NCBI GenBank assembly: GCA_038496445.1
Contig: JALMLS010000234.1
Span: 1-64,000, forward strand
Direction: 5' to 3'
Length of the DNA stretch: 64,000 bases
Source of the DNA: Trichosphaerium sp. ATCC 40318
Taxonomy: Eukaryota > Protista > Tubulinea
Shown here: positions 1 to 64,000 of the stretch, piece by piece
Numbering within the stretch: position 1 is the first letter of the stretch
Layout: each line of letters starts with the position of its first letter
Position numbers and translations under genes: made by a program
Notes under the pieces: model-generated
Seen by the model: only the letters and a program-made list of their open reading frames with translations
The model's database searches: none
Told to the model about the DNA's origin: nothing

Positions 1-1250
1 TATAGCACCAGCAAGATCATTTTGATGACGAAATGTCTTAAGCATAGTATTATAAGCAACTATATCAACACCAACATTAAGTTTCATATCATTGAATATC
101 TCACTCGCTTTATCGTACTCTCTATTATCAACATAAGAGTTAAGTAATACATTATAAAGACGTCTTGTAGGTACACCAATCTTTTTAAAATAATACTCAC
201 AACGTTCAATATTACCTTCAGTAGAAAACTGACGAATAACAAGAATAAGAATATCATCGTTATAATCAATACTAGATTCCTCCATTTCTTTGAGTACGTC
301 CTCAACTCTATCAAGCATATCGTTATCTATGAGACAAGATACAATAATAAAGTAAGTATCAACATCAGGTGTGAACTCTTCGGGTCTTTGTTTAATCTCG
401 GAAAAGAACTTCATGACTTCATCAATGCTTGTTGTTTTACGGCAAGCTGTAAGAAGAGCATGAAGTGTATGTATGTTTGGCTTAATACCGGCTTCCTTCA
501 TCTCAGTTAAAAGATCTGTAGCCTCTCTAACACTTGTTGCTGTTGATATAGCAGCAGAATAGGTGTAATGGTTTGGCTCCATGTTGTTCTTCTTTAAAAA
601 ATCAAGTTCTTGTTTCGCAAGCTCAAAATCAGCTATACGTGGTATAGCCCATGAGTATAACTTTCTCATACGGTCTGGTCTATTTTTCTCTATATTCATT
701 TGCTTCTCTTTAATATATTTCGAACGAAAAAACCCTACAAGACGAAGAAAATTAGCACGAAAACTTTTTTTTTTTGGAGATTTCACTTTTGAGCGTTATT
801 TTTTTTCAGAATTTGTTGCTGATACTGTGCGCATGAGTTTAAATTACGTGTTGCGGGCGTCGTAGCGTTTTCAAAATAGAAAAAGCGCATTTTAAACGGC
901 GTTTCACATTATCTTGTCTTAAAAAATGCGTTGTACCTGCAGAGTGGTATAATTTCGCGTGGGTGCCTGTAGAGCCAACTCTAAGTGTAAATTAGTATTA
1001 TTTTTTACCAATCAAAGGCTAAAAACACTATTGCGTGCGATTTTAGCGTTTTTAGATCTTTTAGACTATTATCATCGCTAACACGTACCTTGAATAACCT
1101 TTTTTCTTATCAGTTCGTGCTTGCTTTGTATACAGTCGAGCGCGCGCGCGAGGCATATTACGTAGTACAACTATTGAGTTACGAGCATAAAACGCGCTAA
1201 ACATTACTAGCGCTACCCTAGGCACTTGTAAGCATGTAGCGAGAGTGCCA
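1..1250 (-). CDS. Pentatricopeptide repeat (PPR) protein, runs off the left edge; start uncertain
   Basis: Minus-strand exon 1-734 reads ...MEPNHYTYSAAIS...EMKEAGIKPNIHTLHALLTAC...PDVDTYFIIVSCL...GVDIVAYNTMLKTF, which are P-type PPR motifs; upstream exons joined by GT-AG introns. Confidence 0.85.
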
Positions 1251-1538
1251 GCCGTAATAATGTTTGGCGTTGCTGAAAAGCGTTAATCCGCGTCGTACCT
1301 GGTTTTGGTATAGCCTCAAGCGTGCGTTTATCTGTTTAATCGATTCCAATTAGACTGAAACACGACTTGACAATTTTGGGATTTTTGTAATGAAAATGTC
1401 GCATCTAAGATTCTTTAACATCTTCACATGGCTATCTAGCAATGCGCTTTCTCTATCGAATGGTATCCTGTGTATTTTTCTTGTGACGGTTAAGTCCTCA
1501 GGCGTCGGCACGTTGTACTCACATTGCACATCATTACA

Positions 1539-4353
1539 ATGGCTATTTTTGATGTTGGTGTTGGTGTATACGTAGTATTAGGGTTTTATTTGGCTGCTTT
1601 ACTATGTATTGGCGTAGTTGGGCGCTTTTTTAAAACTAAGAACAGCACAGGTGCGTTTGCTGTAAAATAACAAACAAACAACTAAAATGTAAAACTGTTT
1701 TCCTTTTTCGCTTGATTTTTCTAAACTAACATGACCCTTCTTTTCAGCGGATCACTACGCGGCTAGAGGAAAGTTAGGGTTGTTGTCACTAACTCTGACT
1801 ATTTATGCTTCATATGTATCAGGTTTCGCGCTTATAGGCGTCTCTGGAGACGCGTTTAGAACTGGTTGGCGATTTGATGTACCTTTTTAAGTCTGACACG
1901 TGATTTTAGGTTTTACAGCTCTTCGATGGCTTGTTGGGTATTCTCTATGGCCTATAAGTCTTACATTCATTGTATATAGTGAAAAGACGCTAGTTCACTA
2001 ATTGATTTTCTTCTAGGCTCCAGTTGTTTACAGATACTCCAGAAAATATAACTTTGTTTCGCCTACATCTTTTTACTACTTTCGGTACCTGAAACGATTT
2101 TATACTTCCTTTTTTTTTGACAGGTCACGTGTTTAGTTATCAATCTAATATATTTCGCTTGGTTATTGCGTCGTGTTTTATTATATATCATCTGGTAGCC
2201 ATTATGGGAAATCTACGGTAAGAAAAAAGACAATGTGTCAGAAAAAATAAATAAAAAAAGGACAATCAACTAAGGTTTTTAATTTCTAGAGCTATGGGTG
2301 ATTTTGTTGAAGGTTTCCTTGGTATACCTGCACTATACGGAGTTGCTTTTCTATGTACCATTTTACTCATATATCAAACCCTTGGAGGTGCGCTACTGGT
2401 AATTGTAAATTGTTTTGTAAAACCAAAAAAAGGAATGCGCAGTGTCGCATGGACAGATGTCTTACAGGTGCCTATCAAAGATTTACCAATGATGAATATT
2501 ATATAACGTTTATATAGGGAATAATACTTGGAACTGCATCAGTACTTTTATATATTGTGATAGCTGGACCAATGGGTGGACTGCAAAATGCGATGGAGTA
2601 TTTGCAAATAAACAAGGACGCTTTGACAAACGTCCCAGATGTTGCTACCAAAGGCACGTGATTTTTTAAATTAAAGTTTGATAGCATACAATTTAACATG
2701 GCTAGTGGCTTGGATATCATTTAATATTATATCAATGCAAGGAGGTACGAATTCTTTTCTATTTTGCAAGGTTTTCGAAAAAACTTAACCCGATCTTGAT
2801 GTTTCCTTGGTAACTACTGACCAACTATTTAATTTATAGTATCTCCAACAACAATCGTAAGGATATATGCAGCTAAATCTGAAAAGATACTACAAGCATC
2901 AATGATATGGGGCGGTGCATGGCAAGTACTTAATTTTAATTAAAAACAACTTGCTAATTGGAAAGTTTGATGGAACTTTGATAAATGGTGGCCTTCTAAT
3001 TTCTTTAGGATTGCGTATGTAGTACAATTAGGTCCAATATTTATTGGTAATATAACAAAACAAAGAACCACTTATTTTAGTTTCGATAAAGCAACAATCG
3101 CTTACTTTGAGTACAAGGCATCATTGGCGCTTACAAATACGCCTTTGAACTTCCTGATGCAGACTCTGATCAAGTACTGGCACTTGTATGTAGAGATTTA
3201 GTAGAGTCTGGAGGATGGTATTATTGGTTAGTTGCCATTCTTATATCGGGAATTGTTGCTGCCTTGATGTCAACAATAGATGCACACATTCTTTCAATCT
3301 CATCCGTGTTTGTCATTGACTTCATCCAGGCACGTACCTTAATCCACTCACTACAACAACTCTTAGTAATTCCAAAAACTTATAGTACTTCTCACGTAAC
3401 ACGTCACAAAAACGTCAATTGATTTATGGCAAAGCGTTCAGTATTGTTATCTTAGCAACTGCTGTTTTGGCTTCAACTGTGTATCCTTTGAACCTGACAG
3501 AAATATTTGTACTCGGACGTGGTTTAATTTTATTCGCCTTCCCAGCACTACTCCTTGGTTGTATGTTCCCGACAGTAGGTACACATTAGGCAGGGTTTTG
3601 TGTTTGTGTTTGACATTTTAATTCTTATTTTATTCTTAGTATTGCATTGGACAGTAATGCTTAGTGGTATTGTTGTAGCTCTTGTAGTTTTTGCTGGTGT
3701 TCAATTCTCTAATAACCCGCAACCGTATGGTCTTGATGCTGGATTATTTGCACTTGTAGCGAATTGTGTAGTAATTGTTATCGGCAAGCTTGTTATTCGT
3801 ATAGTAAAGGGAAAAGAAAGTCATGCAGAGCTTCATGGTATTTACCAAGAGGTATGCCTTTGATTTTTCTTTGCGTGATATCTTGCTTATCTATGCTAGA
3901 ACGACCTCACAAAGACAGCAGATAACGTACTTATTACCGAAATGATGAAAACAGCAAAAGATTCCGATGAAGAACAAGAGGAACCTGCGGAAGACACGGT
4001 AAACTTTGCTGTTTGTTTTCTTTTTCCCAATTTTAACAAATCATTTCCTTTAATTTACCTTCTTTCTATAGGATCTTATTGACAATATTGTCGCACCCCA
4101 TAAGTCGATGTTTACTGTACAACCTGTAATCGATAAGAACTTGCACAATGGAACGCCTAGCTGGATATGGTATATATTTTTAGTACCATTCTTATGTATT
4201 ATGTTGGTTCCTGTGTACAGAATGAGCGGTGACAGCGATCCTCTAGTTCTTGGTGGCTTCCCTGTTTGGGCTTTATTTTCTGTACTTCATCTTATACTTG
4301 CTTCTGTTGTAGCTACTGTATTCAGTTATATGATGTGGATTCCACTGTATTAG
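1539..4353 (+). CDS. Sodium:solute symporter (SSS/PutP-PanF family), multi-exon, with extra C-terminal 2-TM module
   Basis: Spliced: DHYAARGKLGLLSLTLTIYASYVSGFALIGVSGDAFRTG; GGMRSVAWTDVLQG; GIVAALMSTIDAHILSISSVFVIDF. Confidence 0.9.
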
Positions 4354-4902
4354 CGATCTTCCAGAAGTAAAAAATGAGAAAGACAATTGTAACTTAATTC
4401 AGTAAACAACTTTTTGTACAACAACGAGGTTAACCACAACATTGTTCCTGCTACACCCATAAGCACTTATTACATTCGTCGCTGATTCAATCTTGCCGTC
4501 AATATACGGAGCAAAGTTCATGAGAATTCACGAGCAGATAATCAATCTAAACTAACGAAATCGCTTAATGTACTTAAGATCGATGAGAATTTCTAAATAG
4601 TTCACAACTGGTTTACAACTACTCTTGGGTTACCATAACTATAACACTCATAAAATAGTACATCCTACAGTACGCCCTTATTTCTAACGTAAGTTAACTA
4701 ATAATTTGTACCTACTTCTTTCTATTTGTGTTAAAACCAAGAAGCTCATTTGTATGGGTTTACCCAACGTTAAAACAACCGGTGACGTACAAAAAGACTG
4801 CGCACTTGAGGGGTTTTTTTTTGATGTTCAATCTATTGAAACGTTTCAATCAAATTTTCTTCTAACGTTAAGATTGATCTAAAAATAGATCAAAAATAAA
4901 AA

Positions 4903-6754
4903 ATGGCACGACATACTCTCACAAGACCAGAGCTCGAAGAAGCAATTAACTTTAATCTACTTATTGTACGCTCGTATTCTAATACGGTGAACTGTCTAAC
5001 TTTGAAAAGGATGTTGTACGAAAATCGCTAAGAAAAGATGAAGTAAATGATTGCCTACGGTGAGTGCTACCTTGCTTTTATTCAAATATATAACTGACTA
5101 GCTTCTTTGAAGCTGTCTAGGACACGATCCAAATGGCTACAGCGCTTTGCTAAAGGCAGAACTATGTGAAAGACTAGTAATCGCTTTATATAATAAGCTT
5201 GGTGAATATCACGCTGGGCTACCTATTAAAGACGTCTATGATGTATGCGCTAGAATTGAAGCTCTAAGGCACGTGCTATAATCTTTTTTTTGGTTAACAA
5301 TCAATCAGTGCACAAACAATTCGAGGGCCAAAGTACACTTTTTACGGTTGTAGAGCCTTTCCAAGACCTTCACCTATTACTCTTGGTCGGCAACATTTAT
5401 TTGTTCCTGAATCAGTATTCATACCCCAACCAGCACCTTCTCAGCAAGCGGTGCATGGTTCTGCATTTGGACCCACACGAAAAGCGTGTTCAACGCCTCA
5501 ACCACAACGTTTTGTTCCGAGAACTACTACCTTAAATAATAGAGGTACTTTAACGAGCAGTATACCTCAAGGTATCTTGAACGTAATGCTGCAACCTGAC
5601 CCACGTGATCCATTTCATATCACCACCTCAACAGTTCCTTGTTGGTTGTACATTAATCGATCTGGAACGTATAGTCGTACTTTTACTGTACCTCCCGGTG
5701 GCAAGTGTTATGTACTGAGGTGTTTCAATCATAATCCAATCATTGAAGAGGGGTACTGCCCTTGGCCAGAGGGTTTGAATCAGATTGTTATCAATAATAA
5801 ATTGGTGAAGAGCAACAAAGTACGAAACAATGCCATTCATTTTGTTTTCGCATCCAAAAGTTCGAGAAACAGTGTTGTTTAATCACTTGTCTAGGGCAAA
5901 GGTATAGAACTAAACAGCCTTCCACAAGGAGTTAATACTATTGCCATTGGCGGCTATTTTCAAAAGGTGCTTGCTTCTTTGTTTATAGCAAAACCTCAAA
6001 GAGTCGTACTAACTTTGGTAGGCATGGTATTGTGTCATGCAAGAGTATATGCGACCTTCCGTAGAATCAATATGCCGTGGCTTACGTCAAATAACTTTTG
6101 AGGAAAGCAAGATGCAAGGTAAGTTTTAATTTACAACAAGTTTCTTTTTTAACAATTTATCTAGCTCGACAATCGTTTAACAACACAAGTGGCATTGAAG
6201 AACTTGAACGTAAAGTTTCTTTAATTGATCCTCTCGTACTACGACGTATAGTAATTCCGGCCGGGGTGTGCAATGTAGACACGTAAAGGTACGCCTAATG
6301 GATCAAACAGAAAACCACGTGAATATCTGTTACGATATGGTTCGCTTAACTCTACTTGGTCGTTTTTAATCTGGTTATTGGTCTAATGAGTTGTTAGTGT
6401 TTCGATGTTGGCGTATGGCTTGAGATGAATCAACGTTCAAATAATTGGCAATGCCCTATTTGTTCCAAATCAGTATTGTTCCATCAAGTCGTTGTAGATT
6501 ATTACTTTGCGAAAATACTACAAGATGTTCCTGGTAACGAGGTTATAATAAGACCAGATGGTAGCTATGGCTCCACTAGTGCTATTCAAGCGCATGATAG
6601 AAACGGAGGTGGCGAATATATCAGACCAATCAAGAAGCCAAAATGTGTAACAATCGACTTAACACTAGATGACAGTGATGATGATGACGACTACACGATG
6701 CAATCAGACGATCTACAAGATAGTTACTCAATGACGTCACTCACTCTACAGTAA
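4903..6754 (+). CDS. SP-RING (MIZ zinc finger) SIZ/PIAS-like SUMO E3 ligase
   Basis: VSLIDPLVLRRIVIPA-RGVQCRHVK-CFDVGVWLEMNQRSNNWQCPICSK; C-terminal SIM VTIDLTLDDSDDDD; needs a 1-nt correction near 6260. Confidence 0.85.
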
Positions 6755-7224
6755 CCACATAACCCAAGAATGACATGATGCATCAAACACATCAAGTCAT
6801 TTCAAGTGGTTGTCGTTATGTACCTAATAAACTCTTTATTCTCACATTGTTCAATATGGTAACCACATAATAGTTTAAACATACATTGCGCCTCTAGGTT
6901 CTCAAAAGTACTCACAGCGAGCAGAAAAACAATCAATGTACACTGTCGCTGCGTGTACCTTGCAATCAGAAAGTGAGCTTAATTCGCTTAAACTGTTGCT
7001 ACTTAACAACGTAGGATTTTCCGGATTATTATCGATACGTTCGCACAGCATGTGTAAGGCTCTGTTGCCTCAAGAGTAATTCTAAGTTAGCTCAGTTTTC
7101 AGCTTACTTGTACTTCGTACTCACAATGTGAGACTGTCAAACAGATTTTTTTACCTGAATGAACAACAAAAAGATAGCACGACTTTTAGCACCGAACGAA
7201 GAATGTGCACATGAATTTTGCTAT

Positions 7225-8246
7225 TTATTGACTATCACGCTTTGCACAGTTGCCACCGTTAGGATTACAGTACAGGTTTGGCATTAGCCTTCCAGTCCAT
7301 TTTGCTCTTAATCCAGCGATAGCATTATGGTTTGAGGATTGATCCCAAAAGCTAAATCCAAACTTTTCTCGATGAAAAAATGGACCAACATGTCCTCCCC
7401 AGAATCCCTCTCTAATTAAAGTATTGCACAAAGAGCGAGACCACTTTAGAGACCAAGGAATGTTTGACTTCGAAGCACCAAAAACACCTTCAGAGCCCGC
7501 TACAGTAGTACATGGAGGGTGCCCAGGAGGCAAGTACGGTACTTGATCTGCAGGTGAAGGAATGAAAGTAGCGCCACAGTGCGAGTTTCCAGATCCTTGG
7601 CAAGGACCGTATGCGCTCCCTGTAGTACCAGGGTATGCAGCGTCCCACATTGTAGTTTTCCTGCGTTGTTGGCCCCACAAGGCACGAGCGAACATACAAT
7701 GATCCTTCTTCACTTGTCTATCAGCACTAGTGTATCCTAAACAATGTTAGCTGCTACCAAACTGAAAACATGCCACAACTGCGATCAAAAAACGTACCAA
7801 CAAGTGCTCTAACATGGTTAATAGCAATACGATGCCATTCATCGACTTCTGCTTTGGTTGGGTTTGCATTGTCGGCAAAAGGTTGATGTTGGTAGAACAC
7901 CTCACGAATGCCTCTGATGCGATCGACACTTGGACAAATAGCTTTCCAGAATGCTCTTTTAGACATTTTAGAAGGGTCATATGTTGTTACACCATCCCAT
8001 CTAGAGTGACGCCATGCATTTTGTGAGATCCAACCGACACCGTCAGGATCATGAGCGGTGTTTACTCCTGAAATCGCTTTTGCGTTCATTATGGACCAAT
8101 CTGCTTGGTTTGGGGTGTATTGTACAACAGCTGTTGCTGCAGTAGACAGTACATATATACATAGTAGTAACGTTGCTATCAAAGAGTTAGAATCCTCGCA
8201 GTACAAATTTCTATTTTCGTTGATATGTACCTGAGGTAAATTTCAT
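7225..8246 (-). CDS. Secreted Cys/Trp-rich protein, possibly divergent CAP/SCP-like; 3 exons
   Basis: Signal peptide MKFTSATLLLCIYVLSTAATA after splicing; ORFs 7754-8206 and 7225-7713 join in frame across a GT-AG intron (~7738-7796). Confidence 0.7.
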
Positions 8247-9924
8247 TTCAGTAATAGGTGTTATCACGTGTTGTTGTTTTGAAGTGTTGTTTGTTTGATA
8301 ATTGTATTAGTGATAATGTAGTCTGAAAAATGTCGAGTTTTACCCGTGCACAATATTACTAATCGCGTTATAAATTGTTGTACATACTAAACTGTTATTC
8401 CAACAAATAAAGCGCACTTGCTAGCTGTAGCTAGTGTGACGCTATTTATCGGACTAATAATCGATAGTCTGGCGTCAACAAGCTACCATATAGAACAATG
8501 AAGATCAGATGGTCTTATGAAAATCATTCCATTGGGTATAGACGTAAAACAAAATTGGGTACTCGTGCAGTACCGAAATAATCATCGCAATGTATGATTC
8601 CATAGGTAAAATAAGCTTGATGTAAATATAGGTAGATTGTACTTTACGCTGAATCCACAGCCAACTAGACAATATTTATTGATGTTATGACCAAGCGAGT
8701 ATTTTTAGATACACCACAGTTTTTTGTTTTCAAACGCAATTCATGTCCATAATCAATCTTCAATTACATAACGTAATCGCGCATCATACAATAACACATC
8801 GTCACCTCGATTAACACGTGATGGCGTTATAAAATATCGGAGCTACGATAAAAAGAAAACTGCATTTTTACTGCATTTTATTACTTGTTAGAATAACACT
8901 CATTTCGCAGTATTTAGCATATTGACCTCAACATAATCCATGAGAGGCTTGTTGCCAACTTATTCGTTTTCAGTATTTCGATCTTTTTTATTTTGGTTTT
9001 CTTGTCACGTGATAAATAACCCTCCGTGCACTCATCTCACTGTATTTCAATAACCAGCACTGTAGCTATGATATTCCCTAGGGCGTTATTGAGGAATGTA
9101 AACCCAACATCTTTGAATAGTAGCCATCAACGTGTGCCTTTGTTACATAATAGAAACATCAAGTTGTAATCGACTTGCGTCAAACAAGTTGTTGTTAGTT
9201 TAATCTGACCTCATGTACATTTGCCAAATCGCCAAGAGCCTGTCTTGTATTATAGTTCTACGTAGTGTTTAAAAAGTCTTGATCATCTAGCTGCCTTTTG
9301 AATTTGTGCTCTTATACATCGCTCTATACAATAACGTCATGAATAATTAGAGCAAGTCCATGACAGCTCTAAGCGGCTGAATAATGCACTAGATTGTAAA
9401 TGGTTTATGGCGTAAAGATTCACCTGTGTACCAAGGACCATTAACTTTATTTTCTATTGAATTTATTCAGTTTTCTGGCCTCATGGGTGTTGGAGTGTAA
9501 ATGATTATGTTTGAGGTGACCATTTTTCATCGTCTTACACACCGTGATTTACGTAGGAAACAGACTGGGCCTTGCAAGAAAAGCGAAGGTCTTAGGTCTT
9601 TTAAAAAGGGTCGGGATTGAGCAACATGTTCAGGTATAAGATTGCTATTTCAAAAAAAGGGTCGAAAAAATGTCAAAGTGATATTGAACTGTATGCCACA
9701 AAGGGAGACAACTGGGTTATGGTGCTCAGTCGCCGCTAGACTCTGTCCCCTTCATTTGCCCACTACAACAACTCTAGCTTCCATTGTTGTAATCCTGGTC
9801 GTGACCTGACTGGTCAGTGAAATTTAAAAATAGTTCGCTAACTTTTTTGACTTATAATACGGCAAATTTCGTTTCAACGATTTATCACGTGTTACTGAAA
9901 AAACAAACTTTATTGAATTAAATA

Positions 9925-10648
9925 ATGACAAAACGGTGCCTTGACGTATGCTTCTTTTCTATGCTGCCAAGTTAACCAGAATCAGGAGAAAAAAATAGAA
10001 TTAGAGCAATACGGTTTATTACAGTTGCCAGTTGAGCTACACATGAATATTTCAGAGTTAGATGTTGAGATGTATATAAAATGGCCTCTGCTATGTAAAC
10101 AAGCTGCTCTAGTTCGTTATGATGAGAATCTATTGAAACATGGTAAATGGTTACTGTATCACAAAAAGCAAGCATTAGATAAGCAAGGGTATGGTTTTGG
10201 CTGGTTTTACAGCGGCCAATTGCGTAGGCAATGCTATTATGTTGATGATATGCTACAAGGAGAATTCAAAGACTGGTATGATGGCGGACAATTGTTCATA
10301 CACTGCAATTTCGTTGATGGTAAAGTACAAGGTGAATACAAGTGTTGGCATGACAACGGCAAATTGAGCAGGCAATTTACATACGTTGGTGGTATACTAC
10401 AAGGAGACTACAAGGAATGGTATGCCAATGGACGATTGCGGAGACAACAAATGTTCGTTGATGGTAGGCAACAAGGAAACTACAAGGAATGGCATTACAA
10501 TGGCCAATTGTGTACAAAATGCAATTTTGTTAATAATGTACAACAAGGAGAATACAAGAAATGGTATGATAACGGCCAAATACGCGAAAAGGGTGTATAC
10601 GTTGATGGTAAAAAGACTATGACAACGCAGTATTCTATGGCTTGTTGA
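9925..10648 (+). CDS. F-box-like N-terminus plus MORN2/YwqK-type repeat protein
   Basis: LLQLPVELHMNISELD motif followed by about six 24-aa repeats GEYKxWYDNGQLxxxxxFVDG; single 34-nt intron 9946-9979 gives start MTKRCLD. Confidence 0.8.
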
Positions 10649-10843
10649 ATGAGCAATAGAGTTGAGGTGATAAACAGTATTAACTACAAGGACCAATATT
10701 AAAGAATTTGATGACTCAATGTAACTTTTTCGAGTTTTGTTGCAGTACTAGTTGTTACTGATATTTTACGCAGATATTGACATTCAAATACGTACGTCTC
10801 GTACTAGAGCACAGTTTCAAATTAATAGCATTTTATTGTCTTT

Positions 10844-11249
10844 TCAAGAAACACGTGGTTTTCTCATCCATTGTTTACGATCGTATTTAGCTTGAAAAAA
10901 AGCTCTACTGCTCCTTGATATTCCACAATTCTCCGTATATTTTTCTTCAAGCACAGAATTTGCAACTTGGTTGCCATTGTTTTCCATTTTGCATAGATAC
11001 TGTTCGTTCCATTTATCCAAGTCCAAACTCTTTACCCGAGTAATATGGGTACCAAGACTTCTATGTTTTCCAGAACACATAAAGCAAATAAGAATGCCAT
11101 AAGTAACACTTGCCCAGGTAGGGTCTGCGAAATGATAAGTTATTAACTTCAAACAGAAGCTTACTTGGCTGGCCGCAATCTGCACAATAATTATTGCCCG
11201 GGAGCTTCTTCACTCTTTTCAGGCGTATTTTAGCTTCTTGGGATGCCAT
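10844..11249 (-). CDS. Small ArfGAP-domain protein
   Basis: NNYCADCGQP|PTWASVTYGILICFMCSGKHRSLGTHITRVKSLDLDKW: CxxC-x16-CxxC-x4-R ArfGAP signature. Confidence 0.9.
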
Positions 11250-11634
11250 CAACGTTGGCTCTTTGTTATTAAGTGGCTACAGCTAAGTAACTGTTCACGT
11301 AATAAGCGACGTTGCAAAGCTGTCACGTGGCACAGACAATCACTCTAGAATTACATAGAAAAGTCCGTGGCTGCGATTAACAATATCGTGGTGCTCCTGT
11401 TGTCAGAGTTTTGTTTAGGGTCACTTTCTAGGCGAAAACTGCCTACAAGCAATCACTTTTTTCCAGAAATGTTGAGAGAAAAAAGCTTGACACAAGTTCT
11501 TACAGGAAACTTGTGGCGCAGGTATGACAATGTGCCAGTTACTCTTTAGAATGCTAGTATAAAAACTATTTCAAATGACGTTTAAAGACATGAGTAACCT
11601 GAAACGGCTTGGTTTAAAAAATTCTTTTTTTACT

Positions 11635-14600
11635 TCACACGTCGCTTAGAGATCTTTTAATAGCCTCTTGCAACATTTTCTCTTCATCATCATCGTCATC
11701 TATATTTATAGCATCACGTGTTGGCGATGATTTGCGTTTAGTTTTATCTTCATCATCACTATCTACATTATAAATATCAAGTACCATGTCACTCTGCGTT
11801 GTAAAGTCGCTCAGTTTACCTAATAATAAATAGTAAGATTCAATGCTAAAATGCTTGAAGTGCTGTCTTTTGTACTCATTGTTTTAGTTAGCTTAGGCTT
11901 TGGCGACTTTTGTCCAAAAAGAGCTTCTTCATCATCATCCGATTCAACAAGTTCTTCATGAAGTCTAAGTGTATGTTGTAATAGCTCAAGCTTTTTAAAG
12001 AAGTTAATATGTAACAATGCTTCGCTAATGCCTTACTTGAGTGTCCTGAGTTCCATACTTAAGTGTAGGATCATCTACAGAAGGTACACCTGTTACTAGT
12101 TTATAACCATACCCTTTGAATCACACTGTAAGCGCTCACATTTGTAATAAAGGGGATTTTGTTTTCACCTTGGTTTATCAAGTATTGTTGTCTTTTTTGA
12201 CTGTACACTTCCTCTCTTGTACCCTTCGAAACAAGGATATAGAAAAAAGCGTCATACTCTTTCTCTTGTTCATCTTCAAATATCCTAAACTGTGTATTGT
12301 ACTTTGGACGAAGAATACGCCCTAAAAAAGCCCAAACATGTAAGTAAATGTATTCTGTTTTGTAGAAAAAAAGTTGCATTTCTGTTCGTCCAGTTACCCC
12401 CTTTCTAAGTTTAACATTGGTTACATACCTAAACGTTGTGCTTCTTGTCTTCTTGATCCAAAATGACCAGATATCTCAACAATGACATTTGCTTGAGGTA
12501 GATTAAGTGAATTATCTCCAACTTTTGATAAAAAAATAGTCTTGACATTCGGAGATGTCTGGAATTGTTGTAATATCTTAACACGGTTTTTATGACTTGT
12601 TGATCCATGTATACATGGCTTATTTAATATCTTAGCATAGTGCTCCAAAGCATAAATATTATCAGAGAAAACAATAATATTATGACCTTTTGCTTCATGT
12701 TCTCTTATAAGAAACTCACAAGCCCTGAACTTATTCGGGTTCATAACACCCAGTATAAGCTTTGTCCTAAATTAAAAGAGCCATCAATCATTAAGTCCAT
12801 GAATTAGACAAAAGCCAATAAAATAAAATCACGTGTGATTTTAGTACCTAGAGTTCTTTCTTTCATTGTATTCGTTCATAAATTCATCGCTCATTGGGCA
12901 ACTCACCTTTACTTCAATAAGCCACAAGATAAACCATAAACCCGGTACCTCAGCACACTGAACTGTTGCAATATGACCAGCTTGAGCCAAATCAAGCCAA
13001 TTAGCTTCATATAATTTAGGACCAATCAAAAACCTTAAGTCATCAATTTTCTGATCTTCCCTAACAAGTGTCGCTATTTTTTATTAGCGTCATTCTTATA
13101 ACCAAACACAGCTCTAGGTTCATACCTGTAAGACCAAGTTTGCAATGAATAGGAGCAACGCTTAAAGCGTTTCTAAAAGTTTCTGCAGGTGCAACATGAA
13201 CTTCGTCAAGCACCATCAAACCCCAGTGTCTAAGTCAAAAAAATTAGGTTCTATTGACTCTTGAACTAAATAGTACGTATTTGATATCCACTTAAGAATC
13301 TCCTTTGAGCGCCCTGATCTTTGTACTTTTGATCCAATCATAGAATACGTTGTAAGTAACACAAAGCAATCATTCAATTCCTTGTTCTACAAACGTGAAG
13401 TGAGAAGAAAAAGTAAAAGGTTTTAAGCCAACAAAGTTAAGTCGCACTGTTGGTTTTCTCCCTGATGTTAATTTGACTATACGTTTGCCTTCAATAGAAG
13501 CCCAATAAACGAATTGTTGTCTCCATTGATTCACAGCAACTCTGTATAGTTCGTTAGAACACGAAACCCAAACTTTGCCAAAAAAAAAATCGTACGAGCT
13601 TGTACACAATACAAGTGTACGCTTCTTTATAGCGTTTGTGGCTGCTACACCAACCAAAGTCTTTCCAGCACCACAGGGTAAAACTATTATACCAGATCTA
13701 GCACGACTAACATAATGATGAGTATTCTAAGCAATGTAACAAGTGTACCTTTGATTAAACATCCTTGCTAAAGAAGTCTTTTGGTACTCCCTTAATAGTG
13801 TATCACGTTTCAATGATATCTTAATATCTCTTGCTAGTTTATCCTTTTGGTAACTATACTCTTCAATTAAAGGATATCCTAAATCTATACATCTAGATCT
13901 CACGTGCTAAAAAGCATAAGTTGTCAAAAGAAAAAGTAAAAAATAAAAAGCATAATCATACTGTAGACATTGCCGGAATAATCTCAATGTGACATCTATC
14001 CTCACCATCATCAAAACTATTTTCTTCTTCCTCATCTTCTTTATTATTCTTGTCTTCACCTAATAGGCGTTAAAAAGTGTTTCTAATTGATACTAAAAAC
14101 CAAGCCACCTCCGATATCTATCATAGCCAAGAAATCTTCTTCAGTAGGGAATACAGGTGCTGCGCTGGACGCTACGAACGATTCTACAATACCAGCCTAC
14201 AGAAAAACAATGGCATAAGCGTGTTGTTAGCCTATGGGATCTTGAGGTGTACCTCTGGATTCGCCATAGCAGATTGTATTTCTGAATCTGCTATGAGTAC
14301 TTCAAGTAATTCAACACTTGTTGATTCAATGTAATACTTCACACCAGCTTCTCGAGTCCCTCTAACTACAAGCCTTATACTACCACTCTTAAACGTAGAA
14401 CTCTTTATCAAATCCTTAACTTCATCTGGGATGCTCACCTGGCGTTATTTTAGTTTTTTTCTAGCCAACCATTTTCTTTTTTTACAAAGTGTTTAGGCTT
14501 GTTCCAAAAACATATCGAGAGTAAATTGTTCAACGTTCGTGCCTTTGAGAAGTGTTTAAGCTTATCAATGATTTGATAGGTATTTTGGCCTGTTGATATT

Positions 14601-15267
14601 GCTCCAAATAGAGAAAATTTGCTGAGCTCGTACTCATGTATATACGCGGATCTGGTTGGTTAGAAAGGCGTATTAACAGACGAAAAGTTGACGCATTTTA
14701 TGAGAATTTTTGAAGCTTTTGTTGTACGTGTCAATAGCGTACCTGCAAACTGGTTCAGCGATTGAGATGAGGAACTCGTATGCCTGTTGGTATTGAGGCG
14801 AAAAACGTTCAAGAAAAATACGGCAATTTGGCAGGACAATAATAGGCTTCGACGCGTTCTTGGTGTCGTCTGTGGCCAGTAACGTGTATGTTTGCGACAA
14901 ATCCTTATAAACAAGTGTTGGTGTAACCAAACCGTGGTATGCGGGTTTTCTACGCGTCTTCTTTGGTTTTTTGGCACTTTGCTGTGGTGAATCAATGTCT
15001 AGAATTTCAACATCACTGTCATCATCTTTACTATCGGAAACACCCTCTGACGGTGCTTTACGACGTTTTTTAAGCTTGGGAGCTTCATTTTTGCCGGATA
15101 CACTGTCTGTATTTCTCTTTCGCTTACTTCTCAACTGTACTTTTAATTGTGTATCTGTACGTACTAAGACAAGTGTCTACAAACAAAAACAGTTTAAACG
15201 AACCGTCAGGCTCAGCTTCATCGCTACTAGCAATTGCAACAACGTCAGAAAACTCATCACTGCTCAT
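11635..15267 (-). CDS. ERCC3: TFIIH/NER helicase XPB (ERCC3/Ssl2)
   Basis: [93 protein letters not shown]. Confidence 0.95.
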
Positions 15268-15396
15268 ACCACGCGCAGTACCAGCGTTTAGACTCCGAAA
15301 ATGCTAAAAAAGCAAATGAGTTAAGTGTGGAACTGCTAAGCGTCAGCTGTTTTTCTTACCTCATTTTGACACTTGCTGGATTTTGGCTGACACGTG

Positions 15397-17637
15397 ATGG
15401 TTATGTTTATTGACCAGAAGACTACAGTACGATTAGCATCGTACTACGAAGTAACAGTTTGGTATTGTATTAGGTTGTCTTGTTGATTTTTTGTACTGTT
15501 GTTAGCGCAAGTATTAATGTTAATGTAACTACATATGGCGCTAAAGGTACGCTTTACACTTGTTAACATGAGAATGAAGACATTTAGGTGACGGCAAAAC
15601 AAACGACCACAACGCTATTGTAGCTGCTATTTCAGCGTGTAAAACGTCAGGAGGCGGCGAAGTAGGCCTTTTTATAACTAATTGACTTACTAAAAGAATG
15701 TAGGTACGCTTCACAGCGCCTGGAAGATACCTAACCGCGCCATTTAATTTAACTGATAATTTAACGTACAATTATGACAACTTTTCTAAAGCCAGTTCAA
15801 TAATTCTCTTACAGCCTGAGAGTTGATCCTGGCGCCACTATTCTCGCCATAGATGATGAGGTACTGAGTGTTATTAGCAAAAAGCGTAATTTTATTAAAC
15901 TTGGTTGATTCTAGACGAAGTGGCCTGTTATACCACCAATGCCTTCTTATGGTACCGGAAGAGAGCTTCCTGGGCCTAGATACACATCATTTATCCATGG
16001 GCAACATTTACAAAACGTTGAGATTACAGGTCTGTATTTTTGTGGTTTTCTGATTTTGTGCTTTATTTTCTGGTTTTTTTCTGATTACTTACATTACTTA
16101 GGCGGTGGTACAATAGATGGGCAAGGCGCATATTGGTGGAAGTTATTCGAATCAAAGAATCTTAAACATACAAGAGGGTACGATAGAGCTTTAAAGCGTA
16201 GTAGAGTTTGTAACAAACAAATAGACGGCTTATTGAATTCATGTGGACAAATCATGTGTTGATACATAATATACATCTTCAAAACAGCCCATTTTGGACT
16301 GTTCACCCAGTTTACTGTGACGATGTAACAGTACGCAATGTCTCGATTAAGAACCCTGCTAGTAGTCCCAACACAGATGGTACGAAACAATGAGATGTAA
16401 AAAAGAAGCTAATAATATTTAGGCGTTGATCCTGACTCTTCAACAAATGTGCTTATTGAAAATTGTACTATTGATGTTGGGTGCGTTACTTATTCTTTAG
16501 AATATATGGATATCTAAAAATAAAATAGCGATGATATGATTGCTATCAAAAGCGGCATGAATGAAGCAGGAGTTAAGTATGGAAGACCAAGGTATCCGAA
16601 TTCTTTTTTATTCGAAAACCCAATTGCCCCCACAGGGCTCAAGAAGCTTTTCTTCCTATCCCCACTTTTGGTCTAGTTTTATATGCTATATCTTGTTAGC
16701 AACATCAAAGAAAATATTCACGTGTGCACGTGTCAAGGAGAGTTGTTATTTAGCGTTTATTCATTTTTTAGCGGAAATATGACTATCAGAAACAACCTAT
16801 TCCTAAATGGACATGGCGCTTCTATTGGATCTGAAATGTCTGGTGGTGTTTTTAATATCACTTTTGATAATAACATCTTCAAAAATACAGAAAGGTATCC
16901 ACACTCTTTGCATGCTAAAGAGCCTTGACATTTTTTCTTTTTTTTCGTTTTTCAAAAAAAAACTGTCAACCTTTTTATCGCATTTATACTTAAACTGAGT
17001 TTACTTTATAGGGGTTGTCGTATAAAAACCGAGGCTGATCGGGGAGGGTATGTTAAAAACGTAATATTTAAGAACATGGTTATAAACAATGTAAAAGAGG
17101 TAAACAACAAAACTCTAAAAGAAATTTAACAATTTTTCACAAATCTTAACACCAATGTAGGTTATATCTGTCAGTATGTTTTGTGCGTATTGTTAAAGTA
17201 GAGAGTAATAGGTGGTTTAATATTGTTTTAGATGGATTTGATACTACATCTCAAGGCCAGAGAGACGATAAAGCTATGGCTTTACCTCTTCCTATTTTTG
17301 AAGACTTTACTTTTTCTAATCTAACTGCAAATGATTGTGAAAGTGCAGGACAAATCCAATGTCTCGAGGGAAGTCCATGTACTTCACTAAACCTAGAAGA
17401 CATACACATAGGAGTACGTTATTTTAATAGCAGAATATTGTAACATAACAGCCATTTTCTGAGTGTTTTATTTCATCGGCCAAGCGGAAATTTTGAGCCG
17501 AGCCATAACATACAATTTCTAAGCATTATAAATAGGCAAAAACAGGTTTCACGTGTGGCTATGCTTTTGGCAAATACAGGGACGTTTCACCAACACCTTG
17601 TATAAAGTCTGAACAGAGCAGCAAGTTGTCAATATAA
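15397..17637 (+). CDS. Secreted GH28 polygalacturonase
   Basis: SPFWTVHPVYC, PNTDGVDPDSS, GDDMIAIKSG, GHGASIGSEMSGG, RIKT motifs across exons. Confidence 0.92.
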
Positions 17638-18199
17638 ACACTACTATTCAGCGTAATTAATATGCCTAATTCTCGTCAGGTTTTCACACGTGTTGTCGTT
17701 TTAATACCAAGTCTGTTCCCGTTTTGGTATTCCGTACTGAAATGTAAACTGGATGAAGATATGACAATGACTGTCTTCGTTTAAAAGTCAGAGATACCAT
17801 TAGATTGAAATAGGCATACAACGTGGATCACAAATGAAAAAAATAGTTCACAAAAGAAAAGGAATCCCTTTAGGCTGAATGTCATTTACTTTTTGTACCA
17901 CGGTTTATTGACATGTTGTGAGGTCTATACATACTCTAAAATAGAGTGTACGCACACACTGGGTCACACTCATGACGATTTCATTGCACTAAGTATACAT
18001 TCTGATCAACACAAGGAAACGCATTATATTACTTTCCCAAAAATGCAATAAAATTGTATCCATCAACTGACTAATTTTAAGTTTGGTTTATTGTAAAACA
18101 CTGAAAAATCGTGCTAGATGGAATACATAAAAAGCTGCAAGAATTGTCTTTATCACATAAAAACTAAATCATTAAGCTCTCTTTGCTTTACTTCTAAAA

Positions 18200-18648
18200 T
18201 CAAGCATATGTAGGTTGTGCGTTCTTTTTGCGAGCACACATGACACATCCAACAATGCATCCAATACAACAACCCAAAATAAGAATACCAACTACCACAT
18301 CGTTAGAAGAGGGAAAAGAAAAAGGAATGAAGCAAACAGTAACAACATACCAACAATACCAACAGGTAGAACCCACTTCCTAAGGCAGCTTGAGCCTACA
18401 AGTTGACCCGTACAACACTTTGCATTTATTCCAGTGTCTTTATCTAGCCAAGAACCGTTGCATGTACAGCAATAATTAGTGCCAAGGTACGTAACGGAAA
18501 TGTCTTTGCTAGGGCAGTTGTCTCCTGGTGCACAAGCTATCCCGCCGTCGTGTGGTAGTGCTGATAAGTCTAGTGTCTCTGCAAGGTAAGCTGAGGCTTG
18601 TAGGCATGCAAAGGAAAGTATTAGGACGAAGAGAGTTGTTGTAGTCAT
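18200..18648 (-). CDS. Small Cys-rich single-pass membrane protein
   Basis: Signal peptide MTTTTLFVLILSFACLQASA, Cys-rich ectodomain; one intron gives TM VGIVVGILILGCCIGCIVGCVMC followed by RKK. Confidence 0.7.
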
Positions 18649-19235
18649 AGGTTCGAAAATGATGTTTGGTTTCTTTGGAACAAGTTGGGAATTCACAGAA
18701 TACCCAGTTTTTTGCTGGGTATTTCTCTGCACAGCAAAAATTCAAGGATCGTTCTTTAATTTATACTACAATTAGGTATTTATATTGTAACAAAGAGGGT
18801 AGATATCCAAAAAGAGACGCTCTATGAATTGCACAAAACTATTTAGCAAAAAACCACAGTTTGTGACGTTTTTCTTAGATTCTTAGGGTACCACTGGTTC
18901 AACTATCCTTGCACGAAGACGGTGAACCTAATCTTAGGGACCGTACATTAACTAGCAACCTTCGGGTTAGTCATTTACCCAAGGCATGCGTAGTATTACA
19001 CGAGCAGATTTTCACAACAAAAACACTCCCAAACGTAATAGTTTTTGCTTGGATCATCAAGGAAACTACACTCACGTGGTAGGCCGGCGTAACCGATGTT
19101 TGTTTTATCAGCTTCATAAATATCCCACACGCGAATTCGATGCTGTAAACCGCTTTATTTGGCATATTGTTGCTGTTTAAACACTTCTTTCTTGCGTATA
19201 TTATGTGCAATAAGAAAGATTGGTTATGTTCACAA

Positions 19236-21058
19236 CGTGAAGAGATCATTTGCTTTTACAAAGAGGACCCTAAATATTTTCGTTATTACACAAAAAGTTC
19301 AAAAAACATACAACCAAAAAAATGTACCTCTGTGTTCCTCTTCTTACTTTTGATAGACCTTTTGGTATTGGTTTTCTATACTTTGATAGTATAGGTAATA
19401 TACATGTTCCGTAGTTATGTACTAGTTGGGATAAAGAAATACGAAACCAATCATTTTTTGATGTTAGATTATAGGTCTTTTTAACTTGTTGAATAAAATC
19501 ATACTCCCTGCTTTTGTCCCACGTTTGTGTACTTAAGATATGCTCTACAGAATAAGGTATTAGCTCACAGATATTATTAAATCATAATGCGTACTGGTTC
19601 GGGTTCTAAAGGCATCAAGACGCCATGGGTGATCAGGATACATATCTTGAACCAAGTTTTTCAAATCTCCATAATACCTTTCCGACATTCAGTTTCTGTT
19701 TGTATAAAAACTTTTCACTTACCCTATAATTCCTGAAGCTATTGATTTAATTTTACTGTGTTTTATACTATGCCATTCATCTATACTAAAAATACCAAGG
19801 CTTTTTTCTAGCTAAGAAAATCTGTTGGAACCACAAGAGACTCAAAAAAAATTATCAAAAAAAAAAAGAGCTTCTTACACTACGAACAACATTTAGTCTA
19901 TTATGAGATTTACTCCAGTAATTCATCGGCACTGATGCTGTAATAACATTAAAAAACAAAAGGAAAATCTAAGAGATATACCAAATCGCCATGACTCCCA
20001 TCTATAATCTGGATACATATCATGTAAGCACCGATGTAACGAACCGCCATAATACCTTTAAAAAAAAGTCACAAGATAACTTTTAAGTCAAAGGCCACCC
20101 CACGTGCGTACATGTATATCATATCGGAACCTGGTACTTGTTTAATTTGACGTGTGGTAACTGTATACCAATCTTCAATCTTATTTATTTCTTGCTTTTT
20201 TTCATACTAATATTTCCATTTGAGTCAGAACATGCTTTACTGGTTTTATAGGTTAAAAATCGTACATCTATCAACCAAGCAAGTCTGTTAGCATAAATAT
20301 GCCATCCGTGATGTGGAGAAACCTTTGCTATTTAGACACGTGTGAGTACAAAGCAAAGAAGCAACAACAATAGTACTAAATTTCCAAGATTGCCAAGATG
20401 TATCACTATAAACTGCCCTTATCATAGCTACTAATGAACCCTTGTACTTGCTTGACTTTTATTAGACGAACTACTAGCTACGTAGATCACTTCTTACGCT
20501 AAAATTTTCTTTCCTCCTGCATTGACAATATCGTCACCTGAGACTTGATACCAATCATCTATTTTTTTAATGTCAAGTTGTTCTTCAATCTATACTTCCG
20601 TTATAACCTATTTTGAAACAAAAATAAATAGTGTACATCTCTAACTACATCAATGACATTACTATGATTATCCCAAAATCTTTCAGATACACATCCTGAT
20701 GAAGTGTCAAAGGTTGAAAGTTTTTCCCTTTTTCTGAAAAAAGCAAAAAATAGTATTTAAGCGTTTTCTCACGTACTAAATTTTGTTTGCTTCCATTGAA
20801 CATCAGGATAGGCGTTGGTTAGTGCTAAGCTTACGGAACCACCACCAGATCTGGTTTTAAAATTAGTTATCTAGTTTTAACTGTTCAATCGCTAATTACC
20901 GTATAAATCGGTGTCCTCCCGCCTGTATAACATCTCTATACGTTACATTATACCAATCACGTAGAGAAGTAATGCCAAGCTTCGCTTCTACCTACAAACG
21001 TATTATAACGCGTTTTACGCAATAAGATAACCTTCATGACAGACGCTAAGCACGCCAT
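19236..21058 (-). CDS. ~70-aa DWY-GG-WKF repeat protein, paralogue of 39058-41905, apparently without nuclease domain
   Basis: Exons read LGITSLRDWYNVTYRDVIQAGGHRFIR; LDIKKIDDWYQVSGDDIVNAGGKKIL; YKGSLVAMIRAVYSDTSWQSWKF; IEDWYTVTT; YGGSLHRCLHDMYPDYRWESWRF. Not in the ORF track. Confidence 0.75.
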
Positions 21059-21206
21059 GGCTAAACGTCACTAAAAGCCTCGAAACGGCCTCTCTGCTAT
21101 CCGTTTTGATACGGTCCACTTCCAGCAAACTAACAACACATTACACAGAACTTAAGCAAACATACAAGGTAATTTGTATTCAACGTTTTTATTTCTTTGA
21201 GAAAAA

Positions 21207-23975
21207 TTATGACGATCGCAATGCTTGCAAATTCTCAAGCTCTTGTTGTAAATCTGCAGTCTTACGACACTCCTAAGCTTATATTAAACAACTTCGTCCT
21301 TATACTACAACCGTACCTCTTGAAACTCCTTGGCGGCCTTATAATACGCACGCTCTTTCTCAACCAAAGTCTGGTATTGCTCATCACTGAGATCTCTTGT
21401 CTCCTAAAATCAAAAAATGAGATACAGAAGAACGTGATTCTACACGTCTTCAGATTGTTTTTACTTTGTCTGTGATACGTACCTTTGATTGCTCTACCAT
21501 GTCCTTTGCCCGTGTGAGATTATCTCTAACAGACTTTTCGATCTGATCGAGAGACTCCAAAAACTTTGTTCTGACTGATTTGGATTTTCGTGTTTTTGGA
21601 TATGTATCACGTATGGATTGTAAAATATTGACCTGAAGAGAACATGATTAGCAACCATAAGTGTAACAGCAACTGAGAAGAAAAGCAAGGAGCAGAGGAA
21701 AAGAAAACTAGGCGCAGTACGTACTTCTTTTTCTAAAAATGTTCTTGTATCTTGCAATGTATTAAAAGTATTATAATACTGCTTTGTCTCAGTAAATCTC
21801 ACTGTCATTTGCTCATATAACTCTACAAACTGTTTACTGTATTGTTGTAGTTCCCTACGAGATGGAATCTCATCAATCTTCCTCTTAGCAAGTGCAATAT
21901 CCTATTATTGACAAAAAACATAAGCCACGTGATTTTCAGAATAACTAAAAAGACGTACCCTAGTCTTAGACTTGAGTACTTCATTAACTTTTCTTTGTTT
22001 TTCAGCAAGTTTAGCAAGCTGCGCTTCTGCCAAACGTATCTTCTTTCCTTCTGCAGTTTCGTGTCTATTGGTAAAAAATAAGAAGAACAGTTCATCCAGG
22101 TAGATTTCAAAAAAAAAAATCGGTTCAAAAACATACTTTTGGCTTTTAACAGCCTCAACCCTTGCTTGCCACAAACCAAGCTGCTCTTTACAATTTAGTT
22201 TGAATTCCTTAATTTGGGTCTTAAGGTTCTCATTGAGGCTCACAAGAGCTCGAAGTTGATCAATAAGAGCTTTATTCTGTACAAAAAAATTAGGAAGAGA
22301 TTAAATAATAATAAAAGCTGTTTACCTCTGGTGTTTCCTTTGCAATAAACTCATCAATTCTAGCCTGAATTTGAGCATTCTCAGCCTCGCTTGTTTGTAG
22401 TATCTCTTTAAGTTTCTCTAGACGCGCAAGTAACTTATTACGCCCAGGTTTGAGAGCATCTGCCTTACTAAAAAGAGATAAGTTGTCAAGCTCAAATAGC
22501 AATAATAAATAATTAAGTTTTCGTGTGAACAACGTACGCATCTGCTGCTGCTTTTTGTTTCCTTATTTTACCCAATTGATTCAAATGAGCTTTCTCTTTA
22601 TCAAGAGTCTGAGACTCTTCAGAGTACTTTTTCTTTACTTCTTTCCAAACTTCACCGCCCTTTTGGAAACACGTGATATCAGCAACGAAAACAAATAATA
22701 AAACAAAAAAACAAGCTAATACCGGTACTCACCTCTTGAAGATTTTTTTGTATCATTTGTCGTACATTATCTTCCTCAATACTCTCACCTTGCCCTGTAC
22801 AATGAAGAATGTCAAAACCACGCGTTATGAACAAAGTAGAAAGTACATTTTGACGCAGATTTAAGCATTTTTTGTTGTAACTTTTCGTTCTTCTCCGCTT
22901 CTACAACAACCTCTGCTGCATCCTCTAAATCAAACTGTCAACGCAACGGTGCTATAATCCCTTTCGCAAATATAATATCTTGACGCAAAGGGGGATGATT
23001 TAGAGTACGTACCTGCAGTGGCAAAGTTGTCTAACGGATTCTTTTTATCTTCCTTCGCTCTGTTCTTTTGTTTGAGGGCCATAGTATACAGATACCCTTG
23101 TCCATACTCAACAAGCGTCTTAAATGATAGTTAGCACGCTAGTTGGCGTCAAGGTGTATTTTGTTTCTTTGATTTTACGCACAGCTTGAACTCTGTCATT
23201 TTCTTGGCGCCTGTCACTACGCAGACGCTTGCTACGACGTGTTCTTGATTGTAGTTAGCAACAAATAATTTTTATGGAAGTCATACCTCAATCTGTATTT
23301 TCTAACCACCCCATAGTTGGAGCTGGCGCGATTTAAGTAGTTTAATCCTTTAACTTTGCCTTCTTTGGCTTGACGTTCTTCAGGGAGCTCAAAACCTTTG
23401 TCAAATTGCGCAACAGAGAATAAACGAATGACATCTTCAGTTTGAGACCTAAAATCGGTTAGCAAATCACAAGTGTAAAAAATGTCTAACCTGACTTCTA
23501 TTACTCTGTTCACGAGCCACTTTAGCGCTGGTAGAAGCTTAATGTAATTGAGGTACAGAATTTCATTGGCAACGAGGCGAGTTGGACATTTCATTTTCCT
23601 TAAAGCCTCCACAACATTACCAGATACTTGTCTATCATGAATTTAGTAATTACAGCATATTTTGAAAAAAGAATAAGTAACTTCTGTATTTTGACACGAA
23701 CATTCCAAACAGACGTACACTTTTTCAAACAAACGCGCATTCTCTTGAAAGAGTAGTGCGAAATCGATTTTTACTTGACTGTTCATAATACACCAACACA
23801 TCCCTCCAACAACGCGATCAAAGGGGCTTAGGGTAGTAATACGCGCTCTGAAGTATCCAGCAGCCAATAGCAACCCAATGGTGGCCTCATATTTCTTTAA
23901 CTGCTCAGGATCATCAACATGTTGGGTATTGCCATCTCTCGCGGCTGATTGGCCAGCAGCAATCTTAAAAGACAT
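21207..23975 (-). CDS. CCDC93: CCDC93 (Commander/CCC complex subunit)
   Basis: LLLAAGYFRARITTLSPFDRVVGGMCWCI; RFTETKQYYNTFNTLQDTRTFLEKE; coiled-coil C-terminus. Confidence 0.93.
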
Positions 23976-24096
23976 TTTGTGGTATTATACGAGTGTTTTG
24001 AAGAACTTGACAGCGAAAATTGTAGACTATTTTTGAACGCTGCTTTTTCTCAAATAATAATTGTTCATCAAGAGGTGCTATAACCAATAAGCTATA

Positions 24097-26425
24097 ATGC
24101 ACCATTCCGATAAACGGCGTAACGCGTTAAAAGACAGTAACCATAATAATACCGCTGTTTCGTCTAAAATAGATCGAGTGCTGCTTGAACTTGTAAACAT
24201 ACGCGAGAAGTTACATCTAGAAAGTACAGCGAGAGAAAATCTGGGTATGAGCATGAAAAAATGATTGTAACACCTGAAAATGAGCTTTCTACGTGCACTC
24301 GGCCACTCCCTAGCAATTTTCAGAGCTTTTGAGGTCATTGAAGTGTCAAGCTGATCATTTTTAGAGACGAGCATAACAGAACTCAAAGCAGACTTGTGGC
24401 GCCTTGAACAGAACTATGACTTTTGCTATAGCATTTTAACTTCAAATGGGTACCCGACATTAATATCTTTTTGAGTTTTAACGGATCCTTGCCTAAATAG
24501 CTTATGTGAAGCCCCTTTTATCCTTCAATTACCAAGGGAGTTATTCGAGTTTATAACACGTTTATTGGATGTTGCAACACTTCACAGCCTCATAAGATCA
24601 TGTCGGGCACTATACCACCAAACTTGGTTGTGGACACGTGCGTTGAAGTTATCTTATAGGTTTATTCTATTTCTTACTTGCTCTGTGTTCATTTAGGTCT
24701 TTGCAAGCAGAAGTTTGGTGAGAATGTTGATTTTAAGTTTAGAGGATGGAAGAAAGAGTTTTTAAGAAAACTTCACTTACAAGATTCATGGCGGAATGGA
24801 AGGTAGGACTAAGTCATGTTACGATTATTTATTTATATGCTCATCACCTTGTAGGTGTAACGTCAAGGATATTGAAAATCATACCTTCGGTGTGAGTTGT
24901 CTTGATATAAGTGGTGATTTGGTCGTTACTGGTTCGGGTGAGTTTTTCTTTCAGTATTTTTATTTTATTTGTTCATGTTTTTATTAGCTGATAAGACTGT
25001 GGCGATAAGCAATATCAACACGCTCAAAAAATTGGTCATATTCACAGGGCATAACCAAGGTGTTATGTGCGTTAAATTGGCATATCAACAAGGATTGGTA
25101 TTTAGTGGTTCTGTAGATACAACAGTTCGGTACGTGGTTTTATTAAAATGATAATATAATTGACAAACATTTTAGTGTATGGTCTCTAGCAAAGCGTCAA
25201 TGTGAATACGTGCTTACAGGTGCGGTATAATGAAGCAGGCTACTACATAATACTCAGTAAGGCCACACTGATGCCATTTTGTGTATTTGCTACGATCCTA
25301 TAAAAGGCAGGTTAGCTAGTGGATCTGGAGATACAACTGCTAGGTATTTTCCTTGCACGTTTATTGTGTTATATTAAAAAACTTGGATAGGCTATGGGAT
25401 ATAAATAATGGAGCAACACTCCATGAGTTTACAGGTAAACAACTACTTTTCAAAAGTTGTGTTTTTTTAATTGTTTTGTAGGTCATAGATTGAATATTTT
25501 ATGGTTCGTTTATTTATCTATGTGTTGGAGTTTTATTTCTAACATGACATGAATTAAGTCTTGAGCTTCATAAAGATTTTCTTTTTACTGGTGCTAAAGA
25601 CTTTGAAATACGTGTATGGTCTACAATAGACGGAAGTTTAATCCATGTTTTGAGAAGTCATAGATCTGACATTTTTTGTTTATCAATGGTGAGGCTTTTA
25701 TGGTATGCTTTATCAGTTTATGTACTAACTGTTTATGTAAGTGGAATGATCATTTAATATCAGGTTCTATTGATAGCCAGGCCGTAATGTAAGTGCTAGT
25801 TCTAAAGATTACAGTGATGGTTTTTTAGATGGAGTGTGAACGAAGATGATGCTCAGAAAATAGAGACTCTTCAAGGGCATAAAGCTGATGTTCTAGCGTA
25901 TGATCAAGAGCCTTGTATCTCACAGTATTAATATTAGGCTAACCATCTATAGGCTGAAAGTTTATGGCGATATGTTATTCACAGCAAGTACAGATAGGAC
26001 AGTAAGACGTAAGAAAAAGATTCTTATTATTCTTATTTATTTCTTAATAGAATGGGACCTCACAAAACCAATAAACGAGAAACTTGTAAGAGTTTATGGC
26101 GGTCATAAAGACGCAATAGAGGTCATAGGTGTGTCAGAATATGATAATTTAGTAACATGTAGTGCGGATAGAACAATAAAGGTAAAAAAAAACCAACATA
26201 AACTTTTCTATGTATAGTAACCAAGTTACTTCCTAGATTTGGAGTACAAATACTGGTGAGTGTATATCTACACTACCAGGAATGGAATGGGTACACTTAT
26301 ATATTTATTCTATACAACTGTTTTCTAATACAAGCCTCTAGATGTTTAGTATGCAAGTGATTGAGAATGCCATTGTTTATGCATCGGCAGCATCAGGGAA
26401 ACTATTTGTTTACAAGTTCAATTAG
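24097..26425 (+). CDS. F-box/WD40 repeat protein
   Basis: ILQLPRELFEFITRLLD F-box; multiple GH-x-WD repeats (GHNQGVMC, GHTDAILC, GHKDAIEV). Confidence 0.88.
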
Positions 26426-26489
26426 AAAATAAACAAGTACAAAGAAATCACGTTGTCAAAAATATGAGAAACATATGCAATGTAACATT

Positions 26490-26882
26490 TACATTTAATG
26501 ACAGCACAACAAAGTGGTATTCCCTGTTGTATGAAGTAATATCAATCTTTGCGTTCACTATGTTGTTTACGTAAATAAACAGATAGTAAGTTAAGAACGA
26601 TGTGGCTCACTTGTACTGGTTTTTTTATTATAGATCTATTGCCATGGGCATATGTTCTATCCAATCTTGTCTACACGAAGAACAATTATGTCAATAAATT
26701 TATTTGAATGAAAAAAAATAATTCATAGGTACGTGCCTCTGTTTCACTACAGAACTCTTGTTCGTTATAACGTGATAGTATATTTAATGTCCTTACAGTT
26801 TGATTAGGGTTATTTTATCAACGTTCTCTACAATAAGATATACAATCTCTGCAGGTAATTGAAGTGTGTCAGCACAAGACAT
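26490..26882 (-). CDS. Short F-box-like protein (structure uncertain)
   Basis: MSCADTLQLPAEIVYLIVENVDKITLIKL followed by GT-AG introns; 3' end unclear. Confidence 0.35.
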
Positions 26883-27050
26883 TGTCTCTCAACAATTAAA
26901 GCTCCAATAAATAAAACAAGAAAATTTCTGCCAAATCCTTGGCCATTAAAAACTTTTAAACTTTTTTTTAAAGAAATCCTAACCACCACAACGTTTACTG
27001 TTTTTAATTCATTATTTGCATACATTTAGGATATTACAGCCAAACAAAAA

Positions 27051-28230
27051 TCACAAAGTGTCTTCAAGGTCTTGCAAGTATGACAACATTAGCATATTCT
27101 CCTTCAGAATACCGTTCAAATGGGCTGTATCTGCGCGTTGTCTAGAGTAAGGATCTATTTGTTTCTTCTACAGTGTTACTTAGATAAGGGTAATTTTTCA
27201 TGCCAAAACAAAAACTTTAAAAAAAAACGAAACAATTTTCTGGTAATTGCTTTGCTTGGTGCTACTGTACGTACCTCTACGTTCTTCATTTGTGGGGGCA
27301 GTGATTTTCTTCTACTAGCTTTTACAGAAGTTATCGTATCTGCGGTAGTAGTAGGTTTCTTTCTCGTGCCAACGCTTTTTCTTCGGTTTCTTTTCTGAGA
27401 ACTGACAGCCGGCACTGACAGAGATAGAGTTCCTTTGTTCGAAGATACGTGGTCCCCTCTATACCCTGTGCTTCTCTTCCTAGGCCTTGAGCTAGGTATA
27501 GCACTTACCGATTGCGTTTCGGGATCAAAACTTCTTGATCTTGGCTTGTCACGGGACCGACGTCGTTTCGAAGCAAATGATTGTGTTTCAGGGTCAAATG
27601 CACGTGAAGTTGTCTTGTGTTTTGATTTAGATTTTGACCGACGCCTTGTCGATGATGCAAACGACTGTGTCTCATCTATGACGTCATGGCGACGAGAGCG
27701 ACCATTACTTCGCCTACGATCCTTCCTGTTGGTCGAAGATGCCCTGTAGCCACCGAAAGATTGCGTTTCGGGGTCAAATTCGCGTTCTGGTAATTGTATT
27801 TCTACGCCTGCTGGTAAATACGCTCCAGTGCTATTGCTTTAATTAGATACACGCGTCAAGGAGACTCCTAGATTGTTTTTAAAGTGACTTACTGTAAATA
27901 GGTTTGTAGAGTTCTTCTATTCGTTTCAATAAGCTCATTGCATTGTCGTTGTGTCCTTACAACGTCGTGGGCTGTGTGCGCTGTTATTAAAATGTGAATT
28001 TCTTGAATTGAATTTGGATCTATTGTTGGTTACTTTCTCTAAAAACGGAGTTTTTTATAGCGCTAACCGTGCAACCCATCACGTAATTCTACTAGAATAG
28101 TAGGTCCTCTAAAGAAGCTTAATTTGATATCTGTTATTATTGCTTTGATAGCCTTAAAACATTGTTTTGTTCTGTTTTCTGCGATTGGAAACCCTATGGG
28201 TACTCTTGCAACGAACGGTCTTGTGGACAT
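27051..28230 (-). CDS. Basic, disordered protein with four DPETQS repeats
   Basis: Spliced ORF MSTRPFVARVPIG...; central exon ~27274-27842 open, Arg/Ser rich. Confidence 0.65.
27506..27778 (-). repeat. Four coding repeats (F/I)D(P)ETQS(F/V)
   Basis: Plus-strand copies gattgcgtttcgggatcaaa (~27510), gattgtgtttcagggtcaaa (~27579), gactgtgtctcatc (~27663), gattgcgtttcggggtcaaa (~27759). Confidence 0.8.
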
Positions 28231-28396
28231 GTGCTGTTTATTTGTTAAAGAAATTAGAAACAAGTTGACCGACGCAGAAAACGTAAAAGCTGTTTTTTAT
28301 CAACAAGAATTCTTGTAGGTAACGCCTGCGTACAAAAGAAGAGTTTACTGTACCTGGAAGCTGCCTTGTGGCGCTTTAGGAGTTAATTAGTCAACT

Positions 28397-29577
28397 ATGA
28401 ATACCACATCAGGGAGCACTGGAAGTAACGAGGTAATCATGCAAAGCACGCTAAACGGCCTTGCAATTCGCATTCGATTGTCGCTATCACGATGCAAAGG
28501 CCACAATCGATCAAATTGTGTCAGAATGGAATAAAGAACACCAAGACGATGCACCGGAGACAATAGACGCAAATACGAAAATACCAAGCTCGAATATTGG
28601 TTACAAGATGCTGTTGAAGATGGGCTGGAAGGATGGCGTAGGCCTTGGCAAGAATCTACAAGGTACAACCGTTTTGATAGTGTTAATTATTGTCTTGCGC
28701 TTACAGGTCTAAAGGTCGAAAGGAACCAGTACCACAAGGCACAAAGGGAGATTTTAGAGGTTTAGGTCGAGTAGAACAAGATAACAAGATGGCAGAAGAA
28801 GCTACAAGCAAGCGGTACCTATTTTCTCGTTTGTATTGCTTAAAAGAGGTAAAATAATATGTTAAATAAAGGCGTGCACTCGCTACTGAGAAGATTGAGA
28901 CAGAAGATGAAACTATTAAGCGTAAACAAGAGCACGAGAGGCAAGAAAAAATAAAAGAAGACGTCAAACAAATGACAGATCCGTTCTATTGTAAGATATG
29001 CGACAAGGTGCGGACGGCTTCATTAAAGTTGTTCATTTTATTGTTTTACAAAAATTGATCACTCTCCCTGCTCCAGGCACGCGTAAATAAGCGCGTAGAG
29101 GGTTTTGTGTACTATAAAAAGCAACGCTTTTTTTTTGGGTCAGAAATTAAATAAATGTCTCATTTATTGTTTTAGCGGTTCAAGTCAACTACTCAGCTAG
29201 ATACACACGAAAAAGGATATGCACATAACCATCGCAAGGTATAGACTGGAGTAAATTATTACATACTAACGTAAGAGTTCTAGAGGCTTGCTGATTTACG
29301 AGAGTTTGATGGTCAAATGAAAAAGACACAATCAAGGAAAAGACAGCTCAAAAGCCAACAAAACGAACTTGAACGTGCACTAAAGAAGGCTAAAGCAACG
29401 TAAGTTAATCTAAATTTACCTTTTAATGTGTAGCGTGCATTTACAAATTGTTCATTTAGAGAGGAAGCTATGAAGATCCTAGCGCCTTCTCCAGGTGATC
29501 CTGAAGCAGAGAAAGAACCTGAAGTTAAAGTAGAGGCATTAAAGAAAGACAGGCCAAAGATGTCGTTCAGTTTTTAG
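28397..29577 (+). CDS. G-patch plus C2H2 zinc finger protein (GPATCH8/ZNF804-like)
   Basis: SNIGYKMLLKMGWKDGVGLGKNLQG; FYCKICDKRFKSTTQLDTHEKGYAHNHRKR. Confidence 0.88.
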
Positions 29578-29742
29578 TCAATAAAGTAGAATAGAATCAA
29601 AATTATAATTTATGTTATTGTACTTCACTGCCACGTGTGCCAATAGTATTTTAGAGGCCGCTGTAGGAGGTTTGAAGCCGAGGTTGAGTGCCACTAAGCG
29701 TGTCAAAAGTGGTCTTGCTTAGGAAGCCTTAACATACTTGTA

Positions 29743-31152
29743 ATGGCGCTACGACGGTCATTTGTTACTTGTGGATGCAGTTATATTTCGTTGAAGCAGC
29801 CTAGAGCTTGCTATACAACATTACCAGATATTCCCACCAAAAAGAATCTAGCACGCGTTAAAAAGCAAGAAAACGCGGTGGCAAAGGCAAATGGCCTTCA
29901 AAAACATTTTAATCCACGAGCTTACACATTACGCCCAAATACATATTATTTTATTGATTCCTCGATCATACCAGAGGCGTCTATGGAACACTCAGTGTAT
30001 TTTAAAAGTAAAACTACCATGTGGCTCACTATGCCTCTTATACAAGGTATGTACACGCTAATTACGCGTAAAACTAATCATAAACACTGTTGTGACGTTG
30101 TTTGTAAGCGAGAAATGTTAACTTTCTTCAAAGGTCATTTTTTTTGTACAGAAACTGTCCAAGAGGATAGTATATCAACATATAATACAACCATACCAAA
30201 CGGTTATCGAGCAGTTACATCTGGGTTAAAATATGACCAAAAACAAAAGTTATATGAAAAAATGATGCCAATTCTTGAACCAAACAAATCTATCCGCTAC
30301 AAGGTATGATATCGCCCGTGTTGTCAAGGAACGATCCCCTAATATTTTATGATTCACTCAACAAATGTTTTTCAAATCACGTGATTTTGTAATGTGAATC
30401 TAGTGAACAAAGAAAAATCCGAAAAATTTGATGCTAAGTTTTTTTTTTTAGATGTCGCATCCTTTACGGATTATTATTGAAGCTTCATTTTGCAGTTCTG
30501 ATGTAGAAGCATTAAAACTACCTAAAGAGTCTATGTTTAATTTCTTAACACAAAATGAGAAGATGGCAGAGCGTCTATCAAACAAAGTACGAAACTTTTT
30601 TTTTCATCAAAAATCACGTGTGTTAATGCTTTAGTTAGGCAGTTATCAATGAAATGTTAGAAGTTTTGGATGAAGAGAATATACCAAAATTTAAAGGTAT
30701 TCTCAATTGTGTTCTATTGAAGGATATAAACCCAAATGATATAATATCACCAATGTCAGATGTACGTAAAGAAAAAAGAAAAACAACAAAAGTTGTACAA
30801 CTTTTTCTAGGATTTTAGGGGTTTTTTTTCCTTCAACAAGACTTCCATTACCAAGAGCGATTAATTCTCCAAAATAACTTATTATTATTAGGAAATGATT
30901 GAACTTGCAAAAAGCACTGATCCCGAAGAAAAAGAGTTATTTGACTTAGAGTAAGAATCACAAACTTTTCACTTTTTTTTACCATTCGAAATTTTCCTAC
31001 TTTTTTTTTTTGCTCACGGAGTTTGTTTTAGAGATCCAAATATAATACCCGGCCAGGAGAAATATCAAATTGAGCAAGCTAAGTATAGAGGTAGCTTAGA
31101 TGTTCGAGGAATGTTAGAAAACAGACCACAAAATAGAATACCAATGAATTGA
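29743..31152 (+). CDS. Putative mitochondrial protein with degenerate PIN-like domain
   Basis: Arg/Ser-rich presequence MALRRSFVTC...; YYFIDSSII, FFCTETVQED, LRIIIEA, FLTQN spaced like PIN motifs. Confidence 0.55.
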
Positions 31153-31321
31153 AAAAAAAAACTTGTTTGTTTTTCTTGTGGATTAATGATATATGTCAAT
31201 TACTCATAACCTAAACCACTTCCATATCTCATCTTATGTGCTGTGCTGACAGATAAACAAAACGCTTCTTACTGTTAAAACAAACTATACATTCGCAGTG
31301 ATGAACAACGAGATCAAATGT

Positions 31322-34300
31322 TTATTGATGGTAAACAGCATTGTGGACACAAAAAAGTGGTATTCTAAAGGAATTGGGTTGGTGTGGTGGTAAACAACAA
31401 ACTAAGAGTGACTGTTTTTTGCTTCATACAACCCATGTGAATGTTATTTTGCTCTTCTTTTTCTTCATATTTGATGTCGTGATTTGTTTTTAGAAAAGGA
31501 GACAAAGTACCTAAGGGAAGAAAGAAAACTGGTTAATATTATTTTTTTTCTGGATCTTTTTTGGATATTTTAGCGTACTTTGTTGCTGGACATAAATCTA
31601 CAACAGAGAGTGGTGGCATCGTAGAAACAGGTACAGTACATCCCATCCAAGTGTGTGGTAGGAACGCATGACCAACAGAGATGTCCAAAATACATTTTTC
31701 TGAAAAAAACGATAAATGAATGAACTCTGAAATCAAAGAGAAAAAAAAAAAACTGTACCTGTCAATGCTGGGTGTGTTATTGTTATATCTGTATTTATTT
31801 CGTATTTAAGGAATCCAATAGGTTTAATATTTTGTTGTGGTATACGATATAGTTTATACTCTTGGTCTGGAAAACGAATCTAAAGAAAGAAAAAAAAGTG
31901 AATAGGTTTGATTTACAACAAAAACTGAGAACGAGAATGTGGAGTTCTAGAAGTTTTTTTTGTTCGTAGTATCTGATAAATACCTTAATAACAATACCAG
32001 ACGTATTATCTACATTTGTCACAGTAGCTACAAAAAAGATTAGGATATTGGCGAGTTACTTAAGTCAACATAAAAAAAAATAGAAAACATTGTTACCTTT
32101 TACTGAGATTTCATTTGGGATCATGTGATATCCCTTGGCAGGGTTATCATAATTTGGTTTTGGTAGTAACATCTTTGCTGATAATTGTTTGACTATGGTT
32201 TCTACAACTGGCATGGAAGGCCACCATACCTAATAAAATGTTTTAGGAAAAAAAAACTTTCGGCTTGATTGCCTTGAGTGAGTCTATAAGAGCTGCTGAT
32301 CCATTCTTTGGATGCCATTCAAATATCAATCCCATTAATGTCGTGAGTGCTTTTGACAATGTAACACTACGGTGAGTCCAATACCTAACCAAAACAAATA
32401 AGAATCCAAAAATGAAAGAAGTTGTCCATAACGAAAAAAAGTAAAAAACAGCAAAAAAATAGGCTTGGTTAACTTGCACCAACTAAGTTTAATACTTTAA
32501 AGTCCTTCAAAAATATATACGCACGTTCTTATAGTTTTGACTTGTTCACAAAACAAGTCCCATTCTTGTATTGTTGTGTCTGAAGAAGGTTTTGTGATAA
32601 AACGGACAGCCAGGGCGAATATCCGCATTTCTAATACAGCAAGGTTCGCTTCACAGTTAAGACCCAAGAATAAATATTGCATCTTATAAGTGAATCCCAG
32701 TAATCGTGTAACAATATCTTCAGTTATCCCTGACATTGTACGCATCTATTAGATAAAAGTAAGAAAAAAATAGGAATGATGAGAAAAGTAAAACACGTCA
32801 GCAACAAAAATCTATTGGTGTACCTGTACTACACATTCGAGGCTTTTCATATACATAAGAAAGAATCTTGCTTTTCCTGACGCTCGTTTATCCATACGTG
32901 CTATACGTGCAAGGTTCTGTTTGCCTTTTGAAATCAGTTTTTTTACTGTCTTCAAGTTTTTTGTTTGCATGATTTGTGGCATTGTTTCAACATCCTGCAG
33001 TACTAATCTTAGAGATTTATCCACAACTATAAGTGTGTCAATAAACAAAATAATCCGATTTATGGTGTACCGTTATGACTCTTTTTGGTTTTAGCATCAG
33101 TAGAGCCAATATTTTCGTAATGGCTGAGATGTGGTACAAGTTTTGGAAACTTTATCCTAGAAAAACAGTTTGAGTATACTCAAGGCATCTTATTTCGCTT
33201 TAAACGTACCGTAGGTAGTGGTAATGTTTTTGAACATATGAAGGTACTACAGAGAAAAGACGTGGATGAATCGAACATGAGTTTAGTATGCACAGAAGAA
33301 TAGCGATATCTATTTTGTCAAGGTTCAACAATGTTTGCTTATTAAAGCACAAAACTATTTTTCAAAGCAAAACCCCCACCACTCTATGCTTTAGGATACA
33401 AGACTTGTCTTCAACATTAGGTTCCCTAGGTATAAATCTCCTATCTATACGAAGTAATCCTTCAATAATATACTCTAAGAAGAAACAATCAGAAGGACAG
33501 CATCAAACTATTAAAATAAATGTAGCATAACGCTGCTTGCCTGTAAAGCTACCATGGTTTCGACCAAGGTACTTCATACATTCATATGTGCTCTTAATAT
33601 CTACAGGGTACCTATAATTAATCGTTATAGTGATGTAAGCGAGGGTTAGTGCGCACTTTGTAAGACTTGAAAGTAACGCTTGTATAGCTGTATTGAGGCA
33701 TGCCGTATTAAGCAAGTGTAATGTACATAATATTTGATGAACAGCTTGTCTTATAATGGGAGAAGAATCTTCTAGTATAGCCAGAACAACATGAAGCTAA
33801 AAGCAAGAAACAAATGAATAAGCGAACAAATGAAACAAAGAAGAATCCGTTTTGACAACGCTTGAAGAACAAACTTACTTGTTCCATATCTAGCTGTACT
33901 ACAGATCCAATTTTTCGTAAACTGTGTATTGCGTTCAAGCGAACCTTAACATAATACGTAAGAATGTGATTACAGCATCCGAAAAAAATAAGAAAAAAGG
34001 CGGGAAAAAGCAAACATACAGAGTCAATCTCATCATTGAACATATCAACCAAGAACTCAACCGCACTAAGTGCAAATTTTTTTGATCTGGCACCAAGCTC
34101 ACAAATAGAGTCAATTGTAGCATTACGAACCTAGTACAAAAGTCAATTGAGTGACACCTAACACAATGGATAAATACCTCGAAAAACTCATCTTCTAGAC
34201 CATGAATAAATGCTCCAGCTGCACCACTATCCAAAATAGATACAGTGTTCATTTTGACATCAATGTCACCCTTAGTATGTTTTTAGTCGCCACGTTTTTT

Positions 34301-35900
34301 GTGGATTACGATAAAGCTGTACCTCAGGACTTATCTCGTCTTCTTCGTCTATAGCGTGCATACTTATAGCTTTACGATTACTACTCAACTGAACAGTTTG
34401 TGAACCACGTGATAGTGTTTTTTTACTCAAAGTCTGAACTAATAATCCAGTAGATACGCCAAACATACTACCTAATAATCCACTAGCCTAAACAACTCAT
34501 AAATAACACGCTCTATCCAGATGCAATAAAAAACAAACTCAAACAAAAACTCTTTCTTTCTCAATCACTTTAGAGGGCACATAGAGTATACTAATGATAA
34601 GAAGGAAGTACATACCTTTGTACGGACTGTTGTTGATTCATCACATACCATAGAACAAATAGTTTTGAATCCATGATCCACTAATCTCACTTTTCCTTTT
34701 TCTCTAGAAACAACGTGCTGTGGGTACAAATTACTCATGACCCTAAACAATATTCTTAAAATTAAGCACTGATATGGTTTCATGTACCATATAAGCTCTA
34801 ATGCTTCTAGTCTTACATCTTCAATTGGATCAGAGAGAGCGACCACGGCGTTTTGATAAAGAGCAACATCAAGCTCGAAATTTCTGCTGTGAAGTGTTCT
34901 GATTGCTGATAACGCAGCCTATAAAAGTTATTATACCTATTGTACTCAAGTTAAAAAAAAAGAGCGTACCACTCGAACACGTGCATCTGGATCAGATGCA
35001 ACTCGACCAAGTATTTGTTGAACATCTTTACTGAGTTGTTTTGAGTTATTCTTATCAACTGGTACACACAAAGATGATAGTACGTTAATAGCACCAATTC
35101 TGACTCCTAAAAACAAACTTATTTAACACCGTCAATGCATAGAGTACGTACTAGGATCTATTGAATCCAAAAGAGGTACAGAAGCATTTAAGAGAGCTTC
35201 ACGAATAGGAGATTTAGCTTGGGCAACTTGAAGCATTGCTCTTAAGATATCAGGGCGAGTACCACTTGGATCAATAGATTGCTTTAGTTTCGAAATTAAA
35301 TCTCCACAAACTGCATCAGAAGATGAATCTGGTTGAACAGAAAGACGACCTATCAACCTCACTATAACACTCTAATCAGAAATTAATAAATGCCTGAGGA
35401 TTCAACACAGCAATTGTTCGTATTCAACAATAAATTTCTCACGATAGTACAGCAATGGCTCAAAGGCGGCCAAAAAAAAAAAAAAGTTCCAGGATTTTTG
35501 TGACAAACTTGATGATTTTTGGCCGTTAAAACACGTGAGCTGGGACGAGTATACCGAAATGATATTTTGTTTTGTTGGAGGTTTATGAAATAAGGAGTGA
35601 GGTACCTTGATAGATGATTTATATTCTCTGCGTAGTTGAATATTTAAAGACTCCATTAGTTTGGCATGTTCTGCTTTGTCTGGTATTGGTAGAGTGTTTT
35701 CTAAGCGTAGGAGATACTTTTTGAGGTTGTCAGAGATATAATAAATAAGATTTTAAACGCACTCTGATTTTTGCGTCGTTATCTTGCCCAAATAGAACGC
35801 TATGAGGGCCTTCATCGCTTTTATTGTCGTTCTTGTTGATTTTAGAGATTGTTGTAACATTTTACCGTACCGCGTTGTATTGACTCGAAAAAACCATTTG
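31322..35900 (-). CDS. INTS4: Integrator complex subunit 4 (ends approximate)
   Basis: SILDSGAAGAFIHGLEDEFFEVRNATIDSICEL; FLVDMFNDEIDSVRLNAIHSLRKI; HEAT repeats. Confidence 0.92.
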
Positions 35901-36433
35901 GTCACCTGTTTTTTGGCGTTTTTGACTCGATTGAAGAGCCTACGATAATGTTATTAAATAAAACCCATATAAAGGCAGTACTTCGCGTGCACCAGCTAAT
36001 GTAACGGTTTCTATCGTTGTTCTATAGTAAATTAACAATTTTAAACGTAGCAATGCAGTACGTAGTCCCAAACGCATCTAAGCGAGTTCGCTTGGCACCT
36101 GCGTGCGCCATCGGGCTGTTACAAAATACTGGCAGTCAATAAACGTCCGTTTTGCCTAATTCACTGACCAAAGGATTTGTCCACTAAATGCACAGGTGGC
36201 AGCATAGGGATTAAGAAATACGTCAAGAGGTCTAAAACGGTGCTAGCAGTGACTATTTTAAAAAAAACGTCTCTTTGTTTGAAAATTTTTTACAGCATTT
36301 CCTGTCGCTTTACAGTGTTTTTTTTTGTTTTCTTTTTTAACAGCGACAAGAGATAAAGACAAGTGTGGGTGATAAATAACTGCACAACACTAGGAAGGGC
36401 AAGAAAATCCATAAAAGGGTAAGAGATTCTTAT

Positions 36434-38932
36434 TTAAACAGCCGACCGAGTTTGTGGTTTGTTTTTTTAGGCCTTCCGATCCTAGAGTTTCTGTTAGTAT
36501 CCTCCAAGTAGCATAGTATGCAGCAGTATAATTAAGAGCGGCTCATAGTGAAACGTTTTTGCGTTGAAGGCTGCTTTACGTGCTTTTTCGAATTCTATTT
36601 TCGAAAAAAGAAAAAACTGTACCTTCGTTCTTGTTTGCGCTGTAGTTCCAACAAAGGCATAAATTTCATCTCTACTTCAGCACTAAGTAGTGAGTATAAT
36701 TGCTCGTGACCACCGAGTGGTTCTCTAAAGAAGAAAATTAACACCCACGTAAAAGAATCTTGGAGATTGATCAGCGTACCGTAGTTTCTCCATGTATCCA
36801 GAAATGAGTCGTACAACGTAGTCAAGTTGTAATAATAACACATCACGTGGTAGACTAGTGACTTCAGATGTCTGTTCACTATCAGGTTCACCACTCTACA
36901 AAGGAATTAGTCATAAAACTTTTTTTCCAGAAATGTCAGAAACACGTACAGCCAAGTCCTCCAGAAAACTATTCACTTTGTCTTGATATTTCTCAATGAG
37001 ACCATTAAGTGGTTCCATGTATACTTCTTTCTGGCCAAAGAGGACTTCATTAGCCAAATTCTGAATAACCTTTGCAATAAGAAGTAATTGTCTTCTAGTT
37101 GCAGAGTTCGGGGCACCTAAAAGCAATTAACAAACAATCTATTACTAAGCCAAAGCAAAGAAGCTTCCCAATATACAACAAAAATAATAGCTAGTACAAT
37201 CACAGGTGAACATGACCAAAAAACGCGCTTGGTTTTTCAAAAAATATATGTACATTCCATCAAAGTGCTAACGTACTCTCAACAAGTCCATAGTTCTGTG
37301 GAGTTATAAGTGCAGGACATAAAAATCTCAAAAATATGAATCCTCCTACGGCCTAGTTTTAAAGTAATAAGTAAAACAACACTCAAACAATAAAAATGAC
37401 AACTATTTGTGAGTACCTTCATTTTTGCTTGTGGAAATTTTTGTCCGACAGTTTCAGCTAAATGACGAGATATCTCTCTTAGAGTTCTTCAAAACGAGTT
37501 AGATTTCCGGTTTATAAAACCGATGTTGAACAGAAAATATGATACTCACCCAGGGCATGCTTTTGCGGAACCTAGTACTGCGTCCAAAAACTTTTTTGTA
37601 TTTGTTTTGAGTATTTGTATGTTTTCATCTGGATCTTCGCCCTCTTTCAATTTTTGAGGGTCAATCTAAGCGCTCGTTAATTAATAACTATACATGCAGC
37701 CATGCACACGGCTACAATAAAAATAAAACGAGACAAAACCGTTGAAAAAAACCGAAAATAAATCTTGTAAATGTACCTCAACTCTAACTGATGAATTGCA
37801 TAGCTCTTGAATTAGAGGACCCCAAACAGTTTCTATCCAGTACAATCCGATTATGCGTGTGAATTCTCTCATTAGCTTTGTTGCCATACTATCTGCACGG
37901 AATAACGTTGAAGCACGCGCTAATAACATCAGTTTCGTAATTTCAACAAAGTTGGCTTCTTACCCGTTAATTGCACTTCATCTGTTATTATTTTTCTTAC
38001 AAGAGTATCCAGTTGCTTATCCTCCTTGAATATAGCAATGAGAGCAGCTGAAAGACGCGATTCAAGGGTTATTTTTGATAACGCTCTTATTAATGTGGCT
38101 TGTGGGTGTACTATAGTCTAAAAGCGTTTATTAGATTGTTGATAGTATATAAATCGCTAAGGAATGCAGTTTGGTGCATTCGGAATGGTGAATTTTTGTC
38201 ATAAAGTTGAGAATTGAGAAAGGCTGGATATAAACACGTACGTTAACCAAATTTGAGTATTTAATGTACTGGACTTTGAGTCTTAACTCTCCTAACTTCT
38301 TTTTCGACTTCTTTTTGCCTTTTGCTTTTATTTTGACCCAAAGGTCCTTTGTTTGTTGGTCTAGAAACTGGGACATCTGAATTGTAACGGCACCCATGAA
38401 TACGGCTTTTTGAGAGTATGTTAGATAGTTCTACGATACTGATTTCTTAGTTTGTTTTCGTTCTATGTACCTTTGTCAGGTTTGCTGTTGTCTGTGATTG
38501 TCATTACAAGAGGTTGCGTAGGGTCTACTACATCGCTAAAATAATGCGTTGGTGAGCGATTTCGCAAAATAAAAATTGTATGGTATCTAATAAACATACA
38601 GTACAAACTCTTCGTTCCATGTGGGGTTCACTGTCTTTTTTAGGACTTTAGTTGTGTATGAAATACCATCTTCACCTAGCGAAAAACTGCAACAAGGATC
38701 TGGAGCGCCTACAAATAGGTTTACACGCGTACTCATTTAACAGCGTTGCTAGTGTAAACCAAGGACAGTTCAATTAACAACCGTTTTATTACGTACTATT
38801 GGAGTCAGTCGGCCTTAGACCCTTAGCCATTTTGACTGTTTAATAAGATCAGTTTGTGAGCAAGCAATTACTGTTAAACGCACCTTGAAGATACATTTTA
38901 CCAATGTCCCTAACTGCTGCATTATTTGCCAT
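36434..38932 (-). CDS. C2-domain RasGAP
   Basis: N-terminal C2 (APDPCCSFSL, KKTVNPTWNEEFV); LFRADSMATKLM, VGGFIFLRFLCPALITP, RRQLLLIAKVIQNLAN. Confidence 0.92.
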
Positions 38933-39057
38933 GATTTGGGTGCTGATCAAGAGCTCTAGCGCATTTATAAAAAAGTTGTTTGAACCTCTGTGAAAAAGCT
39001 GCACAACAGTTTTGACACAAATTCAACTATTGTCTACTACCCATTTCGTTGATTGTG

Positions 39058-41905
39058 ATGGCTTCAGTCTGCTTGACATATATAACGAGGTTCTATGGAC
39101 TATGAAAAAGGATTATACTGTCACATTCGTTGTTGGGTTTAACACATGCAGATAGCGCCAAAATCAGCTTTTATAGTCTCTGGCGTATCCACGGTAATTA
39201 AGGGGAAGCCTATTTTTCATAAAGAGCAACAAGTCATCTTTGAAACAGTAATTGCGCCACGATTACGCGTACAAGTACTAAATGATTGGTACAAAATAAC
39301 TGTGGGAGCTGTCATTGAAGCTGGTGGAAGACCGTTCATCAGAAAGTACGAAAACTAGTCGATACGCAACCACTTAGCGTAGAAAGGCCCAAATAAATCA
39401 GTTCATAACTTTCTACAGTTAGAAAGTTGTACTCTAAATTTTTACCCTCTAGTTATGGTCATTCGATAGCGTATGCGTTAAAGTGTTTATATCCGACCTA
39501 TCCTTGGGAACCCTGGAAGTTCACGTGCGTACCACCTTTTGTTTCTAAAAATGACATTTTAAAAACTAGTTCGTATCTTTGGCACCTTTATTTACTTTCT
39601 GGCTTACTTTAATTATAGAAATGCACCTCATAGGTACGTAATAATGACAACAATCTAAGGAAGGTATTTGATATTTTAATAGACACTGGCAAGACATTGT
39701 AAATCAACGTGAAAGTATAGATCGACTTGGGAAGAAGATGCGTTTGAAAACTTTAGCTGATTGGTACACAGTGGACACCGAGAAGGTTATCAAATATGGC
39801 GGTCGTCTTATCATGAAGCAGTACATACTCACTATTAACTAAACATCTGACCTAATAATCTAATCTTAGATACGGTGGGTCGTTAGCACATACAATGCAA
39901 ATTATTTTTCCAGAGTTTAACTGGCGACCTTGGAAGTTCACGTTTGTAACCATTTATTTTGGTTAGTATTAATTAATATATATGATAGACGGGCTCCAAG
40001 GCAACACTGGACTTCTAAGAATCAAAAAAGAATGCTATTCGAATCTATAGCAGCAGATCTTGACTTAAAAGACCTAAGTGATTTCTACTCAATACAGAAT
40101 TATCAAATTTTTGAGCAAGGCGGAAGAGCCGTTCTATGTAATTTGTACGTTATCCTTGTATGACCTTTTTAACTACTATAATGCATATGTATTTATACTG
40201 TGATATTAGGTATAGCAGCTCATTGAAGAATGCTCTGACAGACTTGTATCCAGACTACGATTGGATACCTTGGAAATTCAGGTTTGGTTTTTTAAGATCA
40301 AAACAAAAAATCAATCACTGTCTCACCACGTGAACTAGTCGTGCACCATCAAGGTTTTGGCAATCAAAAGAAAATCAAAGAGAATACTTTGATGTTCTTG
40401 GTAAAAAGCTTAAAATTAAACAGCTGGATGATTGGTATAATGTTAAACCTAATATCTATTCAAACTTAAAAGTGATGACACTCATTAAGAACTTGTACTA
40501 CTAATTACCATTTCTGACTAGTATCACTGAAACTATTCCTAATACATGTTTTAGTTATGAAAGCTCTCTTGCAAAAGCTGTGATGGCTATATACGATGAC
40601 CATAACTGGACGGCGTGGAAGTTTATGTAAGGTTCATTTTTGAATGCACTCCACATACAATTCGTTTCAGCTTACTTGCTTGCTAATCGCTCACACACGC
40701 TTACTATTTTGCTAGTCAAATACCTACAGATTTTTTCGTATCAGAGAGCAATGTAGCTTTATTTTTAAGATGTACGACATGCCAACAAAGCTTTCGCCTT
40801 TTTTTTTCTGTTGCAACCACTTTTTTTCTAATGTTATTTGTTTTGCTTGTAGATGTTGGACGTACATTCAATATATCATCTCCAAAGGAATGGTATCGTA
40901 TATCAAACCAACAAATATGTGATGAAGGAGGTTCTAGACTATTAGTACTGAATCAATGGAGACAAGTCTTGACTGAAATGTATCCAACTGAACAATGGAA
41001 TTGGGATCTATTCTCTCTATCTTCAAAGAAGTCTTGGCAATGGTACGTAATTAAAAACTTCATTTGTGCTATTGAAGGCTAATTTAACATAACATAAATT
41101 CAATACAACAATCAGCTAGCTATAATTACCGTTTGCTACGATTTTCTTTTCGTTTAGATCTGCGTACCAGCTCATCTTTTTTTTTTCTAGGCAAATGTAT
41201 AATACTGCCTGTGAATTATTTCCGAATATTAAAGTCGTAGAGGAGTTTAATATTATGCATCTAACTGGATATCATACAGCTATGATGGTTGATGTTTTTA
41301 TACCAGATTATAGCCTAGTTCTTGAGTACCAAGGTACGTGGTATACTGCTTAAAATAACAGCTTAATCAACCTAATTTTCGGTGTTGTTCTCCAAGTCTG
41401 TATCACGTGATCATTAACGTTTTTTGAAGGTCGTCATCACTATGAAGATCTTGCCTACTTTGGACCGACGCAAGCGCAAACAAAACGTGATTCAAATAGA
41501 ACACGGATAATAGAAAACGCAGGTACATTAAACACTACGATGATGGAATTCAAGCTTTGTTGCCTTTGGCTTAATTGACAATTAGGTTTAACGCTTGTGC
41601 GAATACCTTTTTGGTGGAAGGGTGATAAAGAGAGTATAGCATCTACCATTGTATTTTATAGGTAAGAAAAAGAGCATTACTGCTTCCAACTCGCGGTGCA
41701 ACTTTTTATGGGTTTTTTTTTTGGTTAACTTGCTTTTGTTTTTTCTAGGCCTGATATTCAATTGAGTGTACCTCCTGATGTTCCGCCTCTGGTAGAGAGA
41801 TCACGTGTAAAATATTTCAAATAAACTAGTGAAAAAATAATTGAAGGACTACAGAGCGCATCTTCTAGAAGAGACAAAATTAGCTTGCGAAGAAAGAAGT
41901 TTTAG
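39058..41905 (+). CDS. Five ~70-aa DWY-GG-WKF repeats fused to a C-terminal PD-(D/E)XK (RAP/DUF559-like) nuclease domain
   Basis: Repeats such as HWQDIVNQRESIDRLGKKMRLKTLADWYTVDTEKVIKYGGRLIMKQYGGSLAHTMQIIFPEFNWRPWKF; C-terminus MMVDVFIPDYSLVLEYQGRHHY...KRD...GLTLVRIPFWW; start codon uncertain. Confidence 0.8.
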
Positions 41906-42050
41906 TTTTTCGTTCCATTCAGAAATACGTCGTTTAGATTTGTGATTTTTTCAGAAATTTATGGTGAGACATGTTTAACAAATGTGAATAGTGAAGTTTT
42001 TATTGACATTGGTGGGCTGTGTTTACATTTTTGTGAAAAAATTGGGATAG

Positions 42051-43344
42051 CTATTGTGAAACAATTACTTTAGCTACAGGGATCATTGAAACAGATAGTG
42101 TTGGTTCACCTGTAAGACCTAATGATAAAAAATATTAGTATCAAAGCGTACTTGATAGAAGGTAGCCAATCCATACCTTTTTTGACAAGTGATAGTGGAA
42201 ATACTTGTTGCTGAAATGGCATTATTTCGTTTAATGATATTGTTGTTAATGCCATTGGTTTCTTCTTACTCATGAGTTTTAATGTGACATCAGGACTATA
42301 GTTAGATACTATGATAGGCTTATTCCATGTAGGTTCTGCTGACTTCTTTGCACAAGCTGCTGTTTTACCAATAACAACATCATTTATTGAAGCTTCAATA
42401 TGATACTTTTGTGCTAATGACAACGGATTAACAATAAAATAACAAGCTAGAAAAACAAACCTTTTGATAGAGAAGAAGCTCCGTGAAGCATCAATACAAA
42501 CTTTGCGTCATTTGTTGTATTTGTACCATGTACAACTTCAACTTTACTAGAGCAAGAAAAAAATAAGAAAAACTAACTACTGCAAAAAAACCAGTTTATA
42601 CGACTTACTGAGCAGATCCTTGGCCAAGATTTAACTGTGGAGTTTGTGGCAAAATACCTGTATCCTGATTCTTTCTAACTTCTTCATTACAAACTTGAGT
42701 TCCCTCAGAAACAAGTTTGTTTACTTGATTTAAGCCAGCCATTAGTTGTGAGGGAGGTGCTCTACTAGCTATTCTAAAACACGTGATTAGTTATATTTTT
42801 ATCAAATAAATGTAAATACCTTTGTTGGAGTTCCACATTTGGTGTTAATACGACAACTGCGATTAACATGCCAGTAGAAAAAGGAACATGTAGTTCAATG
42901 TACATATTTTCTTGAAATTGAGCAGTTTCAACCTCTTTGTTCTCTGATAAAGTTCCAACCTGTTTAAAAGGTACAGTGTTAGTTTCTGGGCGTAGGAAAA
43001 GCGGTTGGAGTACCTTTAAGGTAAATCGAATTTTAACATTCCTGTTTCTTATTGTCCACTTGAAATCAGTATTCCATGCTGGATTTGGGTCCTAGACATC
43101 GTTTAGAACGGTTTTAAACTGTTTTTAGTTACCGTCTTGCGTTCCGTAGTCATTAACCGTCCAATGGCTCCAATTGGTTTTCCGCTTACTTGTACCGCTT
43201 TACCACCTTGATCGTTGAGTACAGCGTGTACAATACTGTAAAAAGAGTAAGTTAACGGTACAAAAACTCTCCGCTTTCTCAAAATGAGCTAGAATATACT
43301 TCAATAGCATTACACTTATCGTACGTTACTTGTATATCAGTCAT
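42051..43344 (-). CDS. Tandem C2-domain protein
   Basis: RLMTTERQD-PNPAWNTDFKW and KTAACAKKSAEPTWNKPIIV C2-type segments. Confidence 0.6.
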
Positions 43345-44273
43345 TTGTTGTTAGTGGTTTGTAAGTTTAAGAATTTTGATAAAAAAGGTATTGGTCGGGA
43401 CTTCATTGAAGTCGAGCATTTGACCCTATAAAGTACCCAACTATATTACCCGGGTTTTAGATACTGTAAACAAACGTTCTGTTTGACACTCTTTGTATTT
43501 TGATCTTAGATGTCGCTTTTTCATTTTATGACCAAATATGGAAGTAGAAGGTTGGGTTCGTAAACTTTCACGATATAAATGAATACCAATAAGATCGTAA
43601 GGTCGGTCAATACGCCAGAGAATTGATTATGTCGTTGATCCAAGGTATTGTGCCCGTTAAAGGCAACATAGTGCCGTGACAAGTTAATTGTTGCAAACTT
43701 CTATGATTTCGGTGCGCATTTTCTCAGCGATGAAGCTGAGCTTGACGGTTCTTCTAAAATTCTTTTGTTTGTTGCCTTGTCATCTTGACATGAATGAAAC
43801 ACTTCAAGAAAATTGCACTAGTCTTATTAATGAAAGTGTACAAGACGCGTATACACGTTATTGACCAACTTGAGAGATTTCACAACTCCTCCAGTTACAA
43901 ATGCATTCACTCTTACCTCCTTTAAACGCATAGGATAGGATCACTGAACGCACAGTCCGTCCACCAAACACTCTACTAGTTGAGAGTCGCTTGGTTTTAT
44001 TGAAGTCTTTGTTGGTAGCGTGTTTACTTGATAGAACCCATCCATGTTCCAGAGTCTCAAGGAATTAAGTAGGCAAAAAAAAAGCTATCAAATCCAACGA
44101 ATTCGCAGCTCTGGACTCAATGAGTTCATTGAGAATTTGTGTTAAAATCATAGCTATGGCACATTCCAGACTCAATAAATTATTGGTTACGTACAACGGT
44201 AAGTAAAACGAGATTTTGACATGCCAAAACAAGTCATTTCTCTATATTTAACCAAACCAAGCTCCTTACACTA

Positions 44274-45344
44274 ATGTCTGGTACAGTAGAAATATACGGT
44301 TCAAAAACCCTAGAACGCTTCACAGACGGTATTTTACTAAAAGGCTTTCAAAACAACGGCTGGACAGCTACAATGCATAGCGCTAGTGACAATATAACAT
44401 ACAAAGCTGATTTAATACTCCTGCAACTTCACGGAGGGCCACATGCCGAAAAACAAGATAAACTAATGCTGCAACACTTAAGACGCGCCTCAAACAGTAA
44501 AAAAGCTATAATTGTGCTGCTACACAGACCAGACGAGATACAATCGCGTCACCCTGAACTATCTATACTGTTAAATGACTGGGAAGGTAAGCCCATGGCC
44601 GTTGTGTTTCTTGGGGATCTTCACATTAAAGACGTATTTTATCCGAACAAGCACAATATTTTAAAATCCGTAATTCCTCACGGGTTTTTTGACTTTGAAA
44701 AGACTTTGACAGAGTCACCGAATATTCTTATTGGTAGTCACACTACGTGGGGAGAGATGAGATCAATTGAACACGTGCTACAACTTCTAGGACACGTGTT
44801 TCAAAACTCAAAAGAAGAAAGAAGTTCAGTTATTGGTTACATTGGAGGAAAGCCTACTGAGCTAGTTTCACTAAAGGCAATAGCCCAAACGCATGCTATG
44901 ATCATTGATAGATATGGAATAACATTGATAGATGATAAAGAATACAATAGTATCGGTGTCAGTGATAAGAAAAATGTTGTCGTTGTAAACACAACAACTG
45001 ATCCAATTGATGTAACATTTAATGTTCAGATGTACTACCTTGAAGGCTCAGTACGTACTGGTGAATCTTCAGGAAGCCTTCATGCAAGTCAAGGTATACC
45101 TGTGATTATAGAAATGAATGGTTCAGAAAAGATAGAAGGTCTAGAAGTCATTAAAGTGCCATACTCTGATGGTTCTGATATAACCACAATTGACTTACAA
45201 GCAAGTGCTGAAACGATCATCAAGTGGTGTAAAAGTGGATACTATAAGAAGGCTATTGACATAAATACAAAGAGATCTAGAGTATGGTATAATACAGCAG
45301 TAGCTAAAGAGTACATTTCTTTATTTTCAAAGTTGCAACAATAA
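44274..45344 (+). CDS. Intronless GT-B (GT4-like) glycosyltransferase-like protein
   Basis: 356-aa uninterrupted ORF; VLLH, VIPHG, ESSGSLHASQGIPVI and C-terminal WYNTAVAKEYISLF match GT4 layout. Confidence 0.6.
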   Translation: MSGTVEIYGSKTLERFTDGILLKGFQNNGWTATMHSASDNITYKADLILLQLHGGPHAEKQDKLMLQHLRRASNSKKAIIVLLHRPDEIQSRHPELSILLNDWEGKPMAVVFLGDLHIKDVFYPNKHNILKSVIPHGFFDFEKTLTESPNILIGSHTTWGEMRSIEHVLQLLGHVFQNSKEERSSVIGYIGGKPTELVSLKAIAQTHAMIIDRYGITLIDDKEYNSIGVSDKKNVVVVNTTTDPIDVTFNVQMYYLEGSVRTGESSGSLHASQGIPVIIEMNGSEKIEGLEVIKVPYSDGSDITTIDLQASAETIIKWCKSGYYKKAIDINTKRSRVWYNTAVAKEYISLFSKLQQ

Positions 45345-45562
45345 AAAAGATTGATTCTGTTTATAATTTTTACATGAAAAACCAATAAATTCCCATCATA
45401 CTACATACCTTGGGTGCAGACAGCCCTCAAAAGGGTTCTATCAACAGCTATTATTGCTAGCAATTACAATCTCGAGCGAGTTTAAAATTCTCTGGAGTGA
45501 CCCACGTGAAAAAGGTGCAAAATTATCACGTTTCCGAAGTTGAGCCAAATGATATGACATGG

Positions 45563-46021
45563 TTAGCGTTCCTCTTCTTCGTCAATATGGTGTTCTAGTA
45601 AACCTTCACCGCTTTCTTGTTCAATAGGAGAATGTCTTTTCGGTCTGCCAAAATAAAATCGTGCGCAGATACTGATGGAAAACATGAGGAGAGCCATCGC
45701 ACAAATTGAGAAAAATCCTATCAATAAAATGTTTGTAGCTTTTGACGTTGGATCGCAACAGTTTCCTTCACAGCAATGCATTGACACGCAGCAATGAACA
45801 TCACCGCAACAACTAAGCGAGTTTTAAGCACTTATTAGCAAAAACAGCACAACAATTAGTTTAGAGCGTAATTAAACCCATACGTTGTAGAAGGCGCTGA
45901 ACAGGTGACATTCCCACAAGTAACGTTTATTTCGTGATGACTCTGTCACGTATTGCGTGAGCAGGTTCATTTACGCGTATATACTCACCGTGAGCGTATT
46001 AAAAGAGCCGTGTTGATACAT
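45563..46021 (-). CDS. Small Cys-rich single-pass membrane protein (Shisa/WBP1-like layout)
   Basis: CCGDVHCCVSMHCCEGNCCD followed by TM helix ILLIGFFSICAMALLMFSISIC. Confidence 0.6.
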
Positions 46022-46136
46022 TTGTAGTCTCTCCTTTGTACTGGCTTCAATTTACTTCTCTATAACCTAGGTCGTCACTCTGCACTGCTAGTCATCAATG
46101 TGGCATTATATTAAGCCAAACGCGAAATGTTGCGAA

Positions 46137-46922
46137 TTAAGGCGACAAAAGTTTAAACTGCCAATCTTGTGATACGTCCGTTCGTGAAAATACAAACCTG
46201 TCATGAAGGCGGTAGTCTCCGTTCTGCCAAAATTCAATTGACGTTGGCACTACCCGAAAACCACCCCAATGAGGAGGTCGCGGTATCTCTAAGAGAATGT
46301 TAGAGTTACGAGACTATTAAAGCAACGCACGTTCTGCTTCGGCGTATTTCTCCGTTAATTGATTGTACTTTGCCTCTAATTCGCTTCTGTCTTTGATTTC
46401 TGAGCTTTGATTTGATGCCCATGCTCCAATACGCGACCCTACTGACAGTCAGTCTTGTAAACGTTTTATATCGCACCTTTCGACCTACTGTCATAGTACG
46501 CAGTAGATTCAGCGTCTGTCATTTTTTCTACGTTGCCCTTGCTGTTGTTAGTGTTTAACAGCGTAACTTTCTTACCTCTATACGTATTTGGCGATGAATT
46601 TCTTCCCAATAGAACACTAGTGCTGCTCTTGGGTTTGCGATCAATTCCTTTCTGACGGTGTCAGTTAAGACAACAAATAGAACTGTTTTACGTCATACCC
46701 TTTTCTACTGGTGTAGTTGGTGTAAAATTCGAACCCTTTGTTGGAATGTTTTTTAAGAAGCACCATACGCGCTGAAGGTACGCCCTCAGTGGTTGAGGTG
46801 CATAAACACATTGCGTTGTGTTGTTTTTCTCCCAAGGCCTTTTCAGCAACTCCAAACCAGGTACTGAACGCTTTAAAAGGTCCTTGTGCCCGTAAGGTCT
46901 TTGCTGTAGCGATAGCTGCCAT
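46137..46922 (-). CDS. PNPO: Pyridoxine/pyridoxamine 5'-phosphate oxidase
   Basis: [46 protein letters not shown], ends WQFKLLSP. Confidence 0.95.
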
Positions 46923-46994
46923 CGTATCGATGCCTTCACAAATCGCTTAACTACAACTAACTTACCAAAAAATTCAAAAACAAGATAAAGCACA
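46923..46994. promoter_or_regulatory. 72-bp divergent intergenic region between PNPO and HU starts (putative bidirectional promoter)
   Basis: Head-to-head ATGs at 46922 (-) and 46995 (+). Confidence 0.5.
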
Positions 46995-47559
46995 ATGTCA
47001 GGCGCTCGACTAATTGCACATCTGGCTATGGTACTTAATAAGAAAGTAATACCTAATATTAGAGGTGGAAAGATAAGCAATCAACAAGCCTGTACGAGTT
47101 TTTTTTAATTTTTCTTTCAATGTAACAGTTTTTTAGCCATGGTCGCTGACGAAGTAATCTCCTTTATGCGTAAATCAATTATGGAAGAAGGTTGCTACCG
47201 CCAATCTGCTTTTGGCTCATTCCTTGTCCGGTACGTTATAGAACCCATATCGCACAAATACTAGCGTTTTTACCTGATTTCTATGGACAACATATAAAAC
47301 GCTCTAATAACTTACGTACACTCGCTCGAGCATACAATGGTGTTATTTTATAGTTCATAATGCTATACTACTCAAAATATCGTTACTAATCCTTTTTGCG
47401 TATAGAACGCGCGCACCACGTATGGCTCGTAACCCTAAGACAGGTGAAGCTATCAGTGTACCTGAAAAGAACGTTGTTGTATTCAAACCTTCAGCATCAT
47501 TCAAACAGATGGTCCTAGAAGCTAAACCATACGTAAAGGCTTCAGCAAAACCAGAGTAA
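46995..47559 (+). CDS. Bacterial-type histone-like DNA-binding protein HU/IHF; exons 46995-47091, 47137-47230, 47406-47559
   Basis: Spliced product MSGARLIAHLAMVLNKKVIPNIRGGKISNQQASMVADEVISFMRKSIMEEGCYRQSAFGSFLVRTRAPRMARNPKTGEAISVPEKNVVVFKPSASFKQMV...; FGSF and RNPKTGE are the HU/IHF signature. Confidence 0.9.
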
Positions 47560-48120
47560 CTTCAACGTTTTGTGAAGTCAACAAACAACCAAAAGAAAAC
47601 GAAAAAAAAAATTCCGTATGTCAAAATGAAAAAGATTTGTACAGAGAAAGACCTGCTGCTTATATTCAAGTGTTGAAAATAAAAAATAAATAATGAAACC
47701 ATTCTAACGAGCCTTGTTGATTATTGCACCACGTGATGTTAAGTAAAACTGTTTGAGTGAACTCACTTGTTTTGTTGGCATTTGATAATTTTGGTAAGGT
47801 GAAGTCAGTCTTGCAAATCCTGTACAGAGAAACACAGGCTTTAGCAAATTGAACGAGATGTCACGCTTTCAATACGCCATGTTGTTAGCTTGTCAAGTTG
47901 TTACATGCCTTCGGATTGTGACTTTAGGGCTGTAGTTGTTTGTTGAAAAAGAACCATAAGATAGTTCCTTTTTGAAGCACTACTGAACTGTTCGTTGGTC
48001 ACAAATAGAACCTTGCAACCGAAAAGCGCGCTGAGACTACGTATTGCTAACTTCAGACAAATCCGTCAAGTTTGCCTACCAAATCCTCAATCACATACAA
48101 ACCAAACAATAACGTTGCAA

Positions 48121-50383
48121 ATGGCAAGCAACGCATCTTGTGATCTATTAAATCTACCAACATTGGCATCCATAACGGATGTAGTGCATTTTGTAAAAAG
48201 TGAGGTTCACAATCGAGGTACACCTCGTCTAGGCCTTATTTCGTGTATTCTTGGCGAACTAGAAGAGAACAATGGCGCATTTCCTCTTGTTTCCTTTGCT
48301 GAAACCTATAGCCGGTTATTATCCTTCTATCGCGGAGAGCTAGCGCATTGTGACGCCAAAACGAAGCGTAAAGAATGGTTTTTCGCAACAGCCACTGACT
48401 TTCCTAGCCGAGCTTCTACAGATCATGTCGAAGTTGACGTGGCACGGAAAACGCGTACTAAAGAAGAACAGACGCTATAAACTAAAGCACGCCCATTTAT
48501 GGCATTTTGTAAACAAATCTCTGTGTAATTGCCTTGGCTTTGCTACAGTACGATGAAATAATACGTATCACGTATTAAAGCAATACCAGGTTGTCGTGGA
48601 TGCCTGTAGAGTGCTTGGTATTAATAACGTACGTGCCCAAGTGTAAAAATGTGCTCCACGGTGACAAAATGACGTTGACAAGGTTTGGCCTATCATAAGC
48701 GAAATTCATGTTTGGATTGGCTTCAAGGAAGATAAAGAGAAGTTAAAAATACTACCACGTGTATCTGACATGTCTGTGTACGTACCAGATATTATGTTAC
48801 GGTGTTTTGGCAAAATGTCATTTTGTTTTTTCTTTTTTGACACTTGACACATTGCAGTCGACTTTTCTTTTTGAGATAGTTTTTTATTAATTTGTTTCAG
48901 GACTGATATGGTTGAAATTATGACACCATCAAGTACTATTGGTTGTCCTGTAGAAGAAAAGAATAGTTTCTCATGGTGCTATCAAAGAAACACGTGGGAT
49001 GAATGGGATGCTACATTATGTAGTGATATTCAGTTTGTAGCAATCCTTTTGACTAATACAGACATTGATGACGTACGTTGTTGGGTTTTTTATTGGATGT
49101 ACGAGCACTTTTTTGTTTAACTTTTTTTAGAATCTAAAGATTCTTCTTATGGCAGGATTGATGGATGATTGTCAGTTTACAAGGGTACCTTGCTCTTTTT
49201 TTGAACTAGCAAGGTGTTATAAGGATACAGAAGATCATGTTAGTGCCAGGAAATATTTCAATAAAGCGGTATTGCATTTCCTTTTTTTGCTACAACCAAA
49301 TGACAAAAAATGTAGGTGGAATCCTCAGAGAAGTTTTGTAATAATTGTAATGTCTATCCATATACAGAACAGGGAGATCATCTCTTTGAAACCGGTACAA
49401 AGCAATCTAATCGTATTAAATCACTAAGTATTTTATTCGTAGGCTTTTTTCTTGAAGCCCTTGAAGCTTATGCACGAGGTAGCTATTTCTCCAATACTGT
49501 TTCAGTTTTGCATGATGGACAGTGTCTTATTTGTTTTAGCTGCAAATGTTACTAGACGTTATCGATACATGTCATGGGATTCTGATCTTGCTAAGGAAAT
49601 GAATCAAATACCAAAACGTGTAGCTACAAAGATTATAACAAAGTTACAAGAACAACAGAAAGAAGAAGGATGGAAATATTTTCTAAGCTTTTTCGATTGT
49701 TTATTTACTTGGTTTGAAAAGAGTTCAATGAGGTTATCAAGTGCATCGGTAGATTACTTTAAGAGTGGTTGTACGAAGTTTCCTAGAGAGTTGTTACATC
49801 ATGTGCCATTAAAAGTAAAGAGAGATGACGAATCAACAACTAAAATGGACAAAACTGATCAAAAACCTTCGGTTGTTTTACCTAGAAAGAGACGCTTGCA
49901 AGCTACTCTTATTGGCCCTGTTAGTAAGAAGAGAAAGATAGAAACAAATAATACATGTGAAAGGTAAGGTCATTCAGTGTACTATCTTATTAACGGTTAA
50001 GTGCTTCCGCTCCTTTTATTGAAGAATCAGAGTTTCAAAAAAATAAGAAGAAACCTGATATTCCGGATACTGTCGCTGTTGGTACCCCAAACAAGTTGGT
50101 AAGTTGTACTACTCATCTCGTGTATTAAATCATTTTTAGGCAGATAAGGATTTTTGTACTATGATACATAGCGATGCGTTGTATAGGGTAGTAGCTGTTT
50201 TGAAAAATGTGAATTGTACAACAAAAGACAATCAACTAAAACAAATTATACATCAAGCTCTTGAATCTGGTACGCAAAATAAACCATAAGATAAGCTACA
50301 TTAATACTTGGGTCTATGTAGAGGTTATTGAAAGTAAAAGAAAACGTGTCAGAAGAAAGAAATCAATACAAACATTTACTTGA
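48121..50383 (+). CDS. MEN1: Menin homologue
   Basis: Collinear matches to menin motifs: [101 protein letters not shown]. Confidence 0.8.
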
Positions 50384-50427
50384 TACTATTTTACAATTTT
50401 ACAAGAAATCAACAAAATGTTTCATTC

Positions 50428-51330
50428 CTAAACGCGCTTGACACCTACAGGCGTATTCAATGCGCTATTTGGTCTGCTAAGACGAGGTGTTGAGTTTCTT
50501 GATAATAAATCAGCACTTGGAGGTGTCATAGGTCTGCGTGGTGATGTTGGTTGTGACAATCTTCCTGAAATCTTTTTTTTCAGTTTTGAAATCCTTGATC
50601 TTTTGTTTCTGCTTGCGACAAGTTTCTGCATAAGCTGTAAGAATGAAAGTGTTAGTAATAGTTTTATGTGTTTTTAAGTATTGTCTTACGTTAATATCGA
50701 GTTGTACAAGTACATCTAGTAGAACAGGAGCGTTTGAAATGACAAATTCTCGAAAAGCGAGGTGAACACTTTTTTTGGAAAAATCATTAGGAAAGTGCTC
50801 CGCCCATACTGCGAATAAGTTGCACACTCTGAGGGTTGTTTTTATGGTGTTTGAAATATTGTTGCTATAAAAAAGTCAGATAAAATATCTAGCAGTCGCT
50901 TTGATTCTAAATATAAACGAATACACGCGAGTTGAAACGGCACACCGTTTCGTTTCGAAAAGACAAAAATAGAAGTCGAAAACAAGTAATTTCTTTTTTT
51001 GCAAGTTTTTTTCTTTCTTTGCTTTGTTTTACCTTGTTGTTGTTTCATTGCTTGTGGTGTTGTTTTGTTGCATTTTCTCTTGGGTTTGCTGTTGATTATA
51101 AACTGCAATAAGGGTATGTAGCTTCCTCTTTGGAGTTATGATAGAGCTAGATAGAAGGGTGTACGCTGAACCAAAATCTAAAATGAGAAAAGTAAGAAAA
51201 AAAAGGATTTGTTTTACAAAAAGAAGTACGAACCGAATTCTGAGTACGCTAGTTGCACAATTTGTTCTTCCCATTCTTTATAGTTTTTTTCTAAGTGTTT
51301 ACGTCCAGGTGAAGTTGTTTTAGAAGGCAT
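50428..51330 (-). CDS. RasGEF N-terminal (REM)-like domain protein without catalytic domain
   Basis: DFGSAYTLLSSSIITPKRKLHTLIAVY...RVCNLFAVWAEHFPNDF, then basic Ser/Pro tail and stop. Confidence 0.6.
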
Positions 51331-51865
51331 TGCTATCTATGTAAAGATGTCACAGATATAAACATACGCGTACTCTTTTTGACTTTTTTTTTTACAATAT
51401 CAAAAAAACTAATTTGTCCGATTCTTCTTAGTTGTTTTTACTCTTCAATCCGCCAACAGTGTTGTGGTACTTGCTATAAGAACATAGTACAGTCGTAACC
51501 GCTAGTTACGACGTTGAATTACCCAAACGGAAGAGGAGCCCGAAACATCTTATTTAGAACGTTTCGTTTGTTTTAGGTAGCACAACAAAATAAGTAATAT
51601 TACGTAATGGCAATAGTTTGTGCAGTAATTACTGCGTAAAGTAAAAACAGAGCAAAAAAGGCAAGTTTCAAAAAAAGAAACTCAGACCTCTTTTTTGCCT
51701 TTACTGCTACTCAAGATCCTCTTTTTTGGCTTTACCCTAATCAACAAAAAGGCCCAAGACTATGGTTTAAGTAACAAGAACGTTACAGTAAGCTATCAGA
51801 ACACACAACTTATTTTTATTTACAAAGGTTTTTTGAATTCTCATTCATTGCTCAGTTTTTTTTTT

Positions 51866-53297
51866 TTACATTTCGTCATCGGATGGTGCATCTTCTTGTG
51901 CAACAACATAAAAGTCTACAAAACTCAACTCTCCTACACAGGCGGGAAAAGTCAGTGATGACCAAAATGGTAAAAATAGAATAAATCAAAAAAAGTAGTG
52001 ATTTGTTTGTTGTTTTGGTATAGCCGCTTTAGTTACTTACCGTCTTCTGTTGGTATCATATGCTGTATGTTAAGTAACCCACGAGCATTTAGGCGTATCA
52101 TCGTTTTCTTAGCACTACCAAGTGCTTTTAGGCAAGGTTGTAATAGTTTTAACCGATATCTAAATATGGTCATTAAATCAAAAAAGGCCGGAAAAACCGA
52201 ATGTGTCGTACTCAAAAAGCATATCTTGTGTGCATTCAAAAGACTCAAAAGGTTCAGAATCCTTGTTATAATCAACAGCAAGGCTACCAGTAGCACTTAC
52301 AGTCTTAAGCTGAAAATGAGGGTCCGTTCGTGCAATACGCAAAGAAGCAACGCTATTTGACCAATCTAGCTCTCCAAATGCGTCTCTAAGGGCGTCACTC
52401 TACATTAAAGTCAACCAAAGCGCGTAAAACACAATTTCAATAAAGAAACACTACCAGCCTCAAAAAACTAATAAAAACCTCTCCATTACCTTACCTTCAT
52501 TATAACTTTGGCTGTCTGTGGTGCTGATCGTAGATTAAATACAGGAGAAGCGAGTGAAGGCTCTTCTGTATGTATTGTGCAATCAGTCAGTACGTCATTT
52601 TCCTCAAGCCTAAATCTAAACGTAAGAAAAAACTGTCTCAGTTCTTGTTGGTTTTCTTCACGTGCAATACAAGTAGTGGATTTCCGTGACCTTTGTATCC
52701 CATTTGAAGTGCTGGGAAGCTTGATGGAGAGTTACCATAGATATCAAGGCAGCTTAGAAGTGCTAAAAGCAAAATTAATCAAAAATCCTTAGTATGCTTC
52801 TTTTATGTCTTTTTTGGCGTAGCAAAGGTGTTTTACGCACCATGAAGGCTAACTGCAAAGTCTACATTGTCACTTTGGCTGTTAAAGTTGTATTCTTGAA
52901 ACAGAGTATGCGATAGCATTGTACTGCCCTATGAACGCGTTTAGATAAATGAGCGGTTTATTTTTTGAATATTTGTTTTTTAGTGGAAAGGCAACAATTT
53001 ATGCGTATGATTCTTTGGGCGTACTTGCATGGCTTGTTTCTTTTCTACGCTACATTTTATACCAGCAGCCGAAACATTAAACGTTACGCTCTACAAACGC
53101 GTTAGTACTTGTATCAAGAGCTCCAGGAATAAACATACGCAGTTTGGGTCATACTGTAACGTTTTAAGTAAACCAGAAAGTGTACGCGCGTTCTCCATCT
53201 TCACAAGCAAAGTAAACTTCACAGGGCCTGCGTCTTGCGTTGGTTTGGCTGTGATTGATTGGGAAAGGTTTTGCGATATTGAACCGGCTGTGTACAT
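51866..53297 (-). CDS. RAD1: 9-1-1 checkpoint clamp subunit RAD1
   Basis: LLVKMENARTLSGLLK; LLSCLDIYG...LQMGYKGHGNPLLVLLEENDVLTDC; SDALRDAFGELD; YRLKLLQPCLKAL..IRLNARGLLNIQHMI. Confidence 0.92.
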
Positions 53298-53420
53298 GGT
53301 GTTACGCTTGTGTTTGTATTAGATCGAAATTTCTGTGCTGATAGAAAACCCACGACAATTTGTTACTTCTGAGAAAAACGCCATCAATAAGCGCGAAGTA
53401 TGTCATTTTTGCGTTGAGAC
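53298..53420. promoter_or_regulatory. 123-bp divergent intergenic region between RAD1 and PIF1 starts
   Basis: Head-to-head ATGs at 53297 (-) and 53421 (+). Confidence 0.5.
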
Positions 53421-56400
53421 ATGTCAAAGAACAGCTCAAGCACCGTAAAAAGTACCCCGCCCAAAAGGAAGAAAACGTTGGGTGTAAGGAGGAGAATTGG
53501 TACTACTGGAGGATGGAATAAGCGTGTAGCGACACCAAAAGCGGAATTTGATGATGATTGGCAAAGTAGCCGCAATATACCCAAAAAAGTGCCTGAGGCG
53601 TTCAATATACAATTATCAGAGGTGAGTAAGCGTTATTGGCACTTTTTTAAATTAATCAGGAACAACGTGCTGTTTCCAAAGCTATTCATCGCGGAAAAAG
53701 CATATTCTTTACTGGCAGCGCTGGTACAGGTAAATCGGTACGAATTAGTTGATACAAACCAATTTCAGTTACTTTGATGCCTACGACGATAATATTGCTG
53801 CATTTCGCGTTATAATTATTAACGGTCCCACTAGACGTTGCTTCGATACATCATTAGAACATTACCGGACGACACAACCTACGTAACGGCTGCAACAGGT
53901 GTTGCTGCAGTAACTATTGGTGGCATGTACGTCAAAAGGAAAAAAACTTGCACGGCTGACACTTTGACATTCAGGACGATTCACTCGTTTGCTGGTATTG
54001 GTTTGGGTAGAGAAAATAAACTAGCACTTGCTGAGAAAGCACTAAAGTCGCGGGCAAAGCAGTACTGGCAGAAATGTAAAGGTACAATGAAGAGTTAATT
54101 AATCACGTTTCTTTTGTTTTTATTTTATTCTCAATTAACATGTTGTCCTTAGTGCTCATTATAGATGAAATATCCATGATTGATGCGGATCTAATGGATA
54201 AACTTGATTATGTTGCTAAGTATATACGACAAAAGAAAGAACCATTCGGAGGTACACACGTTTTCTTGTAGAGTTTTTGTTTTGAACTGTTTTTTTACTT
54301 GGTTTGTAGGCATTCAGCTTGTATGTTGTGGTGATTTTTTCCAGTTACCGCCTATCAATAGATCAGGTCCTAATGGTGAAGTAATGTTTGCTTTTGAGTC
54401 AAAGGCGTGGAATGAAACAATACAGGAATCGTTTGAGTTGACACAAGTTTACAGACAAGTAAACAACAAAAAAAAAAAGTGCAATCATTGCCTAACGTTG
54501 TTGTAGAAAGGAGACAATGACTTCATTAAGATGCTGAATCAAATACGTCATGGTCAGTGTAAATCATCAACCAAACAGATGCTTGAAGAATGCTTGTACA
54601 GAAAACTAGATGAATCAAATGGCGTTCAACCTACACATCTTTTCGCTTTAAACAAAGATGTTGGTACGAAGAAAAAATGAACTTTTTATTCATCTAGGTT
54701 GTACTAATGTTACTTCTTTTAAAGATAGAGAAAACTCTAGTAGGCTTACAGAGTTAACAGGACAGACAGTATTGTACAAAGCAAAAGACAGGTACTACCA
54801 AGTGAATAAATGCAGTTTTGTTTAAACTTCAATAGAGGTGCAGAACCTTATATAAGTCAAATGAAACGGCACTGCCAAGCTCCTGAAGAATTACTACTTA
54901 AAGTTGGAGCCCAAGTCATGTTGCTCAAGGTACGTTGATTACAAGAGAGTTTTAACATTCTTATACGATCATTAGAACACAGATGTTAAGAGAGGTTTGT
55001 GTAGTGGAGCAAGAGGTGTTGTGATTAGTTTTGACAAGACAAAAAAGCGTCAATACCCTATTGTTAGAGCACGTGTCTTTTTTAGTATTTAATGATGATT
55101 AATTAACTATGTATTATTAATATTGGTGTTTAGTTCGCTAATGGAATAGTTGAGACTGTTGAACTGACTAAGTGGGAAGTTAATGTCGCTGGGAGAGATG
55201 TGGCTGTACGATTTGAGTTCTTTTGTTTTAGTTGTGTCCACAGGAGCTTATTTAGTATTAGACACGTCATCAATTACCTTTGAGGCTCGCATGGGCATTG
55301 ACAATACATAAATGTCAAGGTCAAACTATTGAACATGCAGAGATGAAGCTTGATAATGTCTTTGAATAGTATGTTCATCTTTTTAGCATTCTGTCTGTTA
55401 CTAACTATTTCATTGTGCAGTGGTCAAGCATATGTAGCACTATCACGTGTATCTTCGTTGAAAGGATTACGATTACTTTCTTTTGACTCAAGGATAATTC
55501 GTGCGCACCCTAAAGTACTCATGTTCTACAAGGTACAGCATCAAAAGAACATTTTGTTCAACTCTTTATTTTTAATGTCTATTCTCACTTTATTCTCCTT
55601 CAGCGCTTTGATAATTACAAAAAACCACTTCAAAAAAATAAGCCGTACGTCTCGTGAATTCGTTGCTAAATAACGTGCTAACTTTGAGCTTAATTTAGTA
55701 CGAAAACATTTGTAAAAAAAGCACCAGCCAAGAAAAAACCCACTAAGAAAACACCACCAAAACCTGCATCTTCAACAGTACGTCTAGATAATCCACTCCC
55801 ATAGCTAGGTATTTTCGTTTCTGATATATTGCAAAGCCCTCAGGTGGAATGTTTGGACGTGGTGGCTTCAAATTCTCGCTACCAACAACAAGAACACAAC
55901 CTGTAATTTCACCAGACGAAGATGAAGATAAAGAAGAAGAGACTGAAGATAAACACATGAACGATGCGGTTACAGCAACACTTATACCTGTTGATACACC
56001 AGAAGAATCGGTATGTTTATTATGCTAAGATATATGCACACTGAAACAAATACAATAGGACGAAGAAGAATCTAGTGAAGATGAAGAAAAAAAATCAATT
56101 GATATTTTCAAGTTGGATGCAAAGCGAAGTGCTTTGCGTACTGGATTTAATTCATATGCTAATAGGTGAGTATTATTCACAGTTAAAAAACCCAAGTAAT
56201 AATTTATTTGTTAGGCAACGTCCACCACTCAAAGGAAAGAAACCGCTGCCTGTTGGTAAACCGAATTGTCTTACTGGTAAAGCATTTGTTGTTACTGGTG
56301 TTTTGGAGTCCCTTGAACGAGAAGAGGCTGAAGCACTTATCAAACAGTATGGAGGGTACGTCATAAAGAATTACGGGAAACGATTGATGATTGTGATTGT

Positions 56401-57753
56401 ATCTAACTGTTCCTCGTTAGTCTTGTTTTCAAATCAGTTGCTAAAAAGGTTACACATGCACTTGTTGGTGATCAATATGGAATATCTAAAATACGAACAA
56501 TTGTTGATAGATATATACCTATTATAAACGAGGATGGTTTATTTAAGATGATATCTACATTGGCTGAAGCCAAACCTGTAGAGAAGAAAAAAAAGAAACC
56601 AACAAGAAAAAGGTAAGACTCACTTTGTTAAGTTGAGGTATTAAGTCATTGTTTTAGGAAGTCTACGTCTCCTGTAAAACCAGCTGTGGAGTGGCCTATA
56701 CGTAGGAAGACATCACCAAAGTCTTCTACAAGGCTGAAATTGGAGGATTTTGATAACCAACCGAGAGTAAAGAGACAAAAGACTGATGATATTGTTTCTA
56801 TTGATTTGACTGATGACGATGATGTTATGACTGATATATCTGATTCTAGAAATCAAATGGATTCAAGAACAGAGTCTATTATTGCAAAACATATGGGTAT
56901 AGATAAATCAAAGGATGGACATAGTATAGCACAAGAGATGAGTGAATGGTTTGATGATCCAGATGAACTTGAAGATATTCTCAACAAAACAGTTTTCCAA
57001 CCTAAAAAAAAAACATCTACCTCTACACAACAAACACATAAAACAAACAAAGTTATCGATGATGACGATGACAAAGACACTGTTGATGATTTTTTCAGAA
57101 AATACAAGACAAAAAAAACAAACACAACAACACCATCGCCGAAGAAAGAAAAACCAGAATTTTTGAAGAAAAAAAAAGAAGACAAAAAAGATGGATTCTC
57201 GAGTGCTAGGGTTACTAAAGATACCAGCGAAAAAAAGACGAGTATTTTGGATCTATTAGAATCTATATCAGATGACGACGATGATATTGATATTGATGCA
57301 TTACTTGCAAGTCCACCGAGAACACAAAACTCTAAGCCAACTAAAGAAGACGAGAAAAAAGACTCTACTAACATTACTGTTGATGCTTTATTGGTAGATG
57401 ATGATAGTGATAGTGATAGTGAAGCTGAGTTTGCTAGAGTATTAGCAAAGTACAGAAAAGATAAAAAAGAAGCTACTGAAGAGAAAACAGAGAAAAAAGA
57501 TGTTAAGTCTTTAAAAAAAGCTGCAAAAGAAGCAGATAAAAAAAGAGTACTACTAGGCACGTGATTTTCGCGGTTTTCCCTTTTTATTGCCTATGACTAA
57601 CTAGTTATGTTATCTATAGATGATATTGCAAGTGCGCCAGTGTTCTCAAAGAGGGAAGCAGTGATTAGTGCAACAAAGAAGAAAAAAAGAAAAAGTCTAA
57701 TACCCGCTTCTAAAAAAGCTCTTTTTGATTCAGATGATTCTCTTGACTTTTAA
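53421..57753 (+). CDS. PIF1: PIF1 helicase fused to RFC1-type BRCT domain and acidic/basic tail
   Basis: [62 protein letters not shown]; then [34 protein letters not shown]. Confidence 0.9.
55069..55133 (+). other. GC-AG intron with GCACGTG donor in PIF1 (one of at least five)
   Basis: Removal restores the conserved PIVR|FANG; using the GT four nt downstream breaks the frame. Confidence 0.8.
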
Positions 57754-58157
57754 AACTTGTATCATAAATAAAGAGGATTTACCAACTTGTAAACTGAATT
57801 GTTTATTGTGAGAGCCTCTTAAAACTTGACATCTTCAAATACACTGAAATCAGAAAGTAAAAATTACAAGGTTTATCATACAATGAGAAGTTAATGTGAC
57901 ACTTATTACTGTCTCTTCACATCTCAAGTTCGCCCTTCTTAGAGGCAGCGGGTGTCACCACAACAATCTCGAGTGCCAACAGCGACAACCTCAGAACAAA
58001 ATACCGATGCCTCTCAGTTTGGTGTAACCAGTCAAGAGCTGATACGGTATTAACAACCTCACATAAAATATATCTGCTATTTGTTTACCCAAAATGTTGA
58101 GTCAAATGATTTTCTATCCGTGCACAACTTAACCACTAAAGGGATACCGAAAACATC

Positions 58158-60022
58158 ATGTCGTACAAGCTCTTGTTGATTTGTTTTGTTTGGGTTTATC
58201 CTAGGGTACGATGATTTACGTTCTTGTCGATTTTTTCACCAACTATAGATACTGTGCTGAAAACGTTGTTATTGATACCTCTCGCGTCATTGCTGACACT
58301 GGTACAAAGTTTATTGGTGCTGGGTGCGCAAGATTCAACTTATTCCAAAACCTTTTCAAAATCACGTGATTAATAATTTAGATGGGAAGTAGAGCGTGTT
58401 TTAGCTCAAGAAGAATTTTTGACAAATAAACAGTTTCAATATTTGACGCGTCAAATAAGCCCAGGCGTTCTTCGTGTTGGTGGTATATCAGCAGATTTCG
58501 TCCGCTATGACTTGAAGAGTAGTATTGGGTAAGTTCTGGAGACTCACTTTGAGAAATCTCATGAGAAAACGTGGTTCTTTCTAATTTTTTTTACTATCTA
58601 GTGCTGGCGATTTTCCTATTCCAATAAAGGATATGCCTGTTTCTGTTTTCAAAAAAATAGTTGATTTCGCTGAAGCTGCTAATCTTGATTTCTTGTTCGA
58701 CTTGAACGAGTTATATGGTCGTAATTGTACAACTTCAACTTGTACTGGACCTTGGGATACAAGTAATCTAGAGTCCTTTTTAAATTACCTAAAAGAAAAT
58801 AACATTGGACCTATTCATGGGTTTGAACTCGGCAATGAGTTGACCCGTAAGCCTCATATATCTATTGAACAGAATATCCAAGATTACAACAGGCTAAATA
58901 AGATATTCACGGCTATTTGGCCGAACAACAAACCTCTTATTTTTGGACCGAGCACAAATTACTGTGACGAAGATGTTCAAAAGTTTATGTCAGGAACGAA
59001 GTCTTTTTTGAGTGGTTTTACGTATCATACGTACCCTGCTGGTGATGGAACTACTCTTGCACAAGATTTAGTAAGCGCTAATTGGCTAAGAAATAATATT
59101 TTAAAGCAAGACAAACAAGCTAATAGCAGTGGTTGTGTTAGCATTTGGAAACAAATAGGTACAAGGTGTTTTTTTTTGGTTCCACTTTAAAAAATCTCGT
59201 CCTGTTATTCCTCGGCTCTTATTTATACTCTAAGGACAAGCGAATGATATTAAACTATGGATAACTGAAACAAATTCTGCTTATAAAGATGCTGGCGGGG
59301 TACAATCTTAAAAAAAGACCAACCATCTCTTTGATTTTTCATCTTAATTTTGCATTTAGTTTACTGGCATGTTCCAAAACGGATTTTGGTATATTGCTTC
59401 CCTTGGGCAATATGCAAGCTCAGGTGTTACACTACACGCAAGATGGGCGCTTACAAACCATGATACATTGGGTCTCATAAACCTTAGAACAACACCTATA
59501 TCAGGTACAACAAAACGAAAATTTTAAAAAAAAACACAAATTAAGTTAACGCTATTTAAGTTGCTCCTGACTACTGGCCTGCCGTATTATACAAGCGAGT
59601 CATGGGTACCAAGGTATTGGGAACTACTACAGGTAATCACTGCTTTGTTAGAGCTATCAAACCTCTAAAGACCTTCTTTAGATAGCAACGGACAAGTGTT
59701 GGCTTATGCTCATTGTGCAAGTTCTTCTCAGTCTCAAGGCGCTGTTGTTGTCATGTACGCAAACCCAGGACCTCTAATAATTACTTTGAATATATCTGGA
59801 TTCAACGCAATGTTCCCAAGAAATGAGTACATCTTTACGGCAGACACATTGCAATCCACTGTTTCTAAGTTAAATGGACAAAAACTTCTACTTGGATCTG
59901 ATGGTACTTTACCTCCAATGCAGGCGAAGGTGGTTACATCTGGAGACTTTGTTGTACCTCCTAGATCATATGGGTTTGCTGTTTTCCCTTCAGCGGGTGT
60001 TGCTGCATGTGCTGGCAAGTAA
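58158..60022 (+). CDS. GH79 heparanase-like / beta-glucuronidase, secreted
   Basis: LRVGGISAD, FELGNE, LWITETNSAY, PDYWPAVLYKRVMGTKVL, LAYAHCA. Confidence 0.9.
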
Positions 60023-60503
60023 GAAGCGATATTACAATAAAAATTCAGCATTTCTTCAACCTTACATTAGAATCTACAGTTACTGAAATGAGGTTTTATT
60101 CTAATGGATGTTGTTAAGTATCTAACAATTAAATTAAGGATGCAATCCTATTCCGAGACGGATAGATCCTAATCCTAAGCGAACTGTGGTAAGATCGCGT
60201 AAAACTAACCCAAACACAAGAAAGAAAAGAAAAACCAGTACTGCACAAAAATGACTTTTCTGAATATTTGGTTTTTAAGGAGAATCCTCCCGTGTACTGC
60301 CTGCAACCTTACTACGTTCACAAAAGCTACACAGTACCCTGAGTATGTGATTTAATAATAACATAATCATTACAAGGCTTACCTGTTGTTTTTTTTGACA
60401 ACTAAAAGTACAATTTTTATTTCAACATCTTTTTTTTTTCATAGCACATGTTTCTCGCAACTTTCTGAAGTTTGGACAGTATGAATGTATACTTGACTAG
60501 GTA

Positions 60504-61181
60504 CTAATCGTTGCCAAGGGAATAATTGTTTGTACCCGCACTGGTCAGCATTACTGGAGGCTCGCATTCTATACACGCTATCCCAATACCAGACAAGAGA
60601 TAGGGTTCAGCGCCCTTCTTTATTATTCTCTGGCATCCAATGCATCTCTCTGGTGTGAAACTTGGTGGATTGGGTAGTTTTTCAAAATTATAATCGTTTG
60701 TGGCGTAATACGCTACAATCTCTGGGTCGTCATTCATGTTTCGGCACTTTGTGCAATTCGTGAATTTGTTCGGGTGACGTTTGAAATGATGGTATGCGCA
60801 CATTGAGTACCGCTCATGGTTGATGTAGCAGCTGTCTCTTTTATAAAAGGTTGTTTGAGACATTTGATAACTATCATCACAAATCCATTCGCTACAACAA
60901 GCCGTACGCGTTAAACGGTTCGTTTTGCCACATAGGCCACACTGCTTAGTGTTAAAACAGGTTTAACCATATTCAACTTAAAAACGTACGCAAGGCGCTG
61001 GTTTGGATCTAGCATTGCCATGTTTTGCCTGTAAACCACAAGACAACTTGTGTGTGTTCCAATGAATCTTTTGACAATTTCTACTACAATACCGCACTTT
61101 ACGGCAACCGCTACAGCGTGCAAGCTTTTTTGTTCCAGCATGTTGGCAATTGGCGCATTCTTGGCGGGGCGGTTCGGCCAT
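60504..61181 (-). CDS. MYND zinc finger fused to Cys/His-rich uncharacterised domain
   Basis: CANC...RCSGCRKVRYCSRNCQKIHWNTHKLSC; after one intron CGLCGKTNRLTRTACCSEWICDD... Confidence 0.8.
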
Positions 61182-61761
61182 TTGTAGAACAAAGCGTGGG
61201 TAAAGTTGTACGCAATGAGTTTGTTAAATTGCTTTGTGTGTGAAAGCAAAACTGAAATTTTTTCATCAGTCTGAGGTGTTCTGCGACCAGACCTGTTCGA
61301 AGTGACTATACCATCCAAACAGTTTCCACTATGATTTACAAGCCTACGTTGAGCCTACACCTAGTGTAGGCAGTTTTGACTTATTGAGGCGGTTAAAATG
61401 CTCACACGTGCGCATAAATGCATGACACGCATTTTATACAGCTGATACAGGCTGTAGTACCAACTTGGCGACTTGACGTCGATTCCTTTTCCTGCGCTAA
61501 AAACGCGTATTTGCGAATGCTAGAAATCGTTCACTAGCGTAGTTGATGATTTCATTTCATGATCTAAAGGAAAAACGGGAGTGCAGAAAAAAAGTTAGCC
61601 AACTTACGACTTTACGATCCAACTCCTTTTTATGTCGTGCAACAAGGGAGGTGTTTGCGAGGTACTAGTACAAAAAACCGACTTTAGTTGAAAAACGCAT
61701 TCTTTTAGTAAATTCCGTGTAAACAGCGTAAAAGAGCACGCAATCCATCTATAACGATCAT

Positions 61762-64000
61762 ATGATGGACCACACGCTAGAAGAAAACGTTCCCGTATTT
61801 CGACCAACTGTAGAAGAATTTAAGGATTTTTCAGGCTATTTGGAGAAGGTGAGCGCTGTAGTGGGCGATTTGGGTATTTGTAAGGTTATTCCTCCAAAAG
61901 TCTGGTTACCGGACATAAAATACGAAGATATAGACTTCAAGATACCTACACCAATACGACAAATCGTCACAGGCTCTCGTGGATATTATGGGCAGTTAAA
62001 CGTTGAGGAAGAAGCGATCTCAGTTCAAAAGTTCAAAATTGAAGCAGATGAAGCTTTGAGTGCTGCAAGATTAGGAAAACTGGATTTGAAGGACATTGAG
62101 CGAAAATTTTGGAAGACATTAACGTATAATCCACCTATGTATGGCGCAGACATGCTTGGATCATTATTTGACCCTAAACATTGGGGTTGGAACTTACAGA
62201 AATTGGAAACAGTATTAGATTTGCTTGGCGTTGATCTACCAGGTATTACACAACCATATCTTTATTTTGGCATGTGGAAAGCCGCATTTGCATGGCACAC
62301 TGAAGGTACGATTTAATTTTATGCTTGGTTCACGAAATTAAACCTCTTACTTTCCTTCATTGGGTTTATACATACTTATCGTCCTTTTATCGTTAAAATT
62401 TATTTTTATCGTTTTTCTAACTTCACTCTGCAGACATGGATTTATATAGCATAAATTACCTACACCATGGGTCCCCTAAACAGTGGTATGCTATTCCTAG
62501 AACAGAAAGCGCGCGTTTTGAGCGGTTAGCGGAGGTACAATTTGTTTTCGGTTTTTTCACTGAATCTCGTCAGTATCCTGTCAGATTTTTTTGACACTTT
62601 TTGTAGAGTAGGTTCCATGAAGACTACAGACTATGCAAGCAATTTTTGAGACACAAGACTTCGATAATTTCTCCGTACACGCTTCAAAAGAACAATGTAA
62701 CAGTAAATGCAGTAACACAACATCCTGGCGAGTTTGTCATCACTTTCCCTTATGCCTATCATGCAGGATTTAACTATGGTACGCCTTAGCATGATGATAA
62801 ATATCCAACGCGTCATATACCCTTACTCTGTTGGCTCACGTATCTTTGCTTAGGGTTCAATATTGCCGAAGCAGTAAATTTTGCAATTCCAAATTGGATT
62901 GATTTCGGCAAGAAAGCATCTGTTTGTACTTGTCACAAAGATGCTGTTAGTATAAATATTGGTATACTAGAGGAGAGATATGAGGTAGGAAGACTTTAAT
63001 TACTTGAAACCGCTTGCTTACAGGTTGTTGTAGATGTTACAAAATGGTGACTCTTTAGATGAGATAATACCAAGTGGGACAAAAAGAAAACGGCTTGATG
63101 TTGCCTTACTCACACCAAAAGCAAAAAGAGCACGTACACGTGCGGCAGCAGCAGAAGCTAGAGCGCTAGCAAAAGCAGCAAAGGCAAAATCAGTGCGTGA
63201 AATGTCAAACCAAACATGTGACATTTTCTTATTTTTTTCTGATTTATTTTGCACATTACTTTTGCTCTCGAAGCAAATTTTTCTTTACCTTCTCTTGTGT
63301 GTATGAGCTCAAACACTAAATATACTTTAGAAGAAAAAGGCTTCTCCTAGAAAGTCAAAAAAGAAGGCAGGAAGCAAATCAAAAGCTGCACCTGCAGTCA
63401 GAAAGACAAGGTCTATTAGTATGAGACGAAAGGCAAAGATTAACGTAAGTTGATGCTAGCCATCACCCCAAAAACAAACAAACAAACCAAAACCTCCCTC
63501 TCACCCTTCCCTTGACGTTGATCGAACGTGCAACGGTCCGCCAAACCCCAAAAATTTGTTTCTCAACAAAAAAAAAACGCGAAAAAAAAAACTTTCCTCC
63601 TTCAGTTTCTGGGCGCAAAAAAAGGGAGCTTGTACTCGCTAGCTCATTACTTTACACGCCCTCCTACTTTTGGACAACACAATTTTTTCAAACGTGTATC
63701 TGTTGTACATAGCTTTAATGACCAAAAAAATAAAAAAAGCCTATTTATTTGTATAGAAGTTTTAGTCACAAAAAAAAACGAAAACAAAACATGAGTGCGT
63801 GAGTGATATCTATTTCATATTTTGAATAGATTTTACTCTACCATGCTTGTGCGAGTTGTTTAGTTTATGTGCCACTAATTCAGAGGTGCTAGTTCAGAAA
63901 TTAAATAGCGGTCCAAACAAACAATAGTTCAGCAGTAATCAGTGTGATTCCTTTTTTTTTCTTCTTTTTTAACGTGGTGTTTTTCAGGGCGGAAGACAAA
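61762..64000 (+). CDS. KDM4: JmjN/JmjC KDM4-family histone demethylase, probably continues past the window
   Basis: [85 protein letters not shown]. Confidence 0.93.

What the first reader, a model, noticed from the sequence alone, without database searches (positions are those of the whole stretch)
48121..50383. Full-length menin homologue outside animals
Seen: spliced exons give segments collinear with human menin, compared from memory: LRSIDDVVRLF ~ [43 protein letters not shown] ~ [33 protein letters not shown]; HIYPY ~ NVYPY; LRFYDGICKWEEGS ~ [14 protein letters not shown]. Basic NLS-like C-terminal patches are also present. Established: menin is the MLL1/2 scaffold, studied almost only in animals and absent from yeasts. 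Inference: menin predates animals and may have an MLL-independent role here.
Basis: partly seen in the sequence, partly recalled or inferred. Interest (0 to 1): 0.72.

Follow-up and report, generated by a model that had tools for sequence, protein, structure and literature searches.

The report
Divergent menin gene in an amoeba
A 12-exon gene in what other agents of this scan call a marine amoeba encodes a very divergent but probably genuine relative of menin, the animal chromatin scaffold and tumour suppressor, which would make the family older than animals; how it works here is untested.

Summary
An orthologue on a marine metagenome contig (L001) is 53% identical, in exons only, with synonymous sites saturated, so the gene is real and constrained.

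Menin homology is supported for two separate, collinear parts:
- **Exon 1.** The only Pfam hit is Menin (E 0.2). Its AlphaFold model finds human menin as the top 20 PDB hits (residues 5-82 on menin 3-106) and a Menin cluster as the best ESM Atlas match.
- **Transglutaminase-like core.** The spliced 33-aa segment finds only menin chains in the PDB (23 of 23; best E 0.053).

Exon 6 carries a TPR motif, as the menin palm does. The exon-9 region gave no menin match.

The 552-aa spliced protein has no reference, so the decisive whole-protein HMM search and fold were left out.

"Outside animals" rests on other agents' identification of the genome (probably Trichosphaerium), which I did not test. MLL-independence is untested. 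The Cys at the nucleophile position also occurs in sea-anemone menin, and intact triads in this family are already published.

Verdict: a new member of a known family, of moderate interest. The scan noted this same stretch before (s1-411865).

The parts
48121..50383 (+). Menin-like gene, start codon to stop codon: 12 exons, 552 aa (model A)
   Evidence: Splice model. The orthologue L001 matches in exons only.
48121..48367 (+). Exon 1 (aa 1-83): N-terminal domain of menin type
   Evidence: Pfam Menin is the only hit, E 0.2, aa 14-48 on profile positions 9-43. AF2 model with pLDDT 64.5. The Foldseek PDB top 20 are all menin. VIA aligns residues 5-82 on menin 3-106. The ESM Atlas top hit is a Menin cluster.
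48408..48547 (+). Exon 2 (aa 83-129): start of the transglutaminase-like 'thumb'; ends in CNCLGFAT with Cys124
   Evidence: 70% identical to L001, and C-N-C-L-G-F-A-T is invariant. Part of the segment that finds only menin in the PDB.
48590..48628 (+). Exon 3 (aa 130-142): [13 protein letters not shown], the helix of the transglutaminase-like core
   Evidence: 11 of 13 residues identical in L001. Aligned to menin.
48683..48777 (+). Exon 4 (aa 143-174): SEIHVW strand with His151
   Evidence: Aligned to human menin S178-W183. The donor at 48778 was preferred over 48742 because L001 has a phase-2 intron at the matching place; no RNA evidence.
48901..49072 (+). Exon 5 (aa 174-231): rest of the thumb
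   Evidence: 49% identical to L001. No database match of its own.
49131..49268 (+). Exon 6 (aa 232-277): TPR motif (FFELARCYKD...KYFNKA), the expected palm domain
   Evidence: Pfam TPR_2 E 0.008 in the window and TPR_19 E 4e-4 in L001. The profile finds TPR proteins in the PDB.
49316..49394 (+). Exon 7 (aa 278-304): NVYPY motif
   Evidence: 64% identical to L001. No menin hit when read through intron 7.
49443..49478 (+). Exon 8 (aa 304-316). The preceding 48-nt intron is in frame and has no stop, so its removal is inferred
   Evidence: GT-AG boundaries. L001 is also interrupted here. No RNA evidence.
49540..49963 (+). Exon 9 (aa 316-457): helical region with [12 protein letters not shown], then a basic tail (PRKRRLQ, SKKRKIE)
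   Evidence: 55-62% identical to L001. AF2 gives a generic three-helix bundle with no menin match.
50002..50098 (+). Exon 10 (aa 457-489): low-complexity, basic
   Evidence: Splice model. Weak match to L001.
50140..50269 (+). Exon 11 (aa 490-533)
   Evidence: 29% identical to L001. No family hit.
50322..50383 (+). Exon 12 (aa 533-552 plus TGA): basic patch SKRKRVRRKK

Best explanation
This is an intact, selectively constrained gene for a highly divergent member of the menin family (Pfam PF05053). Shown or supported here: a menin-type N-terminal domain, then a transglutaminase-like 'thumb' core, then a TPR-type motif where the palm domain lies, in the order found in animal menin. Inferred: the helical exon-9 region is the end of the palm plus the fingers domain, and the basic C-terminal patches are nuclear localisation signals.

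Most likely mechanism, inferred by analogy: a nuclear scaffold whose thumb and palm form a cavity that binds short peptide motifs of partner proteins and tethers them to chromatin. The partner is unknown.

The host is probably an amoebozoan, by other agents' notes. If so, the family predates animals.
For: **The gene is real**
- 12 exons with GT-AG introns and one open frame.
- The orthologue on L001 is 52.7% identical over 474 aligned residues, with pN 0.32 against pS 0.905.
- Similarity to L001 is confined to the exons, with no synteny in the neighbouring genes.

**N-terminal domain**
- Menin is the only Pfam family hit by exon 1, at collinear profile positions.
- The AF2 model of exon 1 alone, with no templates, has human menin as Foldseek ranks 1-20: best E 0.25, probability 0.94, TM by query 0.57-0.64 for most (0.46-0.48 for five), 22-33% identity. 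The first other protein has TM 0.28.
- VIA-align puts residues 5-82 on menin 2/3-106, with 77 aligned, rmsd about 3 and Z 3.4-7.7.
- In a search that ignores sequence, sea-anemone menin 3re2 ranks 4th of 48,161 representative chains.
- In the ESM Atlas the best match is 'putative Menin (Fragment)', PF05053 in 100% of members, TM 0.65.

**Transglutaminase-like core**
- The spliced 33-aa segment finds 23 PDB sequences at E <= 10 and all 23 are menin. The best is Nematostella, E 0.053, at chain positions 130-160; in human menin it aligns to 155-183.

**Palm**
- TPR hits in exon 6 of both orthologues.
Against: - No match reaches a conventional whole-database threshold: Pfam 10.4 bits against a cut-off of 23.6, Foldseek E 0.25, phmmer E 0.053.
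- The L001 exon 1 does not hit Pfam Menin.
- PDB searches with exons 1, 2, 5, 7-8 and 9 by reference found no menin.
- The purely geometric Z scores for exon 1 are tied with unrelated helical proteins.
- The exon-9 region shows nothing specific to menin.
- The AF2 models come from alignments of only 2-3 sequences, with pLDDT 64-70.
- The splice model has no RNA support; no sequencing run was listed.
- The identity of the organism was not tested here.
Confidence: 0.8

Rival explanations
1. It is an active transglutaminase-like (papain-fold) enzyme rather than, or as well as, a passive scaffold. Cys124 and His151 would act on a bound peptide, as a peptidase, transglutaminase or deamidase.
For: - Cys124 sits in a C-x-x-F-A motif, which I recall (not tested) as typical of active transglutaminase-like enzymes, and it is invariant in L001.
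- His151 aligns with human His181.
- A published survey says human menin lacks the Cys but that some family members keep a full triad, and that even Ser-type menin might act as a peptidase (PMC10318531; PMC3495828).
Against: - Sea-anemone menin (3re2) has Cys at the same position, so the Cys is not special to this lineage, and I know of no reported activity for any menin.
- The third, acidic triad residue could not be placed from the pieces available.
- No activity data exist.
Confidence: 0.15
2. The gene is a menin, but it entered this lineage by horizontal transfer from a holozoan or an animal rather than by descent. Or the contig is not from an amoeba. In either case it says nothing about a pre-animal origin.
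For: - The family looks very patchy. A HMMER scan of 1.84 billion representative proteins with exon 9 found one true relative, a metagenome fragment.
- The metagenome pattern scan found none.
- I did not verify the organism myself.
Against: - Only 22-25% identity to human and cnidarian menin in the N-terminal domain. The core segment scores 17 bits against Nematostella, whereas the human fragment scores 43 bits against Nematostella.
- Eleven short introns, and a 53%-identical orthologue with the same exon structure in a second organism of different G+C content.
- Many independent agents' notes on this genome call it an amoeba.
Confidence: 0.08
3. It is not a menin. It is an unrelated helical, transglutaminase-like and TPR protein whose local resemblances to menin arose by chance or by convergence.
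For: - Every single match is below the usual significance threshold.
- Most exon pieces find nothing.
- The C-terminal third is generic.
Against: - Two non-overlapping regions independently pick menin as the best or only match. They do so in four different libraries: 24,736 Pfam families, 177,635 PDB sequences, 350,542 PDB chains and the ESM Atlas cluster representatives. The order and position are also right.
- The exon-9 model serves as an internal control. It is a helical piece of the same quality and it does not attract menin.
Confidence: 0.06

Closest known systems
Human menin (MEN1; PDB 3u84, 4gq3 and others)
   Same: The N-terminal domain superposes, model residues 5-82 on menin 3-106 at 25% identity. 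The thumb core aligns without gaps to residues 155-183, with S178, E179, H181 and W183 kept. A TPR motif lies in the palm position. The C-terminus has basic patches.
   Different: Shorter: 552 aa against the 611-aa chain in 8gpn. It has Cys124 where human menin has Ser154, and Ile where human has Asp180. The exon-9 region is not detectably similar with these tools. Whether it binds MLL, JunD or LEDGF is unknown.
Nematostella vectensis menin (PDB 3re2)
   Same: It is the best sequence match of the spliced core segment (E 0.053) and shares the Cys at the nucleophile position, DCFGVAF against NCLGFAT. It ranks 4th of 48,161 chains in the structure-only search with exon 1.
   Different: It is an animal protein and far closer to human menin. 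The human core fragment scores 42.7 bits against it; the window segment scores 17.3 bits.
Transglutaminase-like / papain-fold superfamily (PNGase, Rad4/XPC, CEP76, vasohibins)
   Same: The Cys-x-x-Phe-Ala helix start and the His-x-Trp strand are the superfamily's hallmarks (from my memory of the superfamily, not tested). Menin is classed in this superfamily (PMC10318531; PMC3495828).
   Different: No Pfam Transglut_core hit on the pieces. The flanking N-terminal domain is specific to menin.

Membership tests
Menin (Pfam PF05053) | Whole-protein match to the Menin HMM above the gathering score (23.6 bits) | tested here: inconclusive
   Only exon pieces could be submitted. Exon 1 scores 10.4 bits, E 0.2, as the only family hit, aa 14-48 on profile positions 9-43. 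The other pieces and all L001 pieces gave no Menin hit. The spliced 552-aa protein has no reference and was not submitted.
Menin (Pfam PF05053) | Menin-type N-terminal domain fold | tested here: met
   Foldseek PDB ranks 1-20 are all menin, TM by query up to 0.64. VIA aligns 5-82 on 3-106 with rmsd about 3. The ESM Atlas top cluster is Menin, TM 0.65. The model's pLDDT is only 64.5.
Menin (Pfam PF05053) | Transglutaminase-like thumb core: the helix after the nucleophile position, then the S-E-x-H-x-W strand | tested here: met
   The spliced 33-aa segment finds only menin chains in the PDB, 23 of 23, best E 0.053, at the expected chain positions. The reverse check scored 66 against 23.3 +/- 3.5 for shuffles.
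Menin (Pfam PF05053) | TPR-containing palm domain after the thumb | tested here: inconclusive
   One TPR motif in exon 6 of both orthologues: E 0.008 and 4e-4, below the gathering scores. The PDB profile hits TPR proteins, not menin.
Menin (Pfam PF05053) | Fingers domain and C-terminal part | tested here: inconclusive
   Exon 9 gave no menin hit by phmmer against the PDB, by the 1.84-billion-protein scan, by Foldseek, by VIA or by the Atlas. An isolated fragment may fold wrongly, so this is not evidence of absence.
Menin (Pfam PF05053) | Collinear order of the domains | tested here: met
   aa 5-82 align to menin 3-106 and aa 125-153 to menin 155-183. The TPR lies at aa 249-277, and the YPY and FFDxxxxW motifs follow.
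Menin as MLL1/2-JunD-LEDGF scaffold (function) | Conserved residues of the central peptide-binding pocket | tested here: inconclusive
   From a tool alignment, S178, E179, H181 and W183 are kept and D180 is Ile. My alignment from memory suggests Y319, F238 and E363 are kept, while Y276, M278, N282, M322, Y323 and W341 are changed. That alignment was not verified by any tool.
Menin as MLL1/2-JunD-LEDGF scaffold (function) | A KMT2A/B-type partner with a menin-binding motif in the same genome | not testable with these tools
   Only this window is readable. The scan's notes on this genome list no KMT2- or MLL-type finding.
Active transglutaminase-like / papain-fold enzymes | Complete Cys-His-Asp/Glu triad | tested here: inconclusive
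   Cys124 is invariant in L001 and His151 aligns to human H181. The third residue could not be assigned. Nematostella menin also has the Cys.

The most novel reading that the evidence does not exclude
Menin was already present in the common ancestor of Amoebozoa and opisthokonts (Amorphea). It would then be an ancient Cys/His transglutaminase-like, peptide-binding chromatin factor whose pocket differs from the animal MLL/JunD pocket. The MLL1/2 partnership would be a later, holozoan specialisation, and the family would have been lost many times, for example in yeasts and nematodes (from memory, not tested). No paper in the library searched links menin to Amoebozoa or Capsaspora.
Probability: 0.3. 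Interest if true: 0.65.

Novelty: new member of a known kind. Interest (0 to 1): 0.47.

Why it matters
Menin is a drug target in leukaemia and a tumour suppressor, and it has been studied almost only in animals. A constrained orthologue in an amoebozoan would date the family to before the split of amoebae and opisthokonts. It would also offer a natural variant, with Cys at the old nucleophile position and an altered pocket, for asking what menin did before it became the MLL1/2 adaptor.

The gain is limited. The family's fold and superfamily membership are known, and intact triads in some members are already published (PMC10318531). Domain databases that I could not query may already list non-animal members.

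Tried and rejected
- **Pfam on exon pieces.** I scanned nine pieces of the window and nine of L001. Only window exon 1 touched Menin.
- **PDB sequence searches by reference.** Exons 1, 9 and 7-8 (read through the in-frame intron), plus two-sequence profiles of exons 1, 2, 5 and 6, found no menin.
- **ESM Atlas feature search with exon 1.** No usable hit.
- **The single big HMMER scan, run with exon 9.** It returned one true relative, fragment P0001, and one spurious repeat protein. In hindsight exon 1 or exon 2 would have been the better query.
- **Word search with exon 9.** Nothing.
- **Metagenome pattern scan.** It returned only two G+C-rich contigs that match the pattern by chance and show no coding context.
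- **Sequencing runs.** None was listed, so there is no RNA evidence and read laying was not used.
- **AF2 of exon 9.** It gave a generic three-helix bundle.
- **Literature.** No paper was found on menin outside animals. The chromatin-evolution survey does not mention menin.

**Left out for lack of a reference:** any search or fold with the 552-aa spliced protein, or with spliced multi-exon stretches.

- Exon translations typed into the script to find their coordinates.

Full report
**1. What is there**

The region 48121-50383 (+) is an intron-rich eukaryotic gene in a window of 37% G+C. Following the open frames and GT...AG boundaries gives 12 exons and 11 introns of 38-123 nt. Donors are mostly GTA(C/A)G and acceptors are pyrimidine-rich. 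The result is one 552-codon frame from the first ATG of its ORF to a TGA at 50381-50383.

Two choices in the model are inferred:
- The exon-4 donor. I preferred 48778, a GTACGT donor, because the orthologue has a phase-2 intron at the matching place. The alternative is 48742.
- Removal of a 48-nt intron at 49395-49442 that is in frame and has no stop.

No sequencing run was listed for this stretch, so no junction has RNA support.

**2. Is it a real gene?**

The one HMMER scan of 1.84 billion representative proteins, run with exon 9, found a 179-aa fragment at 53% identity. Its contig, from an ENA marine metagenome assembly and fetched as L001, carries an orthologue of the whole gene with nearly the same exon structure.

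- Over 474 aligned residues the two proteins are 52.7% identical.
- Non-synonymous difference is 0.32 per site, while synonymous sites are saturated at 0.905.
- tblastx similarity between the contigs is confined to the exons of this gene. The neighbouring genes are not shared.

The gene is therefore protein-coding and under purifying selection in at least two fairly distant organisms.

**3.

All four quoted window segments are in the spliced product, in the stated order.

Its local alignment score against the spliced protein is 66, against 23.3 +/- 3.5 for 2000 shuffles.
- The other three fragments are weak one by one: 102, 7 and 75 of 2000 shuffles reached the observed scores.

**4. Is it menin?**

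The evidence comes from pieces.

(a) Exon 1 (82 aa)
- Its only Pfam hit is Menin: 10.4 bits, E 0.2, aa 14-48 on profile positions 9-43 of 678. That is the right end of the model.
- AlphaFold on exon 1 plus its L001 counterpart, without templates, gave three helices at pLDDT 64.5.
- Foldseek against 350,542 PDB chains returned human menin at ranks 1-20: best E 0.25, probability 0.94, TM by query 0.57-0.64 for most, 22-33% identity. The first other protein had TM 0.28.
- VIA-align placed model residues 5-82 on menin residues 2/3-106, with 77 aligned, rmsd about 3 and Z 3.4-7.7.
- In a search that ignores sequence, Nematostella menin ranked 4th of 48,161 representatives. It was tied on Z with unrelated helical proteins but had by far the highest identity.
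- In the ESM Atlas the best shape match was a cluster named 'putative Menin (Fragment)', PF05053 in 100% of members, TM 0.65.

(b) The thumb core
- The most conserved block is cut by introns 2 and 3, so no single exon can find it.
It found 23 sequences at E <= 10, all of them menin. The best was Nematostella at E 0.053, and human menin gave E about 0.45. Alignments were gap-free, to chain residues 130-160 and 155-183.

(c) Exon 6
- It hits TPR models in both orthologues and TPR proteins in the PDB. From memory, the menin palm is built of TPR motifs.

None of these matches is significant on its own. However, two non-overlapping regions pick the same family out of four libraries, at collinear positions. 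Chance does not plausibly explain that.

The exon-9 model is a useful control. It is a helical piece of similar quality (pLDDT 70), and it finds only generic bundles and no menin.

**5. What is not shown**

- The exon-9 region and the C-terminal exons have no tool-supported link to menin, so 'full-length' is only partly supported.
- I did not test the organism's identity. Several other agents of this scan call the genome a marine amoeba, probably Trichosphaerium.
- No partner protein could be looked for.

**6. Mechanism**

The best-supported reading is a nuclear scaffold of menin type. The basic patches at aa 430-450 and 537-546 look like nuclear localisation signals.

In the one stretch where a tool alignment gives residue correspondence, positions that I recall as pocket-lining are mostly kept: S178, E179, H181 and W183 are conserved and D180 is Ile. 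My alignment from memory suggests that several MLL-contacting residues are changed (Y276, M278, N282, Y323, W341). This is a lead, not a result.

Cys124 occupies the old nucleophile position in a C-x-x-F-A motif and is invariant in L001. Nematostella menin has the same Cys. A published survey already states that some menin family members keep the full triad (PMC10318531; see also PMC3495828). An enzymatic role is therefore possible, but this gene does not specifically indicate one.

**7. Novelty**

The family, its fold and its place in the papain/transglutaminase superfamily are known. What may be new is the lineage.

No paper in the searchable library mentions menin together with Amoebozoa or Capsaspora. 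A broad survey of chromatin-protein evolution does not mention menin at all. Domain databases could not be queried and may already list non-animal members.

I file it as a new member of a known kind, of moderate interest.

Noticed in passing
window 61762-62313 (+): An ORF piece with a JmjN domain (Pfam E 3e-13). It is probably an exon of a JmjC-type histone demethylase gene, about 11 kb downstream of the menin-like gene.
   Followed up: no
window 58633-59187 (+): An exon-sized ORF matching the N-terminal domain of glycosyl hydrolase family 79, heparanase-like (E 5e-18).
   Followed up: no
window 56075-56524 and 56686-57561 (+): A BRCT domain (E 1e-7) lies just upstream of a 292-aa ORF that has no Pfam hit of its own. 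Another reader noted a PIF1-BRCT fusion here.
   Followed up: no
window 44274-45341 (+): An intronless 356-aa ORF with no Pfam family. This is unusual in so intron-rich a region, and acquisition by transfer is possible.
   Followed up: no
L001 9912-9953: The metagenomic orthologue has an extra intron inside the equivalent of window exon 9. Its first intron is shifted by one or two codons and sits in a different phase.
   Followed up: partly
L002 3542-3643; L003 2509-2610: The two metagenome loci returned by the pattern scan are 61-64% G+C. They match only the back-translated pattern [10 protein letters not shown] and show no coding context, so they are chance matches and not relatives.
   Followed up: yes
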